From: Pseudomonadota bacterium
Lineage (GTDB): Bacteria > Pseudomonadota > Gammaproteobacteria > SURF-13
Length of the DNA stretch: 64,000 nt
Direction of reading: 5' to 3'
Assembly: GCA_041695325.1 (NCBI GenBank)
Contig: JBGFRC010000029.1
Coordinates: 4,526 to 68,525 of the forward strand
In this document: in pieces, positions 1-64,000 of the stretch
Layout: each line of letters opens with the position of its first letter
How positions within the stretch are numbered: position 1 is the stretch's first letter
The notes under the pieces: model-generated
The model's database searches: none
Seen by the model: the letters and a program-made list of their open reading frames with translations, nothing else
Told to the model about the DNA's origin: nothing
Program-made: the position numbers and the translations under genes

Positions 1-1137
1 GACATCCCGGCGCGCATGGGCGGCGATGAATTCGCGGTAGTGCTGCCGCGCGCCAGCGCGGACGAGGCCGCATTGGTGGCGCGGAAGATACTCAACGCCG
101 TGCAGGAATCCATAATCACTGAGGGATTGAGCCTGGAGGTCGGGGCCAGCATCGGCGCAGCACTTTACCCTGAGCATGGCACGGAGGCCGATGTGCTCAT
201 GCAGCATGCCGACGCGGCGATGTACGCGGCCAAGCAGAGCGGCGGTTATGCCGTTTATGCAGCGCTATCCGAGTATTGCCCAGTGCATCGCCTGGCGCTT
301 ATCGGAGAGCTGCGCCAGGCCATTGAGTGTGAAGAATTGGCGCTCTGCTATCAGCCCAAGATTTCCATAGCGACCGGCGAGGTGGTGAGCGTGGAGGCCC
401 TGGTGCGCTGGCATCATCCCCAGCATGGTCTGATCGAGCCCGATCAATTTATCCCGATTGCCGAGCGCAGCGGCTTGATCGACAGGCTCACCTTGCGGGT
501 GCTCGCCGCCGCCTTGCGCCAGGGGAGAATCTGGCATCAAATGGGCTTGACCATCGGCGTCGCGGTTAACCTTTCCCGGCACAACCTGCAAAACCGTGAG
601 CTACCGGAGCAGATCATGCAGTTGCTGCAAGCCAGCGGTTTCGCGCCGCAGTATCTGGAGCTGGAGATCACCGAGAGCATGCCTGTTCCCGATCCGGCGC
701 GCGTCACGGACATGCTCATGCGCCTGAGCGAGCTGGGCGTGCGGCTGTCCATTGACGGCTTCGGTAGCGGCTATTCCTCGCTCAGTTATCTCAAGAAACC
801 GCCGGTGGACGAGATCAAGATCGGTCAGTTCTTTGTGACCGACATGGCGACGAACGAAGACGATGCCGTGATTGTGCACCAGATTATTGATCTGGCGCAT
901 GCGTTCGGGATCAAGGTGGTGGGCGAAGGCGTCGAGACCTCCCAGGTCTTGGACAGGCTCGCCAAGTTGAATTGCGATTTTGCGCAGGGCTATTACCTCA
1001 GCGCTCCCTTGCCCGCCGCGGAGTTCACGGACTGGCTGCATCAACGGCTGCAAAGCAGGCTCCGGTCGCCCCCCCCCCCCGCCTGTAAAGCCGCTCGCGA
1101 CGATTTATGGGTACCTCTAAAAAATGATGGATTTTGA
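1..1137 (+). CDS. GGDEF-EAL domain c-di-GMP signalling protein (5' truncated by window edge)
   Basis: Frame open from base 1; RMGGDEF motif, then EAL domain motifs EALVRW, VAVNLS, ELEITES, EGVE, QGYY; loop-6 reads DGFG and KID reads KIG. Confidence 0.93.
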   Translation, partial: DIPARMGGDEFAVVLPRASADEAALVARKILNAVQESIITEGLSLEVGASIGAALYPEHGTEADVLMQHADAAMYAAKQSGGYAVYAALSEYCPVHRLALIGELRQAIECEELALCYQPKISIATGEVVSVEALVRWHHPQHGLIEPDQFIPIAERSGLIDRLTLRVLAAALRQGRIWHQMGLTIGVAVNLSRHNLQNRELPEQIMQLLQASGFAPQYLELEITESMPVPDPARVTDMLMRLSELGVRLSIDGFGSGYSSLSYLKKPPVDEIKIGQFFVTDMATNEDDAVIVHQIIDLAHAFGIKVVGEGVETSQVLDRLAKLNCDFAQGYYLSAPLPAAEFTDWLHQRLQSRLRSPPPPACKAARDDLWVPLKNDGF

Positions 1138-1221
1138 TTCAAGACAAGGCGCAGCCTACACGCCGGTAGGTGAACAGCGCGCTGCAACGCAGTATTGAAG
1201 CACGCATTTTTAGAAGTGCCC
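1109..1221. mobile_element. 113-bp MITE-like element
   Basis: Terminal inverted repeats GGGTACCTCTAAAAA (1109-1123) and TTTTTAGAAGTGCCC (1207-1221), 13/15 match; TTAT on both flanks (1105-1108, 1222-1225); no transposase. Confidence 0.7.
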
Positions 1222-2538
1222 TTATGTCGTTATGTATATCTTGTCCCGCCATTGCAAGGCCTTGGCGAGGATAGTCTGCTCATCGAGGGTGGTGAGCTTG
1301 CGCTCATGCAGCAGGCGTTGCCCGGCCACCCAGACGTCGGTGACCTGATGACGTCCCGCCGCATACACCAGTTGCGACACGGGATCATACAGCGGCTGAG
1401 TTTCGATGGCGCCCAAATGCACGGCGGTCATGTCGGCGGCCTTGCCGGTTTGCAGCGAACCTATTCTGTCTTCCAATCCCAGCGCGCGCGCGCCGTTGAT
1501 CGTCGCCAGGCGCAGGGCCGTAGCTGCGGGCACGCGGGTGGCGTCGCCGCTCACGCCCTTGGCGAGCAGGGCGGCGCTGCGCATCTCGCTCCACATGTCG
1601 AGGTCATTGTTGCTTGCCGCCCCGTCGGTGCCGATGGCCACGTTCACGCCGGCCTGCAGCAGCTTGGCCACCGGGCAGAAACCGCTGGCCAGCTTGAGAT
1701 TGGATTCAGGGCAGTGCAGCACGTGCGCGCCGCTCTGCGCAACCTGGGCGATCTCCTCATCGGTCAGCTGTGTCATGTGCACCGCCATGAGAGAGGGTGA
1801 GAGCAGCCCCAGTTGTTGGAGGCGTTGCAGCGGGCGCACGCTGTGCCTTTCCAGGCTTTGCCGCACTTCGTCCGCGGTCTCGTGCACGTGCATATGGATT
1901 TGCAGATTCAGCTCTTCCGCGTAGGTGGCGATAGTCCGCAGCGGCGTGTCGGATACGGTATACGGCGCGTGCGGCGCGAAACAGGTGGTGATGAGCGGCT
2001 CGTCGCGCAGCGCGTCGTGCAGCGCGACGCCCTTATGCAGATACTCATCCGCGTTGCCTGCCCATGCGCTGGGAAAGTCCAGTACGATCAGCCCCGCGTT
2101 GGCGCGCATGCCGCAGCGTGCGGCTACCTGTGCGGCGACATCGGGGAAGAAATACATGTCGTTAAAGCACGTCGTGCCGCCGCGCAGCATCTCCGCGATG
2201 GCGAGTTCGGTGCCGTCGTGCACGAATTCGGGGCTTACCCAGGCGTTTTCCGCGGGCCAGATGTGCTGATTCAGCCATTCCATCAGCGGCAGATCGTCGG
2301 CCAGCCCGCGCAACAGCGACATCGGGGCGTGGGTGTGCGCGTTGATGAGGCCCGGAATCAGCGCATGCTCAAGGAGGCGCACGGTTTCCGCGGCCTGGTA
2401 GCGCGTCCCCGCTTCCATGCCAGGCAGCAGGGCGACGATGCGCCCTTCATGCACTGCCACGCAGTGGTGTTCCAGCGCGCCCGCGGGCTCCACCGGAATC
2501 ACCCAGCGCGCGTGTATGATCAAATCAATCGGTTGCAT
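1222..2538 (-). CDS. mtaD: TRZ/ATZ-family amidohydrolase, 5'-methylthioadenosine/S-adenosylhomocysteine deaminase
   Basis: NAHTH metal motif, HVHET, HCPESNLKLASG, GTDGAASNN; close to mtnA-gyrA as in Pseudomonas-type gene order. Confidence 0.85.
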   Translation of the reverse strand: MQPIDLIIHARWVIPVEPAGALEHHCVAVHEGRIVALLPGMEAGTRYQAAETVRLLEHALIPGLINAHTHAPMSLLRGLADDLPLMEWLNQHIWPAENAWVSPEFVHDGTELAIAEMLRGGTTCFNDMYFFPDVAAQVAARCGMRANAGLIVLDFPSAWAGNADEYLHKGVALHDALRDEPLITTCFAPHAPYTVSDTPLRTIATYAEELNLQIHMHVHETADEVRQSLERHSVRPLQRLQQLGLLSPSLMAVHMTQLTDEEIAQVAQSGAHVLHCPESNLKLASGFCPVAKLLQAGVNVAIGTDGAASNNDLDMWSEMRSAALLAKGVSGDATRVPAATALRLATINGARALGLEDRIGSLQTGKAADMTAVHLGAIETQPLYDPVSQLVYAAGRHQVTDVWVAGQRLLHERKLTTLDEQTILAKALQWRDKIYITT

Positions 2539-2574
2539 GCTGCGCCGCTTGGCGTTATCTCAACGGTGCCGGAT

Positions 2575-2601
2575 AAAAAAAGCCCCGCAGAGCGGGGCTT
2601 T
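2575..2601 (-). terminator. Rho-independent terminator of the ompA-like gene
   Basis: Minus strand AAAGCCCCGC-TCT-GCGGGGCTTTTTTT just after the stop codon. Confidence 0.85.
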
Positions 2602-2624
2602 GGTGTGATCTCCAAGGTTTCGTA

Positions 2625-3302
2625 TCAGGGGGCTTCGCGCTGCACCTTGGCCTCGACGACCACGCGGCGATTCGGTGCCAGGCACTCTATCAAGGCCTTG
2701 TTATGGCGATTCTCCGGACCCTTGATGTGGGCGCATTCAACCACCGGCTCCGACTCGCCCTTGGCGTCGGTTTCAATGCGCTGCGAGGCCACGCCCTTGC
2801 TCACCATGTAGGACTTCACGGCGTCAGCGCGGCGCTGTGACAGCCGCATGTTGTAAGCGTCGGTGCCGATGCGGTCGGCGTGCCCGGTGACCAGCAGCAC
2901 GTCCACTTGCGTGTACTCCTGCATCTTGGCGACAAACTCATCCAGCTTCGCCTTGCCTTCCGGCTTCAGTATGGCCTTGTCGAAGTCAAAGTAAGCGTCG
3001 GTCTGCAACACGGCGCGAATGGCAGGGGGCTGCGGGCGTACTGGAGGTGGAGGCTTGACGACCGGAGCGGGCTCCGCCGGCGGTTCCACCGCGTCGCCGC
3101 ATTCCACCAGGAAATGTGCGGGGTCGCCCCAGGAGCCGGTGCGGACACATTTCTCGGAACCGTCTCTGATCAGCGTGCCGCCGGTATCCACGATATAGGC
3201 GTGGTTTTTGAAGATCCCTGCCGCATGAGCGGTGCTAAAGCCAAGGAACGGGCTGACGGCTATGATACTTCCCAGTATGAAATTCTTGATGGTTTTGGTC
3301 AT
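2625..3302 (-). CDS. OmpA/RmpM-family peptidoglycan-binding protein
   Basis: Signal peptide, Pro-rich linker, FDFDKA, GHADRIG..YN..LSQRRA, NRRV motifs. Confidence 0.92.
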   Translation of the reverse strand: MTKTIKNFILGSIIAVSPFLGFSTAHAAGIFKNHAYIVDTGGTLIRDGSEKCVRTGSWGDPAHFLVECGDAVEPPAEPAPVVKPPPPVRPQPPAIRAVLQTDAYFDFDKAILKPEGKAKLDEFVAKMQEYTQVDVLLVTGHADRIGTDAYNMRLSQRRADAVKSYMVSKGVASQRIETDAKGESEPVVECAHIKGPENRHNKALIECLAPNRRVVVEAKVQREAP

Positions 3303-3564
3303 TGTTGTGACTCCTTAAACTGGTTGCGATTGGGAAATCAATTTTTCGCTCTGAAACTGCGCTACTCTTCAACCTGTTCCCAATGATTAAATTCAAACCC
3401 ATACTAATGTATCCCCCGATCAAATACAATTGATTTATATCAAAATATAATCAACCGGCTGTAGACGTTTGTCAAATGATGATTGTCTTCGGAAATGCAC
3501 GTCCCCGCCTGCCGTATGGATGTCGGATTGATTGGATAAGCCATTGATTATTAGGTAAATACTC

Positions 3565-4656
3565 ATGTCTTTCCCGGAGCACGACCGTGTGCGCGCCGTC
3601 ACCTGGGATGACGGCGCGCTGCGGCTTCTGGATCAGCGCGCGCTGCCGCTGCGGGTGGAGTATCTCCACTGCAGCTCTGCCTCCGCGGTGGCGCGCGCCA
3701 TTCATGACATGGCGGTGCGCGGTGCGCCCGCCATCGGCATTGCGGCGGCCTATGGCGTGGTGCTTGCGGCCCGGGCGCGTTATGCCGCTGCGCCCGGCGC
3801 ATGGAAGCAGGACATCGAGGTGGATATCGCCTTATTGCTGGACTCGCGTCCTACGGCGGTGAACCTGCGCTGGGCGGTAGAGCGCATGCGCGGTCGTATT
3901 AATAGTCTCTTTTCCAACTCCCCCTCTCCCTCCGGGAGAGGGATGGGGAGAGGGGAGGGCAGCGACCCTGTACCTGCCCTTTTGTCTGAGGCGCGCGCCA
4001 TCCATGAGGAAGACATCGCCGCCAACCGGCGCATGGGCGAGCTGGGCGCGGCGCTGATCACTCCGGGGAGCGCGGTGCTTACGCACTGCAACACCGGTGC
4101 GCTCGCCACCGGCGGCTACGGCACGGCGCTGGGCGTGATCCGCGCCGCCTATGCGGGGGGCAAGATCACGCAAGTGTACGCCGGCGAGACGCGCCCCTGG
4201 CTGCAAGGCGCGCGCCTGACCGCCTGGGAGCTGGTGCAGGAGCGCATACCCGTCACTTTGATCGCCGATAGCGCCGCCGCCTATCTCATGGCGCAGGGCT
4301 GGGTGCGCTGGGTGATCGTGGGCGCGGACCGCATCGCCGGGAACGGCGATACCGCGAATAAAATCGGCACCTACAGCCTGGCGCTGGCGGCGCGCCGCCA
4401 CGGGGTGAAGTTCATGGTGGTGGCGCCGGTTGCCACGCTCGACAGCCGCCTCGCCAACGGGGCGGGAATACCGGTGGAGCAACGTGCCGCAGACGAGGTG
4501 CTGACCCTGAACGGCCAGATCGTGGCCGCGCCCGGCGCTTCCGCCTGGAATCCGGGCTTCGACATCACCCCGGCGGAACTGATAGACGCCTGGGTGAGCG
4601 AGCGCGGAGTGGTGCTCCAGCCCACGGCGGCGAAAATCCGCGCCCTGACGGGGTAG
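3565..4656 (+). CDS. mtnA: S-methyl-5-thioribose-1-phosphate isomerase
   Basis: [43 protein letters not shown] motifs. Confidence 0.95.
3918..3959. repeat. CCCTCTCCC...GGGAGAGGG palindromic element, in frame inside mtnA
   Basis: ctccccctctccctccgggagagggatggggagaggggaggg encodes [14 protein letters not shown]; related copies at 36026 and 38261. Confidence 0.8.
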
Positions 4657-4659
4657 GGC

Positions 4660-4679
4660 CCCCCCTTTGCAAAGGGGGG
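4660..4679. repeat. Perfect 20-bp palindrome CCCCCCTTTGCAAAGGGGGG (REP-like)
   Basis: Lies 3 nt after the mtnA stop; no U-tract follows. Confidence 0.6.
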
Positions 4680-4785
4680 CGCCGGCCTATTTTCCGGGTG
4701 CGGGCGGACACGGAATTATGCTAAAATTATGCTGTGATTCAGTCCCTTTTCCATAATTCCCCAGTCCGCCGCCGCGCTCACTCCG

Positions 4786-7344
<2,559 letters not shown>

Positions 7345-7369
7345 AAGTAACGGAGAACAAAACATCATC

Positions 7370-8452
7370 ATGGCGCGCGTATTTAATTTCAGTGCGGGGC
7401 CGGCGGTGCTGCCGGAAGAAGTGTTGCAACAGGCCAGGGACGAAATGCTGGAGTGCGGCAAGTCCGGCATGTCGGTGATGGAGATGAGCCACCGCGGCAA
7501 GGACTTCATGGCCATCGCCGAGCAGGCGGAAAAGGACGTGCGCGAGCTGCTCGCGGTGCCGGCCAACTACAAGGTGCTGTTCCTGCAAGGCGGAGCCACG
7601 GCGCAGTTTGCCATGGTTCCGATGAACTTGCTGCGCGGCAAGGACACGGCCGATTACTTGAACACCGGCGACTGGTCGCAAAAGGCCATCGCCGAGGCCA
7701 AACGCTATTGCAAGGTGAACGTCGCGGCCAGCTCCGAGGATAAAAATTTCACCTATATCCCGGAACGCGCACAGTGGAAGCTTAACCCCGACGCCGCCTA
7801 CGTGCATTACACGCCGAATGAAACCATACGCGGCGTGGAGTTTCCCGGCATACCGGACACGCGCGGCGTGCCGCTGGCGGCGGATTTTTCGTCCACCCTG
7901 TTGTCGCGCCCGCTGGATGTGAGCCGCTTCGGCGTGATCTACGCCGGCGCGCAGAAAAACATCGGCCCGGCGGGGCTGGCGCTGGTGATTGCGCGCGAGG
8001 ATTTGATGGGCCGGACTCTGCCCGGCGCCCCGCTCATGTTCGATTACAAGACCCACGCCGATCACGGCTCCATGTACAACACGCCGCCCACCTATGCCTG
8101 GTATATCGCGGGCCTGGTGTTTCGGTGGCTGAAGCGTCAGGGCGGGCTCGCCGCCATGGCCGAGCGCAACAAGCGCAAGGCGGATAAACTGTATGCGGCG
8201 ATAGACGATTCCGGCGGGTTTTACCGCAATCCGGTGGAAAAATCCTGCCGCTCCTGGATGAACGTGCCGTTCACGCTGCCAGACCCGAAGCTGGATGAGA
8301 GCTTCATGGCCGAGGCGAAAAAGTCCGGTCTGGTGGCGCTCGCCGGACACCGCTCGGTGGGCGGCATGCGCGCCAGCGTCTATAACGCCATGCCGGAAAA
8401 AGGCGTGGATGCCTTGATCGAATTCATGCGCGAGTTTGCGCGCCGTCATTGA
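7370..8452 (+). CDS. serC: Phosphoserine aminotransferase
   Basis: FNFSAGPA, EMSHR, YAGAQKNIGPAG, GHRSVGGMRAS. Confidence 0.98.
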   Translation: MARVFNFSAGPAVLPEEVLQQARDEMLECGKSGMSVMEMSHRGKDFMAIAEQAEKDVRELLAVPANYKVLFLQGGATAQFAMVPMNLLRGKDTADYLNTGDWSQKAIAEAKRYCKVNVAASSEDKNFTYIPERAQWKLNPDAAYVHYTPNETIRGVEFPGIPDTRGVPLAADFSSTLLSRPLDVSRFGVIYAGAQKNIGPAGLALVIAREDLMGRTLPGAPLMFDYKTHADHGSMYNTPPTYAWYIAGLVFRWLKRQGGLAAMAERNKRKADKLYAAIDDSGGFYRNPVEKSCRSWMNVPFTLPDPKLDESFMAEAKKSGLVALAGHRSVGGMRASVYNAMPEKGVDALIEFMREFARRH

Positions 8453-8459
8453 TAAAGCC

Positions 8460-9623
8460 ATGTTCAAGATTTTGACCCTGAATAATATTTCTGTTGTTGG
8501 TCTGGAGCGCCTGCCGCGCGACCAATACGAAATCGCCTCCGAGATACAGCACCCGGACGCCATCCTGTTGCGCTCCGCCGACATGCACAGGATGGAGCTG
8601 CCGGAAGGTCTCAAGGCCGTAGGGCGCGCGGGGGCCGGTGTGAACAACATTCCGGTGGAAAAGTTGGCCAAGCTGGGCGTGCCGGTGTTCAACGCGCCCG
8701 GCGCCAACGCCAACGCGGTGAAGGAGCTGGTGCTGGCGGGCATGCTGCTCGCCGCGCGCAACATCTGCCGGGCGTGGGACTTCGCGCGCAAGCTGGACGG
8801 CGACGACGCCACGCTCAACAAACTGGTCGAGGCGGGCAAAAAGGATTACGCCGGATTTGAATTGCAGCATCGCACCCTGGGCGTGATCGGCCTCGGCGCC
8901 ATCGGGCGCGAGGTGGCAAACAGCGCGCTTGCGCTCGGCATGAAGGTGGTCGGCTTTGACCCGGGCATCACCGTGCAGGGCGCGTGGAAACTGTCTTCCG
9001 AGGTGCAGCAGGCGGCGAGCGTGGACGATCTCGTGTCCAGGGTGGACTTTCTCACCCTGCACGTGCCGCTCGCCGACGCCACGCGTCATCTCATCAACGC
9101 GCAACGCCTGAAGCTGATGAAAAAGGGCGCGGTGCTGCTCAACTTCGCGCGCGAGGGCATCGTGGACGACCGGGCGCTGAAAGAGGCGCTCGACGCCGGC
9201 GGGATTCACGCCTACGTGTGCGATTTCCCGGTCACTATTTTTAAGAACCACGCGCGTGTCATCGCGCTGCCGCACCTCGGCGCCTCCACCAGCGAGGCGG
9301 AGGACAACTGCGCCATCATGGTGGTGGAACAGGTGCGCGATTTCCTGGAGAACGGCAACATCCGCAACTCGGTGAATTATCCCGAAGTGGTGATGCCGCG
9401 CACCGAAGGCTACCGCATCGGCATCGCCAACGCCAACGTGCCCAACATGGTGGGGCAAATCTCCACCGCCATGGCCAAGGCCAATCTCAACATCGTGGAC
9501 CTGCTCAACAAGTCGCGCGGCGATTACGCCTATACCCTGGCCGACGTGAACAAGCCGATCCCGGACGCGGTGGTAAAAGAGATTGCCGCCATCGTCGGCG
9601 TGTTGTCGGTGAGAACTCTCTAG
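8460..9623 (+). CDS. serA: D-3-phosphoglycerate dehydrogenase with C-terminal ACT domain
   Basis: RAGAGVNNI, GLGAIG, NFAR, PHLGAST; follows serC; ATG 8460 chosen as start. Confidence 0.9.
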   Translation: MFKILTLNNISVVGLERLPRDQYEIASEIQHPDAILLRSADMHRMELPEGLKAVGRAGAGVNNIPVEKLAKLGVPVFNAPGANANAVKELVLAGMLLAARNICRAWDFARKLDGDDATLNKLVEAGKKDYAGFELQHRTLGVIGLGAIGREVANSALALGMKVVGFDPGITVQGAWKLSSEVQQAASVDDLVSRVDFLTLHVPLADATRHLINAQRLKLMKKGAVLLNFAREGIVDDRALKEALDAGGIHAYVCDFPVTIFKNHARVIALPHLGASTSEAEDNCAIMVVEQVRDFLENGNIRNSVNYPEVVMPRTEGYRIGIANANVPNMVGQISTAMAKANLNIVDLLNKSRGDYAYTLADVNKPIPDAVVKEIAAIVGVLSVRTL

Positions 9624-9624
9624 G

Positions 9625-9727
9625 GCAGAGAAAAGAGACAAGAGAAAAGAGAAAAGGGAGTGCGCATAAGCGGTATGCGCCTGGGCATGATTTTTCTTTT
9701 CTCTTGCCTCTTTGCTCTTTTCTCTGC
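9625..9727. repeat. Inverted heptamer tandem-repeat hairpin between serA and pheA
   Basis: Left arm AGAGAAA-AGAGACA-AGAGAAA-AGAGAAA; right arm TTTCTCT-TGCCTCT-TTGCTCT-TTTCTCT; inner hairpin GCGCATA/TATGCGC. Confidence 0.85.
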
Positions 9728-9742
9728 GCTTAAATTTAAATT

Positions 9743-10810
9743 ATGAACGACAAACTCCAATCGTTGCGCGTGCGCATTGACGAGCTGGATGAAAAAATCC
9801 AGACCTTGCTTAACGAGCGCGCGCGCTACGCGCTGGAGATCGCGCGGCTGAAAAACGGCGCACAACCCTACCGTCCGGAGCGCGAGGCCGAAGTGCTGCG
9901 CCAGGCGCTCCAGCGCAACCAGGGGCCGCTGAGCGGCGAGCAGGTCACGCGAGTCTTCCGCGAGATCATGTCCGCCTGCCGCGCCCTCGAACAGACTACG
10001 CGCGTCGCCTACCTGGGGCCGGAGGGCACCTTTACCCACAACGCCGCGCTTAAGCACTTCGGCCGCGCGATCGAAACCCGCGCGCTGCCCTCCATCGAAG
10101 AGGTATTCCGTGAGGTGGAGGCGGACGCCGCGGCCTACGGCGTGGTGCCGGTGGAAAATTCCACCGAGGGCGTGGTGGATCACACGCTGGACATGTTCCT
10201 GCACTCCTCGCTCCAGATTTGCGGCGAGATTGAATTGCGCATCCATCAGCAGCTCATGGGCAAGATGGCTGCCTTGAACGAGGTGCGGCGCCTCTACGCC
10301 CACCCGCAGTCCCTCGCGCAATGCCACAACTGGCTGGAGGCGCATCTGCCCGGTATCGAACGGCAGGGCGTGAGCAGCAACGCCGAGGGCGCACGCCGCG
10401 CCGCTCTCGAGGCGGGCGCCGCCGCCATCGCCGCCGAGCAGGCGGCGCAGATTTATCACTTGAACATACTCGCCGCCAACATCGAGGACGATCCGGACAA
10501 TACCACGCGCTTTCTGGTAATCGGAAAACAGGCCGTGCCGCCCAGCGGCCAGGATAAAACATCCCTGCTGCTCGCCACGGCCAACCGCCCCGGCGCGCTG
10601 CATCGTCTGCTGCAGCCGTTCGCCGGACACGCGATCTCGCTCACGCGCATCGAGTCGCGTCCATCGCGCCGGGGTCTGTGGAATTACGTGTTCTTCGTGG
10701 ACATCGAGGGCCACGCGCAGGACGCGAAAGTGGCGCAGGCGTTGTCCGAGCTGGAAGCCGACGGCGCACTGGTGAAAATCCTCGGCGCCTATCCCAGGGC
10801 GGTGCTGTAA
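9743..10810 (+). CDS. pheA: Chorismate mutase/prephenate dehydratase (P-protein)
   Basis: N-terminal CM domain LR..ID..D, LGPEGTF, PVENSTEG, NTTRF, IESRPS. Confidence 0.96.
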   Translation: MNDKLQSLRVRIDELDEKIQTLLNERARYALEIARLKNGAQPYRPEREAEVLRQALQRNQGPLSGEQVTRVFREIMSACRALEQTTRVAYLGPEGTFTHNAALKHFGRAIETRALPSIEEVFREVEADAAAYGVVPVENSTEGVVDHTLDMFLHSSLQICGEIELRIHQQLMGKMAALNEVRRLYAHPQSLAQCHNWLEAHLPGIERQGVSSNAEGARRAALEAGAAAIAAEQAAQIYHLNILAANIEDDPDNTTRFLVIGKQAVPPSGQDKTSLLLATANRPGALHRLLQPFAGHAISLTRIESRPSRRGLWNYVFFVDIEGHAQDAKVAQALSELEADGALVKILGAYPRAVL

Positions 10811-10815
10811 AAAAC

Positions 10816-11916
10816 ATGTTCACTGAACTTGCCGCGCCCGGCGTGCGCCGGCTGCAACCCTATATCCCCGGCAAGCCCATCGCCGAACTGCAGCGCGAAT
10901 ACGGCGTGCGCGACATCATCAAGCTGGCCTCGAATGAAAACCCGCTCGGCCCCGGTCCGCGCGCGCTGGAGGCGGTGCGCGCGGCCCTGCCGGAGCTGGC
11001 GCGTTATCCCGACGGCGCGGGGTTTGAACTTAAAACTGCCCTGGCGCGCAAGCACGGCGTGGCCCCGGAGCAGATCACGCTCGGCAACGGCTCCAACGAT
11101 ATATTGGAGCTGATTGCGCGCGCCTTCGTCACGCCCGGACAGGAGGTAATTTTTTCCGAACACTCCTTCGCCGTGTATCCCATCGTGACGCAAGCAGTGG
11201 GCGCGACTGCGCGCGTCGCCCCGGCGCGCGATTTCGGCCATGACCTCGACGCCATGCGCGCTTTAATCGGCGAGCGCACGCGCGTGATCTTCATCGCCAA
11301 TCCCAACAACCCCACCGGCACCTGGCTGGACGATAAAAGTCTGGAAGTCTTCGTGTGCGCCGTGCCGCAACACGCGCTGGTGGTGATAGACGAGGCCTAT
11401 TATGACTACGCTACCCACGGCGATGAACGTTATCCCGATACGCTGCCGTGGGTCGCGCACCACCCCAATCTGATTGTCACGCGCACCTTTTCCAAGGCTT
11501 ACGGCCTGGCCGGCTTGCGCGCGGGATATTCCGTGTCGCATCCGGAGGTCGCGGATTTGCTGAATCGCGTGCGCCAGCCGTTCAACGTGAACTCGCTGGC
11601 GCAGGCAGCGGCGCTGGCCGCGCTGGAAGACAAGGAGCATCTCGCGCGCAGCGTGGCGTTGAACCGGTCCGGCATGGCGCAGCTCACACGCGGATTCACG
11701 CGCCTGCGCCTGAATTTCATCCCTTCTCTGGCCAATTTCATCAGCGTGGACCTGGAGCGCCCCGCGCAGCCGGTGTACGAAGGATTGCTGCGCGAAGGCG
11801 TGATTGTGCGCCCGGTGGCCAACTACGGTATGCCGCAGCATCTGCGCGTGACGATAGGCCTGCCTGAAGAGAATGCCCGTTTTCTGGCCGCCCTGGAAAA
11901 GGCCTTGGCGCAATGA
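10816..11916 (+). CDS. hisC: Histidinol-phosphate/aromatic aminotransferase
   Basis: KLASNENP, GNGS, NPNNPTG, DEAY, RTFSKAYGLAGLR; ATG 10816. Confidence 0.95.
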   Translation: MFTELAAPGVRRLQPYIPGKPIAELQREYGVRDIIKLASNENPLGPGPRALEAVRAALPELARYPDGAGFELKTALARKHGVAPEQITLGNGSNDILELIARAFVTPGQEVIFSEHSFAVYPIVTQAVGATARVAPARDFGHDLDAMRALIGERTRVIFIANPNNPTGTWLDDKSLEVFVCAVPQHALVVIDEAYYDYATHGDERYPDTLPWVAHHPNLIVTRTFSKAYGLAGLRAGYSVSHPEVADLLNRVRQPFNVNSLAQAAALAALEDKEHLARSVALNRSGMAQLTRGFTRLRLNFIPSLANFISVDLERPAQPVYEGLLREGVIVRPVANYGMPQHLRVTIGLPEENARFLAALEKALAQ

Positions 11917-12776
11917 TAAACAGGCTGGTCATCATCGGCGTGGGATTGATAGGCGGCTCGCTGGCGCGCGCGCTTAAGGCGGCCAAGGCGTGCCACGAGA
12001 TCGTCGGCTGCGATTGCTCCACCGCGCAATTGCAAAGGGCCGTGGCGCTGGGCGTGATAGACCGTTATGAGTCCGATCCCGCCCAAGCGGTGGCGGGCGC
12101 GGACATGATCGTGCTGGCCGTGCCGCCGGGCGCGATGCGTGACGTGCTGCGGCAGATTGCGCCCCGCGTTTCCGCCCGCGCCGTGATTACCGACGTCAGC
12201 GGCGCCAAGCAGAGCGTGATCGAAGACGCGCACGCGGCGTTCGGGAAGATTCCACGGAATTTCGTGCCCGGCCACCCCATCGCGGGCACGGAAAAAAGCG
12301 GCGTGGAGGCATCGCTCGCCGCGCTGTTCAAAGGTCAGCGCGTGATTCTGACGCCGCTGGCGGAAACCGATCCGCGCGCCGTGGCGCAGGTGCGCGCCCT
12401 GTGGCAAAGCGCCGGCGCCGAGGTAAGCGAAATGAGCGCCGAGCGGCACGACGAGGTGCTGGCGGTCACCAGTCATCTGCCGCACGTTTTGGCCTATGCG
12501 CTGATGGATAATCTGGCGCGGCTCGACGCCGGCGACGGCGGCGGGATTTTGAAAAATGCCGCCAGCGGCCTGCGTGATTTCACGCGCATCGCGGCGAGCG
12601 ACCCTTCGATGTGGCGCGACATCTGTCTGGCCAACCGCGATGCACTGCTCGCCGCGCTGCGAAACTATCAGGAGGAGCTTAAAGACATCGCCACCGCCGT
12701 TGCCGCGAGCGACGGCGCGGCGCTGGAAGCCATATTCACCCGCGCCAAGCGGGCGCGCGACGAGCGTTATCCATGA
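11913..12776 (+). CDS. tyrA: Prephenate/arogenate dehydrogenase
   Basis: GVGLIGGS, GHPIAGTEKSG, HD..LA..SHLPH, RDFTRIA. Confidence 0.93.
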   Translation: MINRLVIIGVGLIGGSLARALKAAKACHEIVGCDCSTAQLQRAVALGVIDRYESDPAQAVAGADMIVLAVPPGAMRDVLRQIAPRVSARAVITDVSGAKQSVIEDAHAAFGKIPRNFVPGHPIAGTEKSGVEASLAALFKGQRVILTPLAETDPRAVAQVRALWQSAGAEVSEMSAERHDEVLAVTSHLPHVLAYALMDNLARLDAGDGGGILKNAASGLRDFTRIAASDPSMWRDICLANRDALLAALRNYQEELKDIATAVAASDGAALEAIFTRAKRARDERYP

Positions 12777-14077
12777 GCATCACTTATCAAATCGCCCCCG
12801 GCGGCAAACTCGGCGGGCGCGTGCGCGTGCCGGGCGACAAGTCCATCTCGCACCGCTCCATCATGCTTGGCGCGCTGGCCGAGGGCGTCACCGACGTGAG
12901 CGGCTTCCTGGAAGGCGAAGACTGCCTGGCCACCCTTGAGGCGTTTCGCGTCATGGGCGTGAACATCGAGCGCCCGGAGCCGGGGCGCGTGATCATCCAC
13001 GGCGCGGGTCTGCGCGGTTTGCGCATCCCGCACAAGCCTCTGAACCTCGGCAATTCGGGTACCTCCATGCGCCTGCTGTGCGGCCTGCTCGCCGCTCAGC
13101 CGTTTTCCGCGACCTTGACGGGCGACGCCTCGCTCTCGCGCCGCCCCATGAAGCGCGTCATCGAGCCGTTGACGCGCATGGGGGCGCGCATCGAAGCCAG
13201 TCCAAACGGCACCGCCCCGCTTGTTATCCACGGCAACCCGGAGCTGCGCGGCATGGACTATGTGATGCCGGTGGCGAGCGCGCAGGTCAAATCCGCCTTG
13301 CTGCTGGCGGGCCTGTACGCGCAGGGACGCACTTGCGTGAGCGAGCCCGCGCCGACGCGCGACCACACCGAACGCATGTTGCAGGGCTTCGGCTGCCCGC
13401 TGGCGCGCCACGGCAATACGGTGTGCGTGCAGGGCGGCGGGAGGCTCCGCGCCATGCGCATCGTGGTGCCGGCGGATATTTCCTCCGCCGCATTCTTCAT
13501 GGTGGGCGCCAGCATCGCCGCGGGCTCGGACATCGTGCTGGAACACGTTGGCGTCAATCCGACCCGTACCGGCGTCATCAACATTCTGCGCCTGATGGGG
13601 GCGAATATTGAATTGTTGCATGAACGCAGGGCGGGCGGCGAGCCGGTAGCGGACGTGCGCGTTCGTGCCGCGCCGTTGCGCGGCGTCGTCATTCCGCTGG
13701 AGCAGGTGCCGCTCGCCATAGACGAGTTTCCCGCGCTGTTCATCGCCGCCGCGTCTGCCTCCGGCGAGACCGTGCTGCAAGGGGCAGAGGAGCTGCGCGT
13801 CAAGGAAAGCGACCGCATCCAGGTGATGGCGGACGGGCTCAACGCGCTCGGCGTCGCCGCGCGGCCCACCCCGGACGGCATGGCGATACAAGGCGGCGCG
13901 TTCTCCGGCGGGGAAGTGGACAGCCACGGCGATCATCGCATTGCCATGGCCTTCGCCATGGCTGGGTTGCGCGCCGGCGCGCCCGTCACGATACGCGACT
14001 GCGCCAACGTCAATACCTCTTTCCCCGGCTTTGTCGCGCTTGCGCGCAGCGCCGGTCTCGACATCCGGCAAAGTTGA
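12773..14077 (+). CDS. aroA: 3-phosphoshikimate 1-carboxyvinyltransferase
   Basis: [37 protein letters not shown]. Confidence 0.98.
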
Positions 14078-14078
14078 C

Positions 14079-14795
14079 ATGACGCGCGCGCCGGTGGTGG
14101 CCATAGACGGGCCGAGCGGGTCAGGCAAGGGCACCATCAGCCAACTGCTGGCTCAGCGTCTGGGCTGGCATTATCTGGACAGCGGCGCCCTGTACCGGTT
14201 GGTAGCGCTGGCCGCGCTCCGGCGCGGCGTGGCGCTGGATGACGCAGCCGGACTGAGCGCGCTGGCGCGGGCGCTGGAGGCGAGGTTCTCCTCCGACCCG
14301 GCGCAGGCGGACAAAATTTATCTGGAAGGCGCGGAGGTGAGCGAGGAGCTGCGCGGCGAGCGGTGCGGCAACGCCGCTTCCAGGGTGGCGGCGATCCCGG
14401 AGGTGCGCGCGGCGCTGCTGGAGCGGCAACGCGCGTTCCGCAAGCCGCCGGGATTGGTCGCCGACGGCCGCGACATGGGCACGGTGATCTTCCCCGACGC
14501 GACGCTCAAGATTTTCCTCACCGCGACCCCGGAGGAGCGCGCGCGCAGGCGTTATAAACAGTTGAAAGATAAGGGTCTCGATGCTAAGATATATGATCTT
14601 GTAAAGGATATTGCCGAGCGTGACGCGAGGGATAGCGCGCGCGCCGCAGCTCCCCTGAAATCGGCGCCGGACGCAGTGGCGCTGGACACCACCGACATGA
14701 GCATCGAGGCCGTGGTGGAACGGGTGTGGATGCTGTTGCGCGAGCGGTTTGGCGAGAGTTCGTGTGCGAATGAATTCGCACCTACAAAATTGTAG
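14079..14795 (+). CDS. cmk: Cytidylate kinase
   Basis: [26 protein letters not shown]; ATG 14079. Confidence 0.96.
14562..14590 (+). promoter_or_regulatory. Putative sigma70 promoter for rpsA inside cmk
   Basis: TTGAAA-N17-TAAGAT with extended -10 TG, in an AT-rich patch of cmk; E. coli has an rpsA promoter within cmk. Confidence 0.6.
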
Positions 14796-14811
14796 GGCCG
14801 AATTTATTCGG
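14764..14811. repeat. Pair of divergent GTAG-type REP palindromes overlapping the cmk 3' end
   Basis: Minus strand GTAGGTGCGAATTCATTCGCAC (14764-14785); plus strand GTAGGGCCGAATTTATTCGG (14792-14811). Confidence 0.75.
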
Positions 14812-14933
14812 TAACGTGTTTCAGGGTGGCGCGGTGTGTTGTTGGCGCAGCGCCGAATGTCAATATAGCCAGGTGATTCAGAGCTGCACGCGGCCGATGA
14901 CGGCGCCGTCAGCGGTCGAGGACAGGTTCAAGC

Positions 14934-16610
14934 ATGAGTGAAAATTTTGCGCGGTTGCTGGAAGAGAGCTTTGTCGGTAAGCGGATGCGCACCGGCTCCA
15001 TCGTCAGCGCCAGGGTAGTGCGCGTGGATCATGACGTCGTGGTGGTGGACGCTGGGCTCAAGTCCGAAGGGATGATTCCGGTCGAGCAGTTCTACAACGA
15101 GCAGGGCGCAATCGAGGTCAACGTGGGCGATCAGGTGGACGTCGCCCTGGATAATATAGAAGACGGTTTCGGGCTGACGCGCCTGTCGCGCGAGAAGGCC
15201 AAGCGCGATCAATCCTGGACGCGGCTGGAGCGGGTGTTTGAGGCCGGGGAAAAGATCAGCGGCCTGGTGAGCGGCCGCGTCAAAGGCGGCTTCACCGTGG
15301 AAATTGGCGACGTGCGCGCCTTCCTGCCCGGATCGCTCGCCGATGTACGTCCGGTGCGCGACGGCGCCCTGCTGGAGGGTAAGGAATTCGAATTCAAGAT
15401 CATCAAGCTCGACCGCAAGCGCAACAACGTCGTGGTGTCGCGGCGCGCGGCGATGGGCACGGAAACCAGCGCGGAACGCGCGGCGCTGCTGCAAAATCTG
15501 CAGGAGGGCGACGTGGTCAAGGGCGTGGTGAAAAATCTCACAGAGTACGGCGCCTTTGTTGACTTGGGCGGCATAGACGGTCTGTTGCACATCACCGACA
15601 TGGCGTGGAAGCGCATCAAGAGCCCGAGCGAGGTAGTCAAGGTCGGGGACGAGATCGAGGTCAAGGTGCTCAAGTTCGACAAGGAGCGCAACCGCGTTTC
15701 GCTCGGCCTGAAGCAGACCGGCGACGACCCCTGGGCCGACCTGGTGCGCCGTTATCCCGCCGGCACGCGGCTGTTCGGCAAGGTCACCAACATCGCCGAC
15801 TACGGCTGCTTCGTGGAGATCGAGGACGGCGTGGAAGGACTGGTGCACGTCTCGGAAATGGACTGGACCAACAAAAACGTGCATCCCTCCAAGCTGGTGC
15901 AGCTCGGCGACGAAGTCGAGGTAATGGTGCTCGAAATTGATGAAGAGCGGCGCCGCATCTCGCTTGGCATGAAGCAGTGCAAGCCCAACCCGTGGGAAGA
16001 GTTCGCCGCCACTCATAATAAGGGTGACAAGATTTCCGGCAAGATCAAATCCATCACCGACTTTGGCATCTTCGTCGGACTGGAGGGCGGCATAGATGGC
16101 CTGGTGCACCTGTCCGACATTTCCTGGTCGTTGCCCGGCGAAGAAGCGGTGCGTAACTACAAGAAGGGCGACGAGATCGAGGCCGTAATCCTCGCCGTGG
16201 ACCCGGAGCGCGAGCGCATCTCGCTCGGCGTCAAACAGCTTGAGCAGGACCCGGCCTCCAACTTCGTCGCCACCCATCCCAAGGGCAGCATTGTGAAGGG
16301 CGTGGTCAAGGAAGTGGACGCCAAGGGCGCCGTGGTGCAACTGGCGGGCGGCGTGGAAGGTTACCTGCGCGCTTCCGAGCTTTCCCAAGACCGCGTGGAA
16401 GACGCGCGCACCGTGCTCAAGGCGGGCGACGAGATCGAGGCCAAGTTCACCGGCATGGATCGCAAGAACCGCGGCATCACCCTGTCCATCAAGGCCAAGG
16501 ACAGCGAAGAGCACGCCGAGGCGGTGCAGGAATACGCTCAGCAGAGCGCCGCGCGCACCCCGACCTTGGGGGACATCCTCAAGCGGCACATGAAGAAAAA
16601 AGGCGAATAA
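14934..16610 (+). CDS. rpsA: 30S ribosomal protein S1
   Basis: Six S1 repeats ([22 protein letters not shown]), 558 aa, between cmk and ihfB. Confidence 0.99.
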
Positions 16611-16646
16611 TCCGCCGCGCGGGGAATCGTAAAATCCATGCACTCC

Positions 16647-16946
16647 ATGACCAAATCCGATCTCATCGAGGCGTTGTTCAACGCGCTGTCGCGCAAGCAG
16701 GCGCAACTGGCTCATAAGGATATCGAGCTGGCGGTGAAGACCATGCTGGAGCACATGGGGCAGGCGCTTGCCGAAGGCAAGCGCATCGAGATCCGCGGTT
16801 TCGGCAGTTTCTCGCTGCATTATCGCTCACCGCGCATCGGCAGGAATCCGAAAACCGGCGACGCCGTGACGCTGCCTGGCAAGTATGTGCCGCATTTCAA
16901 GCCGGGCAAGGAGTTGCGCGAGCGGGTGAACGCCGCGCAGAAATAG
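16647..16946 (+). CDS. ihfB: Integration host factor beta
   Basis: [33 protein letters not shown]. Confidence 0.96.
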
Positions 16947-16978
16947 ACTAGACGCGTCGCAAATAGAGGCTGAATAAG

Positions 16979-17008
16979 ACGGCATGGGACGACCCATGCC
17001 GTTTTTTT
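16979..17008 (+). terminator. Rho-independent terminator after ihfB
   Basis: ACGGCATGGG-ACGA-CCCATGCCGT followed by T-tract. Confidence 0.88.
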
Positions 17009-17119
17009 ATGCGTAAAAGATACGCCGGATGCGTCCTCGCGGCAACCGTATTATACTTAGCCCCGAAGGGGGTGAGTTGCGATCAACGGCGAACGCGGGA
17101 GCCTGAGTGCGGAGGTAAA

Positions 17120-17413
17120 ATGTTGCGTATTGTGCGTTCTGTGCTGTTTCTGGGCATTCTTTTAGCCAGCCTTGGCTTTGCGTTGATCAACGCCGAGATA
17201 GTACCGATTAATTACTATTTCGGCCGTTGGGAGGCACCGCTGTCTCTTACCCTGGTGATTGCCGCGGCTGCAGGGGCCCTGTTCGGCGTCATCTCTTGCC
17301 TGGGAACTATCTTCCGCTTGAAACGCGAGGTGAGCCGTCTAGGCAGGGCCGTGAAGCTCTCGGAAGCGGAAATCATGAATCTGCGCTCCATTCCCATCAA
17401 GGATAACCAATAG
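17120..17413 (+). CDS. lapA: Lipopolysaccharide assembly protein A
   Basis: GGAGG RBS before ATG 17120; two TM segments, FALIN...INYY; between ihfB and lapB. Confidence 0.85.
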   Translation: MLRIVRSVLFLGILLASLGFALINAEIVPINYYFGRWEAPLSLTLVIAAAAGALFGVISCLGTIFRLKREVSRLGRAVKLSEAEIMNLRSIPIKDNQ

Positions 17414-18579
17414 TGTGGACGCTGTTGCTGCTGCTCCTGCCAGTCGCCGCCGCCTCCGGCTGGTGGCTCGCCAAGCGCGACGGTGAGCGGCGAGCGGGGC
17501 GCAGCGGTTTTGAATTTTCCTCGCACTATTTCAAGGGACTCAATTATCTCCTCAACGAACAGCCGGACAAGGCGATTGAAGTGTTCATCCGCATGGTCGA
17601 GGTGGACAGCGAGACCGTCGAGACCCATCTTGCCCTGGGCAGCTTGTTCCGGCGTCGCGGCGAAGTGGACCGCGCGATTCGCATCCATCAGAACCTCATC
17701 GCCCGCCCCACGCTGAACCTGCAACAGCGCAGCCAGGCCTTGCTGGAGCTGGGCCAGGACTATATGCGCGCGGGACTGCTGGACCGCGCCGAGAGCCTGT
17801 TTCAGGAACTGATCGAGAAGGGTGAGCACGTGGTCAACGCCCTGCATCTGCTGCTCGACATTTACCAGCAGGAGAAAGACTGGCAGCAGGCGATAGCCAG
17901 CGCAAAAAAGTTGCAGGACATTTCCGGTGTCGACATGCGCGACAGGGTCGCGCAATATTACTGCGAGCTGGCCGAGCAGGCGCTGAGCGACCAGGACGGC
18001 GCGCAGGTGCAACGTTATCTCGCGTCTGCGCTGGATGCCGATGAACAGTGCGTCAGGGCCAGCCTGATTCAGGCGGACATGGCGCGCAAGACGGGAGACT
18101 ATAAAGCCGCGCTGTGCGCCTTGGGGCGCGTTGAAAAACAGGACAGCGACTTCCTGCCTGAAATCATCGAACCGTTGCGCGAGTGCCACGCCAAACTCGG
18201 CCGTGAAGCGGAGATGGCGGACTATCTGCGCCGCCTGTTCGACGAGCATAAAAACGTTTCACTGATGCTCGCGCTCGCCGATGCGCTGCGCGCGCAATAC
18301 GGCGACGCGCGGGCGGAAGATTTCATCACCGCGCAGCTCCGCAACCGTCCCTCGGTGCGCGGGCTTGATCGGCTGATCGAAATCAAGCTCTGTCACGCGG
18401 ACGCGGAGGTGCGCGACAGTCTGCTCATACTGAAAGACCTCACCAGCCAGCTCATGCACAACAAGCCGTTGTACAGCTGCACCCAGTGCGGTTTTACAGG
18501 CAAGGCGTTGCATTGGCAATGTCCGAGCTGCAAACGCTGGAACGCGATCAAGCCGCTGCAGGGTGTGGAAGGTGACTGA
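17413..18579 (+). CDS. lapB: Lipopolysaccharide assembly protein B
   Basis: N-terminal [18 protein letters not shown], TPRs, C-terminal CxxC...CPSC rubredoxin-like motif. Confidence 0.96.
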
Positions 18580-18616
18580 CAACGTACAGGAATGTACTAG
18601 TGTCGCGGGAGGCAGG

Positions 18617-19342
18617 ATGCCGGGAGCGACTACGCGCGTTATCGTAGCGCTGGATTATCCTGATCCGCAGCAGGCGCTGCCGCTGCTGGAATCGCTCGAC
18701 GGCGCGCAGTGCAAGCTCAAGATCGGCAAGGAACTGTTTGTGCGCGGCGGACCGCGGTTCGTGCAGCAGGCGATAAAGCACGGTTTTGACGTATTTCTCG
18801 ATCTCAAATTCCATGATATCCCCAACACCGTGGCGCAAGCCTGCAACGCGGCGGCGGATTTGGGCGTGTGGATGACGAACGTGCACGCCCTGGGCGGAAA
18901 AAAGATGCTCGAAGCGGCGCGCAACGCGCTGGATAAAAGAGGCGGCTCCAGGCCCTTGCTGACGGCGGTGACCGTGCTTACCAGCCTGGACGCGCATGAC
19001 CTGCGCGAGATCGGTATGGCGGGCGCCGTTGAGGAAAATGTGTTGCGCCTGGCGCGGCTTGCGCGCGAGGCGGGTCTGGACGGCGTGGTGTGCTCGCCGC
19101 GCGAGAGCGCGTTGCTGCGCGGCGCGCTGGGCGCGGATTTTTGCCTGGTGACGCCGGGCATCAGGCCGGCGGACAGCGCGGTGGATGATCAGAAACGCAC
19201 GCTCACGCCAGCGCAGGCGCTGCGGGCCGGCGCGAGCTATCTGGTCATAGGCCGCCCCATTACCCGCGCCTCCGATCCCATGCAGGCGTTGCGCGCGATA
19301 CAGTCTGAAATTGCGCCGGCGCTCGCGCAGAAGGCCGAATGA
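18617..19342 (+). CDS. pyrF: Orotidine-5'-phosphate decarboxylase
   Basis: [29 protein letters not shown]. Confidence 0.96.
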
Positions 19343-19371
19343 ATCCGGCCCTGCCTTGGGTATAAAACCGG

Positions 19372-20367
19372 ATGACCTTTGCCTTCATCACGTCCGTCAT
19401 GACGATGACAGGCGCGTTTGGCGTGGCGCTGCTGGCGACGCCGCTGGTGCGCCGCTTTGCCTTGCGTCACGCGATGCTGGACGTGCCGAATAAGCGCAGC
19501 GCCCATACCGTGCCGACGCCGCGCGGCGGCGGCATCGCCATTGCGCTGGCGTTTTTTTCGAGCCTTGTCCTGCTGCTGTGGTGGGACCTGCTGCCTCAAG
19601 CCGCGGGTCTGGCGCTGCTGGGCGGAGGCGTCCTGATTGCCGCCGTCGGCGCGTGGGATGATCGCCGTCATGTTGCGCCGCCGTGGCGTCTGCTGGCGCA
19701 CGTGCTGGCCGCGCTGTGGGCCTTGTTCTGGCTGGGTACGGAACTTTCTATGCCCCATGCGTCACTGGCGCTGCTGGGGATGGTCTGGCTCATCAATCTC
19801 TATAACTTCATGGACGGCATTGACGGCCTGGCGGGCGCGCAGGCGCTGTGCGCGGCGCTGGCGGGCGGCGTGCTGCTGGGGTTGAGCGGCGCGCCGGGTC
19901 TCGCGCTGGCGAGTTTCGCACTAGCCATGTCCAGCGCGGGGTTTCTGGTGTGGAACTGGCCGCCCGCCAAAATATTCATGGGGGACGCGGGCAGCGGCTT
20001 ATTGGGTTACAGCTTCGCGGTATTGGCGCTCGCCGGCGCTGAGGCCGGTGCGCTGTCCGCGCTCATCTGGCTGATACTGCTTGCGCCGTTCGTGCTGGAT
20101 GCTACACTGACCTTGCTTGCGCGCATGCTGCGCGGCGAGCGCTGGTATCAGGCGCACGCCACGCATCTGTATCAACGCGCGGTGCAGGCCGGCTACAGCC
20201 ACCAGCAGGTGACCCTGGCCGTGATACTGTTAAACATCACGCTGTTGTGGGGATTGACCGCCTGGCTGTGGCTATATGCGGAGCTTGCCGTCTATGTCCT
20301 GCTCGTCGCGGGTATTTTAGGGACGGCAACCTGGGCGTATTTGCAGAGCAGAATGACGACTAAATAA
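19372..20367 (+). CDS. Glycosyltransferase family 4 (WecA/WbpL-like undecaprenyl-phosphate sugar-1-P transferase)
   Basis: DVPNKRSAH..PTPRGGG, NLYNFMDGIDG, IFMGDAGS, multiple TM helices. Confidence 0.9.
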   Translation: MTFAFITSVMTMTGAFGVALLATPLVRRFALRHAMLDVPNKRSAHTVPTPRGGGIAIALAFFSSLVLLLWWDLLPQAAGLALLGGGVLIAAVGAWDDRRHVAPPWRLLAHVLAALWALFWLGTELSMPHASLALLGMVWLINLYNFMDGIDGLAGAQALCAALAGGVLLGLSGAPGLALASFALAMSSAGFLVWNWPPAKIFMGDAGSGLLGYSFAVLALAGAEAGALSALIWLILLAPFVLDATLTLLARMLRGERWYQAHATHLYQRAVQAGYSHQQVTLAVILLNITLLWGLTAWLWLYAELAVYVLLVAGILGTATWAYLQSRMTTK

Positions 20368-22245
20368 ATGGCGGGTTTGGCATCTACTGTGGTCACTCGC
20401 CGCGCGGCGGTGATACTGCATGATCTCATCATGGCGGCGCTCGCCTGGATGCTGGCCGTCTGGGCGCGCCATGATTTCTCCCTTATGCTGAATCAGTCCG
20501 GTCTGTTGCAGCTCGCCCCGTGGATAGTCGCCGCCCAGGGGGTGATATTATGGTGGACCGGCACCTATCGCGGTTTATGGCGCTTCGCCAGTGTCGCCGA
20601 CCTGTGGAACATCATGCGCAGCGCGCTGCTCGGCGTGCTGGCGATCGCGCTGGGTTTGTTCCTGTTCAACCGTCTGGAAGGCGTGCCGCGCGGGGTGCTG
20701 CTGCTTTATCCGGTGTTTCTGGTGATGCTGCTGGGCGCGCCGCGGCAAATGTATCGGCTGTGGAAAGACCACCGCGTTACCCTGTTCGACCGCGCGGAGC
20801 GCAAGCGCGTGCTGTTGCTCGGCGCCGGCAGGGGGGGCGAAGCGCTGGTGCGCGACATGCTGCACAGTGCGGAGTATCTTCCGGTGGGATTTCTGGACGA
20901 TAACCCGGAACTGAAGGGCGCGAAGATTCACGGCGTTCCTCTGCTGGGCACACTGGAGGAACTGCCCCACGTCGTGCGGCGCAAGGACGTGGACGTGATC
21001 GTGATCGCCATGCCATCGGCGACCAACGCGCAAATGCAGCGCGCCGTTTCGCTGTGCGAACAAACCGCCGTTCCGTTCCGGGCCCTGCCGCGCCTGCGCG
21101 ACCTGGTTTCCGGGCAATCCGCGTTGCAAGCGCTGAAAGAGGTGGCGCTGGAAGACCTGCTCAACCGCGAGACGGTGTCGCTGGACTGGCAAGCAATCCG
21201 AAACGGCTTGACGGGCAAAACCGTGCTCATCACCGGCGGCGGCGGCTCCATCGGCTCCGAACTGTGCCGCCAGGTGGCGCGTCTGGGGGTGAGCGCGCTG
21301 CTGATCTATGAGCGCAGCGAATTCAATCTCTACGGCATCGAGATGGAATTGCGCGAAAAATTCCCCAACCTTACTCTGCAAGCCTGCCTCGGCGACGTGT
21401 GCGACGCGAGCGCGGTGCGGCACCTGTTGCAGCGGCACCGGCCGGAGGTCATCTTCCACGCCGCGGCCTACAAGCACGTGCCGATGCTGGAGCATCAGGT
21501 GCGCGAGGCGGTGCGCAACAACGTGTTCGGCACCAAGACGTTGATTGAAGAAGCCGAGCGCTGCGGTTGCGCCACGTTCGTGCTGATCTCCACCGACAAG
21601 GCGGTCAATCCCACCAACGTCATGGGCGCCTCCAAGCGCATCGCCGAGATCTTCGCCCAGGCGCTGGGACGCCGCTCCACAATGCGCCTCATCACGGTGC
21701 GCTTCGGCAACGTGCTGGGCTCTGCGGGGAGCGTGGTGCCCTTGTTCCAGAAGCAGATTGCGGCGGGCGGGCCGGTCACGGTCACGCACCCGGAGATCAC
21801 CCGTTTCTTCATGACCACCCCCGAAGCCTGCCAGCTCATCATGCAGGCTTCGGTGATCGGCAAGGGCGGGGAAATCTACGTGCTCGACATGGGCAAGCCG
21901 GTGTCCATCGCCTATCTCGCGCAGCAGATGATCCGCCTGTCGGGCAAGATTCCGGGCAAGGACGTTAAAATCGTCTACACCGGCCTGCGCCCGGGTGAAA
22001 AGCTGTACGAGGAACTGTTTCATGAGCAGGAAAAGCTCACGCCCACCTCGCATCCCAAGATATTGTTCGCCCAATGCCGCGACTATGACTGGCAATCGTT
22101 GTATGAGCATCTGGAGGAGCTTGGCGCGGCCTGCGATGACTATGACGAGCCGCGCCTGCGCATGTTGGTCAAGCGCATGGTGCCGGAGCTTGATGAAGCG
22201 CCGGACGGCCGGCCCTCCAACATCGTTCCCCTGGCCCGCACATGA
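20368..22245 (+). CDS. Membrane-bound UDP-GlcNAc 4,6-dehydratase (WbpM/CapD/PglF family)
   Basis: N-terminal TMs, [42 protein letters not shown]. Confidence 0.93.
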
Positions 22246-23147
22246 CGCCGTTACGTAAAGCTGTGTTTCCGGTGGCGGGCCTCGGCACGCGCTTTCTGCC
22301 CGCAACCAAGGCCAGCCCCAAGGAAATGTTGCCGGTGGTGGACAAGCCGCTGATCCAGTACGCGGTAGAAGAGGCGGTGAGCGCCGGCGTCACGGAGATG
22401 ATCTTCGTCACCAGCAGCAACAAGCGCGCCATCGAGGATCATTTCGACCGTTCATTCGAGCTGGAGTATGAGCTGGAGCGGCGCGGGCGTTTGGCGCTGC
22501 TCGCCGAGGTGCGCGGCATACTGCCCAAGGGCGTGTCGTGCGCCTATATCCGCCAGCCCGAAGCGCTGGGTCTGGGACATGCGGTATTGTGCGCCAGGGA
22601 CCTCATCAAGGACGAACCCTTTGCGGTGATACTGGCCGATGACTTGATTCATGATGGCGGGCGCGGCTGCCTGGCGCAAATGGTTGCGCTTTACGAACTG
22701 CACCGGTGCAGCCTGCTTGCGGTGGAGGAGATCGCGCGCAGCGATGCCGGCAAGTACGGTATCGTGGACAGTGTGACCTGGCAGGGCGGGCTGCGCCGCG
22801 TCACGGCTCTGGTGGAAAAGCCGGCGCCGGAACACGCGCCGTCCACGCTCGCCGTGGTGGGGCGCTACATCCTCACGCCGCGCATCTTCGATTTGATCGG
22901 CGTGAGGGCTACGGCCGCGCATGGCGAGATTCAACTGACCGACGCCATCGCCGCTCTGCTTGAGCAGGAAACCGTGCTGGCCTATCCATTCACGGGCAAG
23001 CGCTACGATTGCGGCAGCAAGCTGGGCTACCTTCAGGCCACGGTGGAATACGCCCTGCGCCATCCGGAACTGGGCCGGCCGTTCAGATCATATCTGGATG
23101 AACGTCATGCCCGTGATGACGCCGCGTCACGGCGTAAGACCCGTTAA
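22242..23147 (+). CDS. galU: UTP-glucose-1-phosphate uridylyltransferase
   Basis: [36 protein letters not shown]. Confidence 0.96.
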
Positions 23148-24178
23148 TGAGCGCGCCTGCCCGTGATGACGCGCACGGGGCATCGCCCGTCAGCGGAGTA
23201 TTGATCAGCAACCTGGGCACGCCGGACGCGCCCACCGCTCAAGCCTTGCGCCGCTATCTGGGGGAATTTCTCCGGGATCCGCGCGTGGTGGACATGCCGC
23301 GCTGGCTATGGTGGCCGATATTGCACGGCGTGATACTGCGCATCCGCCCCGCGCGCTCCGCGCACGCCTACGCAAAGGTCTGGAGCGAGCAGGGTTCCCC
23401 GCTGCTGGCGAACTCGCAGCGTCAGGCGGCGGCCTTGCAGAAGGTATTAAATGCACGCTTCCAGGGACGGGTGCAGGTGGCGCTGGGCATGCGCTACGGC
23501 AAACCTTCTCTGGAGGACGCGTTCAATCAATTGCGCGCCGCTAACGCCGCGCGTGTAGTGTTGCTGCCGCTGTATCCTCAATATTCCTCTTCCACCACCG
23601 CTTCGACCTTCGACGCGGCGGCGGCGATACTCAAAAAATGGAAAAACATCCCCGAGCTGCGCCTGGTGAAGCAGTATCACCACGAACCCGCGTATATTAA
23701 AGCTGTGGCGGAATCCATCCGCGATCATTGGCGCGGGCGCGAACCGGGCGAGCGACTGTTGTTTTCCTTTCACGGGCTGCCGCAGCGTTTTCTCGAACGG
23801 GGTGACCCCTATTATTACCAGTGCCACAAAACCGCTCGCCTGGTTGCGGAGCAATTGCAGCTGTCCGGCGACCGGTGGAAAGTAAGTTTTCAGTCGCGCT
23901 TCGGGCGCGAGCCGTGGTTGCAGCCTTACACGGATCATACTCTGCAACAGTGTACCGGCGCCGGCATAAAAAGTGTGGACATAGTATGTCCGGGATTTTC
24001 CGCCGACTGCCTGGAGACTCTGGAGGAAATCGCCTTGCAGAATCGCGATTTGTTTCTGCAATCCGGCGGCGAACGTTATCACTACATCCCTGCGTTGAAC
24101 GATCATCCCGCGCATATCGAGGCGCTGGCCGATATTGCCGCGAAGCATGCTTGCAACTGGCTCAAAGCGGACACTTGA
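23147..24178 (+). CDS. hemH: Ferrochelatase
   Basis: NLGTPD, LYPQYS, FSFHGLP, GDPY, FQSRFG, DCLETLEE. Confidence 0.96.
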   Translation: MSAPARDDAHGASPVSGVLISNLGTPDAPTAQALRRYLGEFLRDPRVVDMPRWLWWPILHGVILRIRPARSAHAYAKVWSEQGSPLLANSQRQAAALQKVLNARFQGRVQVALGMRYGKPSLEDAFNQLRAANAARVVLLPLYPQYSSSTTASTFDAAAAILKKWKNIPELRLVKQYHHEPAYIKAVAESIRDHWRGREPGERLLFSFHGLPQRFLERGDPYYYQCHKTARLVAEQLQLSGDRWKVSFQSRFGREPWLQPYTDHTLQQCTGAGIKSVDIVCPGFSADCLETLEEIALQNRDLFLQSGGERYHYIPALNDHPAHIEALADIAAKHACNWLKADT

Positions 24179-24184
24179 CGGGCG

Positions 24185-24212
24185 TTGTACTATTAAGACA
24201 TCGGGGTATAAT
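24185..24212 (+). promoter_or_regulatory. Putative sigma70 promoter of the basic protein gene
   Basis: TTGTAC-N16-TATAAT upstream of an AGGAG RBS and ATG 24250. Confidence 0.5.
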
Positions 24213-24249
24213 GAACAGCACCGATCATGCCCATGCAGGAGAAAAATAC

Positions 24250-24651
24250 ATGGCTAAAATGAAGAAGGCTGCACTAGTGAGCAAGAAAAGAAAGGCTGGT
24301 TTGGTTCGCGGAAAGCGCGGGAAAATAACACGTGCGATAAAAGTAACGCGGCGCAAGAAACGCGCAAAGATTAAATTGAGCGCCGCCACGTTGAAGCGGC
24401 TGGCGGCGAAGGAGCGAGTCGCCCAAGCCAGGGCCGAGGCCGCGGTGAAGGCGGCCGCGAAGCGCGCCCGGGCGGCGGCCAAGAAGACCATGGCGCGCAT
24501 GATGAAGGCCAAACGCAAGGCTGTGCGCGCATTCGAGAAAAAGTGGGAGCGTAAATACTTCATCAAGCTGGCGCGCATGCAACGGGCGGCGGCGAGAAGG
24601 GCGGCCGCCACGAAAAGAAAGGCGGTAAAAAAAGTCGCGCGCGGCTGGTAG
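24250..24651 (+). CDS. Highly basic Lys/Arg/Ala-rich protein (histone H1-like, putative nucleoid protein)
   Basis: 133 aa with 52 K+R and 4 acidic residues; AGGAG RBS; consensus -10 upstream. Confidence 0.75.
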   Translation: MAKMKKAALVSKKRKAGLVRGKRGKITRAIKVTRRKKRAKIKLSAATLKRLAAKERVAQARAEAAVKAAAKRARAAAKKTMARMMKAKRKAVRAFEKKWERKYFIKLARMQRAAARRAAATKRKAVKKVARGW

Positions 24652-24657
24652 ACCTAT

Positions 24658-24809
24658 CAGGTTGTTGAAAAAGCCCTTCCATGGGCTTTTTCAACTCGCA
24701 AAGCGAAAAGTGTCATTTTCGCTTTGCTTCATTTTTCAAGCACATAAAGCGTGCTTGAAAAATGGCGGTGCGTCCCTGCACCGCACGCAGGCTGTTTCTC
24801 AACAGCCTG
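24658..24809. mobile_element. 152-bp MITE with IS5/IS1182-like ends
   Basis: TIRs CAGGTTGTTGAAAAA and TTTCTCAACAGCCTG (13/15); CTAT on both flanks (24654-24657, 24810-24813); five internal hairpins. Confidence 0.8.
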
Positions 24810-24825
24810 CTATCTACACCCAGCG

Positions 24826-26058
24826 TCAGGTGAGACCGGCAAATAGCTGCACCGTCACCGGCGCGCCGGGTGAGACCTCCGTGCACCCCTCAGGCAGGAT
24901 GATGAAGCAGTCGGCCTTGCTCATGGAGCTGAGGATGCCGGAGCCCTGCGCCCCGGTGGTGCGCACCGTCATCTGACCCGCGCCGTCGCGTTCGATGACG
25001 CCGCGCAGAAACTCGGTGCGCCCGGCGGCCTTTTCGAGACGTTCGGTACAGTTCACCCGCAGGGTATACGCCGTGTGCTCCTGCATGCCCATCAGCTTGC
25101 GCAGCCCGGGCAGCACGAACTGGTAAAAGGTGACCATGGCGGACACCGGGTTGCCGGGCAGGCCGAAAAAATGCGCGCGCCCGATGCGGCCGAAGGCCAA
25201 AGGCTTGCCGGGCTTCATGGCGATGCGCCAGAAATTCACTTCGCCCAGTTCGGCCAGGATTTCCCGGATGTAATCGGTCTCGCCCACCGAAGCGCCGCCG
25301 CTGCTGAGGATGATGTCAGCCGCTTTCGCCGCTTCAGCCAGCGCCGCGCGCACCTGTTCGCGCTCATCGCGCACGATGCCCCTGTCCAGGCACGTCACTC
25401 CCGTCTGCGCCAGCAGCGCGCGCAAAGTGTAGCGATTGCTGTCGTGAATCTGTCCCGTTCCGAGCGGCTCATCCACCTCGCGCAGCTCATCGCCGGTGGA
25501 CAGCAACGCGACGCGCGTGCGCCGGTAAACGCTCACCGTGGCGATACCGAGCGAGGCCAGCAGGCCCAGATCTGCGGGCTGGAGGCGTCTGCCGAGCTTT
25601 AACACCGCGTCCCCGCGCGCAATGTCCTCGCCCGCCTGGCGCACATGCTGGCCGGGCATATGTCCCGGTGCAAGGCGCAGGATACCGCCAACGTGCTCCG
25701 CCTGCTCCTGCATGATGACGGTATCGGCGCCTTGCGGCAGCATGGCGCCGGTCATGATGCGTATGCACTCGCCCGGACCCAGTGCTGCGCCATAAGGTTT
25801 GCCCGCCAGCGCCGCGCCCACGATTTTTAAAGCACGCATGCCGCCGGCCGGCAGATCGGCGCTGTTCAGCGCATAGCCGTCCATGGCCGAGTTGGCGTAA
25901 GGCGGCACTTCCACGCCGGAACACACGTCTGCGCCAAGCACGCGCCCCAGACTGTCGGCGAGGGCGACTTGTTCGCATTCGGCAATAGGGATGATGGCGG
26001 CGCGGATACGCCGCACCGCCTCTTCAACGCCGAGCAAGGTGGAGTTTTTCTCGGTCAT
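24826..26058 (-). CDS. moeA: Molybdopterin molybdotransferase
   Basis: SAMDGYA, IMTGA, STGDEL, SGGASVG, MKPGKP, GLPGNPVS. Confidence 0.96.
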   Translation of the reverse strand: MTEKNSTLLGVEEAVRRIRAAIIPIAECEQVALADSLGRVLGADVCSGVEVPPYANSAMDGYALNSADLPAGGMRALKIVGAALAGKPYGAALGPGECIRIMTGAMLPQGADTVIMQEQAEHVGGILRLAPGHMPGQHVRQAGEDIARGDAVLKLGRRLQPADLGLLASLGIATVSVYRRTRVALLSTGDELREVDEPLGTGQIHDSNRYTLRALLAQTGVTCLDRGIVRDEREQVRAALAEAAKAADIILSSGGASVGETDYIREILAELGEVNFWRIAMKPGKPLAFGRIGRAHFFGLPGNPVSAMVTFYQFVLPGLRKLMGMQEHTAYTLRVNCTERLEKAAGRTEFLRGVIERDGAGQMTVRTTGAQGSGILSSMSKADCFIILPEGCTEVSPGAPVTVQLFAGLT

Positions 26059-26678
26059 GCACCGTAGTAGTTTACGGCAAATCCGCTTTCAGTGACGTGT
26101 TTCAGCTTGGCGTAATCATCAGGGGTGTTCAGATTCAGAAATGCCTCCGGCTGATCGGAAAAATCCGCCAGCGAGTGGAGTTGACGCCTCAGCCATTCAT
26201 GAACCGCGCGTCCGCCGTTATTTAAATAGTTCTGCAAATCAGGTGCGAGATTGCGCTGCAGCAAAACATACACCGGTTGCAGGCGGATCCCGTCATGCGC
26301 CACGCACACGCTGGCGCCGGCCTGCACCAGCGCAGCCAGCATGCGGCGCGCATACCGGCGCGGCGGCGCTGGCGAGTCACAGGGTACGGTGAGAATGTAA
26401 TCCGTCTCGGCATGGCGCATGGCGCTTATTATCCCGGCCAGCGGTCCGCACTGTTCAGCGGCGCCGTCCTCCACTACCGGCACGCCGTAACGCGCGTAAC
26501 GCGCCAGATTGCGATTGGCGTTAATGATCATCCGGTCAACCTGCGGCGCCAGCCGGTGCAGCATATGTTCCACCAGCGGCTTCCCCCCAAGCTCCAGCAA
26601 ACCCTTGTCTGCGCCCTGCAGGCGCCGTCCCTGTCCGCCCGCGAGGATTACTCCGGTGATGGCAACGTGTGCGTGCAT
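26055..26678 (-). CDS. mobA: Molybdenum cofactor guanylyltransferase
   Basis: ILAGGQGRRL..DKG, GPLAGI, VPCDSP, NLNTP. Confidence 0.93.
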   Translation of the reverse strand: MHAHVAITGVILAGGQGRRLQGADKGLLELGGKPLVEHMLHRLAPQVDRMIINANRNLARYARYGVPVVEDGAAEQCGPLAGIISAMRHAETDYILTVPCDSPAPPRRYARRMLAALVQAGASVCVAHDGIRLQPVYVLLQRNLAPDLQNYLNNGGRAVHEWLRRQLHSLADFSDQPEAFLNLNTPDDYAKLKHVTESGFAVNYYGA

Positions 26679-26773
26679 CCTGGTTGATGGATTCAGCAAT
26701 TCTCATACCAAAAGAAAATATCCATGCCTGGCGCGAACTGGCGCGTCATTGCGCCTATCCGCGGGGAATTTTT

Positions 26774-26821
26774 TGCACCAAATGCGTGAATCAAAATGCA
26801 CCGCTGCTGTAATTTGGTGCA
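26774..26821 (+). promoter_or_regulatory. Tandem NtrC-type upstream activator sites
   Basis: TGCAC-N7-GTGAA (26774-26790) and TGCTG-N7-GTGCA (26805-26821), centres 31 bp apart, about 85-130 bp upstream of the sigma54 motif. Confidence 0.7.
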
Positions 26822-26903
26822 GGCTGTGCCGCTGCATTTATTTTTATTGGTCAGATTCGGATAAAAATTAAGTGAAAACAATTGATTAGGCTAATAAACG
26901 ATA

Positions 26904-26920
26904 TTGGCCCATAACTTGCT
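26904..26920 (+). promoter_or_regulatory. sigma54 (-24/-12) promoter of the nitrate assimilation operon
   Basis: TTGGCCCATAACTTGCT has exact GG-N10-GC spacing. Confidence 0.8.
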
Positions 26921-26962
26921 GAGCGATCTTACTGTTCGAGGCTTGGAGTGACGAGGTTTCAG

Positions 26963-29401
26963 ATGAGAGAAAAGCTGGTACTGGTCGGCAACGGCATGGC
27001 CGGGGTGCGCACCCTGGAAGAGTTGCTGAAAATCGCGCCGGATAAATACGACATCACTGTCTTTGGCGCGGAGCCCTACGGCAATTATAACCGCATCCTG
27101 CTCTCGCCCGTGCTAGCCGGCGAAAAGACTCTGGACGAGATCATGCTCAATGACAGGCAGTGGTATATAGACAACGGCATTACGCTGCATTGCGGCACAG
27201 AAGTAGTTTGGATAGATCGCGCCAGGCGCAGGGTCGTCGCCGCCGACGGCGGCGACGTGATCTACGATCGCCTGGTGCTGGCAACCGGCTCGAATCCGTT
27301 TGTCATTCCGGTGCCGGGGAAGGATCTGTCCGGCGTGGTGACCTTCCGCGATATGCACGACGTGCAGACGATGATCGCCGCCGCGAAAAGATATCAGCAC
27401 GCGGTGGTGATAGGCGGCGGCTTGCTGGGTTTGGAGGCGGCCAACGGGCTGATGCGCCAAGGCATGAGCGTGACCGTGGTGCACATCCACGAGACGCTGA
27501 TGGAGCGTCAACTGGACGGGATGGCGGGCGAGATGCTGCGTCAGTCGCTGGAGCAGCGCGGCATGCGCTTCCACATGCCGGCGCAGACCGTGGAGATCGT
27601 GGGCGAGGAGCGCGTGCGCGGCGTGCGCTTCCAGGACGGCTCGGAGCTTTACGCCGATCTGGTGGTGATGGCGGCGGGCATCCGCCCCAACATTGATTTG
27701 GCGAAAAAGTCCGGCATCTACTGCGAGCGCGGCATCGTGGTGAATGATACGCTGCAAACCTATGATCCCAGCATTTACGCCGTGGGCGAGTGCGTGCAGC
27801 ACCGCAATCAGACTTACGGCTTAGTCGCGCCGCTGTTTGAACAGGCCAAGGTCTGCGCCAACCACCTCGCGCACTTTGGCTACTTGCGCTATCAAGGTTC
27901 GCTGACCTCGACCAAGCTCAAGGTCACCGGCATAGAACTGTTTTCAGCGGGTGATTTCAGCGGCGGCGAGGGCCGCGAGGAAATCGTGCTCAGGGACGCC
28001 TCGCAGGGCACGTACAAAAAACTGGTGATCCGCGCCAATCGCATTCAAGGCGCGGTGCTGTACGGCGATACCGTGGACGGCGCCTGGTACTTCCAGTTGA
28101 TGCGCGACGGCACAGACGTCGCCGCGTTCCGCGATCAACTCATGTTCGGTCAGGCCCATCTCGGCGATGCCGGGCACGGCGGCCAGAACAAGGCGGCCGC
28201 GATGAGCGACCATATGGAGGTGTGCGGCTGCAACGGCGTGTGCAAGGGGACCATCGTCAAGGCGATCACCGAAAAGGGCCTGTTCACGCTGGAAGAGGTG
28301 CGCGCGCACACCAAGGCGTCCTCCTCGTGCGGTTCCTGCACCGGGCTGGTGGAGCAGATCATGGCCTCGGTGCTGGGCGGGGGTTACACCGCCGCGCCCA
28401 AGGAAAAACCGTTGTGCAAGTGCACCGATCACACCCACGACGACGTGCGTAAGGCCGTGCGCGAACATCGGTTGCTCACGATACGCGAGGTGATGGATTA
28501 TTTTAAATGGCCCAATCCGGACGGCTGCCACGTGTGCCGTCCCGCGCTCAATTATTATTTATTGTGCGCCCGGCCCGCGGAATATCAGGACGATCCGCAA
28601 TCGCGTTTCATCAACGAACGCGCACACGCCAACATCCAGAAAGACGGCACCTATTCCGTCGTGCCGCGCATGTGGGGCGGCGTCACCAATTCCCATGAGC
28701 TGCGTACCATCGCCGACGTGGTGGATAAGTTCAACATCCCCACCGTCAAGGTCACCGGCGGCCAGCGTATTGATCTGCTGGGCGTGAAAAAAGAAGACCT
28801 GCCGGCGGTGTGGCGCGAGCTGGGCAAGGGCGGGCTGGTGTCCGGCCACGCTTACGGCAAGGCGCTGCGCACCGTGAAGACCTGCGTCGGCAAGGAGTGG
28901 TGCCGTTTCGGCACGCAGGATTCCACCGCCATGGGCATCCGTCTGGAAAAACGTACCTGGGGGTCGTGGATGCCGCACAAGTTCAAGATGGCGGTGTCGG
29001 GCTGCCCGCGCAACTGCGCCGAGGCCACCATCAAGGATTTCGGTGTGGTCGCGGTGGATTCCGGCTGGGAGCTGCACGTGGGCGGCAACGGCGGGGTGAA
29101 GATACGTCCTACGGATCTGCTGGGCAAGGTGGCAAGTGAGGACGAAGTGGAGGAATACTGCTGCGCCTTCATTCAACTCTACCGTGAAGAAGCGCGTTAC
29201 CTGGAGCGTACCGCGCCGTGGATCGAACGCGTCGGCCTGGCCTACGTCAAGCAACGCGTGGTGGAGGATGCGGCGGAACGTAAAGCACTCTATGCGCGCT
29301 TCATCGAGTCGCAAAAATACGCGCAGCTGGACCCATGGGCGCAGCGGGCTGAGCGCGCGGTGCAGAAGCATGAATTCATGCCTCTCATGGAAGTGGTGTG
29401 A
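26963..29401 (+). CDS. nirB: Assimilatory nitrite reductase NAD(P)H large subunit
   Basis: GNGMAG FAD motif, GGGLLGLEAA, CGCN/CGSC 2Fe-2S motifs, KTCVG..WC, SGCPRNCAE siroheme motif; ATG 26963 (alternative GTG 26948). Confidence 0.96.
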   Translation: MREKLVLVGNGMAGVRTLEELLKIAPDKYDITVFGAEPYGNYNRILLSPVLAGEKTLDEIMLNDRQWYIDNGITLHCGTEVVWIDRARRRVVAADGGDVIYDRLVLATGSNPFVIPVPGKDLSGVVTFRDMHDVQTMIAAAKRYQHAVVIGGGLLGLEAANGLMRQGMSVTVVHIHETLMERQLDGMAGEMLRQSLEQRGMRFHMPAQTVEIVGEERVRGVRFQDGSELYADLVVMAAGIRPNIDLAKKSGIYCERGIVVNDTLQTYDPSIYAVGECVQHRNQTYGLVAPLFEQAKVCANHLAHFGYLRYQGSLTSTKLKVTGIELFSAGDFSGGEGREEIVLRDASQGTYKKLVIRANRIQGAVLYGDTVDGAWYFQLMRDGTDVAAFRDQLMFGQAHLGDAGHGGQNKAAAMSDHMEVCGCNGVCKGTIVKAITEKGLFTLEEVRAHTKASSSCGSCTGLVEQIMASVLGGGYTAAPKEKPLCKCTDHTHDDVRKAVREHRLLTIREVMDYFKWPNPDGCHVCRPALNYYLLCARPAEYQDDPQSRFINERAHANIQKDGTYSVVPRMWGGVTNSHELRTIADVVDKFNIPTVKVTGGQRIDLLGVKKEDLPAVWRELGKGGLVSGHAYGKALRTVKTCVGKEWCRFGTQDSTAMGIRLEKRTWGSWMPHKFKMAVSGCPRNCAEATIKDFGVVAVDSGWELHVGGNGGVKIRPTDLLGKVASEDEVEEYCCAFIQLYREEARYLERTAPWIERVGLAYVKQRVVEDAAERKALYARFIESQKYAQLDPWAQRAERAVQKHEFMPLMEVV

Positions 29402-29742
29402 GCCAGTCCATGCGCTGGATTGAGGTGGGATACCTGGAAGACATCCCCAGATTGGGCGCGCGCGTGGTGCGCACCACACAGGGCGACGTCGCCTTGTTCC
29501 GGACCGCGGGCGATGAAGTATTCGCCCTGCGCGATCAGTGTCCGCACAAGGGCGGGCCGTTGTCGCAAGGCATCGTGCACGGCAGACGCGTGACCTGCCC
29601 TCTGCACAACTGGGTGATCGAACTCGACACAGGCACGGCCGTCGCGCCCGACGAGGGGCGCACGGCCTGTTATCCGGCCAAGGTCGAGCGCGGCGTGGTG
29701 AGCATTTCACTCCGGCACGGTGAGTTGCACAAAAACGCATGA
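29398..29742 (+). CDS. nirD: Nitrite reductase small (Rieske) subunit
   Basis: CPHKGGPLSQG...CPLH Rieske motif, directly after nirB. Confidence 0.93.
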   Translation: MSQSMRWIEVGYLEDIPRLGARVVRTTQGDVALFRTAGDEVFALRDQCPHKGGPLSQGIVHGRRVTCPLHNWVIELDTGTAVAPDEGRTACYPAKVERGVVSISLRHGELHKNA

Positions 29743-32429
29743 CCGCCCCCCGGCCGGTAAAAACCACCTGTCCTTATTGCGGCGTGGGCTGCGGGCTGGT
29801 CGCCGCCGTCCAGGCCGACGGCGGCGTGCAGCTACGCGGCGACGAGATGCATCCGGCCAACTTCGGACGCCTGTGTTCCAAGGGCGCCGCGCTTGCTGAA
29901 ACAATAGATCTGGAAGGGCGGCTGCTTTATCCCGAAGCGGCGGGCGCGCGCTGCGCCTGGGACACGGCGCTCACCGCCGTCGCGCAAGGCTTTGCGCGCG
30001 TGATAGCGAAGCACGGCCCGGATGCCGTGGCGTTTTACGTCTCCGGCCAGTTGCTCACCGAAGATTATTACGTCGCCAATAAACTGATGAAGGGGTTTAT
30101 CGGCTCGGCCAATATTGATACCAACTCGCGCCTGTGCATGGCCTCCAGCGTCGCCGGCCACAAGCGCGCCTTCGGCAGCGACACCGTGCCGGGCTGCTAT
30201 GAAGATCTGGAGCAGGCGGATTTGATCGTATTGACCGGCTCCAATACGGCCTGGTGTCATCCGGTGTTGTTTCAGCGCATCGGCCAGGCCAGGAAAACCA
30301 ATCCCCGCCTCAAGATCGTAGTGATAGATCCGCGCCGCACCGCGACCTGCGACATCGCCGATCTGCATCTTGCGTTGCGCTCCGGCAGCGACGCGGCGCT
30401 GTTTAACGGCCTGCTGAGTTATCTGCACGTGAACGGCCGGCGCGATGACGCCTATATCCGCGCCCATACCGAAGGCGTGGAAGCCGCGATCACCAGCGCA
30501 TTGACCAGCGTGCCCGGCGAGGATGCCGCCGCCCTCCAATGCGGACTCGAGGCAGCGCAGGTGCGGGCGTTTTTTGATCTGTTCGCTGCCACGGAAAAAA
30601 CCGTCACCGTCTATTCGCAGGGCGTGAATCAATCCTCCAGCGGCACCGACAAGGTCAACGCCATTATTAACTGTCATCTGCTCACCGGACGCATCGGCCG
30701 GCCCGGCATGGGGCCGTTTTCCTTCACCGGGCAGCCCAACGCCATGGGCGGGCGCGAAGTGGGAGGGCTGGCGAATCAATTGGCGGCGCACATGGAGCTG
30801 GAGAATCCGGAACACCGCGCGCGCGTGCAGCGTTTCTGGCAATCGCCCGTCATCGCGGACAAACCGGGGCTCAAGGCGGTGGACATGTTTCGCGCGCTGG
30901 GGGAGGGGAAGATCAAGGCCATTTGGATCATGGCGACCAATCCGGTGGTGAGCCTGCCGGACGCGGACGCGGCGCGCAAGGCGTTGCGCTCTTGTGAGCT
31001 GGTCGTGGTTTCAGACTGCGTGCGCCATACCGATACCACGGCCTGCGCCGATGTGCTGTTGCCGGCGCTGGCGTGGGGGGAAAAGAACGGCACGGTGACC
31101 AATTCCGAGCGGCGTATTTCACTGCAGCGCCAGTTTCTGCCGGTACCGGGAGAGGCCAGACCGGACTGGTGGATTATCGCGCAGGTGGCCCAACGCATGG
31201 GTTACGGGCGCGCGTTTGATTACGCCTCGGCCGCGCAAATCTTTAATGAGCACGCGGCGCTGTCCGGGTTTGAAAACAACGGTGCGCGCGACTTCGACAT
31301 TTCCGGGCTGTGCGGTTTGGACGAGGCCGCCTACTCGCAACTGCAGCCCGTGCAATGGCCAGTCACGCGACCCGGCGCCAGCGGTACGCCACGTCTGTTT
31401 GGAGCAGGACGGTTTTACACCCCGTCGGGGAAGGCGCGCTTTATCCCCGTCACCCCGCGCGCGCCGCGCCATCCGGCGGATCAGGCCTTTCCCATGGTGC
31501 TCAACACCGGCCGGGTGCGCGATCACTGGCACACCTTGACGCGCACCGGAAAGTCGGCGCGTTTATCCAGCCACGTTTATGAGCCCTATGCCGAATTGCA
31601 TCCGCGGGACGCGGCGTCTCTCGGAATACAACAAAACGATCTGGTGAATATCACCGGCCAGCTCGGTGTTGTCACCGTGCGCGCGCTGTTGAACGACGCG
31701 CAACAGCAAGGCCAGGTATTCGTCCCTATGCACTGGAACGATCAATTCGCCGCTCAGGCGCGCGTGGATGCGCTGGTGCACCCCGTGGTGGACCCGGTTT
31801 CCGGCCAGCCGGAATCCAAGCACACGCCGGTGCGGGTGAGCGTGTACCGTCCTCGCTGGTACGGTTTTTTATTGTCACGCCGCGAATTGACCGTGCGGGA
31901 TGCCACTTACTGGGCGCGCGCCAGGGGCGTGGACTTGTGGCGTTATGAGATGGCGGGCGATTTGCCCCCGGACGACTGGAGCGCGTGGGCGCGCGCGCTG
32001 CTTTGCGCGCCCAAAGACAGTGAAAACGACCGGGTTGCCTGGATTGATTATCTCGACCGTGGCGCGGGCTGTTATCGCGGCGCGCGGCTGTTGAACCAGC
32101 GCCTGGAAAGCTGCTTGTTTGTCGCGCCCGGCCCAGAACTTCCCCCGCGCTCCTGGCTGATGGAGTTGTTTACCCTCAAGCGCGCGCTTAGTCCGGCGGA
32201 GCGCAACAGCCTGCTCGCCGCACGCCCGCTGGCCGCCGTGGAAGACGCAGGCGCCACAGTGTGCGCCTGCTTCAACGTGGGGCGCAACACCCTGCTGCGC
32301 GCGATACAACGAGAGGGGCTGCGCAGCGTGGAGACCGTCGGCCAACGTCTCAAAGCGGGCACTAATTGCGGTTCCTGCCTACCTGAGTTAAAGGCGCTGA
32401 TTGCGCAGGCGATGAAGCAGTGCGCCTGA
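29739..32429 (+). CDS. nasA: Assimilatory nitrate reductase catalytic subunit
   Basis: TCPYCGVGCG..LCSKG, NSRLCM, GQPNAMGGRE, NTGR..D.WH, C-terminal BFD-like CACF..CGSC domain. Confidence 0.95.
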   Translation: MTAPRPVKTTCPYCGVGCGLVAAVQADGGVQLRGDEMHPANFGRLCSKGAALAETIDLEGRLLYPEAAGARCAWDTALTAVAQGFARVIAKHGPDAVAFYVSGQLLTEDYYVANKLMKGFIGSANIDTNSRLCMASSVAGHKRAFGSDTVPGCYEDLEQADLIVLTGSNTAWCHPVLFQRIGQARKTNPRLKIVVIDPRRTATCDIADLHLALRSGSDAALFNGLLSYLHVNGRRDDAYIRAHTEGVEAAITSALTSVPGEDAAALQCGLEAAQVRAFFDLFAATEKTVTVYSQGVNQSSSGTDKVNAIINCHLLTGRIGRPGMGPFSFTGQPNAMGGREVGGLANQLAAHMELENPEHRARVQRFWQSPVIADKPGLKAVDMFRALGEGKIKAIWIMATNPVVSLPDADAARKALRSCELVVVSDCVRHTDTTACADVLLPALAWGEKNGTVTNSERRISLQRQFLPVPGEARPDWWIIAQVAQRMGYGRAFDYASAAQIFNEHAALSGFENNGARDFDISGLCGLDEAAYSQLQPVQWPVTRPGASGTPRLFGAGRFYTPSGKARFIPVTPRAPRHPADQAFPMVLNTGRVRDHWHTLTRTGKSARLSSHVYEPYAELHPRDAASLGIQQNDLVNITGQLGVVTVRALLNDAQQQGQVFVPMHWNDQFAAQARVDALVHPVVDPVSGQPESKHTPVRVSVYRPRWYGFLLSRRELTVRDATYWARARGVDLWRYEMAGDLPPDDWSAWARALLCAPKDSENDRVAWIDYLDRGAGCYRGARLLNQRLESCLFVAPGPELPPRSWLMELFTLKRALSPAERNSLLAARPLAAVEDAGATVCACFNVGRNTLLRAIQREGLRSVETVGQRLKAGTNCGSCLPELKALIAQAMKQCA

Positions 32430-32458
32430 CATCTTCCATCGAAACGGAGTAACACCGC

Positions 32459-33745
32459 GTGAATCTGAAGGACTTCCTCAAGGCCGGACATTGGCCGACG
32501 CTGCTGTCGGCCTTTTTATACTTCGACGTCAGTTTCATGGTCTGGGTCGTGCTGGGGCCGCTGGCGTTGTATTTGATGCAGGATTTGAACCTCAGCATCG
32601 AAGAAAAATTTAGTTTGGTGGCGATACCGATCCTGTCCGGCGCGCTGCTGCGCGTGCCCATGGGCATGTTCGCCGACCATATCGGACCCAAGCGCGCGGG
32701 GCAAGCAGGGCAGATCATCATCATCATCGCCTTGCTCTACGTCTGGCTGTTTGGTTTGCACTCCAAGACGGCGGTGCAACTCTTCGGCATGCTGCTGGGC
32801 TTTGCCGGAGCGAGCTTCGCGGTGGCCATCCCGCAGGCCAGCCGCTGGTATCCGCCGCATTATCAGGGCATCGTGCTCGGCATCGCCGGCGCGGGCAACG
32901 TCGGCGTGGTGTTCGATTCGCTGCTGGTGCCCTGGTTCGCCGAGACCTTCGGCTGGCAGAATGTATTCGGCTTTCTGCTGATCCCGGTGGTGGCGGTGTT
33001 TGTCCTGTACAGCCTCATGGCCAGGGACGCGCCGGACCAGCGCGCCCCCGTGACTTTGAAAAACTACGGCCTGGTGCTGAGCGACCCCGACACCTGGTGG
33101 TTCATGTTTTTCTACTCCATCACCTTCGGCGGGTTCGTCGGGCTGGGCAACGCGCTGCCGCTGTATTTTTCCACCTGGTATCACGCCTCCGGCATTGCGG
33201 CGGGCATGATGGCGGCCCTGGTGGTCGCCGCCGGTTCCATGTTCCGCCCCATCGGCGGCTGGCTCGCCGACCGCATCGGCGGCATCCGCGCCTTGCAGAT
33301 ATTATTCGTAGTGGTGGCGCTGAGCTATTTCAGCATCGCCTTGCTACCGGAAGGCCCGGCGCCGGAAGCGCTGGCGGCGAGCACCGCCAAGGTCGCAGGC
33401 TGGGGTTTGTCCGGCCTGCCGCCCGTCGCCTGGCTGGCGGTGACGCTTTTTTTCATCGGCGCGATGGCGCTCGGCATGGGCAACGGCTCGGTGTTTCAAC
33501 TGGTGCCGCTGCGCTTCCGGCGCGAGATGGGCATTATCACCGGCCTGGTCGGCGCCGCGGGCGGCATAGGCGGTTTTTTCCTCGCCAGGACGCTGGGCTG
33601 GTCCCAGGGCATGACGGCCGGCTTCGCCGCCGGATTCTGGCTGTTTGCGGGCCTGGCGCTGTTCGGACTGGTGGGCCTTGCTTTGGTCAAAACCCGTTGG
33701 CGCACCACGTGGGGATCATCCTCGGTGACGAGCGCCAAAGTATGA
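32459..33745 (+). CDS. NarK/NasA-family MFS nitrate/nitrite transporter
   Basis: GFAGASFAVA, GAGN, FGGFVG, GMGNGSVFQLVP nitrate-signature motifs; GTG start. Confidence 0.92.
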   Translation: MNLKDFLKAGHWPTLLSAFLYFDVSFMVWVVLGPLALYLMQDLNLSIEEKFSLVAIPILSGALLRVPMGMFADHIGPKRAGQAGQIIIIIALLYVWLFGLHSKTAVQLFGMLLGFAGASFAVAIPQASRWYPPHYQGIVLGIAGAGNVGVVFDSLLVPWFAETFGWQNVFGFLLIPVVAVFVLYSLMARDAPDQRAPVTLKNYGLVLSDPDTWWFMFFYSITFGGFVGLGNALPLYFSTWYHASGIAAGMMAALVVAAGSMFRPIGGWLADRIGGIRALQILFVVVALSYFSIALLPEGPAPEALAASTAKVAGWGLSGLPPVAWLAVTLFFIGAMALGMGNGSVFQLVPLRFRREMGIITGLVGAAGGIGGFFLARTLGWSQGMTAGFAAGFWLFAGLALFGLVGLALVKTRWRTTWGSSSVTSAKV

Positions 33746-33749
33746 ACGC

Positions 33750-35429
33750 ATGAACCTGGTTCTGGATGCCGGTTGTTCGTCGCAACAGGGAAAGCGCAAG
33801 GCCAACGAAGACAGTTGCCTTGTCATCACGCCGAGCACCAGTCAATATCTCGACTACGGCGCGCTGTTCGCCGTGGCCGACGGCGTGGGCGGCATGGCGG
33901 GAGGGAAAGAGGCCGCCGAGTGCGCGATCCGCACCTTGCGTGACGAATATTACGCCGCTCCCGACACCCTGACCCTGGAGCACGCGCTCAAGGACTGCTT
34001 CGATGCGGCCAACCGCGCCGTGCTGGCCGAGCCGCCCGCGGGCCGGGCCACCACGCTCTCCGCCCTGGTGCTGCGCAACCGGCGCTGGGGCGTCGCCCAC
34101 GTGGGCGACACGCGCGTCTGGCTGTACCGCAACCAACGGCTCACGCAGCTCACTGTAGACCACAGCCGCCCCTACGCCCACATCGGCTCCATGATTACGC
34201 GCGCCTGTGGACTGGACGTGCAGCTTCACGCCGACGTGCAAAGCGGGGAGCTGCGGGAAGGCGACGTGTTTCTCATTACCAGCGACGGCGTGCATGAAAC
34301 GCTGGATGTTCAGACAATGACCGAGGCGCTTGGCCGGGAAAATCACAGCGCGCAGGACATTGCCGAAACTCTGGTGCTGCAAGCGCTCAAGGCGGGCAGC
34401 ATGGATAACGTCAGCGCGTGCCTGGCTCGTGTGGAAAAGCTTCCGCCCGAGACAGCTTCCGACATCGGTCTCAGCATCACTGCGTTGCCCATCCGTCCGT
34501 TGCCGAAACCGGGCGACACGGTGGACGGCTTTGTCATCGGCGAGCGCCTGCACAGCGGCCGCCTCTCCACCTTGTATGCCGCGATGGACGGCGAAACCGG
34601 TCAGCGCGTGGCCGTGAAATTTCCCAATCCCCGTTATGCCGATGACGCCGCGTTCGTGGATTATTTTCTGCGCGAGGAATGGCTGGGCCGGCGCCTGGAC
34701 AGCCCGCACGTGGTAAAGACCATCATGCTTACCCCGGGACGGCGCAGCGCGCTCTACATGGTGATGGTGTTGCACCACGGCGAAACCCTGGCCGCGCGCA
34801 TCAAAAGAAAAAGCGGCCTGTCCGTGCACGAAACGCTGTCACTCGCCCGGCAGATACTTACCGGACTCGATCACCTGCATCGCAAGGGCGTGATCCACCG
34901 CGACGTGAAACCGGAAAATATTCTGATAGACACCGAACACCGGGTGTGCCTGCTCGATCTCGGCGTAAGCCGCGTCGAGCGCATGGACGCGGGCAGCAAG
35001 TCGCTCACGCCCGTCGGCACGCCGAGCTACATCGCGCCCGAGGTGATGGCGGGCGTGGAGGCCGATGAGCGCGCCGACGTCTATTCCGCGGCGGTGACGA
35101 TATACGAAATGCTCACCGGAAAATATCCCTACGGTGAAATCGAACCCTTCACCCATCCCGCCTACAGCCGCTTCATCTCGCCTGAGCGCTACAACCCTGA
35201 GGTGCCGCCGTGGCTGTCCGAAATACTGCGTAAGGCCTGCTCCCCCGACCCCAACCAGCGCTACCCTCATGCCGCCGATCTCGCCGCGGCGCTTGCCGCC
35301 CCTCCGCAAAATATCCTTCCGCAGCGCAAAGCGCCTTTGCTTGAGCGCATCCGCCCTGAGCACTGGAAAGCGTTGTTTATCGTCTCCCTGCTGCTGAATT
35401 TACTGCTGCTGTTTGTTGTGCTCAAATAG
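33750..35429 (+). CDS. Bifunctional PP2C phosphatase / Hanks-type Ser/Thr kinase with C-terminal TM anchor
   Basis: PP2C motifs NED, ADGVGG, HVGD, SDG, DN; kinase motifs VAVK, HRDVKPEN, DLG, APE. Confidence 0.92.
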   Translation: MNLVLDAGCSSQQGKRKANEDSCLVITPSTSQYLDYGALFAVADGVGGMAGGKEAAECAIRTLRDEYYAAPDTLTLEHALKDCFDAANRAVLAEPPAGRATTLSALVLRNRRWGVAHVGDTRVWLYRNQRLTQLTVDHSRPYAHIGSMITRACGLDVQLHADVQSGELREGDVFLITSDGVHETLDVQTMTEALGRENHSAQDIAETLVLQALKAGSMDNVSACLARVEKLPPETASDIGLSITALPIRPLPKPGDTVDGFVIGERLHSGRLSTLYAAMDGETGQRVAVKFPNPRYADDAAFVDYFLREEWLGRRLDSPHVVKTIMLTPGRRSALYMVMVLHHGETLAARIKRKSGLSVHETLSLARQILTGLDHLHRKGVIHRDVKPENILIDTEHRVCLLDLGVSRVERMDAGSKSLTPVGTPSYIAPEVMAGVEADERADVYSAAVTIYEMLTGKYPYGEIEPFTHPAYSRFISPERYNPEVPPWLSEILRKACSPDPNQRYPHAADLAAALAAPPQNILPQRKAPLLERIRPEHWKALFIVSLLLNLLLLFVVLK

Positions 35430-35548
35430 CGGCGACTCCTTTTCAGGTGCAGTAGACTGGATTTAAGGAACGAAATCCCGCAATAACCGTTGCGCCGATT
35501 TCGCCCTGATGACAGGATTACGTTACAATCCTCACAATCAGGCCAAAA

Positions 35549-38494
35549 ATGACAAAAGAATCGGACGCCAGGGAGAATATAGACCGCCTCCTGAGGCAGG
35601 CGGGATGGTCGGTGTGCGATGCCGCGCGAGCCAATATTCATGCCGCGTGCGGCGTGGCCATCCGAGAGTTTCCCCTCAAACCTGGCCATGGGTTCGCCGA
35701 TTATCTGCTCTATGTGAATGGCAAGGCGGCCGGAGTGATCGAAGCCAAGCCCGAGGGCGCCACGCTCACTGGCGTCGAAATCCAATCCGCCAAGTATTCC
35801 ACCGGACTGCCCGAAAACCTCCCCGCCTGGGGCTGGCCGTTGCCGTTTGCTTACCAATCCACCGGCGTCGAAACCCGCTTCACCAACGGCCTCGATCCCG
35901 CGCCACGCTCACATGCGGTTTTTGCTTTTCATAAGCCGGAGACTCTCGCAGAACTATTAAATGTAGCCTGGGTTGAGCGTAGCGAAACCCAGGGCAAAGT
36001 CGCGGAAGCGACACCGGCATACAATCTCCCTTTCCCGCAAGCGGGAGAGGGCTGGGGTGAGGGTGCTACCTTCCTCGCCCGCCTGCAACACCTGCCGGCA
36101 CTCAAGACCGAAGGCCTGTGGCCCGCCCAGATCAAAGCCATCCAGAACCTCGAACAATCACTCAAGGAAAACCGCCCGCGCGCCTTGATCCAGATGGCCA
36201 CGGGATCGGGCAAGACCTTCACGGCCATCAGTTTCATCTACCGGCTGCTCAAGTTCGCCGGTGCCCGGCGCATTCTGTTCCTGGTGGACCGCGGCAACCT
36301 CGGCGACCAGACGCTCAAGGAATTCCAGCAGTACACCTCGCCCTACAACAACTTCAAGTTCACCGAGGAGTACATCGTCCAGCGCCTGACGAGCAACACG
36401 CTCGACACCACCGCCCGCGTCTGCATCTCGACCATCCAGCGCATGTACTCGATGCTGAAGGGCCGGGAGCTGGCGGAAGACCTGGAAGAAGTGTCTATGG
36501 ATCAGCTCGGCAGCCTATTCGGAGGGAGCGGGCAACGCAGGGCGTCGCCAGACAAGGCGCGAGGCGAGCGAGCAGCGGAGTTGACAGCCAAGTCAATGAG
36601 CAGCGGAGCGACCCGAGCAACGCTGTATGGCGGCGACCTGCTAAGCCCGACCGAGTCTATCGAATACAATCCGGCAATCCCGATCGAGAGCTTCGATGTC
36701 ATCGTCACCGACGAATGCCACCGCTCGATCTACAACCTCTGGGCGCAGGTGCTGGAGTACTTCGACGCCTATCTGATCGGCCTCACCGCCACGCCCAGCA
36801 AGCAGACCTTCGGCTTCTTCCACCAGAACCTGGTGATGGAATACAACCACGAAATGGCCGTGGCCGACGGCGTCAACGTCAACTACGACGTCTACCGCAT
36901 CCGCACCGCCATCAGCGAGGCCGGCTCCAAGGTGGAGGCGGGCTACTACGTGGAGAAGCGCGAGCGCGAGACGCGCAAGACCCGCTGGGAGGAGCTGGAG
37001 GACGACTTCGCCTACGACCCGAGCCAGCTCGACCGCGAGGTGGTCACGCCGGACCAGATTCGCACCGTCGTCAAGACCTTCAAGGACAAGCTCTTCGGCG
37101 AAATCTTCCCCGGCCGCACCGAGGTGCCGAAGACCCTCGTCTTCGCCAAGGACGACAACCACGCCGAGAACATCGTCGAAATCCTGCGCGAGGAATTCGC
37201 CAAGGGCAACGAATTCGCCCAGAAGATCACCTACCGCACCACCGGCGACACGCCGCAGAACCTCATCAAGTCGTTTCGCAACAGCTACCACCCACGCATC
37301 GCAGTCACCGTGGACATGATCGCCACCGGCACCGACATCAAGCCGGTGGAAATCGTCATGTTCATGCGCGCGGTCAAGTCGCGCTCGTTCTTCGAGCAGA
37401 TGAAGGGCCGCGGCGTGCGCGTCATCAAGGACGACGACCTCAGGGCCGTTACCCCGGACGCCAAGGCCAAGGACCACTTCGTCATCGTGGACGCCGTCGG
37501 CGTCTGCGAGCAGGACAAGACCGATGCCCGGCCGATGGAGAAGAAGCCGAGCGTCTCGTTCGCCGACCTGCTCAAGGCCGTGAGCTTCGGCAACACCGAG
37601 GACGACGTGCTCACCTCCGTCGCCGGGCGCCTGGCGCGCATGGAGCACCGCCTGAGCTCCGAGGACGACAGGAAAATCCGTCAGGCGAGCGGGGGCCTGA
37701 GCCTGAAAGACCTGAGCCACCGGCTGGTCGAGGCGCTGAACCCGGACAGCGCCAGCCACACCGCGCGGCTCGACGCCGTCAAGCCCCTGCACGACCCGGC
37801 CCTGCGCAACCTGCTGGTCGAGATCAAGCAACGAAACGAGATCACCATAGACCACGTCAGCCAGGACAAGGTCATCGAGGCCGGCTTCAGCCAGGCGGCC
37901 CTCGACCGCGCCAAGGGGCTGGTGCAGTCGTTCGAGAAATTCATCCGGGACCACAAGGACGAAATCACCGCCCTGCAAGTGCTCTACGCCAAGCCATACA
38001 AACAGCGCCTGACCTTCGAGGCCGTGAAGGAACTCGCCGACGCCATCGAACGGCCGCCCAACCTCTGGAACGAATCGCAGCTCTGGAACGCCTACGCCGC
38101 GCTGGAAAAATCCAAAGTCAAAGGCGCCAGCGGCAAACGCATCCTCACCGATCTCGTCTCCCTCGTGCGCTTCGCCATCCACCAGGACAACGAACTCATC
38201 CCGTTCCCCGAGCGCGTCAACGCCAACTTCAAAGCCTGGCTCGCCACCCAACAACGGGGCCTCCCCTCTCCCACCAGTGGGAGAGGGGAAGGGGGAGAGG
38301 GCCGCTTCACCCCTGAACAAATGAAATGGCTCGAAATGATCCGCGACCACATCGCCGCCAACCTCAGCATCGCGCCGGACGATTTCGAGTACGCGCCGTT
38401 CTCGCAACATGGCGGACTCGGCAAAGTGCATCAGCTATTCGGTGATAAGCTGACTGCGATCATTGAAGAATTGAACGAGACCTTGGCAGCATGA
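35549..38494 (+). CDS. hsdR: Type I restriction endonuclease subunit R
   Basis: ADY...IEAK nuclease motif, MATGSGKT, DECH, LTATP, QMKGRG; clustered with hsdS and hsdM. Confidence 0.93.
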   Translation: MTKESDARENIDRLLRQAGWSVCDAARANIHAACGVAIREFPLKPGHGFADYLLYVNGKAAGVIEAKPEGATLTGVEIQSAKYSTGLPENLPAWGWPLPFAYQSTGVETRFTNGLDPAPRSHAVFAFHKPETLAELLNVAWVERSETQGKVAEATPAYNLPFPQAGEGWGEGATFLARLQHLPALKTEGLWPAQIKAIQNLEQSLKENRPRALIQMATGSGKTFTAISFIYRLLKFAGARRILFLVDRGNLGDQTLKEFQQYTSPYNNFKFTEEYIVQRLTSNTLDTTARVCISTIQRMYSMLKGRELAEDLEEVSMDQLGSLFGGSGQRRASPDKARGERAAELTAKSMSSGATRATLYGGDLLSPTESIEYNPAIPIESFDVIVTDECHRSIYNLWAQVLEYFDAYLIGLTATPSKQTFGFFHQNLVMEYNHEMAVADGVNVNYDVYRIRTAISEAGSKVEAGYYVEKRERETRKTRWEELEDDFAYDPSQLDREVVTPDQIRTVVKTFKDKLFGEIFPGRTEVPKTLVFAKDDNHAENIVEILREEFAKGNEFAQKITYRTTGDTPQNLIKSFRNSYHPRIAVTVDMIATGTDIKPVEIVMFMRAVKSRSFFEQMKGRGVRVIKDDDLRAVTPDAKAKDHFVIVDAVGVCEQDKTDARPMEKKPSVSFADLLKAVSFGNTEDDVLTSVAGRLARMEHRLSSEDDRKIRQASGGLSLKDLSHRLVEALNPDSASHTARLDAVKPLHDPALRNLLVEIKQRNEITIDHVSQDKVIEAGFSQAALDRAKGLVQSFEKFIRDHKDEITALQVLYAKPYKQRLTFEAVKELADAIERPPNLWNESQLWNAYAALEKSKVKGASGKRILTDLVSLVRFAIHQDNELIPFPERVNANFKAWLATQQRGLPSPTSGRGEGGEGRFTPEQMKWLEMIRDHIAANLSIAPDDFEYAPFSQHGGLGKVHQLFGDKLTAIIEELNETLAA
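35963..35993. repeat. GTAG-type REP palindrome, in frame inside hsdR
   Basis: GTAG-CCTGGGTT-GAGCGTAGCGA-AACCCAGG (8-bp perfect stem), encoding VAWVERSETQG. Confidence 0.75.
36026..36063. repeat. CCCTCTCCC-type palindromic element, in frame inside hsdR
   Basis: ctccctttcccgcaagcgggagagggctggggtgaggg encodes LPFPQAGEGWGEG. Confidence 0.78.
36519..36654. repeat. About 135-bp nested-hairpin element, in frame inside hsdR
   Basis: Nested IRs tcgg/ccga, gggc/gccc, gcagg/cctgc, gtcgcc/ggcgac, ttgac/gtcaa; core AGACAAGGCGC...GCAACGC shared with the element at 1109-1221; boundaries approximate. Confidence 0.7.
38261..38301. repeat. CCCTCTCCC-type palindromic element, in frame inside hsdR
   Basis: ctcccctctcccaccagtgggagaggggaagggggagaggg encodes LPSPTSGRGEGGEG. 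Confidence 0.8.
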
Positions 38495-39513
38495 TCCAGA
38501 GCAACCCCCAACCCGGCGGCGAAGTTCTCCTGTACCAGACCCAGGATGGTAAAACTCGACTGGAGGTTCAGTTTCAGGGTGAAACGGTCTGGCTGACCCA
38601 AAAACAGATGGCCGACCTGTTCCAGAAGGACGTACGCACCGTCAGCGAGCATATCCGCAATGTCTATGAGGAGGGCGAGCTGGCCCCGGATCCAACTCTC
38701 CGGAATTTCCGGATAGTTCAAACCGAAGGCAAACGGCAGGTGGAGCGCGACGTCGCCCACTACAATCTCGACGTCATCATTTCCGTGGGTTACCGCGTCA
38801 AGTCGCAACGCGGCACCCAATTCCGCATTTGGGCCACCCGCACGCTCCGGGACCATCTGGTCCAGGGCTACACCCTCAACGAACGCCGCCTGCGGGAAAA
38901 GGGCCTGGCCGAAATGGAGCAGGCCGTGCGCCTGCTGGCGCGCACGCTCTCCACCCACGAGCTGGTCAACGACCAGGGCCGGGCGGTGCTGGACGTGGTC
39001 ACGCGCTACGCCCGCTCCTGGCGCTTGCTGTTGCAGTACGACGAGAACCGCCTGCCCGAATCACCTGCGCATCCGACCCGTCCCGTCGCCGGCCTGTCAC
39101 CGGACATCAGCCGCCAAGCCATTTCGGGACTCAAGCAGGCCTTGATGGAGAAGGGCGAGGCCACGGCTCTCTTCGGGCAGGAACGCGGCGGCGCGCTCGA
39201 CGGCATTCTGGGTTCCATCGAACAGACCTTCGGCGGCGAAGCGCTCTACCCGAGTGTCGAAGCCCGCGCCGCGCATTTGCTCTACTTCGTCATCAAGGAT
39301 CACCCGTTCGCCGACGGCAACAAGCGCATCGGTAGCTTTCTGTTCCTGCTGTACCTAGACCGCAATGGCCTGCTGAATAAGCCCGACGGCACACCACGCT
39401 TCGCCGACAATGCCCTGGTCGCCGTCGCCCTGCTGGTCGCCGAAAGCGACCCCGCGCACAAAGAACTGCTGATCCGGTTGATCCTGAACCTGCTACAGGA
39501 TGGCGGTGAATGA
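38491..39513 (+). CDS. RhuM-family / Fic-Doc fusion protein
   Basis: ETVWLTQKQMADLF, YNLDVIISVGYRV.S..GTQFR.WA (RhuM-like); HPFADGNKR (Doc-type Fic motif). Confidence 0.88.
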   Translation: MIQSNPQPGGEVLLYQTQDGKTRLEVQFQGETVWLTQKQMADLFQKDVRTVSEHIRNVYEEGELAPDPTLRNFRIVQTEGKRQVERDVAHYNLDVIISVGYRVKSQRGTQFRIWATRTLRDHLVQGYTLNERRLREKGLAEMEQAVRLLARTLSTHELVNDQGRAVLDVVTRYARSWRLLLQYDENRLPESPAHPTRPVAGLSPDISRQAISGLKQALMEKGEATALFGQERGGALDGILGSIEQTFGGEALYPSVEARAAHLLYFVIKDHPFADGNKRIGSFLFLLYLDRNGLLNKPDGTPRFADNALVAVALLVAESDPAHKELLIRLILNLLQDGGE

Positions 39514-39515
39514 CC

Positions 39516-39584
39516 ATGTACCAGGATTCCGGAGACAAGCTGAACGCGATGATTGAAGAATTGAACGAGACGTTAGCGACATGA
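39516..39584 (+). other. Diverged duplicate of the hsdR 3' end forming a 22-codon mini-ORF
   Basis: MYQDSGDKLNAMIEELNETLAT* versus hsdR VHQLFGDKLTAIIEELNETLAA*; 45/54 nt identity between 39531-39584 and 38441-38494. Confidence 0.8.
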
Positions 39585-41020
39585 GCGCAACTCTTCCAAC
39601 AAATTGGGAATTCAAGCCGCTTCGTGAATTGCTTGTCTCCCTTGAATCAGGAAGCCGCCCGAAGGGCGGCGTGAAAGGCATTGAATCCGGGGTACCTAGC
39701 CTGGGTGGAGAACATCTCGATTCGAACGGCGGCTTCAAGTTCGAGAAGATTAAATTCGTACCCGAAATATTTGCGCAAAAGATGATGCGCGGAAGAATTC
39801 AGCGCGGAGACATCCTTGTCGTCAAGGACGGTGCAACCACTGGAAAGACTTCATTCGTCGGGTCGTCATTTCCCTACCAAGATGCCGTCATTAATGAGCA
39901 CGTCTTCTTGTGTCGATGCCGCGAGGGCATCGACCCAAAGTACGTTTTCTATTTTCTCTATTCTGCCGAAGGAAATCGTCAGATTCTCGAAGACTTTAGA
40001 GGTGCAGCCCAAGGAGGCATTAGCCAACGGTTCGCGGAAATCGTTAATGTGCCGCTCGCGCCCCTCAACCAGCAAAAACGCATCGTCGCGGAAATCGAAA
40101 AACAGTTCTCCCGCCTCGACGAAGCCGTCGCCAACCTCAAGCGCGTTAAGGCCAATCTCAAGCGCTACAAAGCAGCCGTCCTCAAAGCCGCCGTCGAAGG
40201 CCGCCTAGTCGAAACCGAAGCCGAACTCGCCCGCCGCGAGGGCCGCAGCTACGAAACCGGCGAACAACTCCTGCAACGCATCCTCGAAACCCGCCGCAGC
40301 CAGTGGAAAGGCAAGGGCAAATACAAAGAACCCGCCGCGCCCGACACCACCGACCTGCCCGAGTTACCGGAGGGATGGGTGTGGGCGACAGTTGAATCGT
40401 TGTCAGTGAAGGTCACCGACGGTGTTCACAAAAAGCCGAGCTACGTCGCCGAGGGTATTCCGTTTGTAACGGTGAAGAATTTGACGGCAGGAGATGGCAT
40501 TTCATTCGATGACCTCAACTACGTGACTCCAAAAGATCACGAGGAGTTCTGCAAACGAACCCATCCGGAGCGCGGTGACATCCTGATCACAAAGGATGGA
40601 ACCCTTGGCGTGGTGCGATTGATTGATACGGACCGACCATTCAGCGTGTTTGTGTCGGTGGCGCTCGTAAAGCCAGTTGTGTATGATTTTAGTCGGTACC
40701 TAGTGACAGCGTTTGAGTCGCCAGTCGTACAGCGGCAGATGGTTCCGAAAGGCTCAGGACTACAGCATATTCATCTTGAAGACCTACGCGCAGACTGCAT
40801 TCCTGTTCCACCACTCGCAGAACAAAATCGCATCGTCGTTGAAGTTGATCGACGATTCTCGATCATTCGCGAAGTCGAGACAGACGTTGACGCCAATCTC
40901 ATGCGTGCGCAGGTGCTACGCCAATCCGTCCTTTCCGGCGCCTTCAATAGGAAATTGCTAATGGCATCTAACAATACACCAGGCAACATGCACATGGAGG
41001 TAGCAGCCAATGCCATCTAA
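39581..41020 (+). CDS. hsdS: Type I R-M specificity subunit
   Basis: LP..W start, two TRDs each ending in P..PL..Q..IV, central PELPEGWVW spacer. Confidence 0.92.
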   Translation: MSATLPTNWEFKPLRELLVSLESGSRPKGGVKGIESGVPSLGGEHLDSNGGFKFEKIKFVPEIFAQKMMRGRIQRGDILVVKDGATTGKTSFVGSSFPYQDAVINEHVFLCRCREGIDPKYVFYFLYSAEGNRQILEDFRGAAQGGISQRFAEIVNVPLAPLNQQKRIVAEIEKQFSRLDEAVANLKRVKANLKRYKAAVLKAAVEGRLVETEAELARREGRSYETGEQLLQRILETRRSQWKGKGKYKEPAAPDTTDLPELPEGWVWATVESLSVKVTDGVHKKPSYVAEGIPFVTVKNLTAGDGISFDDLNYVTPKDHEEFCKRTHPERGDILITKDGTLGVVRLIDTDRPFSVFVSVALVKPVVYDFSRYLVTAFESPVVQRQMVPKGSGLQHIHLEDLRADCIPVPPLAEQNRIVVEVDRRFSIIREVETDVDANLMRAQVLRQSVLSGAFNRKLLMASNNTPGNMHMEVAANAI

Positions 41021-43115
41021 ATATCCTAAAGGGTCAGAATGGCGCAGATGGGATCTACACATCCATACGCCTGCATCCACGTTACACAACGAGTTTAATG
41101 GATGGGAATCATATCTTGACGCTATCGAGGCGGCTGATCCTGCAATATGCGCTGTAGGAATTACAGACTATGCGTCACTGGATGGCTACAAGCGCATCAG
41201 GAATGAAATCGACGCAAAGAGCCGTCTCGCAAATATTTCGCTTGTTTTACCGAACATAGAATTTCGAGTTTCTCCTTTTACCAAACAAGGGTCCGCGATC
41301 AATCTGCACGTTCTCGTTGACCCAAGAGAAGCAGATCACATTCAGCGAATTGAGGACGCCCTTAATCGGCTCACATTCACATATCAGGGCCAAAAGTACC
41401 CTTGCAATCAAGCCGGTCTGAGAGATCTAGGAAAGGCTTTTGATGGATCTATAAAGGATGGCGATGCGGCTTATCGTGAGGGTGTTAAACAATTCAAGCC
41501 AGATTTTGAGGTGTTCCGGGAGTGGTACGACAGCGAGAAATGGTTGAAACGTAATTCCCTCATTGTCGTCTCAAATAGCAGTAATGACGGGGCTTCCGGG
41601 CTGAAGCATGACGACGGCTATAAGGCAAAAAGGCAGGAGATATACCGCTTCAGCAACGCGGTTTTCTCGGGCAATCCAAAGGATCGTGAATATTTCTGCG
41701 GCAAAGGGCCAGACAGCGAAGAGCAGCTAGCCCAAACAGTCAATGGGCGTAAGCCGTGTGTCCATGGCTCGGACGCTCACAAGGAAGAGAGGCTTTTTAG
41801 GCCTGACGAAGAAAGGTTTTGCTGGATAAAAGCTGACCCAACCTTTGAAGGCCTTCGTCAGATCCTTTATGAGCCGGAAGCACGTGTGCATATCGGCAAA
41901 ACCTATCCAGAAGCGCGAGACGAAAACCGGATCATCAGTTCAGTACGGTTCATAGGAACGAATGGATGGTTTCATGACATTGAACTTCCAATCAATCCGG
42001 CATTGGTAAATATCATCGGTAGTAAAGGTTCCGGCAAGACAGCTTTGGTTGACCTTGTTGCATATGCAACTGGGTCGTGGACCAGCAACACTAATTCCTT
42101 TCTATACAAGGCACACAGGGAACTCGAAGGTTCTGAAGTAGTAGTCACATGGTCTGGGGGCGGAAAAGACGCTGTCGTGGTTCCCAAACGTCTCGAAGAT
42201 GGACGTGATCAGAAGGTTAGGTATCTTTCTCAGCAATTCGTCGAGCATCTGTGCTCAGAAGATAAGGTGGGCACAGAATTGGTTCATGAGATTGAGCAAG
42301 TCATCTTCGAGTATTTAGACGATACAGAAAAGCTTGGAGAAACCAGTTTTTCTGGTCTTCGTATCGCCAAAACAGGGAGTGTGCGAAATCAGCAAGTACG
42401 ACTTCGGTCATCTATTGCGAAACTGAATCAAGATATCGATGAGTTACGGCTGGAGATCGACTCGCGACATCAAAAAGCTGAGCGTGTGGCGGAGCTAGAA
42501 AACGAACGTAAGGGTCTTGAGAAGCAAAAGCCTGCCTTCGACTCCGAGGAAGAACAAAAGATTGAGGATGAGTTGTCAGTGTTGCGCGACACACGACAGA
42601 AATTGGTAGACAAGATCAGTGCCCAGAAGCAGCAGTTAGAACGCATTGCCGAGGTCCGGGATCGAGTCGCTTCATTCGAAGACGACATGAAGGGATTCTT
42701 TAATGAGTTAATGGCTGAACTAAGAGATTTGGGTGTCGAAAGAGAGGAGCTTGAGAACTTCCACCCCTCATTCCGCGGTGATGTGCGAAAACCGCTGGAC
42801 AAAAAGGAGAAACAAATACGAACTGAGATTGACACGGAAACCGGTTCTGACGGTGATAAGTACCCTGACAAGGGAACGTTGTGTGCTGTTGATCACCGAA
42901 TTGGTGAGCTGGAGAAGTTGTCTTTCGTCGATCAAGCGAAGAAACAACGAAACATTGAGATTCAGAAGCGAGTGGCTGCTATCGATGCCGAAATCGCAAA
43001 GCTGCGTAAGGCGATCAAATCAATCGATTCAACAAGGAAGACAGAGCTTGCCACCAAGATTGAAGAGCGTTGGGACAAATACCTCTGGACTTCCCCCGAA
43101 TTCATGGACACCGGC

Positions 43116-43979
43116 TCAAGCAACTTGATTCATCGCCTCGAACTCGGCCGGTGAACGGTAGCCGAGGGTCGAATGACGACGTTGCCGATTGTAGAACACT
43201 TCGATGTATTCAAAGATATCCTGTTTCGCTTCTTCCCGCGTGAGATAGCGCCGGTCGTGGATCAGCTCCTTCTTGAGCGTGCCGAAGAAGCTCTCCACGC
43301 AGGCATTGTCCCAGCAGTTGCCCTTGCGGCTCATCGAACACGTGAGGCCGGCGTGGGTGAGCAGGTCCTGGTAATCCTGGCTCGCGTACTGCACGCCGCG
43401 ATCCGAGTGATGCAGCAACCCCTTGGCCGGTTTCCGGCGCCACAGCGCCATGGTGAGCGCCGTTGCGGCGAGATCGGCGGTGAGGCGCGATCCCATTGCC
43501 CAGCCGATGACCCGGCGGGAGAAAAGATCGAGCACGACCGCCAGATACAGCCAACCCTCGGCGGTTGCCACGCAGGTGATGTCGCCGGCCCAGACGCGGT
43601 TGGGCGCCGTCACGGTGAATTGCCGAGCGAGCGTGTTGCCGGCCACGGGCAGCTGGTGCGCGGCGTCGGTAGTCGCTTTCCACTTCTTCACCGTCTTGGC
43701 GCGAATGCCGTGGGCCCGCATCAGCCGCGCCACCCGGTTCTCGCCGACCCGGCGGCCGCGTTTCCTCAGCACATCGCAGATGCTGGGGCTGCCGTAGGTG
43801 CGCCGGCTCTCGGCGTGGAGCGCGCGAATCTCCCCCAGCAGCGCCCGGTTGGCCCGTGCACGACGGCTCTCGGGCCGGGTAGCCCAGGCGTAGTAGCCGG
43901 CGGGCGAGACCTCAAGCGCGCGGCACATGAGCCGGACGGAGAAACGGCAAGCGTGGTCCTGGATGGCCCGGTATCTCAT
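43116..43979 (-). CDS. IS3 transposase OrfB (DDE integrase core)
   Basis: WAGDIT, HHSDRGVQY, GNCWDNA..ESFFGTLKKE. Confidence 0.95.
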   Translation of the reverse strand: MRYRAIQDHACRFSVRLMCRALEVSPAGYYAWATRPESRRARANRALLGEIRALHAESRRTYGSPSICDVLRKRGRRVGENRVARLMRAHGIRAKTVKKWKATTDAAHQLPVAGNTLARQFTVTAPNRVWAGDITCVATAEGWLYLAVVLDLFSRRVIGWAMGSRLTADLAATALTMALWRRKPAKGLLHHSDRGVQYASQDYQDLLTHAGLTCSMSRKGNCWDNACVESFFGTLKKELIHDRRYLTREEAKQDIFEYIEVFYNRQRRHSTLGYRSPAEFEAMNQVA

Positions 43980-44272
43980 TTGCGTTCCCTCGCGAAGTAC
44001 GCCGCCGCAGATTTTAAAAAATCGCGTTCCTTCCTCACCGTGTCGAGCTCCCGGCGCAGCCGGACCAGCTCCTCGCGCTCGGCCCGAAGCGCGGAATGCG
44101 TCGTTCCCAGGCCCTTCGCCTCGTGCTCCTCGGTCCGCCAGCGGTACAGCAGGTTGTCCGCGATCCCGAGCTCCCGGGCCACCTCCGCCACGGGCTTGCC
44201 GGTCTCCTGCACCAGGCGCACGGCTTCGGTCTTGAACTCCTCGGTATACTTACGTCGTTTGGCTTCTGACAT
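43976..44272 (-). CDS. IS3 transposase OrfA (HTH)
   Basis: RRKYTEEFK.EAV, VARELGI, ERDFLK; ATGA overlap with OrfB. Confidence 0.92.
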   Translation of the reverse strand: MSEAKRRKYTEEFKTEAVRLVQETGKPVAEVARELGIADNLLYRWRTEEHEAKGLGTTHSALRAEREELVRLRRELDTVRKERDFLKSAAAYFARERK

Positions 44273-45198
44273 GGTTTCCTCCGATTTCGGTATTGTCCAC
44301 CTTAGGGAGGTGTCCACGAAATCGGGGGAGGTTCACTCAGCTACTTTGACAACCTCAAGAACGAACAAGAAATCCTAGAGTCCCTTTATCGGTCGCTGGG
44401 ACACGCCTTGGGGGCTGGATCAAAAGAAGAGCAGAGGTTGGAGTTCTACATAAAATGGCGCGCAGACATTGACGGGTGGGCAAATGCTGGCGAGGCGTTG
44501 TTGGATAAAAGAAAGCAGGGACCATATCGTGCATTCGGAGAGCTTGCCAGCAAAGCTAGGGAATTCCTAGAAGGACCTTGGATAAATGGCGACAAAGAGG
44601 GCATTCGTAAGAGTCTGGAGGAAATGCGCGCAACGTATGACCACGTAGACGGTGAATACAGCCTTCAGTCCCAACTATTGAGTAGCGTTACAAGAGCCAA
44701 ATTCGATGACTGGCTCTTTAGTACGGAGCACATATCACTCAGTTATGGAATTCGATATGACGGCGTCGAACTTGAAAATCTCTCGCCAGGCACGAAAGGT
44801 ATTGTGTTGCTGATCCTGTATCTGGAGATGGATAAGAACGACCGCAGGCCATTGCTTATCGACCAACCAGAAGAGAATCTGGATAACGAATCGGTCTACA
44901 AGGTGCTTACTGGATACTTCCGGAAGGCGAAGCAGAGAAGACAGATCATTTTGATAACGCATAATCCGAATCTGGTCGTCAATACCGATTCTGAGCAGGT
45001 TATCGTGGCATCGTATCTCAAGTCACCACCGCTGGGTGACGTGAGAATCAAATATTCTCTGGGTTCGCTAGAAGACACCAGACTTGATCCGACAGGGCTG
45101 GATGTTGGAACACGAGAAAAGGTTTGCGAAATACTAGAAGGCGGAGAACGCGCATTTCATATGCGCGAGAAGAAGTACGCCTTTGATAGAAGATAGAA

Positions 45199-46689
45199 AT
45201 GAATACTTCGACAATCGTCCAAAAACTCTGGAACTACTGCAACGTCCTGCGCGACGATGGCATGTCGTACGGCGACTACGTCGAACAGCTTACCTACTTG
45301 CTGTTCCTCAAGATGGCCGACGAGCGCACCAAGGCGCCATACAGCCAGAAGAGCCCGGTGCCAGAGAAGTACAGTTGGCCGAGCCTCATCAAGAAAGACG
45401 GCGACGAGCTGTTCGATCACTACCGCCACACCCTGGAGGCGCTGGGCAACCAGAAGGGCCTGCTCGGGCTGATCTTCAACAAGTCGCAGAACAAGTTTCA
45501 GGACCCGGCCAAGCTGCGGCGGCTGGTGGTTGACCTCATCGACAAGGAGGAATGGGTGTCGATGAGCGCCGACGTGAAGGGCGATGCCTACGAAGGTCTG
45601 CTGGAGAAGAACGCCCAGGACACCAAGTCCGGCGCCGGCCAGTATTTCACCCCGCGCCCGCTGATCCAGGCGATTGTGGATGTCATGGCCCCGAAGCCCG
45701 GCGAGACCGTGAGCGACCCGGCCTGCGGCACCGGCGGTTTTCTGCTCGCGGCGCACGACTACGTGGTGAAGCACAATCCAAACCTGACCAAGCCGCAAAA
45801 GACCAAACTCAAGGAGGAAACCTTCAAGGGCTGGGAGCTGGTGCAGGCCACGGCGCGGCTGTGCGCCATGAACATGCTGCTGCACGGCATCGGCAGCCAG
45901 GACTTCGAGCCCATCGTGGTGGCCGACTCGCTGGCCGCCGATCCCGGCGACCGCTTTGACCTGGTGCTTACCAATCCGCCCTTCGGCAAGAAGAGCAGCA
46001 CAACGATTGTTGGTGAAGAAGGGAAGGTGAGCAAAGAGCGCGACATCGTCGAGCGCGGCGACTTCTGGACCACCACCTCGAACAAACAGCTCAACTTCGT
46101 CCAGCACGTCAAAACCCTGCTCAGGCAAAACGGCCGCGCCGCCGTGGTCGTGCCCGACAACGTGCTGTTCGAAGGCGGCGCCGGCGAAACCATCCGGCGC
46201 AAGCTGCTGCACGAGTGCGACGTCCACACCCTGCTGCGCCTGCCCACCGGCCTGTTCTATGCCCAGGGCGTGAAGGCGAACGTGCTGTTCTTCGACAAGA
46301 AACCCGCCAGCGAAACCCCGTGGACCAGGAAGCTCTGGATCTATGACCTGCGCACCAACATGCACTTCACGCTCAAGACCGACCCCTTGAAGCGCGAAGA
46401 CCTGGATGAATTCGTGAAGTGCTACAACCCCGAGAACCGCCATCTGCGCAAGGCCACCTGGTCCGAGAAGAAGCCCGAAGGCCGCTGGCGTGCCTACAGC
46501 TACGACGAACTCATCAACCGCGACAAGGCCAGTCTCGACATCTTCTGGCTCAAGGATGAATCGCTATCCGAGTCCGAAAACCTCCCGGCCCCGGACGTGC
46601 TGGCGCAGGAGATCGTTGACGACCTGGAGGCGGCGTTGAACCAATTCCGGGAGATTGTTACAGATCTGACTGAAGGTGGCGCAAGGTAA
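45199..46689 (+). CDS. hsdM: Type I R-M N6-adenine methyltransferase subunit
   Basis: GQYFTPR, DPACGTGGFL (motif I), NPPF (motif IV). Confidence 0.95.
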   Translation: MNTSTIVQKLWNYCNVLRDDGMSYGDYVEQLTYLLFLKMADERTKAPYSQKSPVPEKYSWPSLIKKDGDELFDHYRHTLEALGNQKGLLGLIFNKSQNKFQDPAKLRRLVVDLIDKEEWVSMSADVKGDAYEGLLEKNAQDTKSGAGQYFTPRPLIQAIVDVMAPKPGETVSDPACGTGGFLLAAHDYVVKHNPNLTKPQKTKLKEETFKGWELVQATARLCAMNMLLHGIGSQDFEPIVVADSLAADPGDRFDLVLTNPPFGKKSSTTIVGEEGKVSKERDIVERGDFWTTTSNKQLNFVQHVKTLLRQNGRAAVVVPDNVLFEGGAGETIRRKLLHECDVHTLLRLPTGLFYAQGVKANVLFFDKKPASETPWTRKLWIYDLRTNMHFTLKTDPLKREDLDEFVKCYNPENRHLRKATWSEKKPEGRWRAYSYDELINRDKASLDIFWLKDESLSESENLPAPDVLAQEIVDDLEAALNQFREIVTDLTEGGAR

Positions 46690-46751
46690 TCAGGTTCTTG
46701 CGGCTGGGCTGAGAGGTGAGAGCAGTTCAGTATTTGTCTGCCGGTGGAAAG

Positions 46752-46774
46752 AAAAAGGCCGAAGATTTTCGGCC
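46752..46774 (-). terminator. Terminator downstream of tmRNA
   Basis: Minus strand GGCCGAA-AATC-TTCGGCC followed by TTTTT, just after the CCA end. Confidence 0.75.
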
Positions 46775-46782
46775 AGGTTAAA

Positions 46783-47153
46783 TGGTGGAGGCGGTGGGAA
46801 TCGAACCCACGTCCGCAAGTCCGCCGCCCTTGGTTCTACATGCGTAGCCTCATCTTTGGATTTAACCGGCCGTTACCCGACAGGCAGGGAACACAGCAGG
46901 CGAGCCCGGCAGGGTTTTAGCGCGTTGACCCCGGGCGGGGGCCGCGGCGCGATCTTGTGAGCGTCGTCCCCTGAACGTCCTTACGGACCTGAACGCACAA
47001 GCACGGCTTCAGTCAGAGGTTAGCGGGGATTAGGCCGCTAAGGCGTAGTTGTCGTCGTTGGCAACTATTGGTTTGCAGTTTGATTAACGAGGTGAACTGC
47101 ACCTCGGCATGCCCCTCAGGTTTTGTGACCCACGTCGAAACCGGGTCGCCCCC
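46783..47153 (-). ncRNA. ssrA: tmRNA
   Basis: 5' GGGGGCGACCCGGTTTCGAC; 3' GGTTCGATTCCCACCGCCTCCACCA; tag reading frame ANDDNYALAA*; adjacent to smpB. Confidence 0.97.
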
Positions 47154-47203
47154 AAAGAGTTACTGGTAGGACAGTATAACCTCTAAATCAGTTCCACACC
47201 ACG

Positions 47204-47671
47204 TCAGCGTGACTTGAGCAGGCGCTGTTTCTCACGCTGCCAGTCGCGTTCACGCTCGGTTTCGCGCTTGTCGTGGGCCTGTTTGCCCTTGGCGAGGGAG
47301 ATTTCCAGCTTGGCGCGGCCGTTTTTCCAGTAGATCGAAAGCGGCACCAAGGTGTAGCCCTTGCGCTCCACCGCGCCGATGAGCTTGTTCAGCTCCTCCC
47401 GGTGCAGCAGCAGTTTGCGCGTGCGCAGGGGGTCGGGGTGGACGTGGGTGGAGGCGGCGGGCAGAGGGGAGATATGGGCGCCGAACAGCCAGGCCTCGCC
47501 GTTTTTCAGCAGCACGTAGCCTTCCTTGAGCTGCACGCGCCCGGCGCGCAGGCTTTTGACTTCCCATCCTTCGAGGGCGAGGCCCGCCTCGACGCGGTCT
47601 TCCAGAAAGTAGTCATGGCGCGCCTTCTTGTTGACGGCGATGGTGCGCGGCGCGGGTTTCTCTTTGCTCAT
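47204..47671 (-). CDS. smpB: SsrA-binding protein
   Basis: [39 protein letters not shown]. Confidence 0.97.
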
Positions 47672-47757
47672 GGAGACATTATATAGCGCCGGCACGCCGG
47701 GAATCACGGAGATTCAGCCTCGTTGAGTGCGCCGCGCAAGTGGGCGATAATAGCGCC

Positions 47758-48189
47758 ATGATCAGCAAAAGCGCGCTGGTGCCCTACGCGGCGGGCGACA
47801 TGTACGCCCTGGTGGATGACATCGGTTCCTATCACAAGTTCCTGCCCTGGTGCCGCTCCTCGCGCGAGATCTCCCGCAACGAGGACGAGGTGCACGGTGA
47901 GCTGGAAATCGCCTACGGCGGGATGCACAAGTCCTTCACCACCTGCAACCGGCTGCAGAAAAACAAGATGATCGAGATGCGCCTGGTGCAGGGGCCGCTC
48001 CGTCATCTGGAGGGTTTCTGGCGCTTCGACACGCTGGGCGAGGAGGCGTGCAAGGTGAGTCTTGATCTCGATTTCGAGTTTCACAACAAATTGGTCGGGT
48101 TGGCGTTCGGCCCGGTGTTCAACCAGATCAGCAACAGCCTGGTGGACGCCTTTTGCGCGCGCGCGCGGCAGGTGTATGGCAAACGCTGA
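47758..48189 (+). CDS. ratA: RatA/PasT START-domain protein
   Basis: SALVPY..MY.LV.D...Y..FLPWC; divergent from smpB; start uncertain (alternative GTG 47740). Confidence 0.9.
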   Translation: MISKSALVPYAAGDMYALVDDIGSYHKFLPWCRSSREISRNEDEVHGELEIAYGGMHKSFTTCNRLQKNKMIEMRLVQGPLRHLEGFWRFDTLGEEACKVSLDLDFEFHNKLVGLAFGPVFNQISNSLVDAFCARARQVYGKR

Positions 48190-48508
48190 TCCGCCCGCCG
48201 CGGCACAGGCTGGGGCGCGCACGATTAACGTGGAGGTCGCCTATGCGCGGCCGGACGTGCAGGTAATTTTGCCGCTGGAATTGCCCGCGGGCAGCACGCT
48301 GGAGCAGGCAATCCACGCCTCCGGCATTCTGGAGCGTTTCCCGGAGATTGATCTCAAGGTGAACAAGGTGAGCGTGTACGGCAAGCTTGCCAGGCTCAAT
48401 CAGCCCCTGCGCGCGCGCGACCGGGTGGAGATCAACCGGCCGCTCATCGCCGACCCCAAGCAGGTGCGTAAGCAGCGCGCCGCGCAGCAGGAGAAGGCCG
48501 GGGGCTAG
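48176..48508 (+). CDS. ratB: RnfH/RatB ubiquitin-like protein
   Basis: VEVAYA, DRVEI.RPL.ADPK..R..RA. Confidence 0.88.
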   Translation: MANADPPAAAQAGARTINVEVAYARPDVQVILPLELPAGSTLEQAIHASGILERFPEIDLKVNKVSVYGKLARLNQPLRARDRVEINRPLIADPKQVRKQRAAQQEKAGG

Positions 48509-48520
48509 TCTTGCGTCGGC

Positions 48521-48901
48521 TTAAGGCTCTCGCGCCTCCGCCGGGCCGTCCGGTGGGCTTGAAGGCGCCGCCGCGGGCTTGACGTCGCCTTCGATGCGGG
48601 TGAGCTTGTCGTCGTCGAAAAACAGCGTGAGCCGCTGCTGCTGGCGCTCGCCGCCGCCCGGTTGTAGGCTGTAGACATAGTCCCAGCGGTTCTGGTGGAA
48701 GGCATCGGCGATGGCCGGCGTGCCGAGCACGAATTTGACCTGGTTTTTGGTCATGCCCGGCTTGAGCTTGTCCACCATCTCTTGGGTGATGACATTGCCC
48801 TGCTGGATGTCTATCTTATGGACGCCGGGGATGGGCATGGAGGGGCAGCCCCCGATCGCCAGACTTGCGCTCAGGAGCAAAACAATGCGAAGCTTAGACA
48901 T
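48521..48901 (-). CDS. bamE: Outer membrane assembly lipoprotein BamE
   Basis: Lipobox-like IGGC, DIQQGN, GMTK.QV...LGTP, RWDY. Confidence 0.93.
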
Positions 48902-48962
48902 GAGTGGAACTGGACGGCTGGTGTTTAGTGAATGTTGTATGATAGCGTAAGGGTGCCTTTAA

Positions 48963-49415
48963 ATGAAGCGCAGCGCTGAAACGGGAACGCAGGCCGAAAG
49001 CCGCGATTTAAAAAACGCCGGGCTCAAGGCCACCTTGCCGCGCATCAAGATTCTGCAGATGCTGGAGAGCAGTCCGGAGCGCCACCTGAGCGCCGAGGAT
49101 ATCTACAAGAGCCTGCTCGAAGGCGGCGAGGACGTGGGTCTGGCCACTGTGTACCGCGTGCTGACCCAGTTTGAATCCGCCGGACTGGTGTCGCGCCATC
49201 ACTTTGAAGGCGGGCACTCGGTGTTCGAACTCAACGTGGGCAAACATCACGATCATATTCTGTGCGTGAAGTGCGGCAAGGTGGAAGAGTTCGTGGACGA
49301 AATGATCGAACAGCGTCAGCGCGCCATCGCTAAAAAGGCCGGTTTTTCCATGACTGATCATTCGCTCTACATTTACGGCATCTGCGCCGCCTGCCAGCAC
49401 CTTAAGGGAGCATAA
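48963..49415 (+). CDS. fur: Ferric uptake regulator
   Basis: GLKATLPR, GLATVYRVLTQF, HHDH, CxxC motifs. Confidence 0.96.
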   Translation: MKRSAETGTQAESRDLKNAGLKATLPRIKILQMLESSPERHLSAEDIYKSLLEGGEDVGLATVYRVLTQFESAGLVSRHHFEGGHSVFELNVGKHHDHILCVKCGKVEEFVDEMIEQRQRAIAKKAGFSMTDHSLYIYGICAACQHLKGA

Positions 49416-49460
49416 TTGCCGGATCTGAATTAAGCCTGGCCGGAGCAGGTTTAAAAAATA

Positions 49461-50351
49461 ATGAAAAGCGGGCTGCTCTCCTGTCTGCTGATTGCATTCA
49501 GCGCGGTTGCCGCCGCCAATGACGCGCCGCGCCTGCCCGACACCCTCACCGGCGGCGAGTTTGTCTATACGGTGCAGGCGGGCGATTCGCTCGGCGGGAT
49601 CAGCTCGCGTTTCGGCATGGACGCGGCGCTGCTCGCGCGCCTCAATGCCCTGGAACGCAACGCGCGTCTCCAGCCCGGTCAGGAGCTGCGGATCGAGAAC
49701 CGGCATATCGTGCCGGAGCGCCTGGACGCGGGTATCCTGATCAATCTGCCGCAGCGCATGCTGTTCTTCTTCAAGGAAGGAGAAGAGCTTTACGCCTCCT
49801 ATCCGGTCGGTCTGGGGCGCCCCGACTGGCCTACGTCCACGGGCAAGTTCAAGGTGCTCACCCTGGAAGAGAACCCTACCTGGGACGTGCCGCTCTCCAT
49901 TCAGGAAGAAATGCGCCGGGAAGGGAAGAAGGTGCTCACCCGCGTTCCGCCCGGCCCCGATAACCCGCTGGGGAAATACTGGCTGGGACTGAGTCTGCCT
50001 AGTATCGGCATACACGGCACCATCGCGCCCACCAGCGTATACCGGTTCCGAAGTCACGGCTGCATCCGCCTGCATCCTGACGACATCTTCGAGCTTTTCG
50101 CCAATATCTACGTTAATTTTGCAGGTAAAATCATATATCAGCGGGCTTTGTTAGCGCAGCTCCCCGACGGGCGAATCTTTCTTGAGGTACATCCAGATGT
50201 TTACAAACGTGGGGGTAATCCGTTAAAAAGGGTGCAAAAACTGGCCGCCGAGGCCGAAATAACGGATTTAGTAGACTGGGAAAAGGTGGAACGAGTCATC
50301 AAGCAGAGGGAAGGCCTGGCGCGCGAAGTCGGCGTGCAGGCTGGGGAATAA
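49461..50351 (+). CDS. LysM-containing L,D-transpeptidase (ErfK/YbiS/YcfS family)
   Basis: Signal peptide, LysM YTVQAGDSL, PGPDNPLG, GIHGT, SHGCIRL. Confidence 0.92.
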   Translation: MKSGLLSCLLIAFSAVAAANDAPRLPDTLTGGEFVYTVQAGDSLGGISSRFGMDAALLARLNALERNARLQPGQELRIENRHIVPERLDAGILINLPQRMLFFFKEGEELYASYPVGLGRPDWPTSTGKFKVLTLEENPTWDVPLSIQEEMRREGKKVLTRVPPGPDNPLGKYWLGLSLPSIGIHGTIAPTSVYRFRSHGCIRLHPDDIFELFANIYVNFAGKIIYQRALLAQLPDGRIFLEVHPDVYKRGGNPLKRVQKLAAEAEITDLVDWEKVERVIKQREGLAREVGVQAGE

Positions 50352-50373
50352 AGCGAATCGGCCGGAGGGAAGC

Positions 50374-50967
50374 ATGAAAAATGACGTGATCAGTGACCAG
50401 GGGAGTGGCCCCGGTGTGCAGCAAACTGTCAACCGGCGCCGCTTTTTGAAGCTTGGCGTGGCGGCGGGAGTGGCGGGGCTGTTGCCCGCGACGGCCTGGG
50501 GCGGGCTTGCTCGCAGCGCAGAACCCGCGCGCGAACTCGCCTTTTACAACACGCACACCGGCGAAAAACTTCGGGTGGCATACAGCGCAGAGGGGACGTA
50601 TATCCCCGAAGCGCTGGGCGAGATCAATCACGTGCTGCGCGATCATTACAGTGGCGCCGTGGGGGAAATAGACGCGCGCGTGCTCGATCTGTTGTATGAA
50701 TTAAAGCTGAAACTGGACACGCGCGAGCCGTTCCACATCATTTCGGCCTATCGCTCTCCGGAAACCAACGCCCGGCTGGCGGAGCGCAGCGGCGGCGTGG
50801 CTAAACGCAGCCTGCACGTGCACGGCATGGCGATAGACATCCGTGTGCCAGGGCGCGATCTCGCGCAGGTGCGCAAGGCGGCGGTGGCCTTGCAAGGCGG
50901 CGGTGTGGGCTATTATCGCGGCCCCAATTTCGTACACCTGGATACCGGCCGCGTGCGTTACTGGTAG
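50374..50967 (+). CDS. YcbK/DUF882 (MepK-like) peptidase M15 with Tat signal
   Basis: RRRFLK Tat motif, NTHTGE, SAYRSP.TN, SLH..GMAIDI, FVHLDTG. Confidence 0.9.
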   Translation: MKNDVISDQGSGPGVQQTVNRRRFLKLGVAAGVAGLLPATAWGGLARSAEPARELAFYNTHTGEKLRVAYSAEGTYIPEALGEINHVLRDHYSGAVGEIDARVLDLLYELKLKLDTREPFHIISAYRSPETNARLAERSGGVAKRSLHVHGMAIDIRVPGRDLAQVRKAAVALQGGGVGYYRGPNFVHLDTGRVRYW

Positions 50968-50975
50968 GCGGCGAA

Positions 50976-52679
50976 TCAGCTCCCGGCTCGTCTGACTTTT
51001 GTTTCCTTGAGCTGAGCGTTGCTCAGCATCTCGCCGGCGTGCGCCAGCGTCTGTCCGGTGATTTTCACGCCCCCCAGCATGCGCGCGATTTCATCGCGCC
51101 GTTCCTCGGCGCCAAGCGCCCGCAATGCGATTTTCGTGGCCTCCTTTTTGGCTTCCTTGACCACTTGAATGTGGTACCGCCCCTGCGCCGCCACCTGCGG
51201 CAGATGCGTCACGCACAATACCTGACGCTGCTCGCCCAGCGCGCGTAACTGCTGCCCCACGATCTCCGCCACGCCACCGCCCACGCCGACGTCCACCTCA
51301 TCAAAGATCAGAGTCGGGATGCGACCGCTCTGCGCGCTGATGACCTGGAGCGCAAGGCTGATGCGCGACAGCTCGCCGCCGGAGGCGACCTTGTTCAGGG
51401 GCTTGAGCGGCTGGCCGGGATTCGCGCTCACCAGAAACTCCACACGCTCCAAACCATGCGCCGCATATTGCTCTTCCGGTACGCGCTCAAGCTGGATCTC
51501 AAATCGCCCGCCCGGCATGCCGAGTTGCTGCATGCGCGCCGTCACCTGTTGTTGCAGCTCCCCGGCCTGTTTGGCGCGCGCGGCGCTCAATTTTTCCGTC
51601 AGCGCTAGATAGGCCGCGCGCGCCGCCGCCGCGTCCTTTTGCAGCTGTTCCAGGCGCGCATCCGCCCCTTCGATATTGGCCAGCTCCGCGGCCAGGCGCT
51701 GGTGCAACTCTGGTAATTCATCCGGGGCTACGCGATGCTTGCGCGCCAGGTCGTGGATGTCGGCCAGGCGCTGCTCCACCTTGTGCAAGCGCTCAGGATC
51801 GCCTTCCAGGTGATCGAGATAGTGGCGCAGCTCATTCACCGCTTCTTGCAGCTGAACGGCGGCGCCGTCGAGCAGCGCGCTTAAGCCTGACAGCCGGGGG
51901 TCGTATTCATGCAGCTTGTGCAGCTCGCCGGCAGCACGCGTGAGCAGCTCCAGGGCCGAGCCTTGCTCGTTTTCATACAATGAGGACAGCGCGCCCTGCC
52001 CGGCTTCCAGCAGGCGGTTCACGTTGGCAAGCCGCGCGTGTTCGGCGTTGAGCGCCGGCCACTCGTCCGGCGTGAGTTTCAGCGCCTCCAGTTCCTGCAC
52101 CTGGTAGCGCAGCAGGGTGAGACGGGTTTCCCGCTCGGCTTGCGCCCGCAGCGACGCCTCCAGCTCGCGCGCGCCGTTAGTCCAGCGTTTGTGCAGCGAC
52201 GCCAGCTCGGCCAGCATCGGCGTGTGGCCGGCGTAGTCGTCCAGGTATTCGCGCTGCGCGTTGCGCTGCAGCAGCGACTGGTGTTCGTGCTGACCGTGTA
52301 TGTCCACCAGCAGATCGCCCAGCTCCTGCAACAGTTGCAAAGGCACGGCGGAACCGTTGATGTAGGCCTTGGAACGGCCCTCCTGCGTGACAATGCGGCG
52401 CAGCATGCAGTCCGGTGCGTCGTCCAGGTCATGCTCGTGCAGCCACTCGCGCGCGCGCGGGATTTCGCCGAGATCAAAGCTGGCGCTGATCTCGGCGCGC
52501 GTTGCGCCGTGGCGGATCATGCCGGTCTCGGCGCGCCCGCCCAAGGCGAGCAGCAGCGCGTCCACGATGATGGACTTGCCCGCGCCGGTCTCGCCGGTGA
52601 GCACGGTCATGCCCGCGCCGAGATCAAGCTCCAGGCTGTCAATGATGGCGAAATCGCGGATGCCAAGATGCGTCAGCAT
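50976..52679 (-). CDS. recN: DNA repair protein RecN
   Basis: TGETGAGKS, IHGQH, ASGGELSR, IFDEVD, VTHLPQVA. Confidence 0.97.
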   Translation of the reverse strand: MLTHLGIRDFAIIDSLELDLGAGMTVLTGETGAGKSIIVDALLLALGGRAETGMIRHGATRAEISASFDLGEIPRAREWLHEHDLDDAPDCMLRRIVTQEGRSKAYINGSAVPLQLLQELGDLLVDIHGQHEHQSLLQRNAQREYLDDYAGHTPMLAELASLHKRWTNGARELEASLRAQAERETRLTLLRYQVQELEALKLTPDEWPALNAEHARLANVNRLLEAGQGALSSLYENEQGSALELLTRAAGELHKLHEYDPRLSGLSALLDGAAVQLQEAVNELRHYLDHLEGDPERLHKVEQRLADIHDLARKHRVAPDELPELHQRLAAELANIEGADARLEQLQKDAAAARAAYLALTEKLSAARAKQAGELQQQVTARMQQLGMPGGRFEIQLERVPEEQYAAHGLERVEFLVSANPGQPLKPLNKVASGGELSRISLALQVISAQSGRIPTLIFDEVDVGVGGGVAEIVGQQLRALGEQRQVLCVTHLPQVAAQGRYHIQVVKEAKKEATKIALRALGAEERRDEIARMLGGVKITGQTLAHAGEMLSNAQLKETKVRRAGS

Positions 52680-52712
52680 GATACTTGCCGGCCGGACAAA
52701 TCCGGCCCTACT

Positions 52713-53615
52713 CTAGAAATTCTCCCCCCAGTGCAGTTTGGCGCGCAGCATCTGGTAGTAGTCATAATTGGCGGGGTGGATAAGCCGCACGCACTGATCT
52801 TTTTTACCGATAACGACGCGCGCGCCGGGCGCGAGGCCCAAGCTGATCTGGCCGTCGCAGGTGATGCGCGCGTTTTTTGCGCTGGCCTCGTCCACCTTGA
52901 TCTCGACGCGGCTGCCGCCTTCCACCACGATGGGTCGGTTGCTCATGGTGTGCGGGCAAATCGGCACCAACGCCAGCGCGTCCAGTGTGGGATGCAGGAT
53001 CGGCCCGTGGCTGGACAAGGCGTACGCCGTCGAGCCGGTAGGGGTGGAGACGATCATGCCGTCGGAGCGGTAGGTGTTCACGAACTGCCCGTTGATGTGC
53101 ACGTCGAATTCGATCATGCGCGCGACGTCCCATTTGTGCAGCACCACGTCATTGAACGCATCGCTCGCGCTGACCGCCGCGCCGCCTTGCTCCACGGCGG
53201 CGTGCAACAGCAGACGTTGTTCCTCCAGATAATGCCCGGCGAGTATGTCATCTATGCGCTGCGTCATTTCCTGCGATGAAATATCCACCAGAAAGCCGAG
53301 CCGGCCCAGATTCACTCCGAGCAGCGGGATGCCGTGGCCCACCAGCGAGCGCGCCGCGTTGAGCAGGGTGCCGTCGCCGCCGACCACGATGGCAAGGTCG
53401 CAGCGCCTGCCGATTTCATCGCGCGAGCCGGTGGCAAGTCCGTGGCCGGGCAGCAGTTGCGCCGTGCCCTCGTCCAGCAGCACCTCGATACAACGTTGCC
53501 GGAGATAATCGCCGAGTTTTTTGAGCGCGCCGCCCACGCCGGGGTCGTCGTACTTGCCGATCAGACCGGCGCGCTTAAACGCTTGTACGGACTTTGGTTT
53601 TGTGACCGATGCCAT
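52713..53615 (-). CDS. nadK: NAD kinase
   Basis: GGDGT, GVNLGRLGFL, DG.IVSTPTGSTAY; start approximate. Confidence 0.95.
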   Translation of the reverse strand: MASVTKPKSVQAFKRAGLIGKYDDPGVGGALKKLGDYLRQRCIEVLLDEGTAQLLPGHGLATGSRDEIGRRCDLAIVVGGDGTLLNAARSLVGHGIPLLGVNLGRLGFLVDISSQEMTQRIDDILAGHYLEEQRLLLHAAVEQGGAAVSASDAFNDVVLHKWDVARMIEFDVHINGQFVNTYRSDGMIVSTPTGSTAYALSSHGPILHPTLDALALVPICPHTMSNRPIVVEGGSRVEIKVDEASAKNARITCDGQISLGLAPGARVVIGKKDQCVRLIHPANYDYYQMLRAKLHWGENF

Positions 53616-53728
53616 AAAGCGCCAACTTAACATATCACTCCCGCTTCATCCATCCCCGTGGACGAATCCGGATGAATTTTCAGCGTGGCGCACTGTTTTC
53701 AAGAGGTGCGTGCTGATCCGCCGCTGGT

Positions 53729-53755
53729 CTGGCGCTCCCTGCGCGTGAGTGCTAA
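53729..53755 (+). promoter_or_regulatory. CIRCE operator upstream of hrcA
   Basis: CTGGCGCTC-N9-GAGTGCTAA versus consensus TTAGCACTC-N9-GAGTGCTAA. Confidence 0.8.
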
Positions 53756-53788
53756 GATATTATTTATTTTCAGTAAAGTCAGTGTGTT

Positions 53789-54832
53789 ATGGAAAATACC
53801 CCAGCCTTGATGAGCGACCGTGCGCGGCAATTGCTGCGTGCGCTGGTGGAGCGTTATATCAGCGAGGGGCAGCCGGTGAGCTCGCGCGCGCTGGCGCGCG
53901 ATACGGGCTTCGAATTGAGTCCGGCGACCATCCGTAACGTGATGGCTGATCTGGAGGATATGGGTTTCATCACCGCGCCGCACACTTCGGCCGGACGCAT
54001 CCCCACCACGCAGGGGTACCGCCTTTTCGTGGACAGCCTGCTCACCATTCAGCCGCTCGCGAGCGACGAGATGCAGCGGCTGCAAAGCGAGCTGGACCCG
54101 GACAAGAATCTGAGCGACTTGATGGAGACCGCCTCCAACGTGCTGTCCGAGGTGAGCAGGCTGGCGAGCCTGGTGCTGCTGTCGCGCCGTTTGCAGCCGG
54201 TGTTGCGTCAGGTCGAGTTTTTGCCGCTGTCTGAGAACCGCGTGCTGGCGATACTCGTCACCAACGAGCGCGAGGTGCAGAATCGCATTATCCACACCGC
54301 GCGCCAATACAGCCCGTCCGAACTGCAACAGGCGGCGAATTATCTGAACAGCCTGTGTGCGGGGCGGGATTTACACAAGATACGCGAGACCTTGCTCATG
54401 GAGTTGCAGGAGACGCGCGAGCGCATGAACGACATGATGCGGCTGGCCATCGAGATGGCGGATAAGACCTTTGCCGTGCCGGAGCCCGGTCCGGATTACG
54501 TAGTCAAGGGCCAGGCGCATTTGCTGTCGCGCGCCGAGGCCGACAACGTGGAGAAGCTGCGCCAGTTGTTCGAGGTGTTCAACCAGAAGCGCGACATCCT
54601 GCACCTGCTCGATCAGTGCCTGCACGCCAAGGGCGTGCAAATCTTCATCGGCGCGGAGTCGGGCTACGACGCGCTGGAGGATTACAGCCTGATCACCGCG
54701 CCTTACGAGGCGCACGGCCAGGTGGCGGGCGTGCTGGGGGTGGTGGGGCCGACGCGCATGGGCTACGAGCGCGTGATCCCGCTGGTGGATATCACCGCCA
54801 AATTGCTCGGTGCGGCCTTGACTCAGCGCTGA
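53789..54832 (+). CDS. hrcA: Heat-inducible transcription repressor
   Basis: YI..GQPVSS, SPATIRN.MADLE, PHTSAGRIPT, GPTRM.Y. Confidence 0.96.
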   Translation: MENTPALMSDRARQLLRALVERYISEGQPVSSRALARDTGFELSPATIRNVMADLEDMGFITAPHTSAGRIPTTQGYRLFVDSLLTIQPLASDEMQRLQSELDPDKNLSDLMETASNVLSEVSRLASLVLLSRRLQPVLRQVEFLPLSENRVLAILVTNEREVQNRIIHTARQYSPSELQQAANYLNSLCAGRDLHKIRETLLMELQETRERMNDMMRLAIEMADKTFAVPEPGPDYVVKGQAHLLSRAEADNVEKLRQLFEVFNQKRDILHLLDQCLHAKGVQIFIGAESGYDALEDYSLITAPYEAHGQVAGVLGVVGPTRMGYERVIPLVDITAKLLGAALTQR

Positions 54833-54882
54833 GCCGCCCACAATTAATTGTCATTTTTAACCGTCATTAGCCAGAGCGACGC

Positions 54883-55425
54883 ATGACCGAAGAACATGTA
54901 ACTGCCACCACTGAACAGCCAGGCTCGCCGTCGGAGGCGACGCAGGATATTCATCTGTTGTTGCAAGAGGCGCGCGCCAAGGCGGACGTGCACTGGGATC
55001 AGGTGTTGCGCGCACGCGCCGAGCTGGAAAATTTCCGCAAGCGCGCCGAGCGCGACATCGAGGCGGCGCATAAATACGGCCTGGAGCGCATCATCGGCGA
55101 ACTGCTGCCGGTGCTGGACAGCCTGGAGTCGGGTCTGAGCGCGGCGGCGGGACAGGGCGCGGTGGATAAGCTGATTGAAGGCATGACGCTCACCCACAAG
55201 CTGCTCAGTAATGTACTGGAAAAGTTCAACGTCAAGACGCTCGACCCCGCGGGGCAGAAGTTCGACCCCAAGCTGCATCAGGCGATGTCGGCCGTGGAGT
55301 CAAAAGACGCGGCGCCCGATACCGTGCTCAGCGTGTGTCAAAAGGGCTATGTGCTGCATGATCGAGTCATCCGCCCGGCGCTGGTGATTGTGGCCAAGGC
55401 GCCCGCCGCTGACGCCCAGTCTTGA
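54883..55425 (+). CDS. grpE: Nucleotide exchange factor GrpE
   Basis: RARAELENFRKR, FDPKLHQA, QKGY.L.DRVIRPA.V. Confidence 0.96.
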   Translation: MTEEHVTATTEQPGSPSEATQDIHLLLQEARAKADVHWDQVLRARAELENFRKRAERDIEAAHKYGLERIIGELLPVLDSLESGLSAAAGQGAVDKLIEGMTLTHKLLSNVLEKFNVKTLDPAGQKFDPKLHQAMSAVESKDAAPDTVLSVCQKGYVLHDRVIRPALVIVAKAPAADAQS

Positions 55426-55449
55426 AAGCATGTTTATCCATCCTTATAT
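55421..55449 (+). promoter_or_regulatory. Putative sigma32 promoter of dnaK
   Basis: CTTGAAA-N14-CCTTATAT versus consensus CTTGAAA-N13/17-CCCCATNT. Confidence 0.6.
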
Positions 55450-55512
55450 ACCCTCATGGTCCGGCGGCGCGTAAAGCCGCCCAGGTCATTATTTAGCAAG
55501 GAGAATTAAAAA

Positions 55513-57438
<1,926 letters not shown>

Positions 57439-57529
57439 CCGTCGCACATTTAGTGCTAAAATGCAGGCAGGTACAAACGCAGAGCAGGATGCTCTGCGTT
57501 TGCGTTTCAGGATTTAAAAAAACAGTACC

Positions 57530-58666
57530 ATGGCTAAACGCGATTACTACGAAACCCTCGGCGTGGCGCGCAACGCGAGCGAGGACGAAATCAAAAAGGC
57601 CTATCGCCGCCTTGCCATGAAATATCACCCCGATCGTAATCCGGGCGACAAGACGGCGGAAGAAAAATTCAAGGAAGCCAAGGGGGCCTACGAAGTCTTA
57701 AGCGACGCGCGCAAGCGCAGCGCCTACGATCAGTTCGGTCACGCGGGCGTAGATGCCGGCGCCGCGGCGGGGGCGGGCGCGGCGTATGGCCGCGGGGCCG
57801 GCTTCACCGACATCTTCAATGACGTGTTCGGGGACATCTTCGGCGCCGGACGCGCCGGAGCGGGCGCGGTGCACGCGGGCGCAGACCTGCGCTATAACCT
57901 GGACATCGGCCTGGAGGAGGCGGTGCACGGCACCACCGTCAATATCCGCATCCCCGCGCAGGCCGCGTGCCGCACCTGCGGCGGCAGCGGCGCCAAGCCC
58001 GGCACCAAGCCCGCCGTGTGCGCCACCTGCGGCGGCCAGGGCCAGGTGCGCATGCAACAGGGCTTTTTCTCACTGCAACAGACCTGTCCGCGCTGCCGCG
58101 GCACGGGTGAGATCATCAGCGACCCGTGTAATACCTGTCACGGCATGGGGCGCATCCAGGAACCCAAAACCCTGTCGGTGAAGATACCGCCGGGCGTGGA
58201 CAACGGCGACCGCATCCGTCTCAGCGGCGAAGGCGAGGCGGGCTTCAAAGGCGGGCCGCCGGGCGATCTGTACGTGCACATCAACGTGCGCGAACATCCC
58301 ATTTTCACGCGCGAGGGCAACGATCTCTTGTGCGAGGTGCCGGTCTCGCTGGCCACGGCGGCGCTGGGCGGCGAGATTGAAGTGCCGACGCTGGACGGCC
58401 GCGTCAAGCTGAAAATCCCGCCTGAGACCCAATCCAACAGGCTGTTCCGCCTGCGCGGCAAAGGCGTGCGCCCGGTGCGCGGCGGAGAAATGGGCGATCT
58501 GTTGTGCCGCGTCACGGTGGAAACGCCTGTCAATCTCAACGCGCGCCAGAAAGCATTGCTCCATGAGCTGGAGCAGAGCCTGCGCGAAGGCGGCAGCAGG
58601 CACAGTCCGCGCGCCAGCTCCTGGCTGGACGGCATCAAGAAATTTTTCGAAGATTTACGTCAGTGA
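57530..58666 (+). CDS. dnaJ: Chaperone DnaJ
   Basis: J domain with HPD, G/F-rich region, four CxxCxGxG repeats. Confidence 0.98.
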
Positions 58667-59485
<819 letters not shown>

Positions 59486-59764
59486 TTAAAGCCGATTTTA
59501 AAGGCAGTAGGTACTTAATGTAATTTATAAATATATATTTTATGTACTTAATTACATTACATATTTTAGTATTATCTCAGTAAAGATCGGCCTGCCCGCG
59601 GCTACCCCAGGCAGCGTGGCGCGGCCATGGGCGCTGATGGAAGGTCAGCGGGCAGGTCATTGGACAGTGCGCGCCGCATAAAGTAAAATTTGTTTACTGG
59701 TGTCGAAGTGACAGCAGACAACGGGAAGGCCGCGTGCCTTCCCGTTTTCACATGTGGAGTAAGA

Positions 59765-60916
59765 ATGAAGCCGCGTATGCCCGCCCTGTTAGCGTTGCAA
59801 GACGGTAGCCTGTTTTGGGGCGAGGCCATTGGCGTGGCGGGGCAGGCGGTGGGTGAGGTGGTGTTCAACACCGCCATCACCGGCTATCAGGAAATCCTCA
59901 CTGATCCTTCCTATCATAAGCAGATCGTCACGCTCACCTATCCGCACATCGGCAACGTGGGGGTAAACCGCGCCGACGCCAACGCGGACAAGGTGTGGGC
60001 TGCCGGCCTGGTGATTCGCGACTTGTCTCAGGCCACCAGCAGCTGGCGCGCTGAACTGAGCCTTCCGGAGTACCTGCAACAGCAGCACGTGGTGGCCATT
60101 GCCGGAATAGACACACGCAGGCTGACGTGCATCTTGCGCGAAAAAGGCGCGCAGAACGGTTGCCTCATGGCGGGCGATCACATTAGCGAGGCCGCCGCGC
60201 TCAAGGCGGCGCGTGACTTCCCCGGGCTCAAGGGCATGGACCTCGCGCAGGAGGTGACCACCGCCAAGTCATATGAATGGCGGCTGGGCAGCTGGACGCT
60301 GGAGCAGGGCATGCCCGCCCCGCGCGCGGCGAATGATCTGCCCTATCACGTGGCGGCGTATGATTACGGCATCAAGCGCGGCATTTTGAACCGGCTGGTG
60401 GATCGCGGCTGTCGCGTCACGGTGCTGCCCGCCAAGACCACCGCCAGGGAGGCCTTGGCGCTCAAGCCGGACGGGGTATTTCTCTCCAACGGCCCCGGCG
60501 ACCCGGAGCCGTGTGAGTACGCCATTGCGGCAATACGGGAAATTCTGCAAGCGCGCGTGCCGCTGTTCGGCATCTGCCTTGGCCACCAGCTGCTGGGACT
60601 GGCGAACGGGGCCAAAACCGTCAAGATGAAATTCGGTCATCACGGCGCCAACCATCCGGTTCAGGCGCTGGAAGAGGGGCGCGTGCTGATTACCAGCCAG
60701 AACCACGGCTTCGCGGTGGACGAAGCGACGCTGCCCAAAAACGCACGCACCACGCACCGTTCATTGTTCGACGGTTCACTGCAGGGCATCGAGCTGACCG
60801 ACCGCCCCGCCTTCAGCTTCCAGGGTCACCCCGAAGACTGCCCCGGGCCGCATGATGTACATTATTTGTTTGACCGTTTTATTGAATTAATCAAGAAACG
60901 AGTAGCTAGTAGCTAG
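59765..60916 (+). CDS. carA: Carbamoyl-phosphate synthase small subunit
   Basis: GEVVFNT, LTDPSY, SNGPGDP, GICLGHQ, QGHPE; GGAG RBS before ATG 59765. Confidence 0.97.
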
Positions 60917-60968
60917 TGCCGAGGATAAGGACATGTCTTTACTAGCCACTCGCTACTAGCCACTGTTT
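60895..60968. repeat. Inverted heptamer tandem-repeat hairpin at the carA-carB junction
   Basis: Left arm AGTAGCT-AGTAGCT-AGTGCCG; right arm ACTAGCC-ACTCGCT-ACTAGCC-ACT. Confidence 0.8.
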
Positions 60969-60971
60969 TTT

Positions 60972-63900
60972 ATGCCCAAACGCACCGACATCGAAAGCAT
61001 TTTAATCATCGGCGCCGGCCCGATCGTCATCGGCCAGGCGTGCGAATTTGATTATTCCGGGGTGCAGGCGTGCAAGGCGCTGCGCGAGGAAGGTTATCGC
61101 GTCATTCTGGTCAACTCCAACCCGGCCACCATCATGACCGATCCGGAGATGGCGGACGCGATTTATATCGAGCCCATCACCTGGCGTACCGTGGCGCGCG
61201 TCATCGAGCAGGAGCGTCCCGACGCGCTGCTGCCCACCATGGGCGGACAGACCGCGCTCAACTGCGCGATGGACCTGGCGCGCGAGGGCGTGCTGAAGCA
61301 ATTCGGCGTGGAGATGATCGGCGCGCGGGAAGAGGCCATCGCCAAGGCCGAGGACCGCGACCTGTTCCGCCAGGCGATGCAGAAGATCGGCCTCGCCACG
61401 CCGCACTCGGTCATCGCGCGCAACATGGAGCAGGCGCTGGCCGCACAGGAGCAGATCGGCTTTCCCGCCATCATCCGGCCGTCCTTCACCCTGGGCGGCA
61501 TGGGCGGCGGCATTGCCTACAACCGCGAAGAGTTCGAGCAGATTTGCGAACGCGGCCTGGACTTCTCGCCCACGCGCGAGCTGCTGATCGAGGAATCGGT
61601 GCTGGGCTGGAAAGAGTTTGAAATGGAGGTGGTGCGCGACCGCAAGGACAACTGCATCATCGTGTGCTCCATCGAGAATTTTGATCCGATGGGTGTGCAC
61701 ACCGGCGACTCGATCACGGTGGCGCCGGCGCAGACGCTCACCGACAAGGAATACCAGATTATGCGCAATGCCTCGCTCGCGGTGTTGCGCGAGATCGGCG
61801 TGGATACCGGCGGCTCCAACGTGCAGTTCGCGGTGAACCCGGCGGACGGCCGTCTCATTATCATCGAGATGAATCCGCGCGTGTCGCGTTCCTCCGCGCT
61901 CGCTTCCAAGGCCACCGGCTTTCCCATCGCCAAGGTGGCGGCCAAGCTCGCGGTGGGCTACACGCTGGATGAGTTGCGCAACGAGATCACCGGCTCTGTA
62001 ACCCCGGCCTCGTTCGAGCCAACCATAGATTATGTCGTGACCAAGGTGCCGCGCTTCACCTTTGAGAAATTCCCCCAGGCCGACGCGCGCCTCACCACGC
62101 AGATGAAGTCGGTGGGCGAGGTGATGGCCATCGGGCGCACCTTCCAGGAGTCGCTGCAGAAGGCCTTGCGCGGGCTGGAAACCGGCGTGGACGGCTTGAC
62201 GGAAAAAATTGATATTGAATCGGAAGGCGCGCTGAACAAAATCCGCCACGAGCTGCGCGTGCCGGGCGCGGAGCGCCTGTGGTATCTCGCCGACGCGCTG
62301 CGCGCCGGACTGTCCGCGCAGGAGGTGCATGAGCTGAGCCGCATAGACCCGTGGTTCCTGGCGCAGATTGAAGAGCTGGTGCGGATTGAAGCCGAGGTGC
62401 GCGAACAGGGCCTCAAGGCATTGGACAAGACTCGCCTGTATTATCTCAAGCGCAAGGGCTTCTCCGATCATCGCCTGGCAAGCCTGTTGAATGTGAAGGA
62501 AGATGCGATGCGCGCGCTGCGCCATAAACTCAAGGTGCGGCCGGTGTACAAGCGCGTGGACTCCTGCGCGGCGGAGTTCGCCTCGCACACCGCTTACCTG
62601 TATTCCACCTATGAAGAGGAATGCGAGGCCGCGCCGAGCGCGCGCGATAAGATCATGGTGCTGGGCGGCGGACCGAACCGCATCGGCCAAGGGATCGAGT
62701 TTGATTACTGCTGCGTGCACGCCTCGCAGGCGCTGCGCGCGGTGGGCTACGAGACCATCATGGTCAATTGCAATCCGGAGACCGTATCCACCGATTACGA
62801 CACCTCGGACCGGCTGTATTTCGAGCCGCTCACCCTGGAGGACGTGCTGGAGACCATTCAGGTCGAGAGACCTAAGGGCCTGATTGTGCAATACGGCGGA
62901 CAAACGCCGCTCAAGCTGGCGCGTGCGCTGGAGCAAAATGGCGCGCCCATCATCGGCACCAGCCCGGACTCGATAGACGTCGCGGAAGACCGGGAGCGGT
63001 TCCAGAAAATGATTACGGAGCTGGGCTTGGGTCAGCCGCCCAACCGCACCGCGCGCAGCGCCGAGGAGGCGGTGCGCGCGGCGCGGGAGATCGGCTATCC
63101 GCTGGTGGTGCGGCCTTCTTACGTGCTGGGCGGGCGGGCGATGGAGATCGTGCGTCATGAAGACGAGCTGCACCGCTACATGCGCGACGCGGTGCGCGTG
63201 TCCAACGACGCGCCGGTGCTGCTGGATCGTTTCCTGAGCGACGCCATCGAGGTGGACGTGGACGCGCTGGCGGACGGCAAAGAGGTGCTGATCGGCGGCA
63301 TCATGCAGCATATCGAGGAAGCTGGCATCCACTCCGGCGATTCGGCCTGCTCGCTGCCGCCCTACAGTCTGTCTCCCGCGTTGCAAGACGAACTGCGCGC
63401 ACAGGTGAAAAAAATGGCGCGGCGCCTGAACGTGGTGGGACTGATGAACACCCAGTTCGCCATCCAGAACGGGAAGGTTTACGTGCTGGAGGTGAACCCG
63501 CGCGCCTCACGCACCGTGCCCTTCGTGTCCAAGGCCATCGGCCGACCGCTGGCCAAGATCGCGGCGCTGTGCATGGTGGGCAAGACCCTGGCCGCGCAGG
63601 GTGTTTCACGCGAAATCATTCCACGCTATTATTCCGTGAAAGAAGCGGTGTTTCCGTTCATCAAATTCCCCGGCGTGGATCCGCTGCTCGGCCCGGAGAT
63701 GAAGTCCACCGGCGAGGTCATGGGGGTGGATTACAGCTTCGGCGCTGCGTTCGCCAAGGCGCAACTGGCCGCGGGGGTAGACCTGCCGCGCGCAGGCCGC
63801 GCCTTCATCAGCGTGCGCGAGCAGGATAAGCCGGAAGCGGCTGACGTGGCGCGCGCCTTGCGCGAGCTGGGCTTCGCCTTGCTTGCCACTCACGGCACCG

Positions 63901-64000
63901 CCCAGGCCCTGGCCAGGGCCGGCATTCCGCACGCGCGCGTGAACAAGGTGATGGAAGGCCGCCCGCACATCGTGGACATGATTAAAAACGACGAGGTGAG
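60972..64000 (+). CDS. carB: Carbamoyl-phosphate synthase large subunit (3' truncated by window edge)
   Basis: [30 protein letters not shown] read directly from sequence; second ATP-grasp half [15 protein letters not shown]; runs off the window so absent from the ORF track. Confidence 0.97.

Follow-up and report, generated by a model that had tools for sequence, protein, structure and literature searches.

Four short palindromic DNA segments lie in frame within hsdR, the restriction-subunit gene of a type I restriction-modification (R-M) locus from a gammaproteobacterial genome. They are very probably solo units of hairpin-forming mobile DNA that were trapped in permissive loops and linkers of a functional, horizontally mobile HsdR and are simply read through. 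All four are missing from the closest homologue, and each comes from a repeat family found elsewhere. The analysis covered 64,000 nucleotides of contig JBGFRC010000029.1 (hereafter the window), from a 57-contig bin of 1.79 Mb that is 98% complete and holds four type I systems. A preliminary description of this DNA had reported four in-frame palindromic segments in HsdR and an intact 981-residue frame with its catalytic motifs; both reports were confirmed, coordinates included, and all conserved motifs are present. The features discussed below are these:

35549..38494, + strand: hsdR, EcoEI/EcoAI-family type I restriction subunit, 981 aa, intact (Pfam HSDR_N, ResIII, Helicase_C, EcoEI_R_C)
35963..35995, + strand: insert 1, GTAG-tagged REP monomer read as VAWVERSETQG, residues 139-149 (arms, fold)
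36026..36064, + strand: insert 2, BoxC/PIT/TM_ECO-type unit with a degenerate left arm, read as LPFPQAGEGWGEG, residues 160-172
36519..36654, + strand: insert 3, MITE-like nested palindrome, with a net insert of 123 nt / 41 aa (36521-36643, residues 325-365)
38261..38302, + strand: insert 4, canonical BoxC/PIT/TM unit read as LPSPTSGRGEGGEG, residues 905-918
38491..39513, + strand: RhuM/Fic-domain gene embedded between hsdR and hsdS (Pfam)
39581..41020, + strand: hsdS (Pfam Methylase_S)
45199..46689, + strand: hsdM of the same locus as hsdR (Pfam N6_Mtase and HsdM_N)
3922..3955, + strand: in-frame TM unit inside an IF-2B/MtnA-family gene, 3559-4653 (regex match C26:8447)

The protein has the architecture of an EcoEI/EcoAI-family HsdR, with an N-terminal PD-(D/E)xK nuclease, an SF2 motor carrying Walker A and a DEAH box, and the family C-terminal domain, and it shares its locus with hsdS and hsdM, extra genes intervening. 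Every residue found invariant or nearly invariant in the alignments (D51, E65-A-K67, G219-S-G-K-T223, D388-E389-H391 and Q617...R621) is present. Differences from the copy in a same-genus genome number 75/55/175 at codon positions 1/2/3, and by this codon comparison hsdR is evidently under purifying selection. An AF2 model built from a 73-row diverse alignment reached a pLDDT of 87.7 (an earlier model from 43 close homologues was unusable, at 47.9), and its best PDB matches were 3h1t and the EcoR124I HsdR structures; a PDB sequence search aligned 3h1t over the motor only, leaving the insert sites outside. The only segments of the model predicted below a pLDDT of 50 are 153-167, 326-365, 910-912 and 914-916, and inserts 2-4 lie within or overlap them, insert 2 overlapping the first. 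Insert 3 is modelled at 30-36 and insert 4, at 57-65, in a loop between helices 886-903 and 922-938, and insert 1 is predicted to extend a helix. Once translated, the inserts would form disordered surface loops rich in Pro, Gly, Ser and Glu, and nothing shows that HsdR needs them. We considered inteins and introns and rejected them, since the inserts have no Pfam domain, no Rfam match and a length of only 11-41 aa.

Insert 1 consists of GTAG followed by the arms CCTGGGTT / AACCCAGG at 35967-35974 and 35986-35993, which pair perfectly over 8 bp. It thus has the form of a GTAG-REP, an imperfect palindrome of 20-40 nt that bears GTAG at one of its ends; such REPs are the class mobilised by RAYT transposases. 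Its predicted fold is stable both as RNA (-16.8 kcal/mol, z -3.25) and as DNA (z -3.17), and only one of its forward frames is free of stops. The whole 1.79-Mb genome contains no second copy of insert 1 and, at 98% completeness, no PF01797 match that could represent a cognate RAYT; because it has no partner in this genome, insert 1 is best read as an imported relic. Its REP family does occur in 5 other HsdR loci, at slot 5, a slot different from that of insert 1.

Inserts 2 and 4 resemble the class II layout of BoxC/PIT/TM_ECO repeats, in which a pyrimidine arm, a loop, a purine arm, a short loop and a second purine arm follow one another over ~34-41 nt. This assignment compares sequence layout with Table 1 of PMC4666352, and the triplex itself is a prediction. 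In insert 4, a perfect 13-bp hairpin at 38262-38289 is followed by a third purine arm extending to 38301, its DNA fold has a z of -3.33, and loose ends occur at 38260/62 and 38298/301. In insert 2, the hairpin and third purine arm together span 36026-36063, and the fold is not above that of shuffled sequences (z about -1; -1.07 in the RNA test). Loose ends lie at 36026/28 and 36063, with excess depth contributed by contigs of other organisms; these contigs match exactly 36026/36028-36063 and then diverge from the window, which identifies insert 2 as a repeat unit. A regex census counted 31 TM hairpins in the genome, a dispersed multi-copy family that is mostly intergenic; none falls in hsdM at 45199..46689. 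Other in-frame units lie in PolA, Gmd and the MtnA-like gene at 3559-4653 (an ORF with coding-type GC3 and a Pfam IF-2B match over residues 53-352), so restriction genes are not the sole hosts. The reading frames taken by TM units are strongly skewed: the hydrophobic 'LS..WER' reading had a single match, PSP-type readings 117 and PLP-type readings 22, which points to selection on the protein.

Insert 3 has the structure and size of a MITE (nested inverted repeats, <300 nt, non-coding) and folds at -63.3 kcal/mol with a z of -2.5. Empty alleles read LF|K(E/Q)P|EPIEYNP at its site, and contigs from 2 of the 4 sequencing runs compared connect 36486 with 36651 through 41 nucleotides of other sequence. 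Across the 8 HsdR-borne copies, which always occupy one HsdR position, 38 pairs are predicted, 6 of them with compensatory changes, and the codons on either side are less well conserved than the core. Outside HsdR, 12 of 61 related genomes contain relatives of insert 3 with long inverted ends, and these are multi-copy in sister genera. No target duplication or transposase was found for insert 3. Its end motifs presumably resemble those of Neisseria Correia elements. No Rfam family matched insert 3; an sX13 match in a scan of 35000-39000 was rejected as chance-level. An RNA-library contig from a relative (~90% alike, depth 4) spans insert 3 and may be DNA carry-over.

Relatives of all three repeat families had been said to occur elsewhere in the window. 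This held for the CCCTCTCCC type, which has one other copy there (3922-3955), and did not hold for inserts 1 and 3, which are single-copy genome-wide and for which a search of the window returned only matches of chance size. Several 12-nt GAGCGTAGCGAA matches were rejected as relatives of the inserts; they come from a different repeat with ~20 copies. As orphans in this genome, inserts 1 and 3 most likely arrived with hsdR, and the HsdR locus of the same-genus genome adjoins different genes, in support of the earlier suggestion that the inserts spread with a mobile R-M locus.

We compared the insert sites across 120 HsdR homologues. The expectation of alignment gaps at the four sites was borne out in the nearest homologue (P0004, by the core tree, with 91% identity over 845 core columns), which is empty at all of them. 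Five recurrent slots were found in the family as a whole, and the repeats in them belong to seven or more families. Of the 120 HsdR homologues, 62 have TM-type peptides, as do 0 of 120 homologues of GyrA, a single and highly constrained control, and the notion of a hotspot is thereby supported at the level of the gene family. Turnover is rapid: slot contents differ between sister rows of the alignment (P0013/P0089 and P0027/P0051), and the same-genus copy differs from the window protein at 4 of the 5 slots. On a tree made with FastTree only, the 16 carriers of the MITE need 11 changes, a scatter that the ranking of the 120 homologues by similarity to an insert-bearing query may inflate. A single insertion followed by recombination of a large tract was unsupported as a source of this pattern, the slot-3 carriers being unclustered in local trees (12-13 changes, four regions). 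Filled alleles at slots 3 and 4 do share flanking haplotypes, which suggests that part of the recurrence may reflect the spread, through recombination, of a single old allele with an open slot. A hydrophobic residue 315 is seen in 27 of 28 slot-3 carriers versus 8 of 92 empty proteins, with the same direction in ~12 of 14 independent pairs (p about 5e-4), a further sign of selection on the protein. The spacing between flank and first arm is variable at slot 4, where the TM-unit junctions also differ between lineages; two TM units there (L162, L163) are split by insertions nested in their loops.

TM units also bound nuclease genes. The genome's single DUF559 gene has inverted TM units on both sides, and among the 16 top-ranking DUF559 genes, taken from 10 genomes, arm motifs lie within 110 nt in 13 and on both sides in 9; close to the gene there are 13.9 arm motifs per kb, and further off 0.10 per kb. 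In this genome and its relatives, the units make up the inverted termini of small cassettes encoding DUF559, a Vsr-like nuclease, from which we infer that inserts 2 and 4 are either remnants of cassette ends or non-autonomous copies moved in trans by a DUF559 nuclease. Among HsdM homologues, DUF559 is carried in frame at one slot by P0244, P0266, P0268 and P0342 and at another by P0295 and P0331, and both slots hold solo TM units in the HsdM of this genome's second type I system; a GIY-YIG domain occupies a further HsdM slot. A tblastn search with the genome's DUF559 protein found the domain in 0 of 160 HsdR loci, so the origin proposed for inserts 2 and 4 is drawn from HsdM. What HsdR does carry is an in-frame RAYT-like domain (45.6 bits, against a curated NCBIfam cut-off of 80), in 4 of the 120 homologues and 3 of the 160 loci, at the fifth slot, which is empty in the window. 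With its own flanking repeat peptides, this domain occupies the same slot in the two deep clades of HsdR, requiring 4 changes for 4 carriers, and the proteins bearing it have solo copies of the same flanking repeat at slot 4. Between the clades the RAYT inserts stand at 61-76% and the host cores at 84-87%, giving no sign of recent spread. The idea that the inserts mark nuclease insertion sites is supported in part: in HsdM, two slots that house nuclease domains contain solo units in this genome, whereas in HsdR the RAYT-like domain is confined to the slot left empty here and DUF559 was not found in the 160 loci.

A more active process can be envisaged, in which hairpin nuclease cassettes (DUF559/TM, RAYT/REP and GIY-YIG) residing in frame in R-M genes insert copies at fixed positions of empty alleles once transfer has brought alleles together, so that the window inserts would be scars of nuclease ORF deletion. 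The occupied HsdM slots, the shared position of the RAYT-like domain in both clades and the solo repeats at slot 4 of its carriers all fit such homing. Yet the slot-4 junctions are not identical between lineages, the RAYT inserts are less conserved than their hosts, no DUF559 was recovered in the 160 HsdR loci and insert 3 has no known nuclease; we regard homing as rather unlikely. Somewhat easier to entertain, although still tentative, is a wider proposal, in which type I R-M genes serve as preferred habitat and vehicle for a whole guild of nuclease cassettes with hairpin boundaries. The cassettes (DUF559 ending in BoxC/triplex motifs, RAYT-like enzymes ending in REPs, and GIY-YIG) would sit unspliced and in frame in a few fixed loops, exchange with or replace one another and shed solo hairpins, and the E. 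coli BoxC/PIT repeat would be the non-autonomous form of a DUF559 (YcjD-type) element. It is improbable that the inserts persist for the benefit of the host, as variable loops or mRNA hairpins allowing escape from phage anti-restriction proteins or proteolytic control, or setting the translation rate. Rapid turnover between near-identical genes, the independently recurring substitution at residue 315 and the maintained pairing and core of insert 3 could be taken that way, but hairpin conservation is to be expected of any young mobile palindrome, many homologues, the closest included, lack any insert, and the same units are found mostly in intergenic DNA and also within unrelated housekeeping genes.

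Two further readings can be set against the state of the gene and of the assembly. Were hsdR dead or dying, it might tolerate inserts simply by having lost its importance. Loss and disruption are common among restriction genes, in 12 of 80 genome loci a stop precedes the point where the match ends, and four type I systems share one 1.79-Mb genome. The intact 981-codon frame with every conserved motif, the third-position bias of the differences from the same-genus copy, four inserts that are all in frame and stop-free, and the frame bias of TM units nevertheless make decay very improbable. Mis-joining of hairpin repeats into hsdR during assembly of the metagenome bin is hardly credible. The bin is fragmented into 57 contigs and 36572-36655 lacks contig cover in the best run (X1), one of the parts of the stretch with little or no cover in the runs compared, holes from which we draw no conclusion; however, an X1 contig matches 35900-36319 without a difference and spans inserts 1 and 2, insert 3 recurs at an identical position in 7 other independent loci as well as in a same-genus genome, and units of the insert-4 type occupy the same slot in many independent assemblies.

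Returning to trapped solo elements as the preferred reading, recurrence in the five slots is most readily explained by three factors acting jointly: a survivorship filter, hairpin-seeking insertion and horizontal transfer. The filter would be strong, with few loops accepting extra residues and only stop-free, hydrophilic readings persisting. Elements that insert beside or into resident hairpins would turn an occupied slot into a trap for others, and the variable distances at slot 4 together with the nested insertions in L162 and L163 support such a trap. hsdR alleles, finally, would often be transferred horizontally and recombined.

Rickettsia palindromic elements (RPEs), reportedly described by Ogata et al., offer the nearest parallel: a repeat copy inside an ORF, with the frame kept, missing in an orthologue and placed in a surface loop, as the HsdR inserts appear to be in the model. 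To have called the inserts an undescribed phenomenon was therefore an overstatement, since in-frame palindromic insertions are published as RPEs and intragenic REPs (PMC3733652). In Di Nocera, De Gregorio & Rocco 2013 (PMC3733652), intragenic GTAG/CGTC REPs and RPEs lie in frame in real genes, add 10-80 residues and often form dimers or clusters; the authors argue for placement in linkers and loops and find the repeats frequent in DNA-handling enzymes, and the word 'restriction' is absent from the main text. The inserts share with these elements small size, palindromy and residence in frame in a real gene, but differ in that one gene holds three unrelated families, five slots recur family-wide with rapid turnover, and in some homologues a slot is filled by an entire transposase or nuclease domain.

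Other known systems match single inserts. Insert 1 shares with the REPIN/REP-RAYT system (REPtrons) the GTAG tag and the short imperfect palindrome, and the RAYT-like Y1 domain of HsdR homologues likewise has palindromes of its own on either side; unlike REPtrons, the genome has neither a RAYT nor a second copy of insert 1, and the RAYT-like domain of the homologues lies in frame inside hsdR. Insert 3 is like MITEs in its size of ~120-135 nt, its nested inverted repeats and the absence of an ORF of its own, but it is single-copy here and its HsdR-borne copies keep to one position. Inserts 2 and 4 have the arm-loop layout and near-identical arm sequences of BoxC/PIT/TM_ECO, as given by Holder et al. 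2015 (PMC4666352). That paper describes the E. coli K-12 units as always intergenic and without mobility genes nearby, whereas units here form part of translated reading frames and border DUF559 nuclease genes. In the accessible literature on restriction genes with REP/RAYT or DUF559, neither the slots nor the link between DUF559 and the repeat is described, although the intragenic-REP supplement of PMC3733652 could include restriction genes; both appear to be unpublished.

In-frame palindromic insertions are usually seen as rare curiosities of a few genomes, and in the HsdR family they are the rule, with gain, loss or replacement in slots visible between near-identical genes. The slots constitute a natural map of the tolerance of HsdR and HsdM for extra peptide and a system for studying how hairpin elements choose their targets. 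They also carry a warning for annotation, in that length variation among R-M proteins is largely repeat-derived. To our knowledge, the BoxC/PIT/TM_ECO repeat has long been an orphan, its origin and mobility unsettled since the 1990s. DUF559, represented by YcjD in E. coli, is a testable candidate for its enzyme, and the E. coli ycjD gene itself adjoins two TM units.

The window's type I restriction-modification locus comprises hsdR, a RhuM/Fic gene that overlaps the stop codon of hsdR, then hsdS, three more genes including AAA ATPases, and hsdM.

35549-38494: hsdR, 981 aa, with domains HSDR_N, ResIII, Helicase_C and EcoEI_R_C
35963-35995 and 36026-36064: inserts 1 and 2, in the nuclease-helicase linker
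36519-36654: insert 3, at slot 3
38261-38302: insert 4, at slot 4
38491-45196: five ORFs between hsdR and hsdM (RhuM/Fic, hsdS, a 714-aa AAA_23 protein, an unassigned 401-aa ORF and an AAA_21/SMC_N protein)

The four palindromic segments of the preliminary description were all found at their places in hsdR. Nuclease residues D51, E65 and K67 are conserved columns present in the window protein, which likewise retains the conserved Walker A (219-223), DECH (388-391) and motif VI columns. An AlphaFold model built on a 73-row diverse alignment (pLDDT 87.7, pTM 0.84) found its best PDB matches among HsdR structures; an earlier model (pLDDT 47.9) was set aside as unusable. The only segments below pLDDT 50 were 153-167, 326-365, 910-912 and 914-916. 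In this model insert 3 fills 326-365 and inserts 2 and 4 overlap the others, and insert 1 lengthens helix 130-149 (block mean pLDDT 69).

We aligned 120 HsdR homologues (71-82% identity; lengths 900-1171, base length about 916-926) and constructed a FastTree phylogeny on 845 core columns. Gaps had been expected at the four sites, and the nearest homologue in the core tree (P0004), 91% identical to the window protein over these columns, is empty at all four. Where slot 3 is empty, LF, K(E/Q)P and EPIEYNP follow one another directly, and filled alleles are 40-41 residues longer. In contigs from two of four sequencing runs, 36486 and 36651 are separated by 41 non-matching letters, indicating an empty allele of this slot. 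Contigs of other organisms match insert 4 alone, with bounds 38260/62-38298/301, and then diverge. The fold of insert 2 was no better than that of shuffled sequence (z about -1); we regard it as a repeat because other organisms' contigs match 36026/36028-36063 alone before diverging.

Five slots vary among the 120 homologues, including the linker, slots 3 and 4, and slot 5 at residue 733, where the window protein has no insert. Slot peptides come from at least seven repeat families, and the linker was classed as empty in 62 of 120 proteins, slot 3 in 92, slot 5 in 44 and slot 4 in 43, with regex slot labels being approximate ('WVE' inside WVEAASRR, for example, is a false REP label). The proposal that this restriction gene is an insertion hotspot was supported by comparison with 120 GyrA homologues of similar identity: TM peptides, from the BoxC/PIT/TM_ECO triplex-motif repeat to which inserts 2 and 4 belong, occur in 62 of 120 HsdR proteins, whereas none of the 120 GyrA proteins contained any of seven peptide patterns. 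HsdR had 112 rare inserts across 58 proteins, and GyrA only 2. The preliminary description asked whether homologues carry larger inserts at the window's own sites; an in-frame RAYT-like domain does exist in four homologues and in three hsdR loci, but at slot 5. It is flanked by its own repeat peptides, is less conserved than its host proteins, and scores 45.6 bits against NCBIfam REP_Tyr_transpos, below the cut-off of 80.

Slot content differs between some sister rows of the tree (P0013/P0089, P0027/P0051). Explaining the 16 insert-3 carriers on this tree takes 11 changes, against a mean of 15.2 and a minimum of 12 with shuffled labels. The closely related same-genus HsdR (G003) differs from that of the window at four of five slots. 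Its gene (C13, L210) adjoins an RND-type transporter gene and the window's a phosphatase/kinase gene, so the locus occupies different chromosomal places.

Three sequence patterns speak for translation of the inserts and for selection on HsdR. The window and same-genus hsdR genes differ preferentially at third codon positions. TM units are read as 117 PSP-type and 22 PLP-type peptides versus a single Trp-containing frame. Finally, residue 315 (window 36491), Val in the window protein, is hydrophobic in 27 of 28 slot-3 carriers of two repeat families versus 8 of 92 proteins with an empty slot, 82 of which have Glu; this linkage is recurrent, about 12 of 14 independent pairs agreeing in direction.

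At slot 4, a flanking haplotype is common to filled alleles of different families, the distance from flank to unit varies, and in L162 and L163 TM units are split within coding sequence by nested insertions in the hairpin loop. Together these features fit a permissive loop, which once occupied would trap further hairpin-seeking elements, with recombination between hsdR alleles acting alongside; they fit a precise homing site less well.

Insert 3 is a nested palindrome, single-copy in the window's genome bin. Among eight HsdR-borne DNA copies, 6 of 38 predicted pairs have compensatory changes, and conservation is higher in the core than in adjacent codons. Twelve of 61 related genomes carry relatives of it at non-HsdR sites, and some of these relatives have long inverted ends; the end motifs of insert 3 may resemble those of the Neisseria Correia element.

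With its GTAG tag and 8-bp arms, insert 1 is a REP of the GTAG type. A single copy is present in the bin (98% complete), which contains no PF01797 match. Its family also occurs in five other HsdR loci, in a different slot with the same orientation and reading. A different GTAG palindrome occupies its linker position in the same-genus HsdR; there the GAGCGCAGCGA core is kept and the arms are different. A separate repeat of ~45 nt, at about 20 places in the bin (e.g., C15:42556, C36:41193 and C3:3398), has the GAGCGTAGCGAA core in common with the insert 1 loop, with differing stems.

Inserts 2 and 4 have the BoxC/PIT/TM_ECO layout given in Table 1 of PMC4666352. A sequence pattern that missed insert 2 identified 31 TM hairpins in the bin. 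Nine lie inside ORFs, flanked on both sides by Pfam domains; two more near ORF N-termini may lie upstream of the true start.

TM hairpins inside ORFs
HsdR: 1
HsdM of the second type I system: 4
Gmd: 2
PolA: 1
MtnA-like gene: 1

The bin's only DUF559 gene (C32:48169-48480, 118 aa), between mfd and def, is bracketed by inverted TM units within a hairpin cluster (C32:48137-48742; L179 about 1350-2100). Its start codon directly follows a hairpin and third arm, and the 3' end of its coding sequence extends into the mirror-image unit. The 16 best-scoring of 37 listed DUF559 matches were taken from 10 genomes, excluding weaker or fragmentary rows as well as the unpublished genome G058. TM arm motifs lie within 110 nt of 13 of these genes, on both sides in 9; two of the other three show this layout in a co-varying variant form. 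Arm-motif density was 13.9 per kb near the gene versus 0.10 per kb further off in the same loci. In E. coli K-12 (region NC_000913.3 1351040-1351840, L209), the DUF559 gene ycjD terminates within a triplex-motif hairpin of degenerate sequence; ~170 nt downstream is a canonical TM_ECO unit, with a partial duplicate of the ycjD 3' end in between. PMC4666352 reports an absence of mobility functions in the vicinity of triplex motifs. In-frame palindromic insertions have been published as RPEs and as intragenic REPs in repair genes (PMC3733652); the word 'restriction' is absent from the main text of that paper. A limited literature search found nothing on restriction-gene slots, in-frame RAYT in hsdR or a DUF559-BoxC link.

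HsdM of the bin's second type I system (P0121; C14:2-1546, L001) contains four TM hairpins at three slots, which its homologues (508 to 807 aa) have in common. DUF559 is in frame at two of these slots (six proteins), and GIY-YIG at another HsdM slot (two proteins).

Two further observations were made. Window positions 9622-9730 hold a long polypurine/polypyrimidine inverted repeat with 35-nt arms, 86% complementary. In loci L093, L094, L097, L104-L107, L110, L114, L117, L118, L120, L123, L126, L135, L140, L141, L144, L151 and L161, the last 35-115 codons of hsdR are duplicated once or twice at a distance of 400-1300 nt downstream from the complete gene, and it looks as if inserted genes either supplied a new 3' end for hsdR or stranded the original one.
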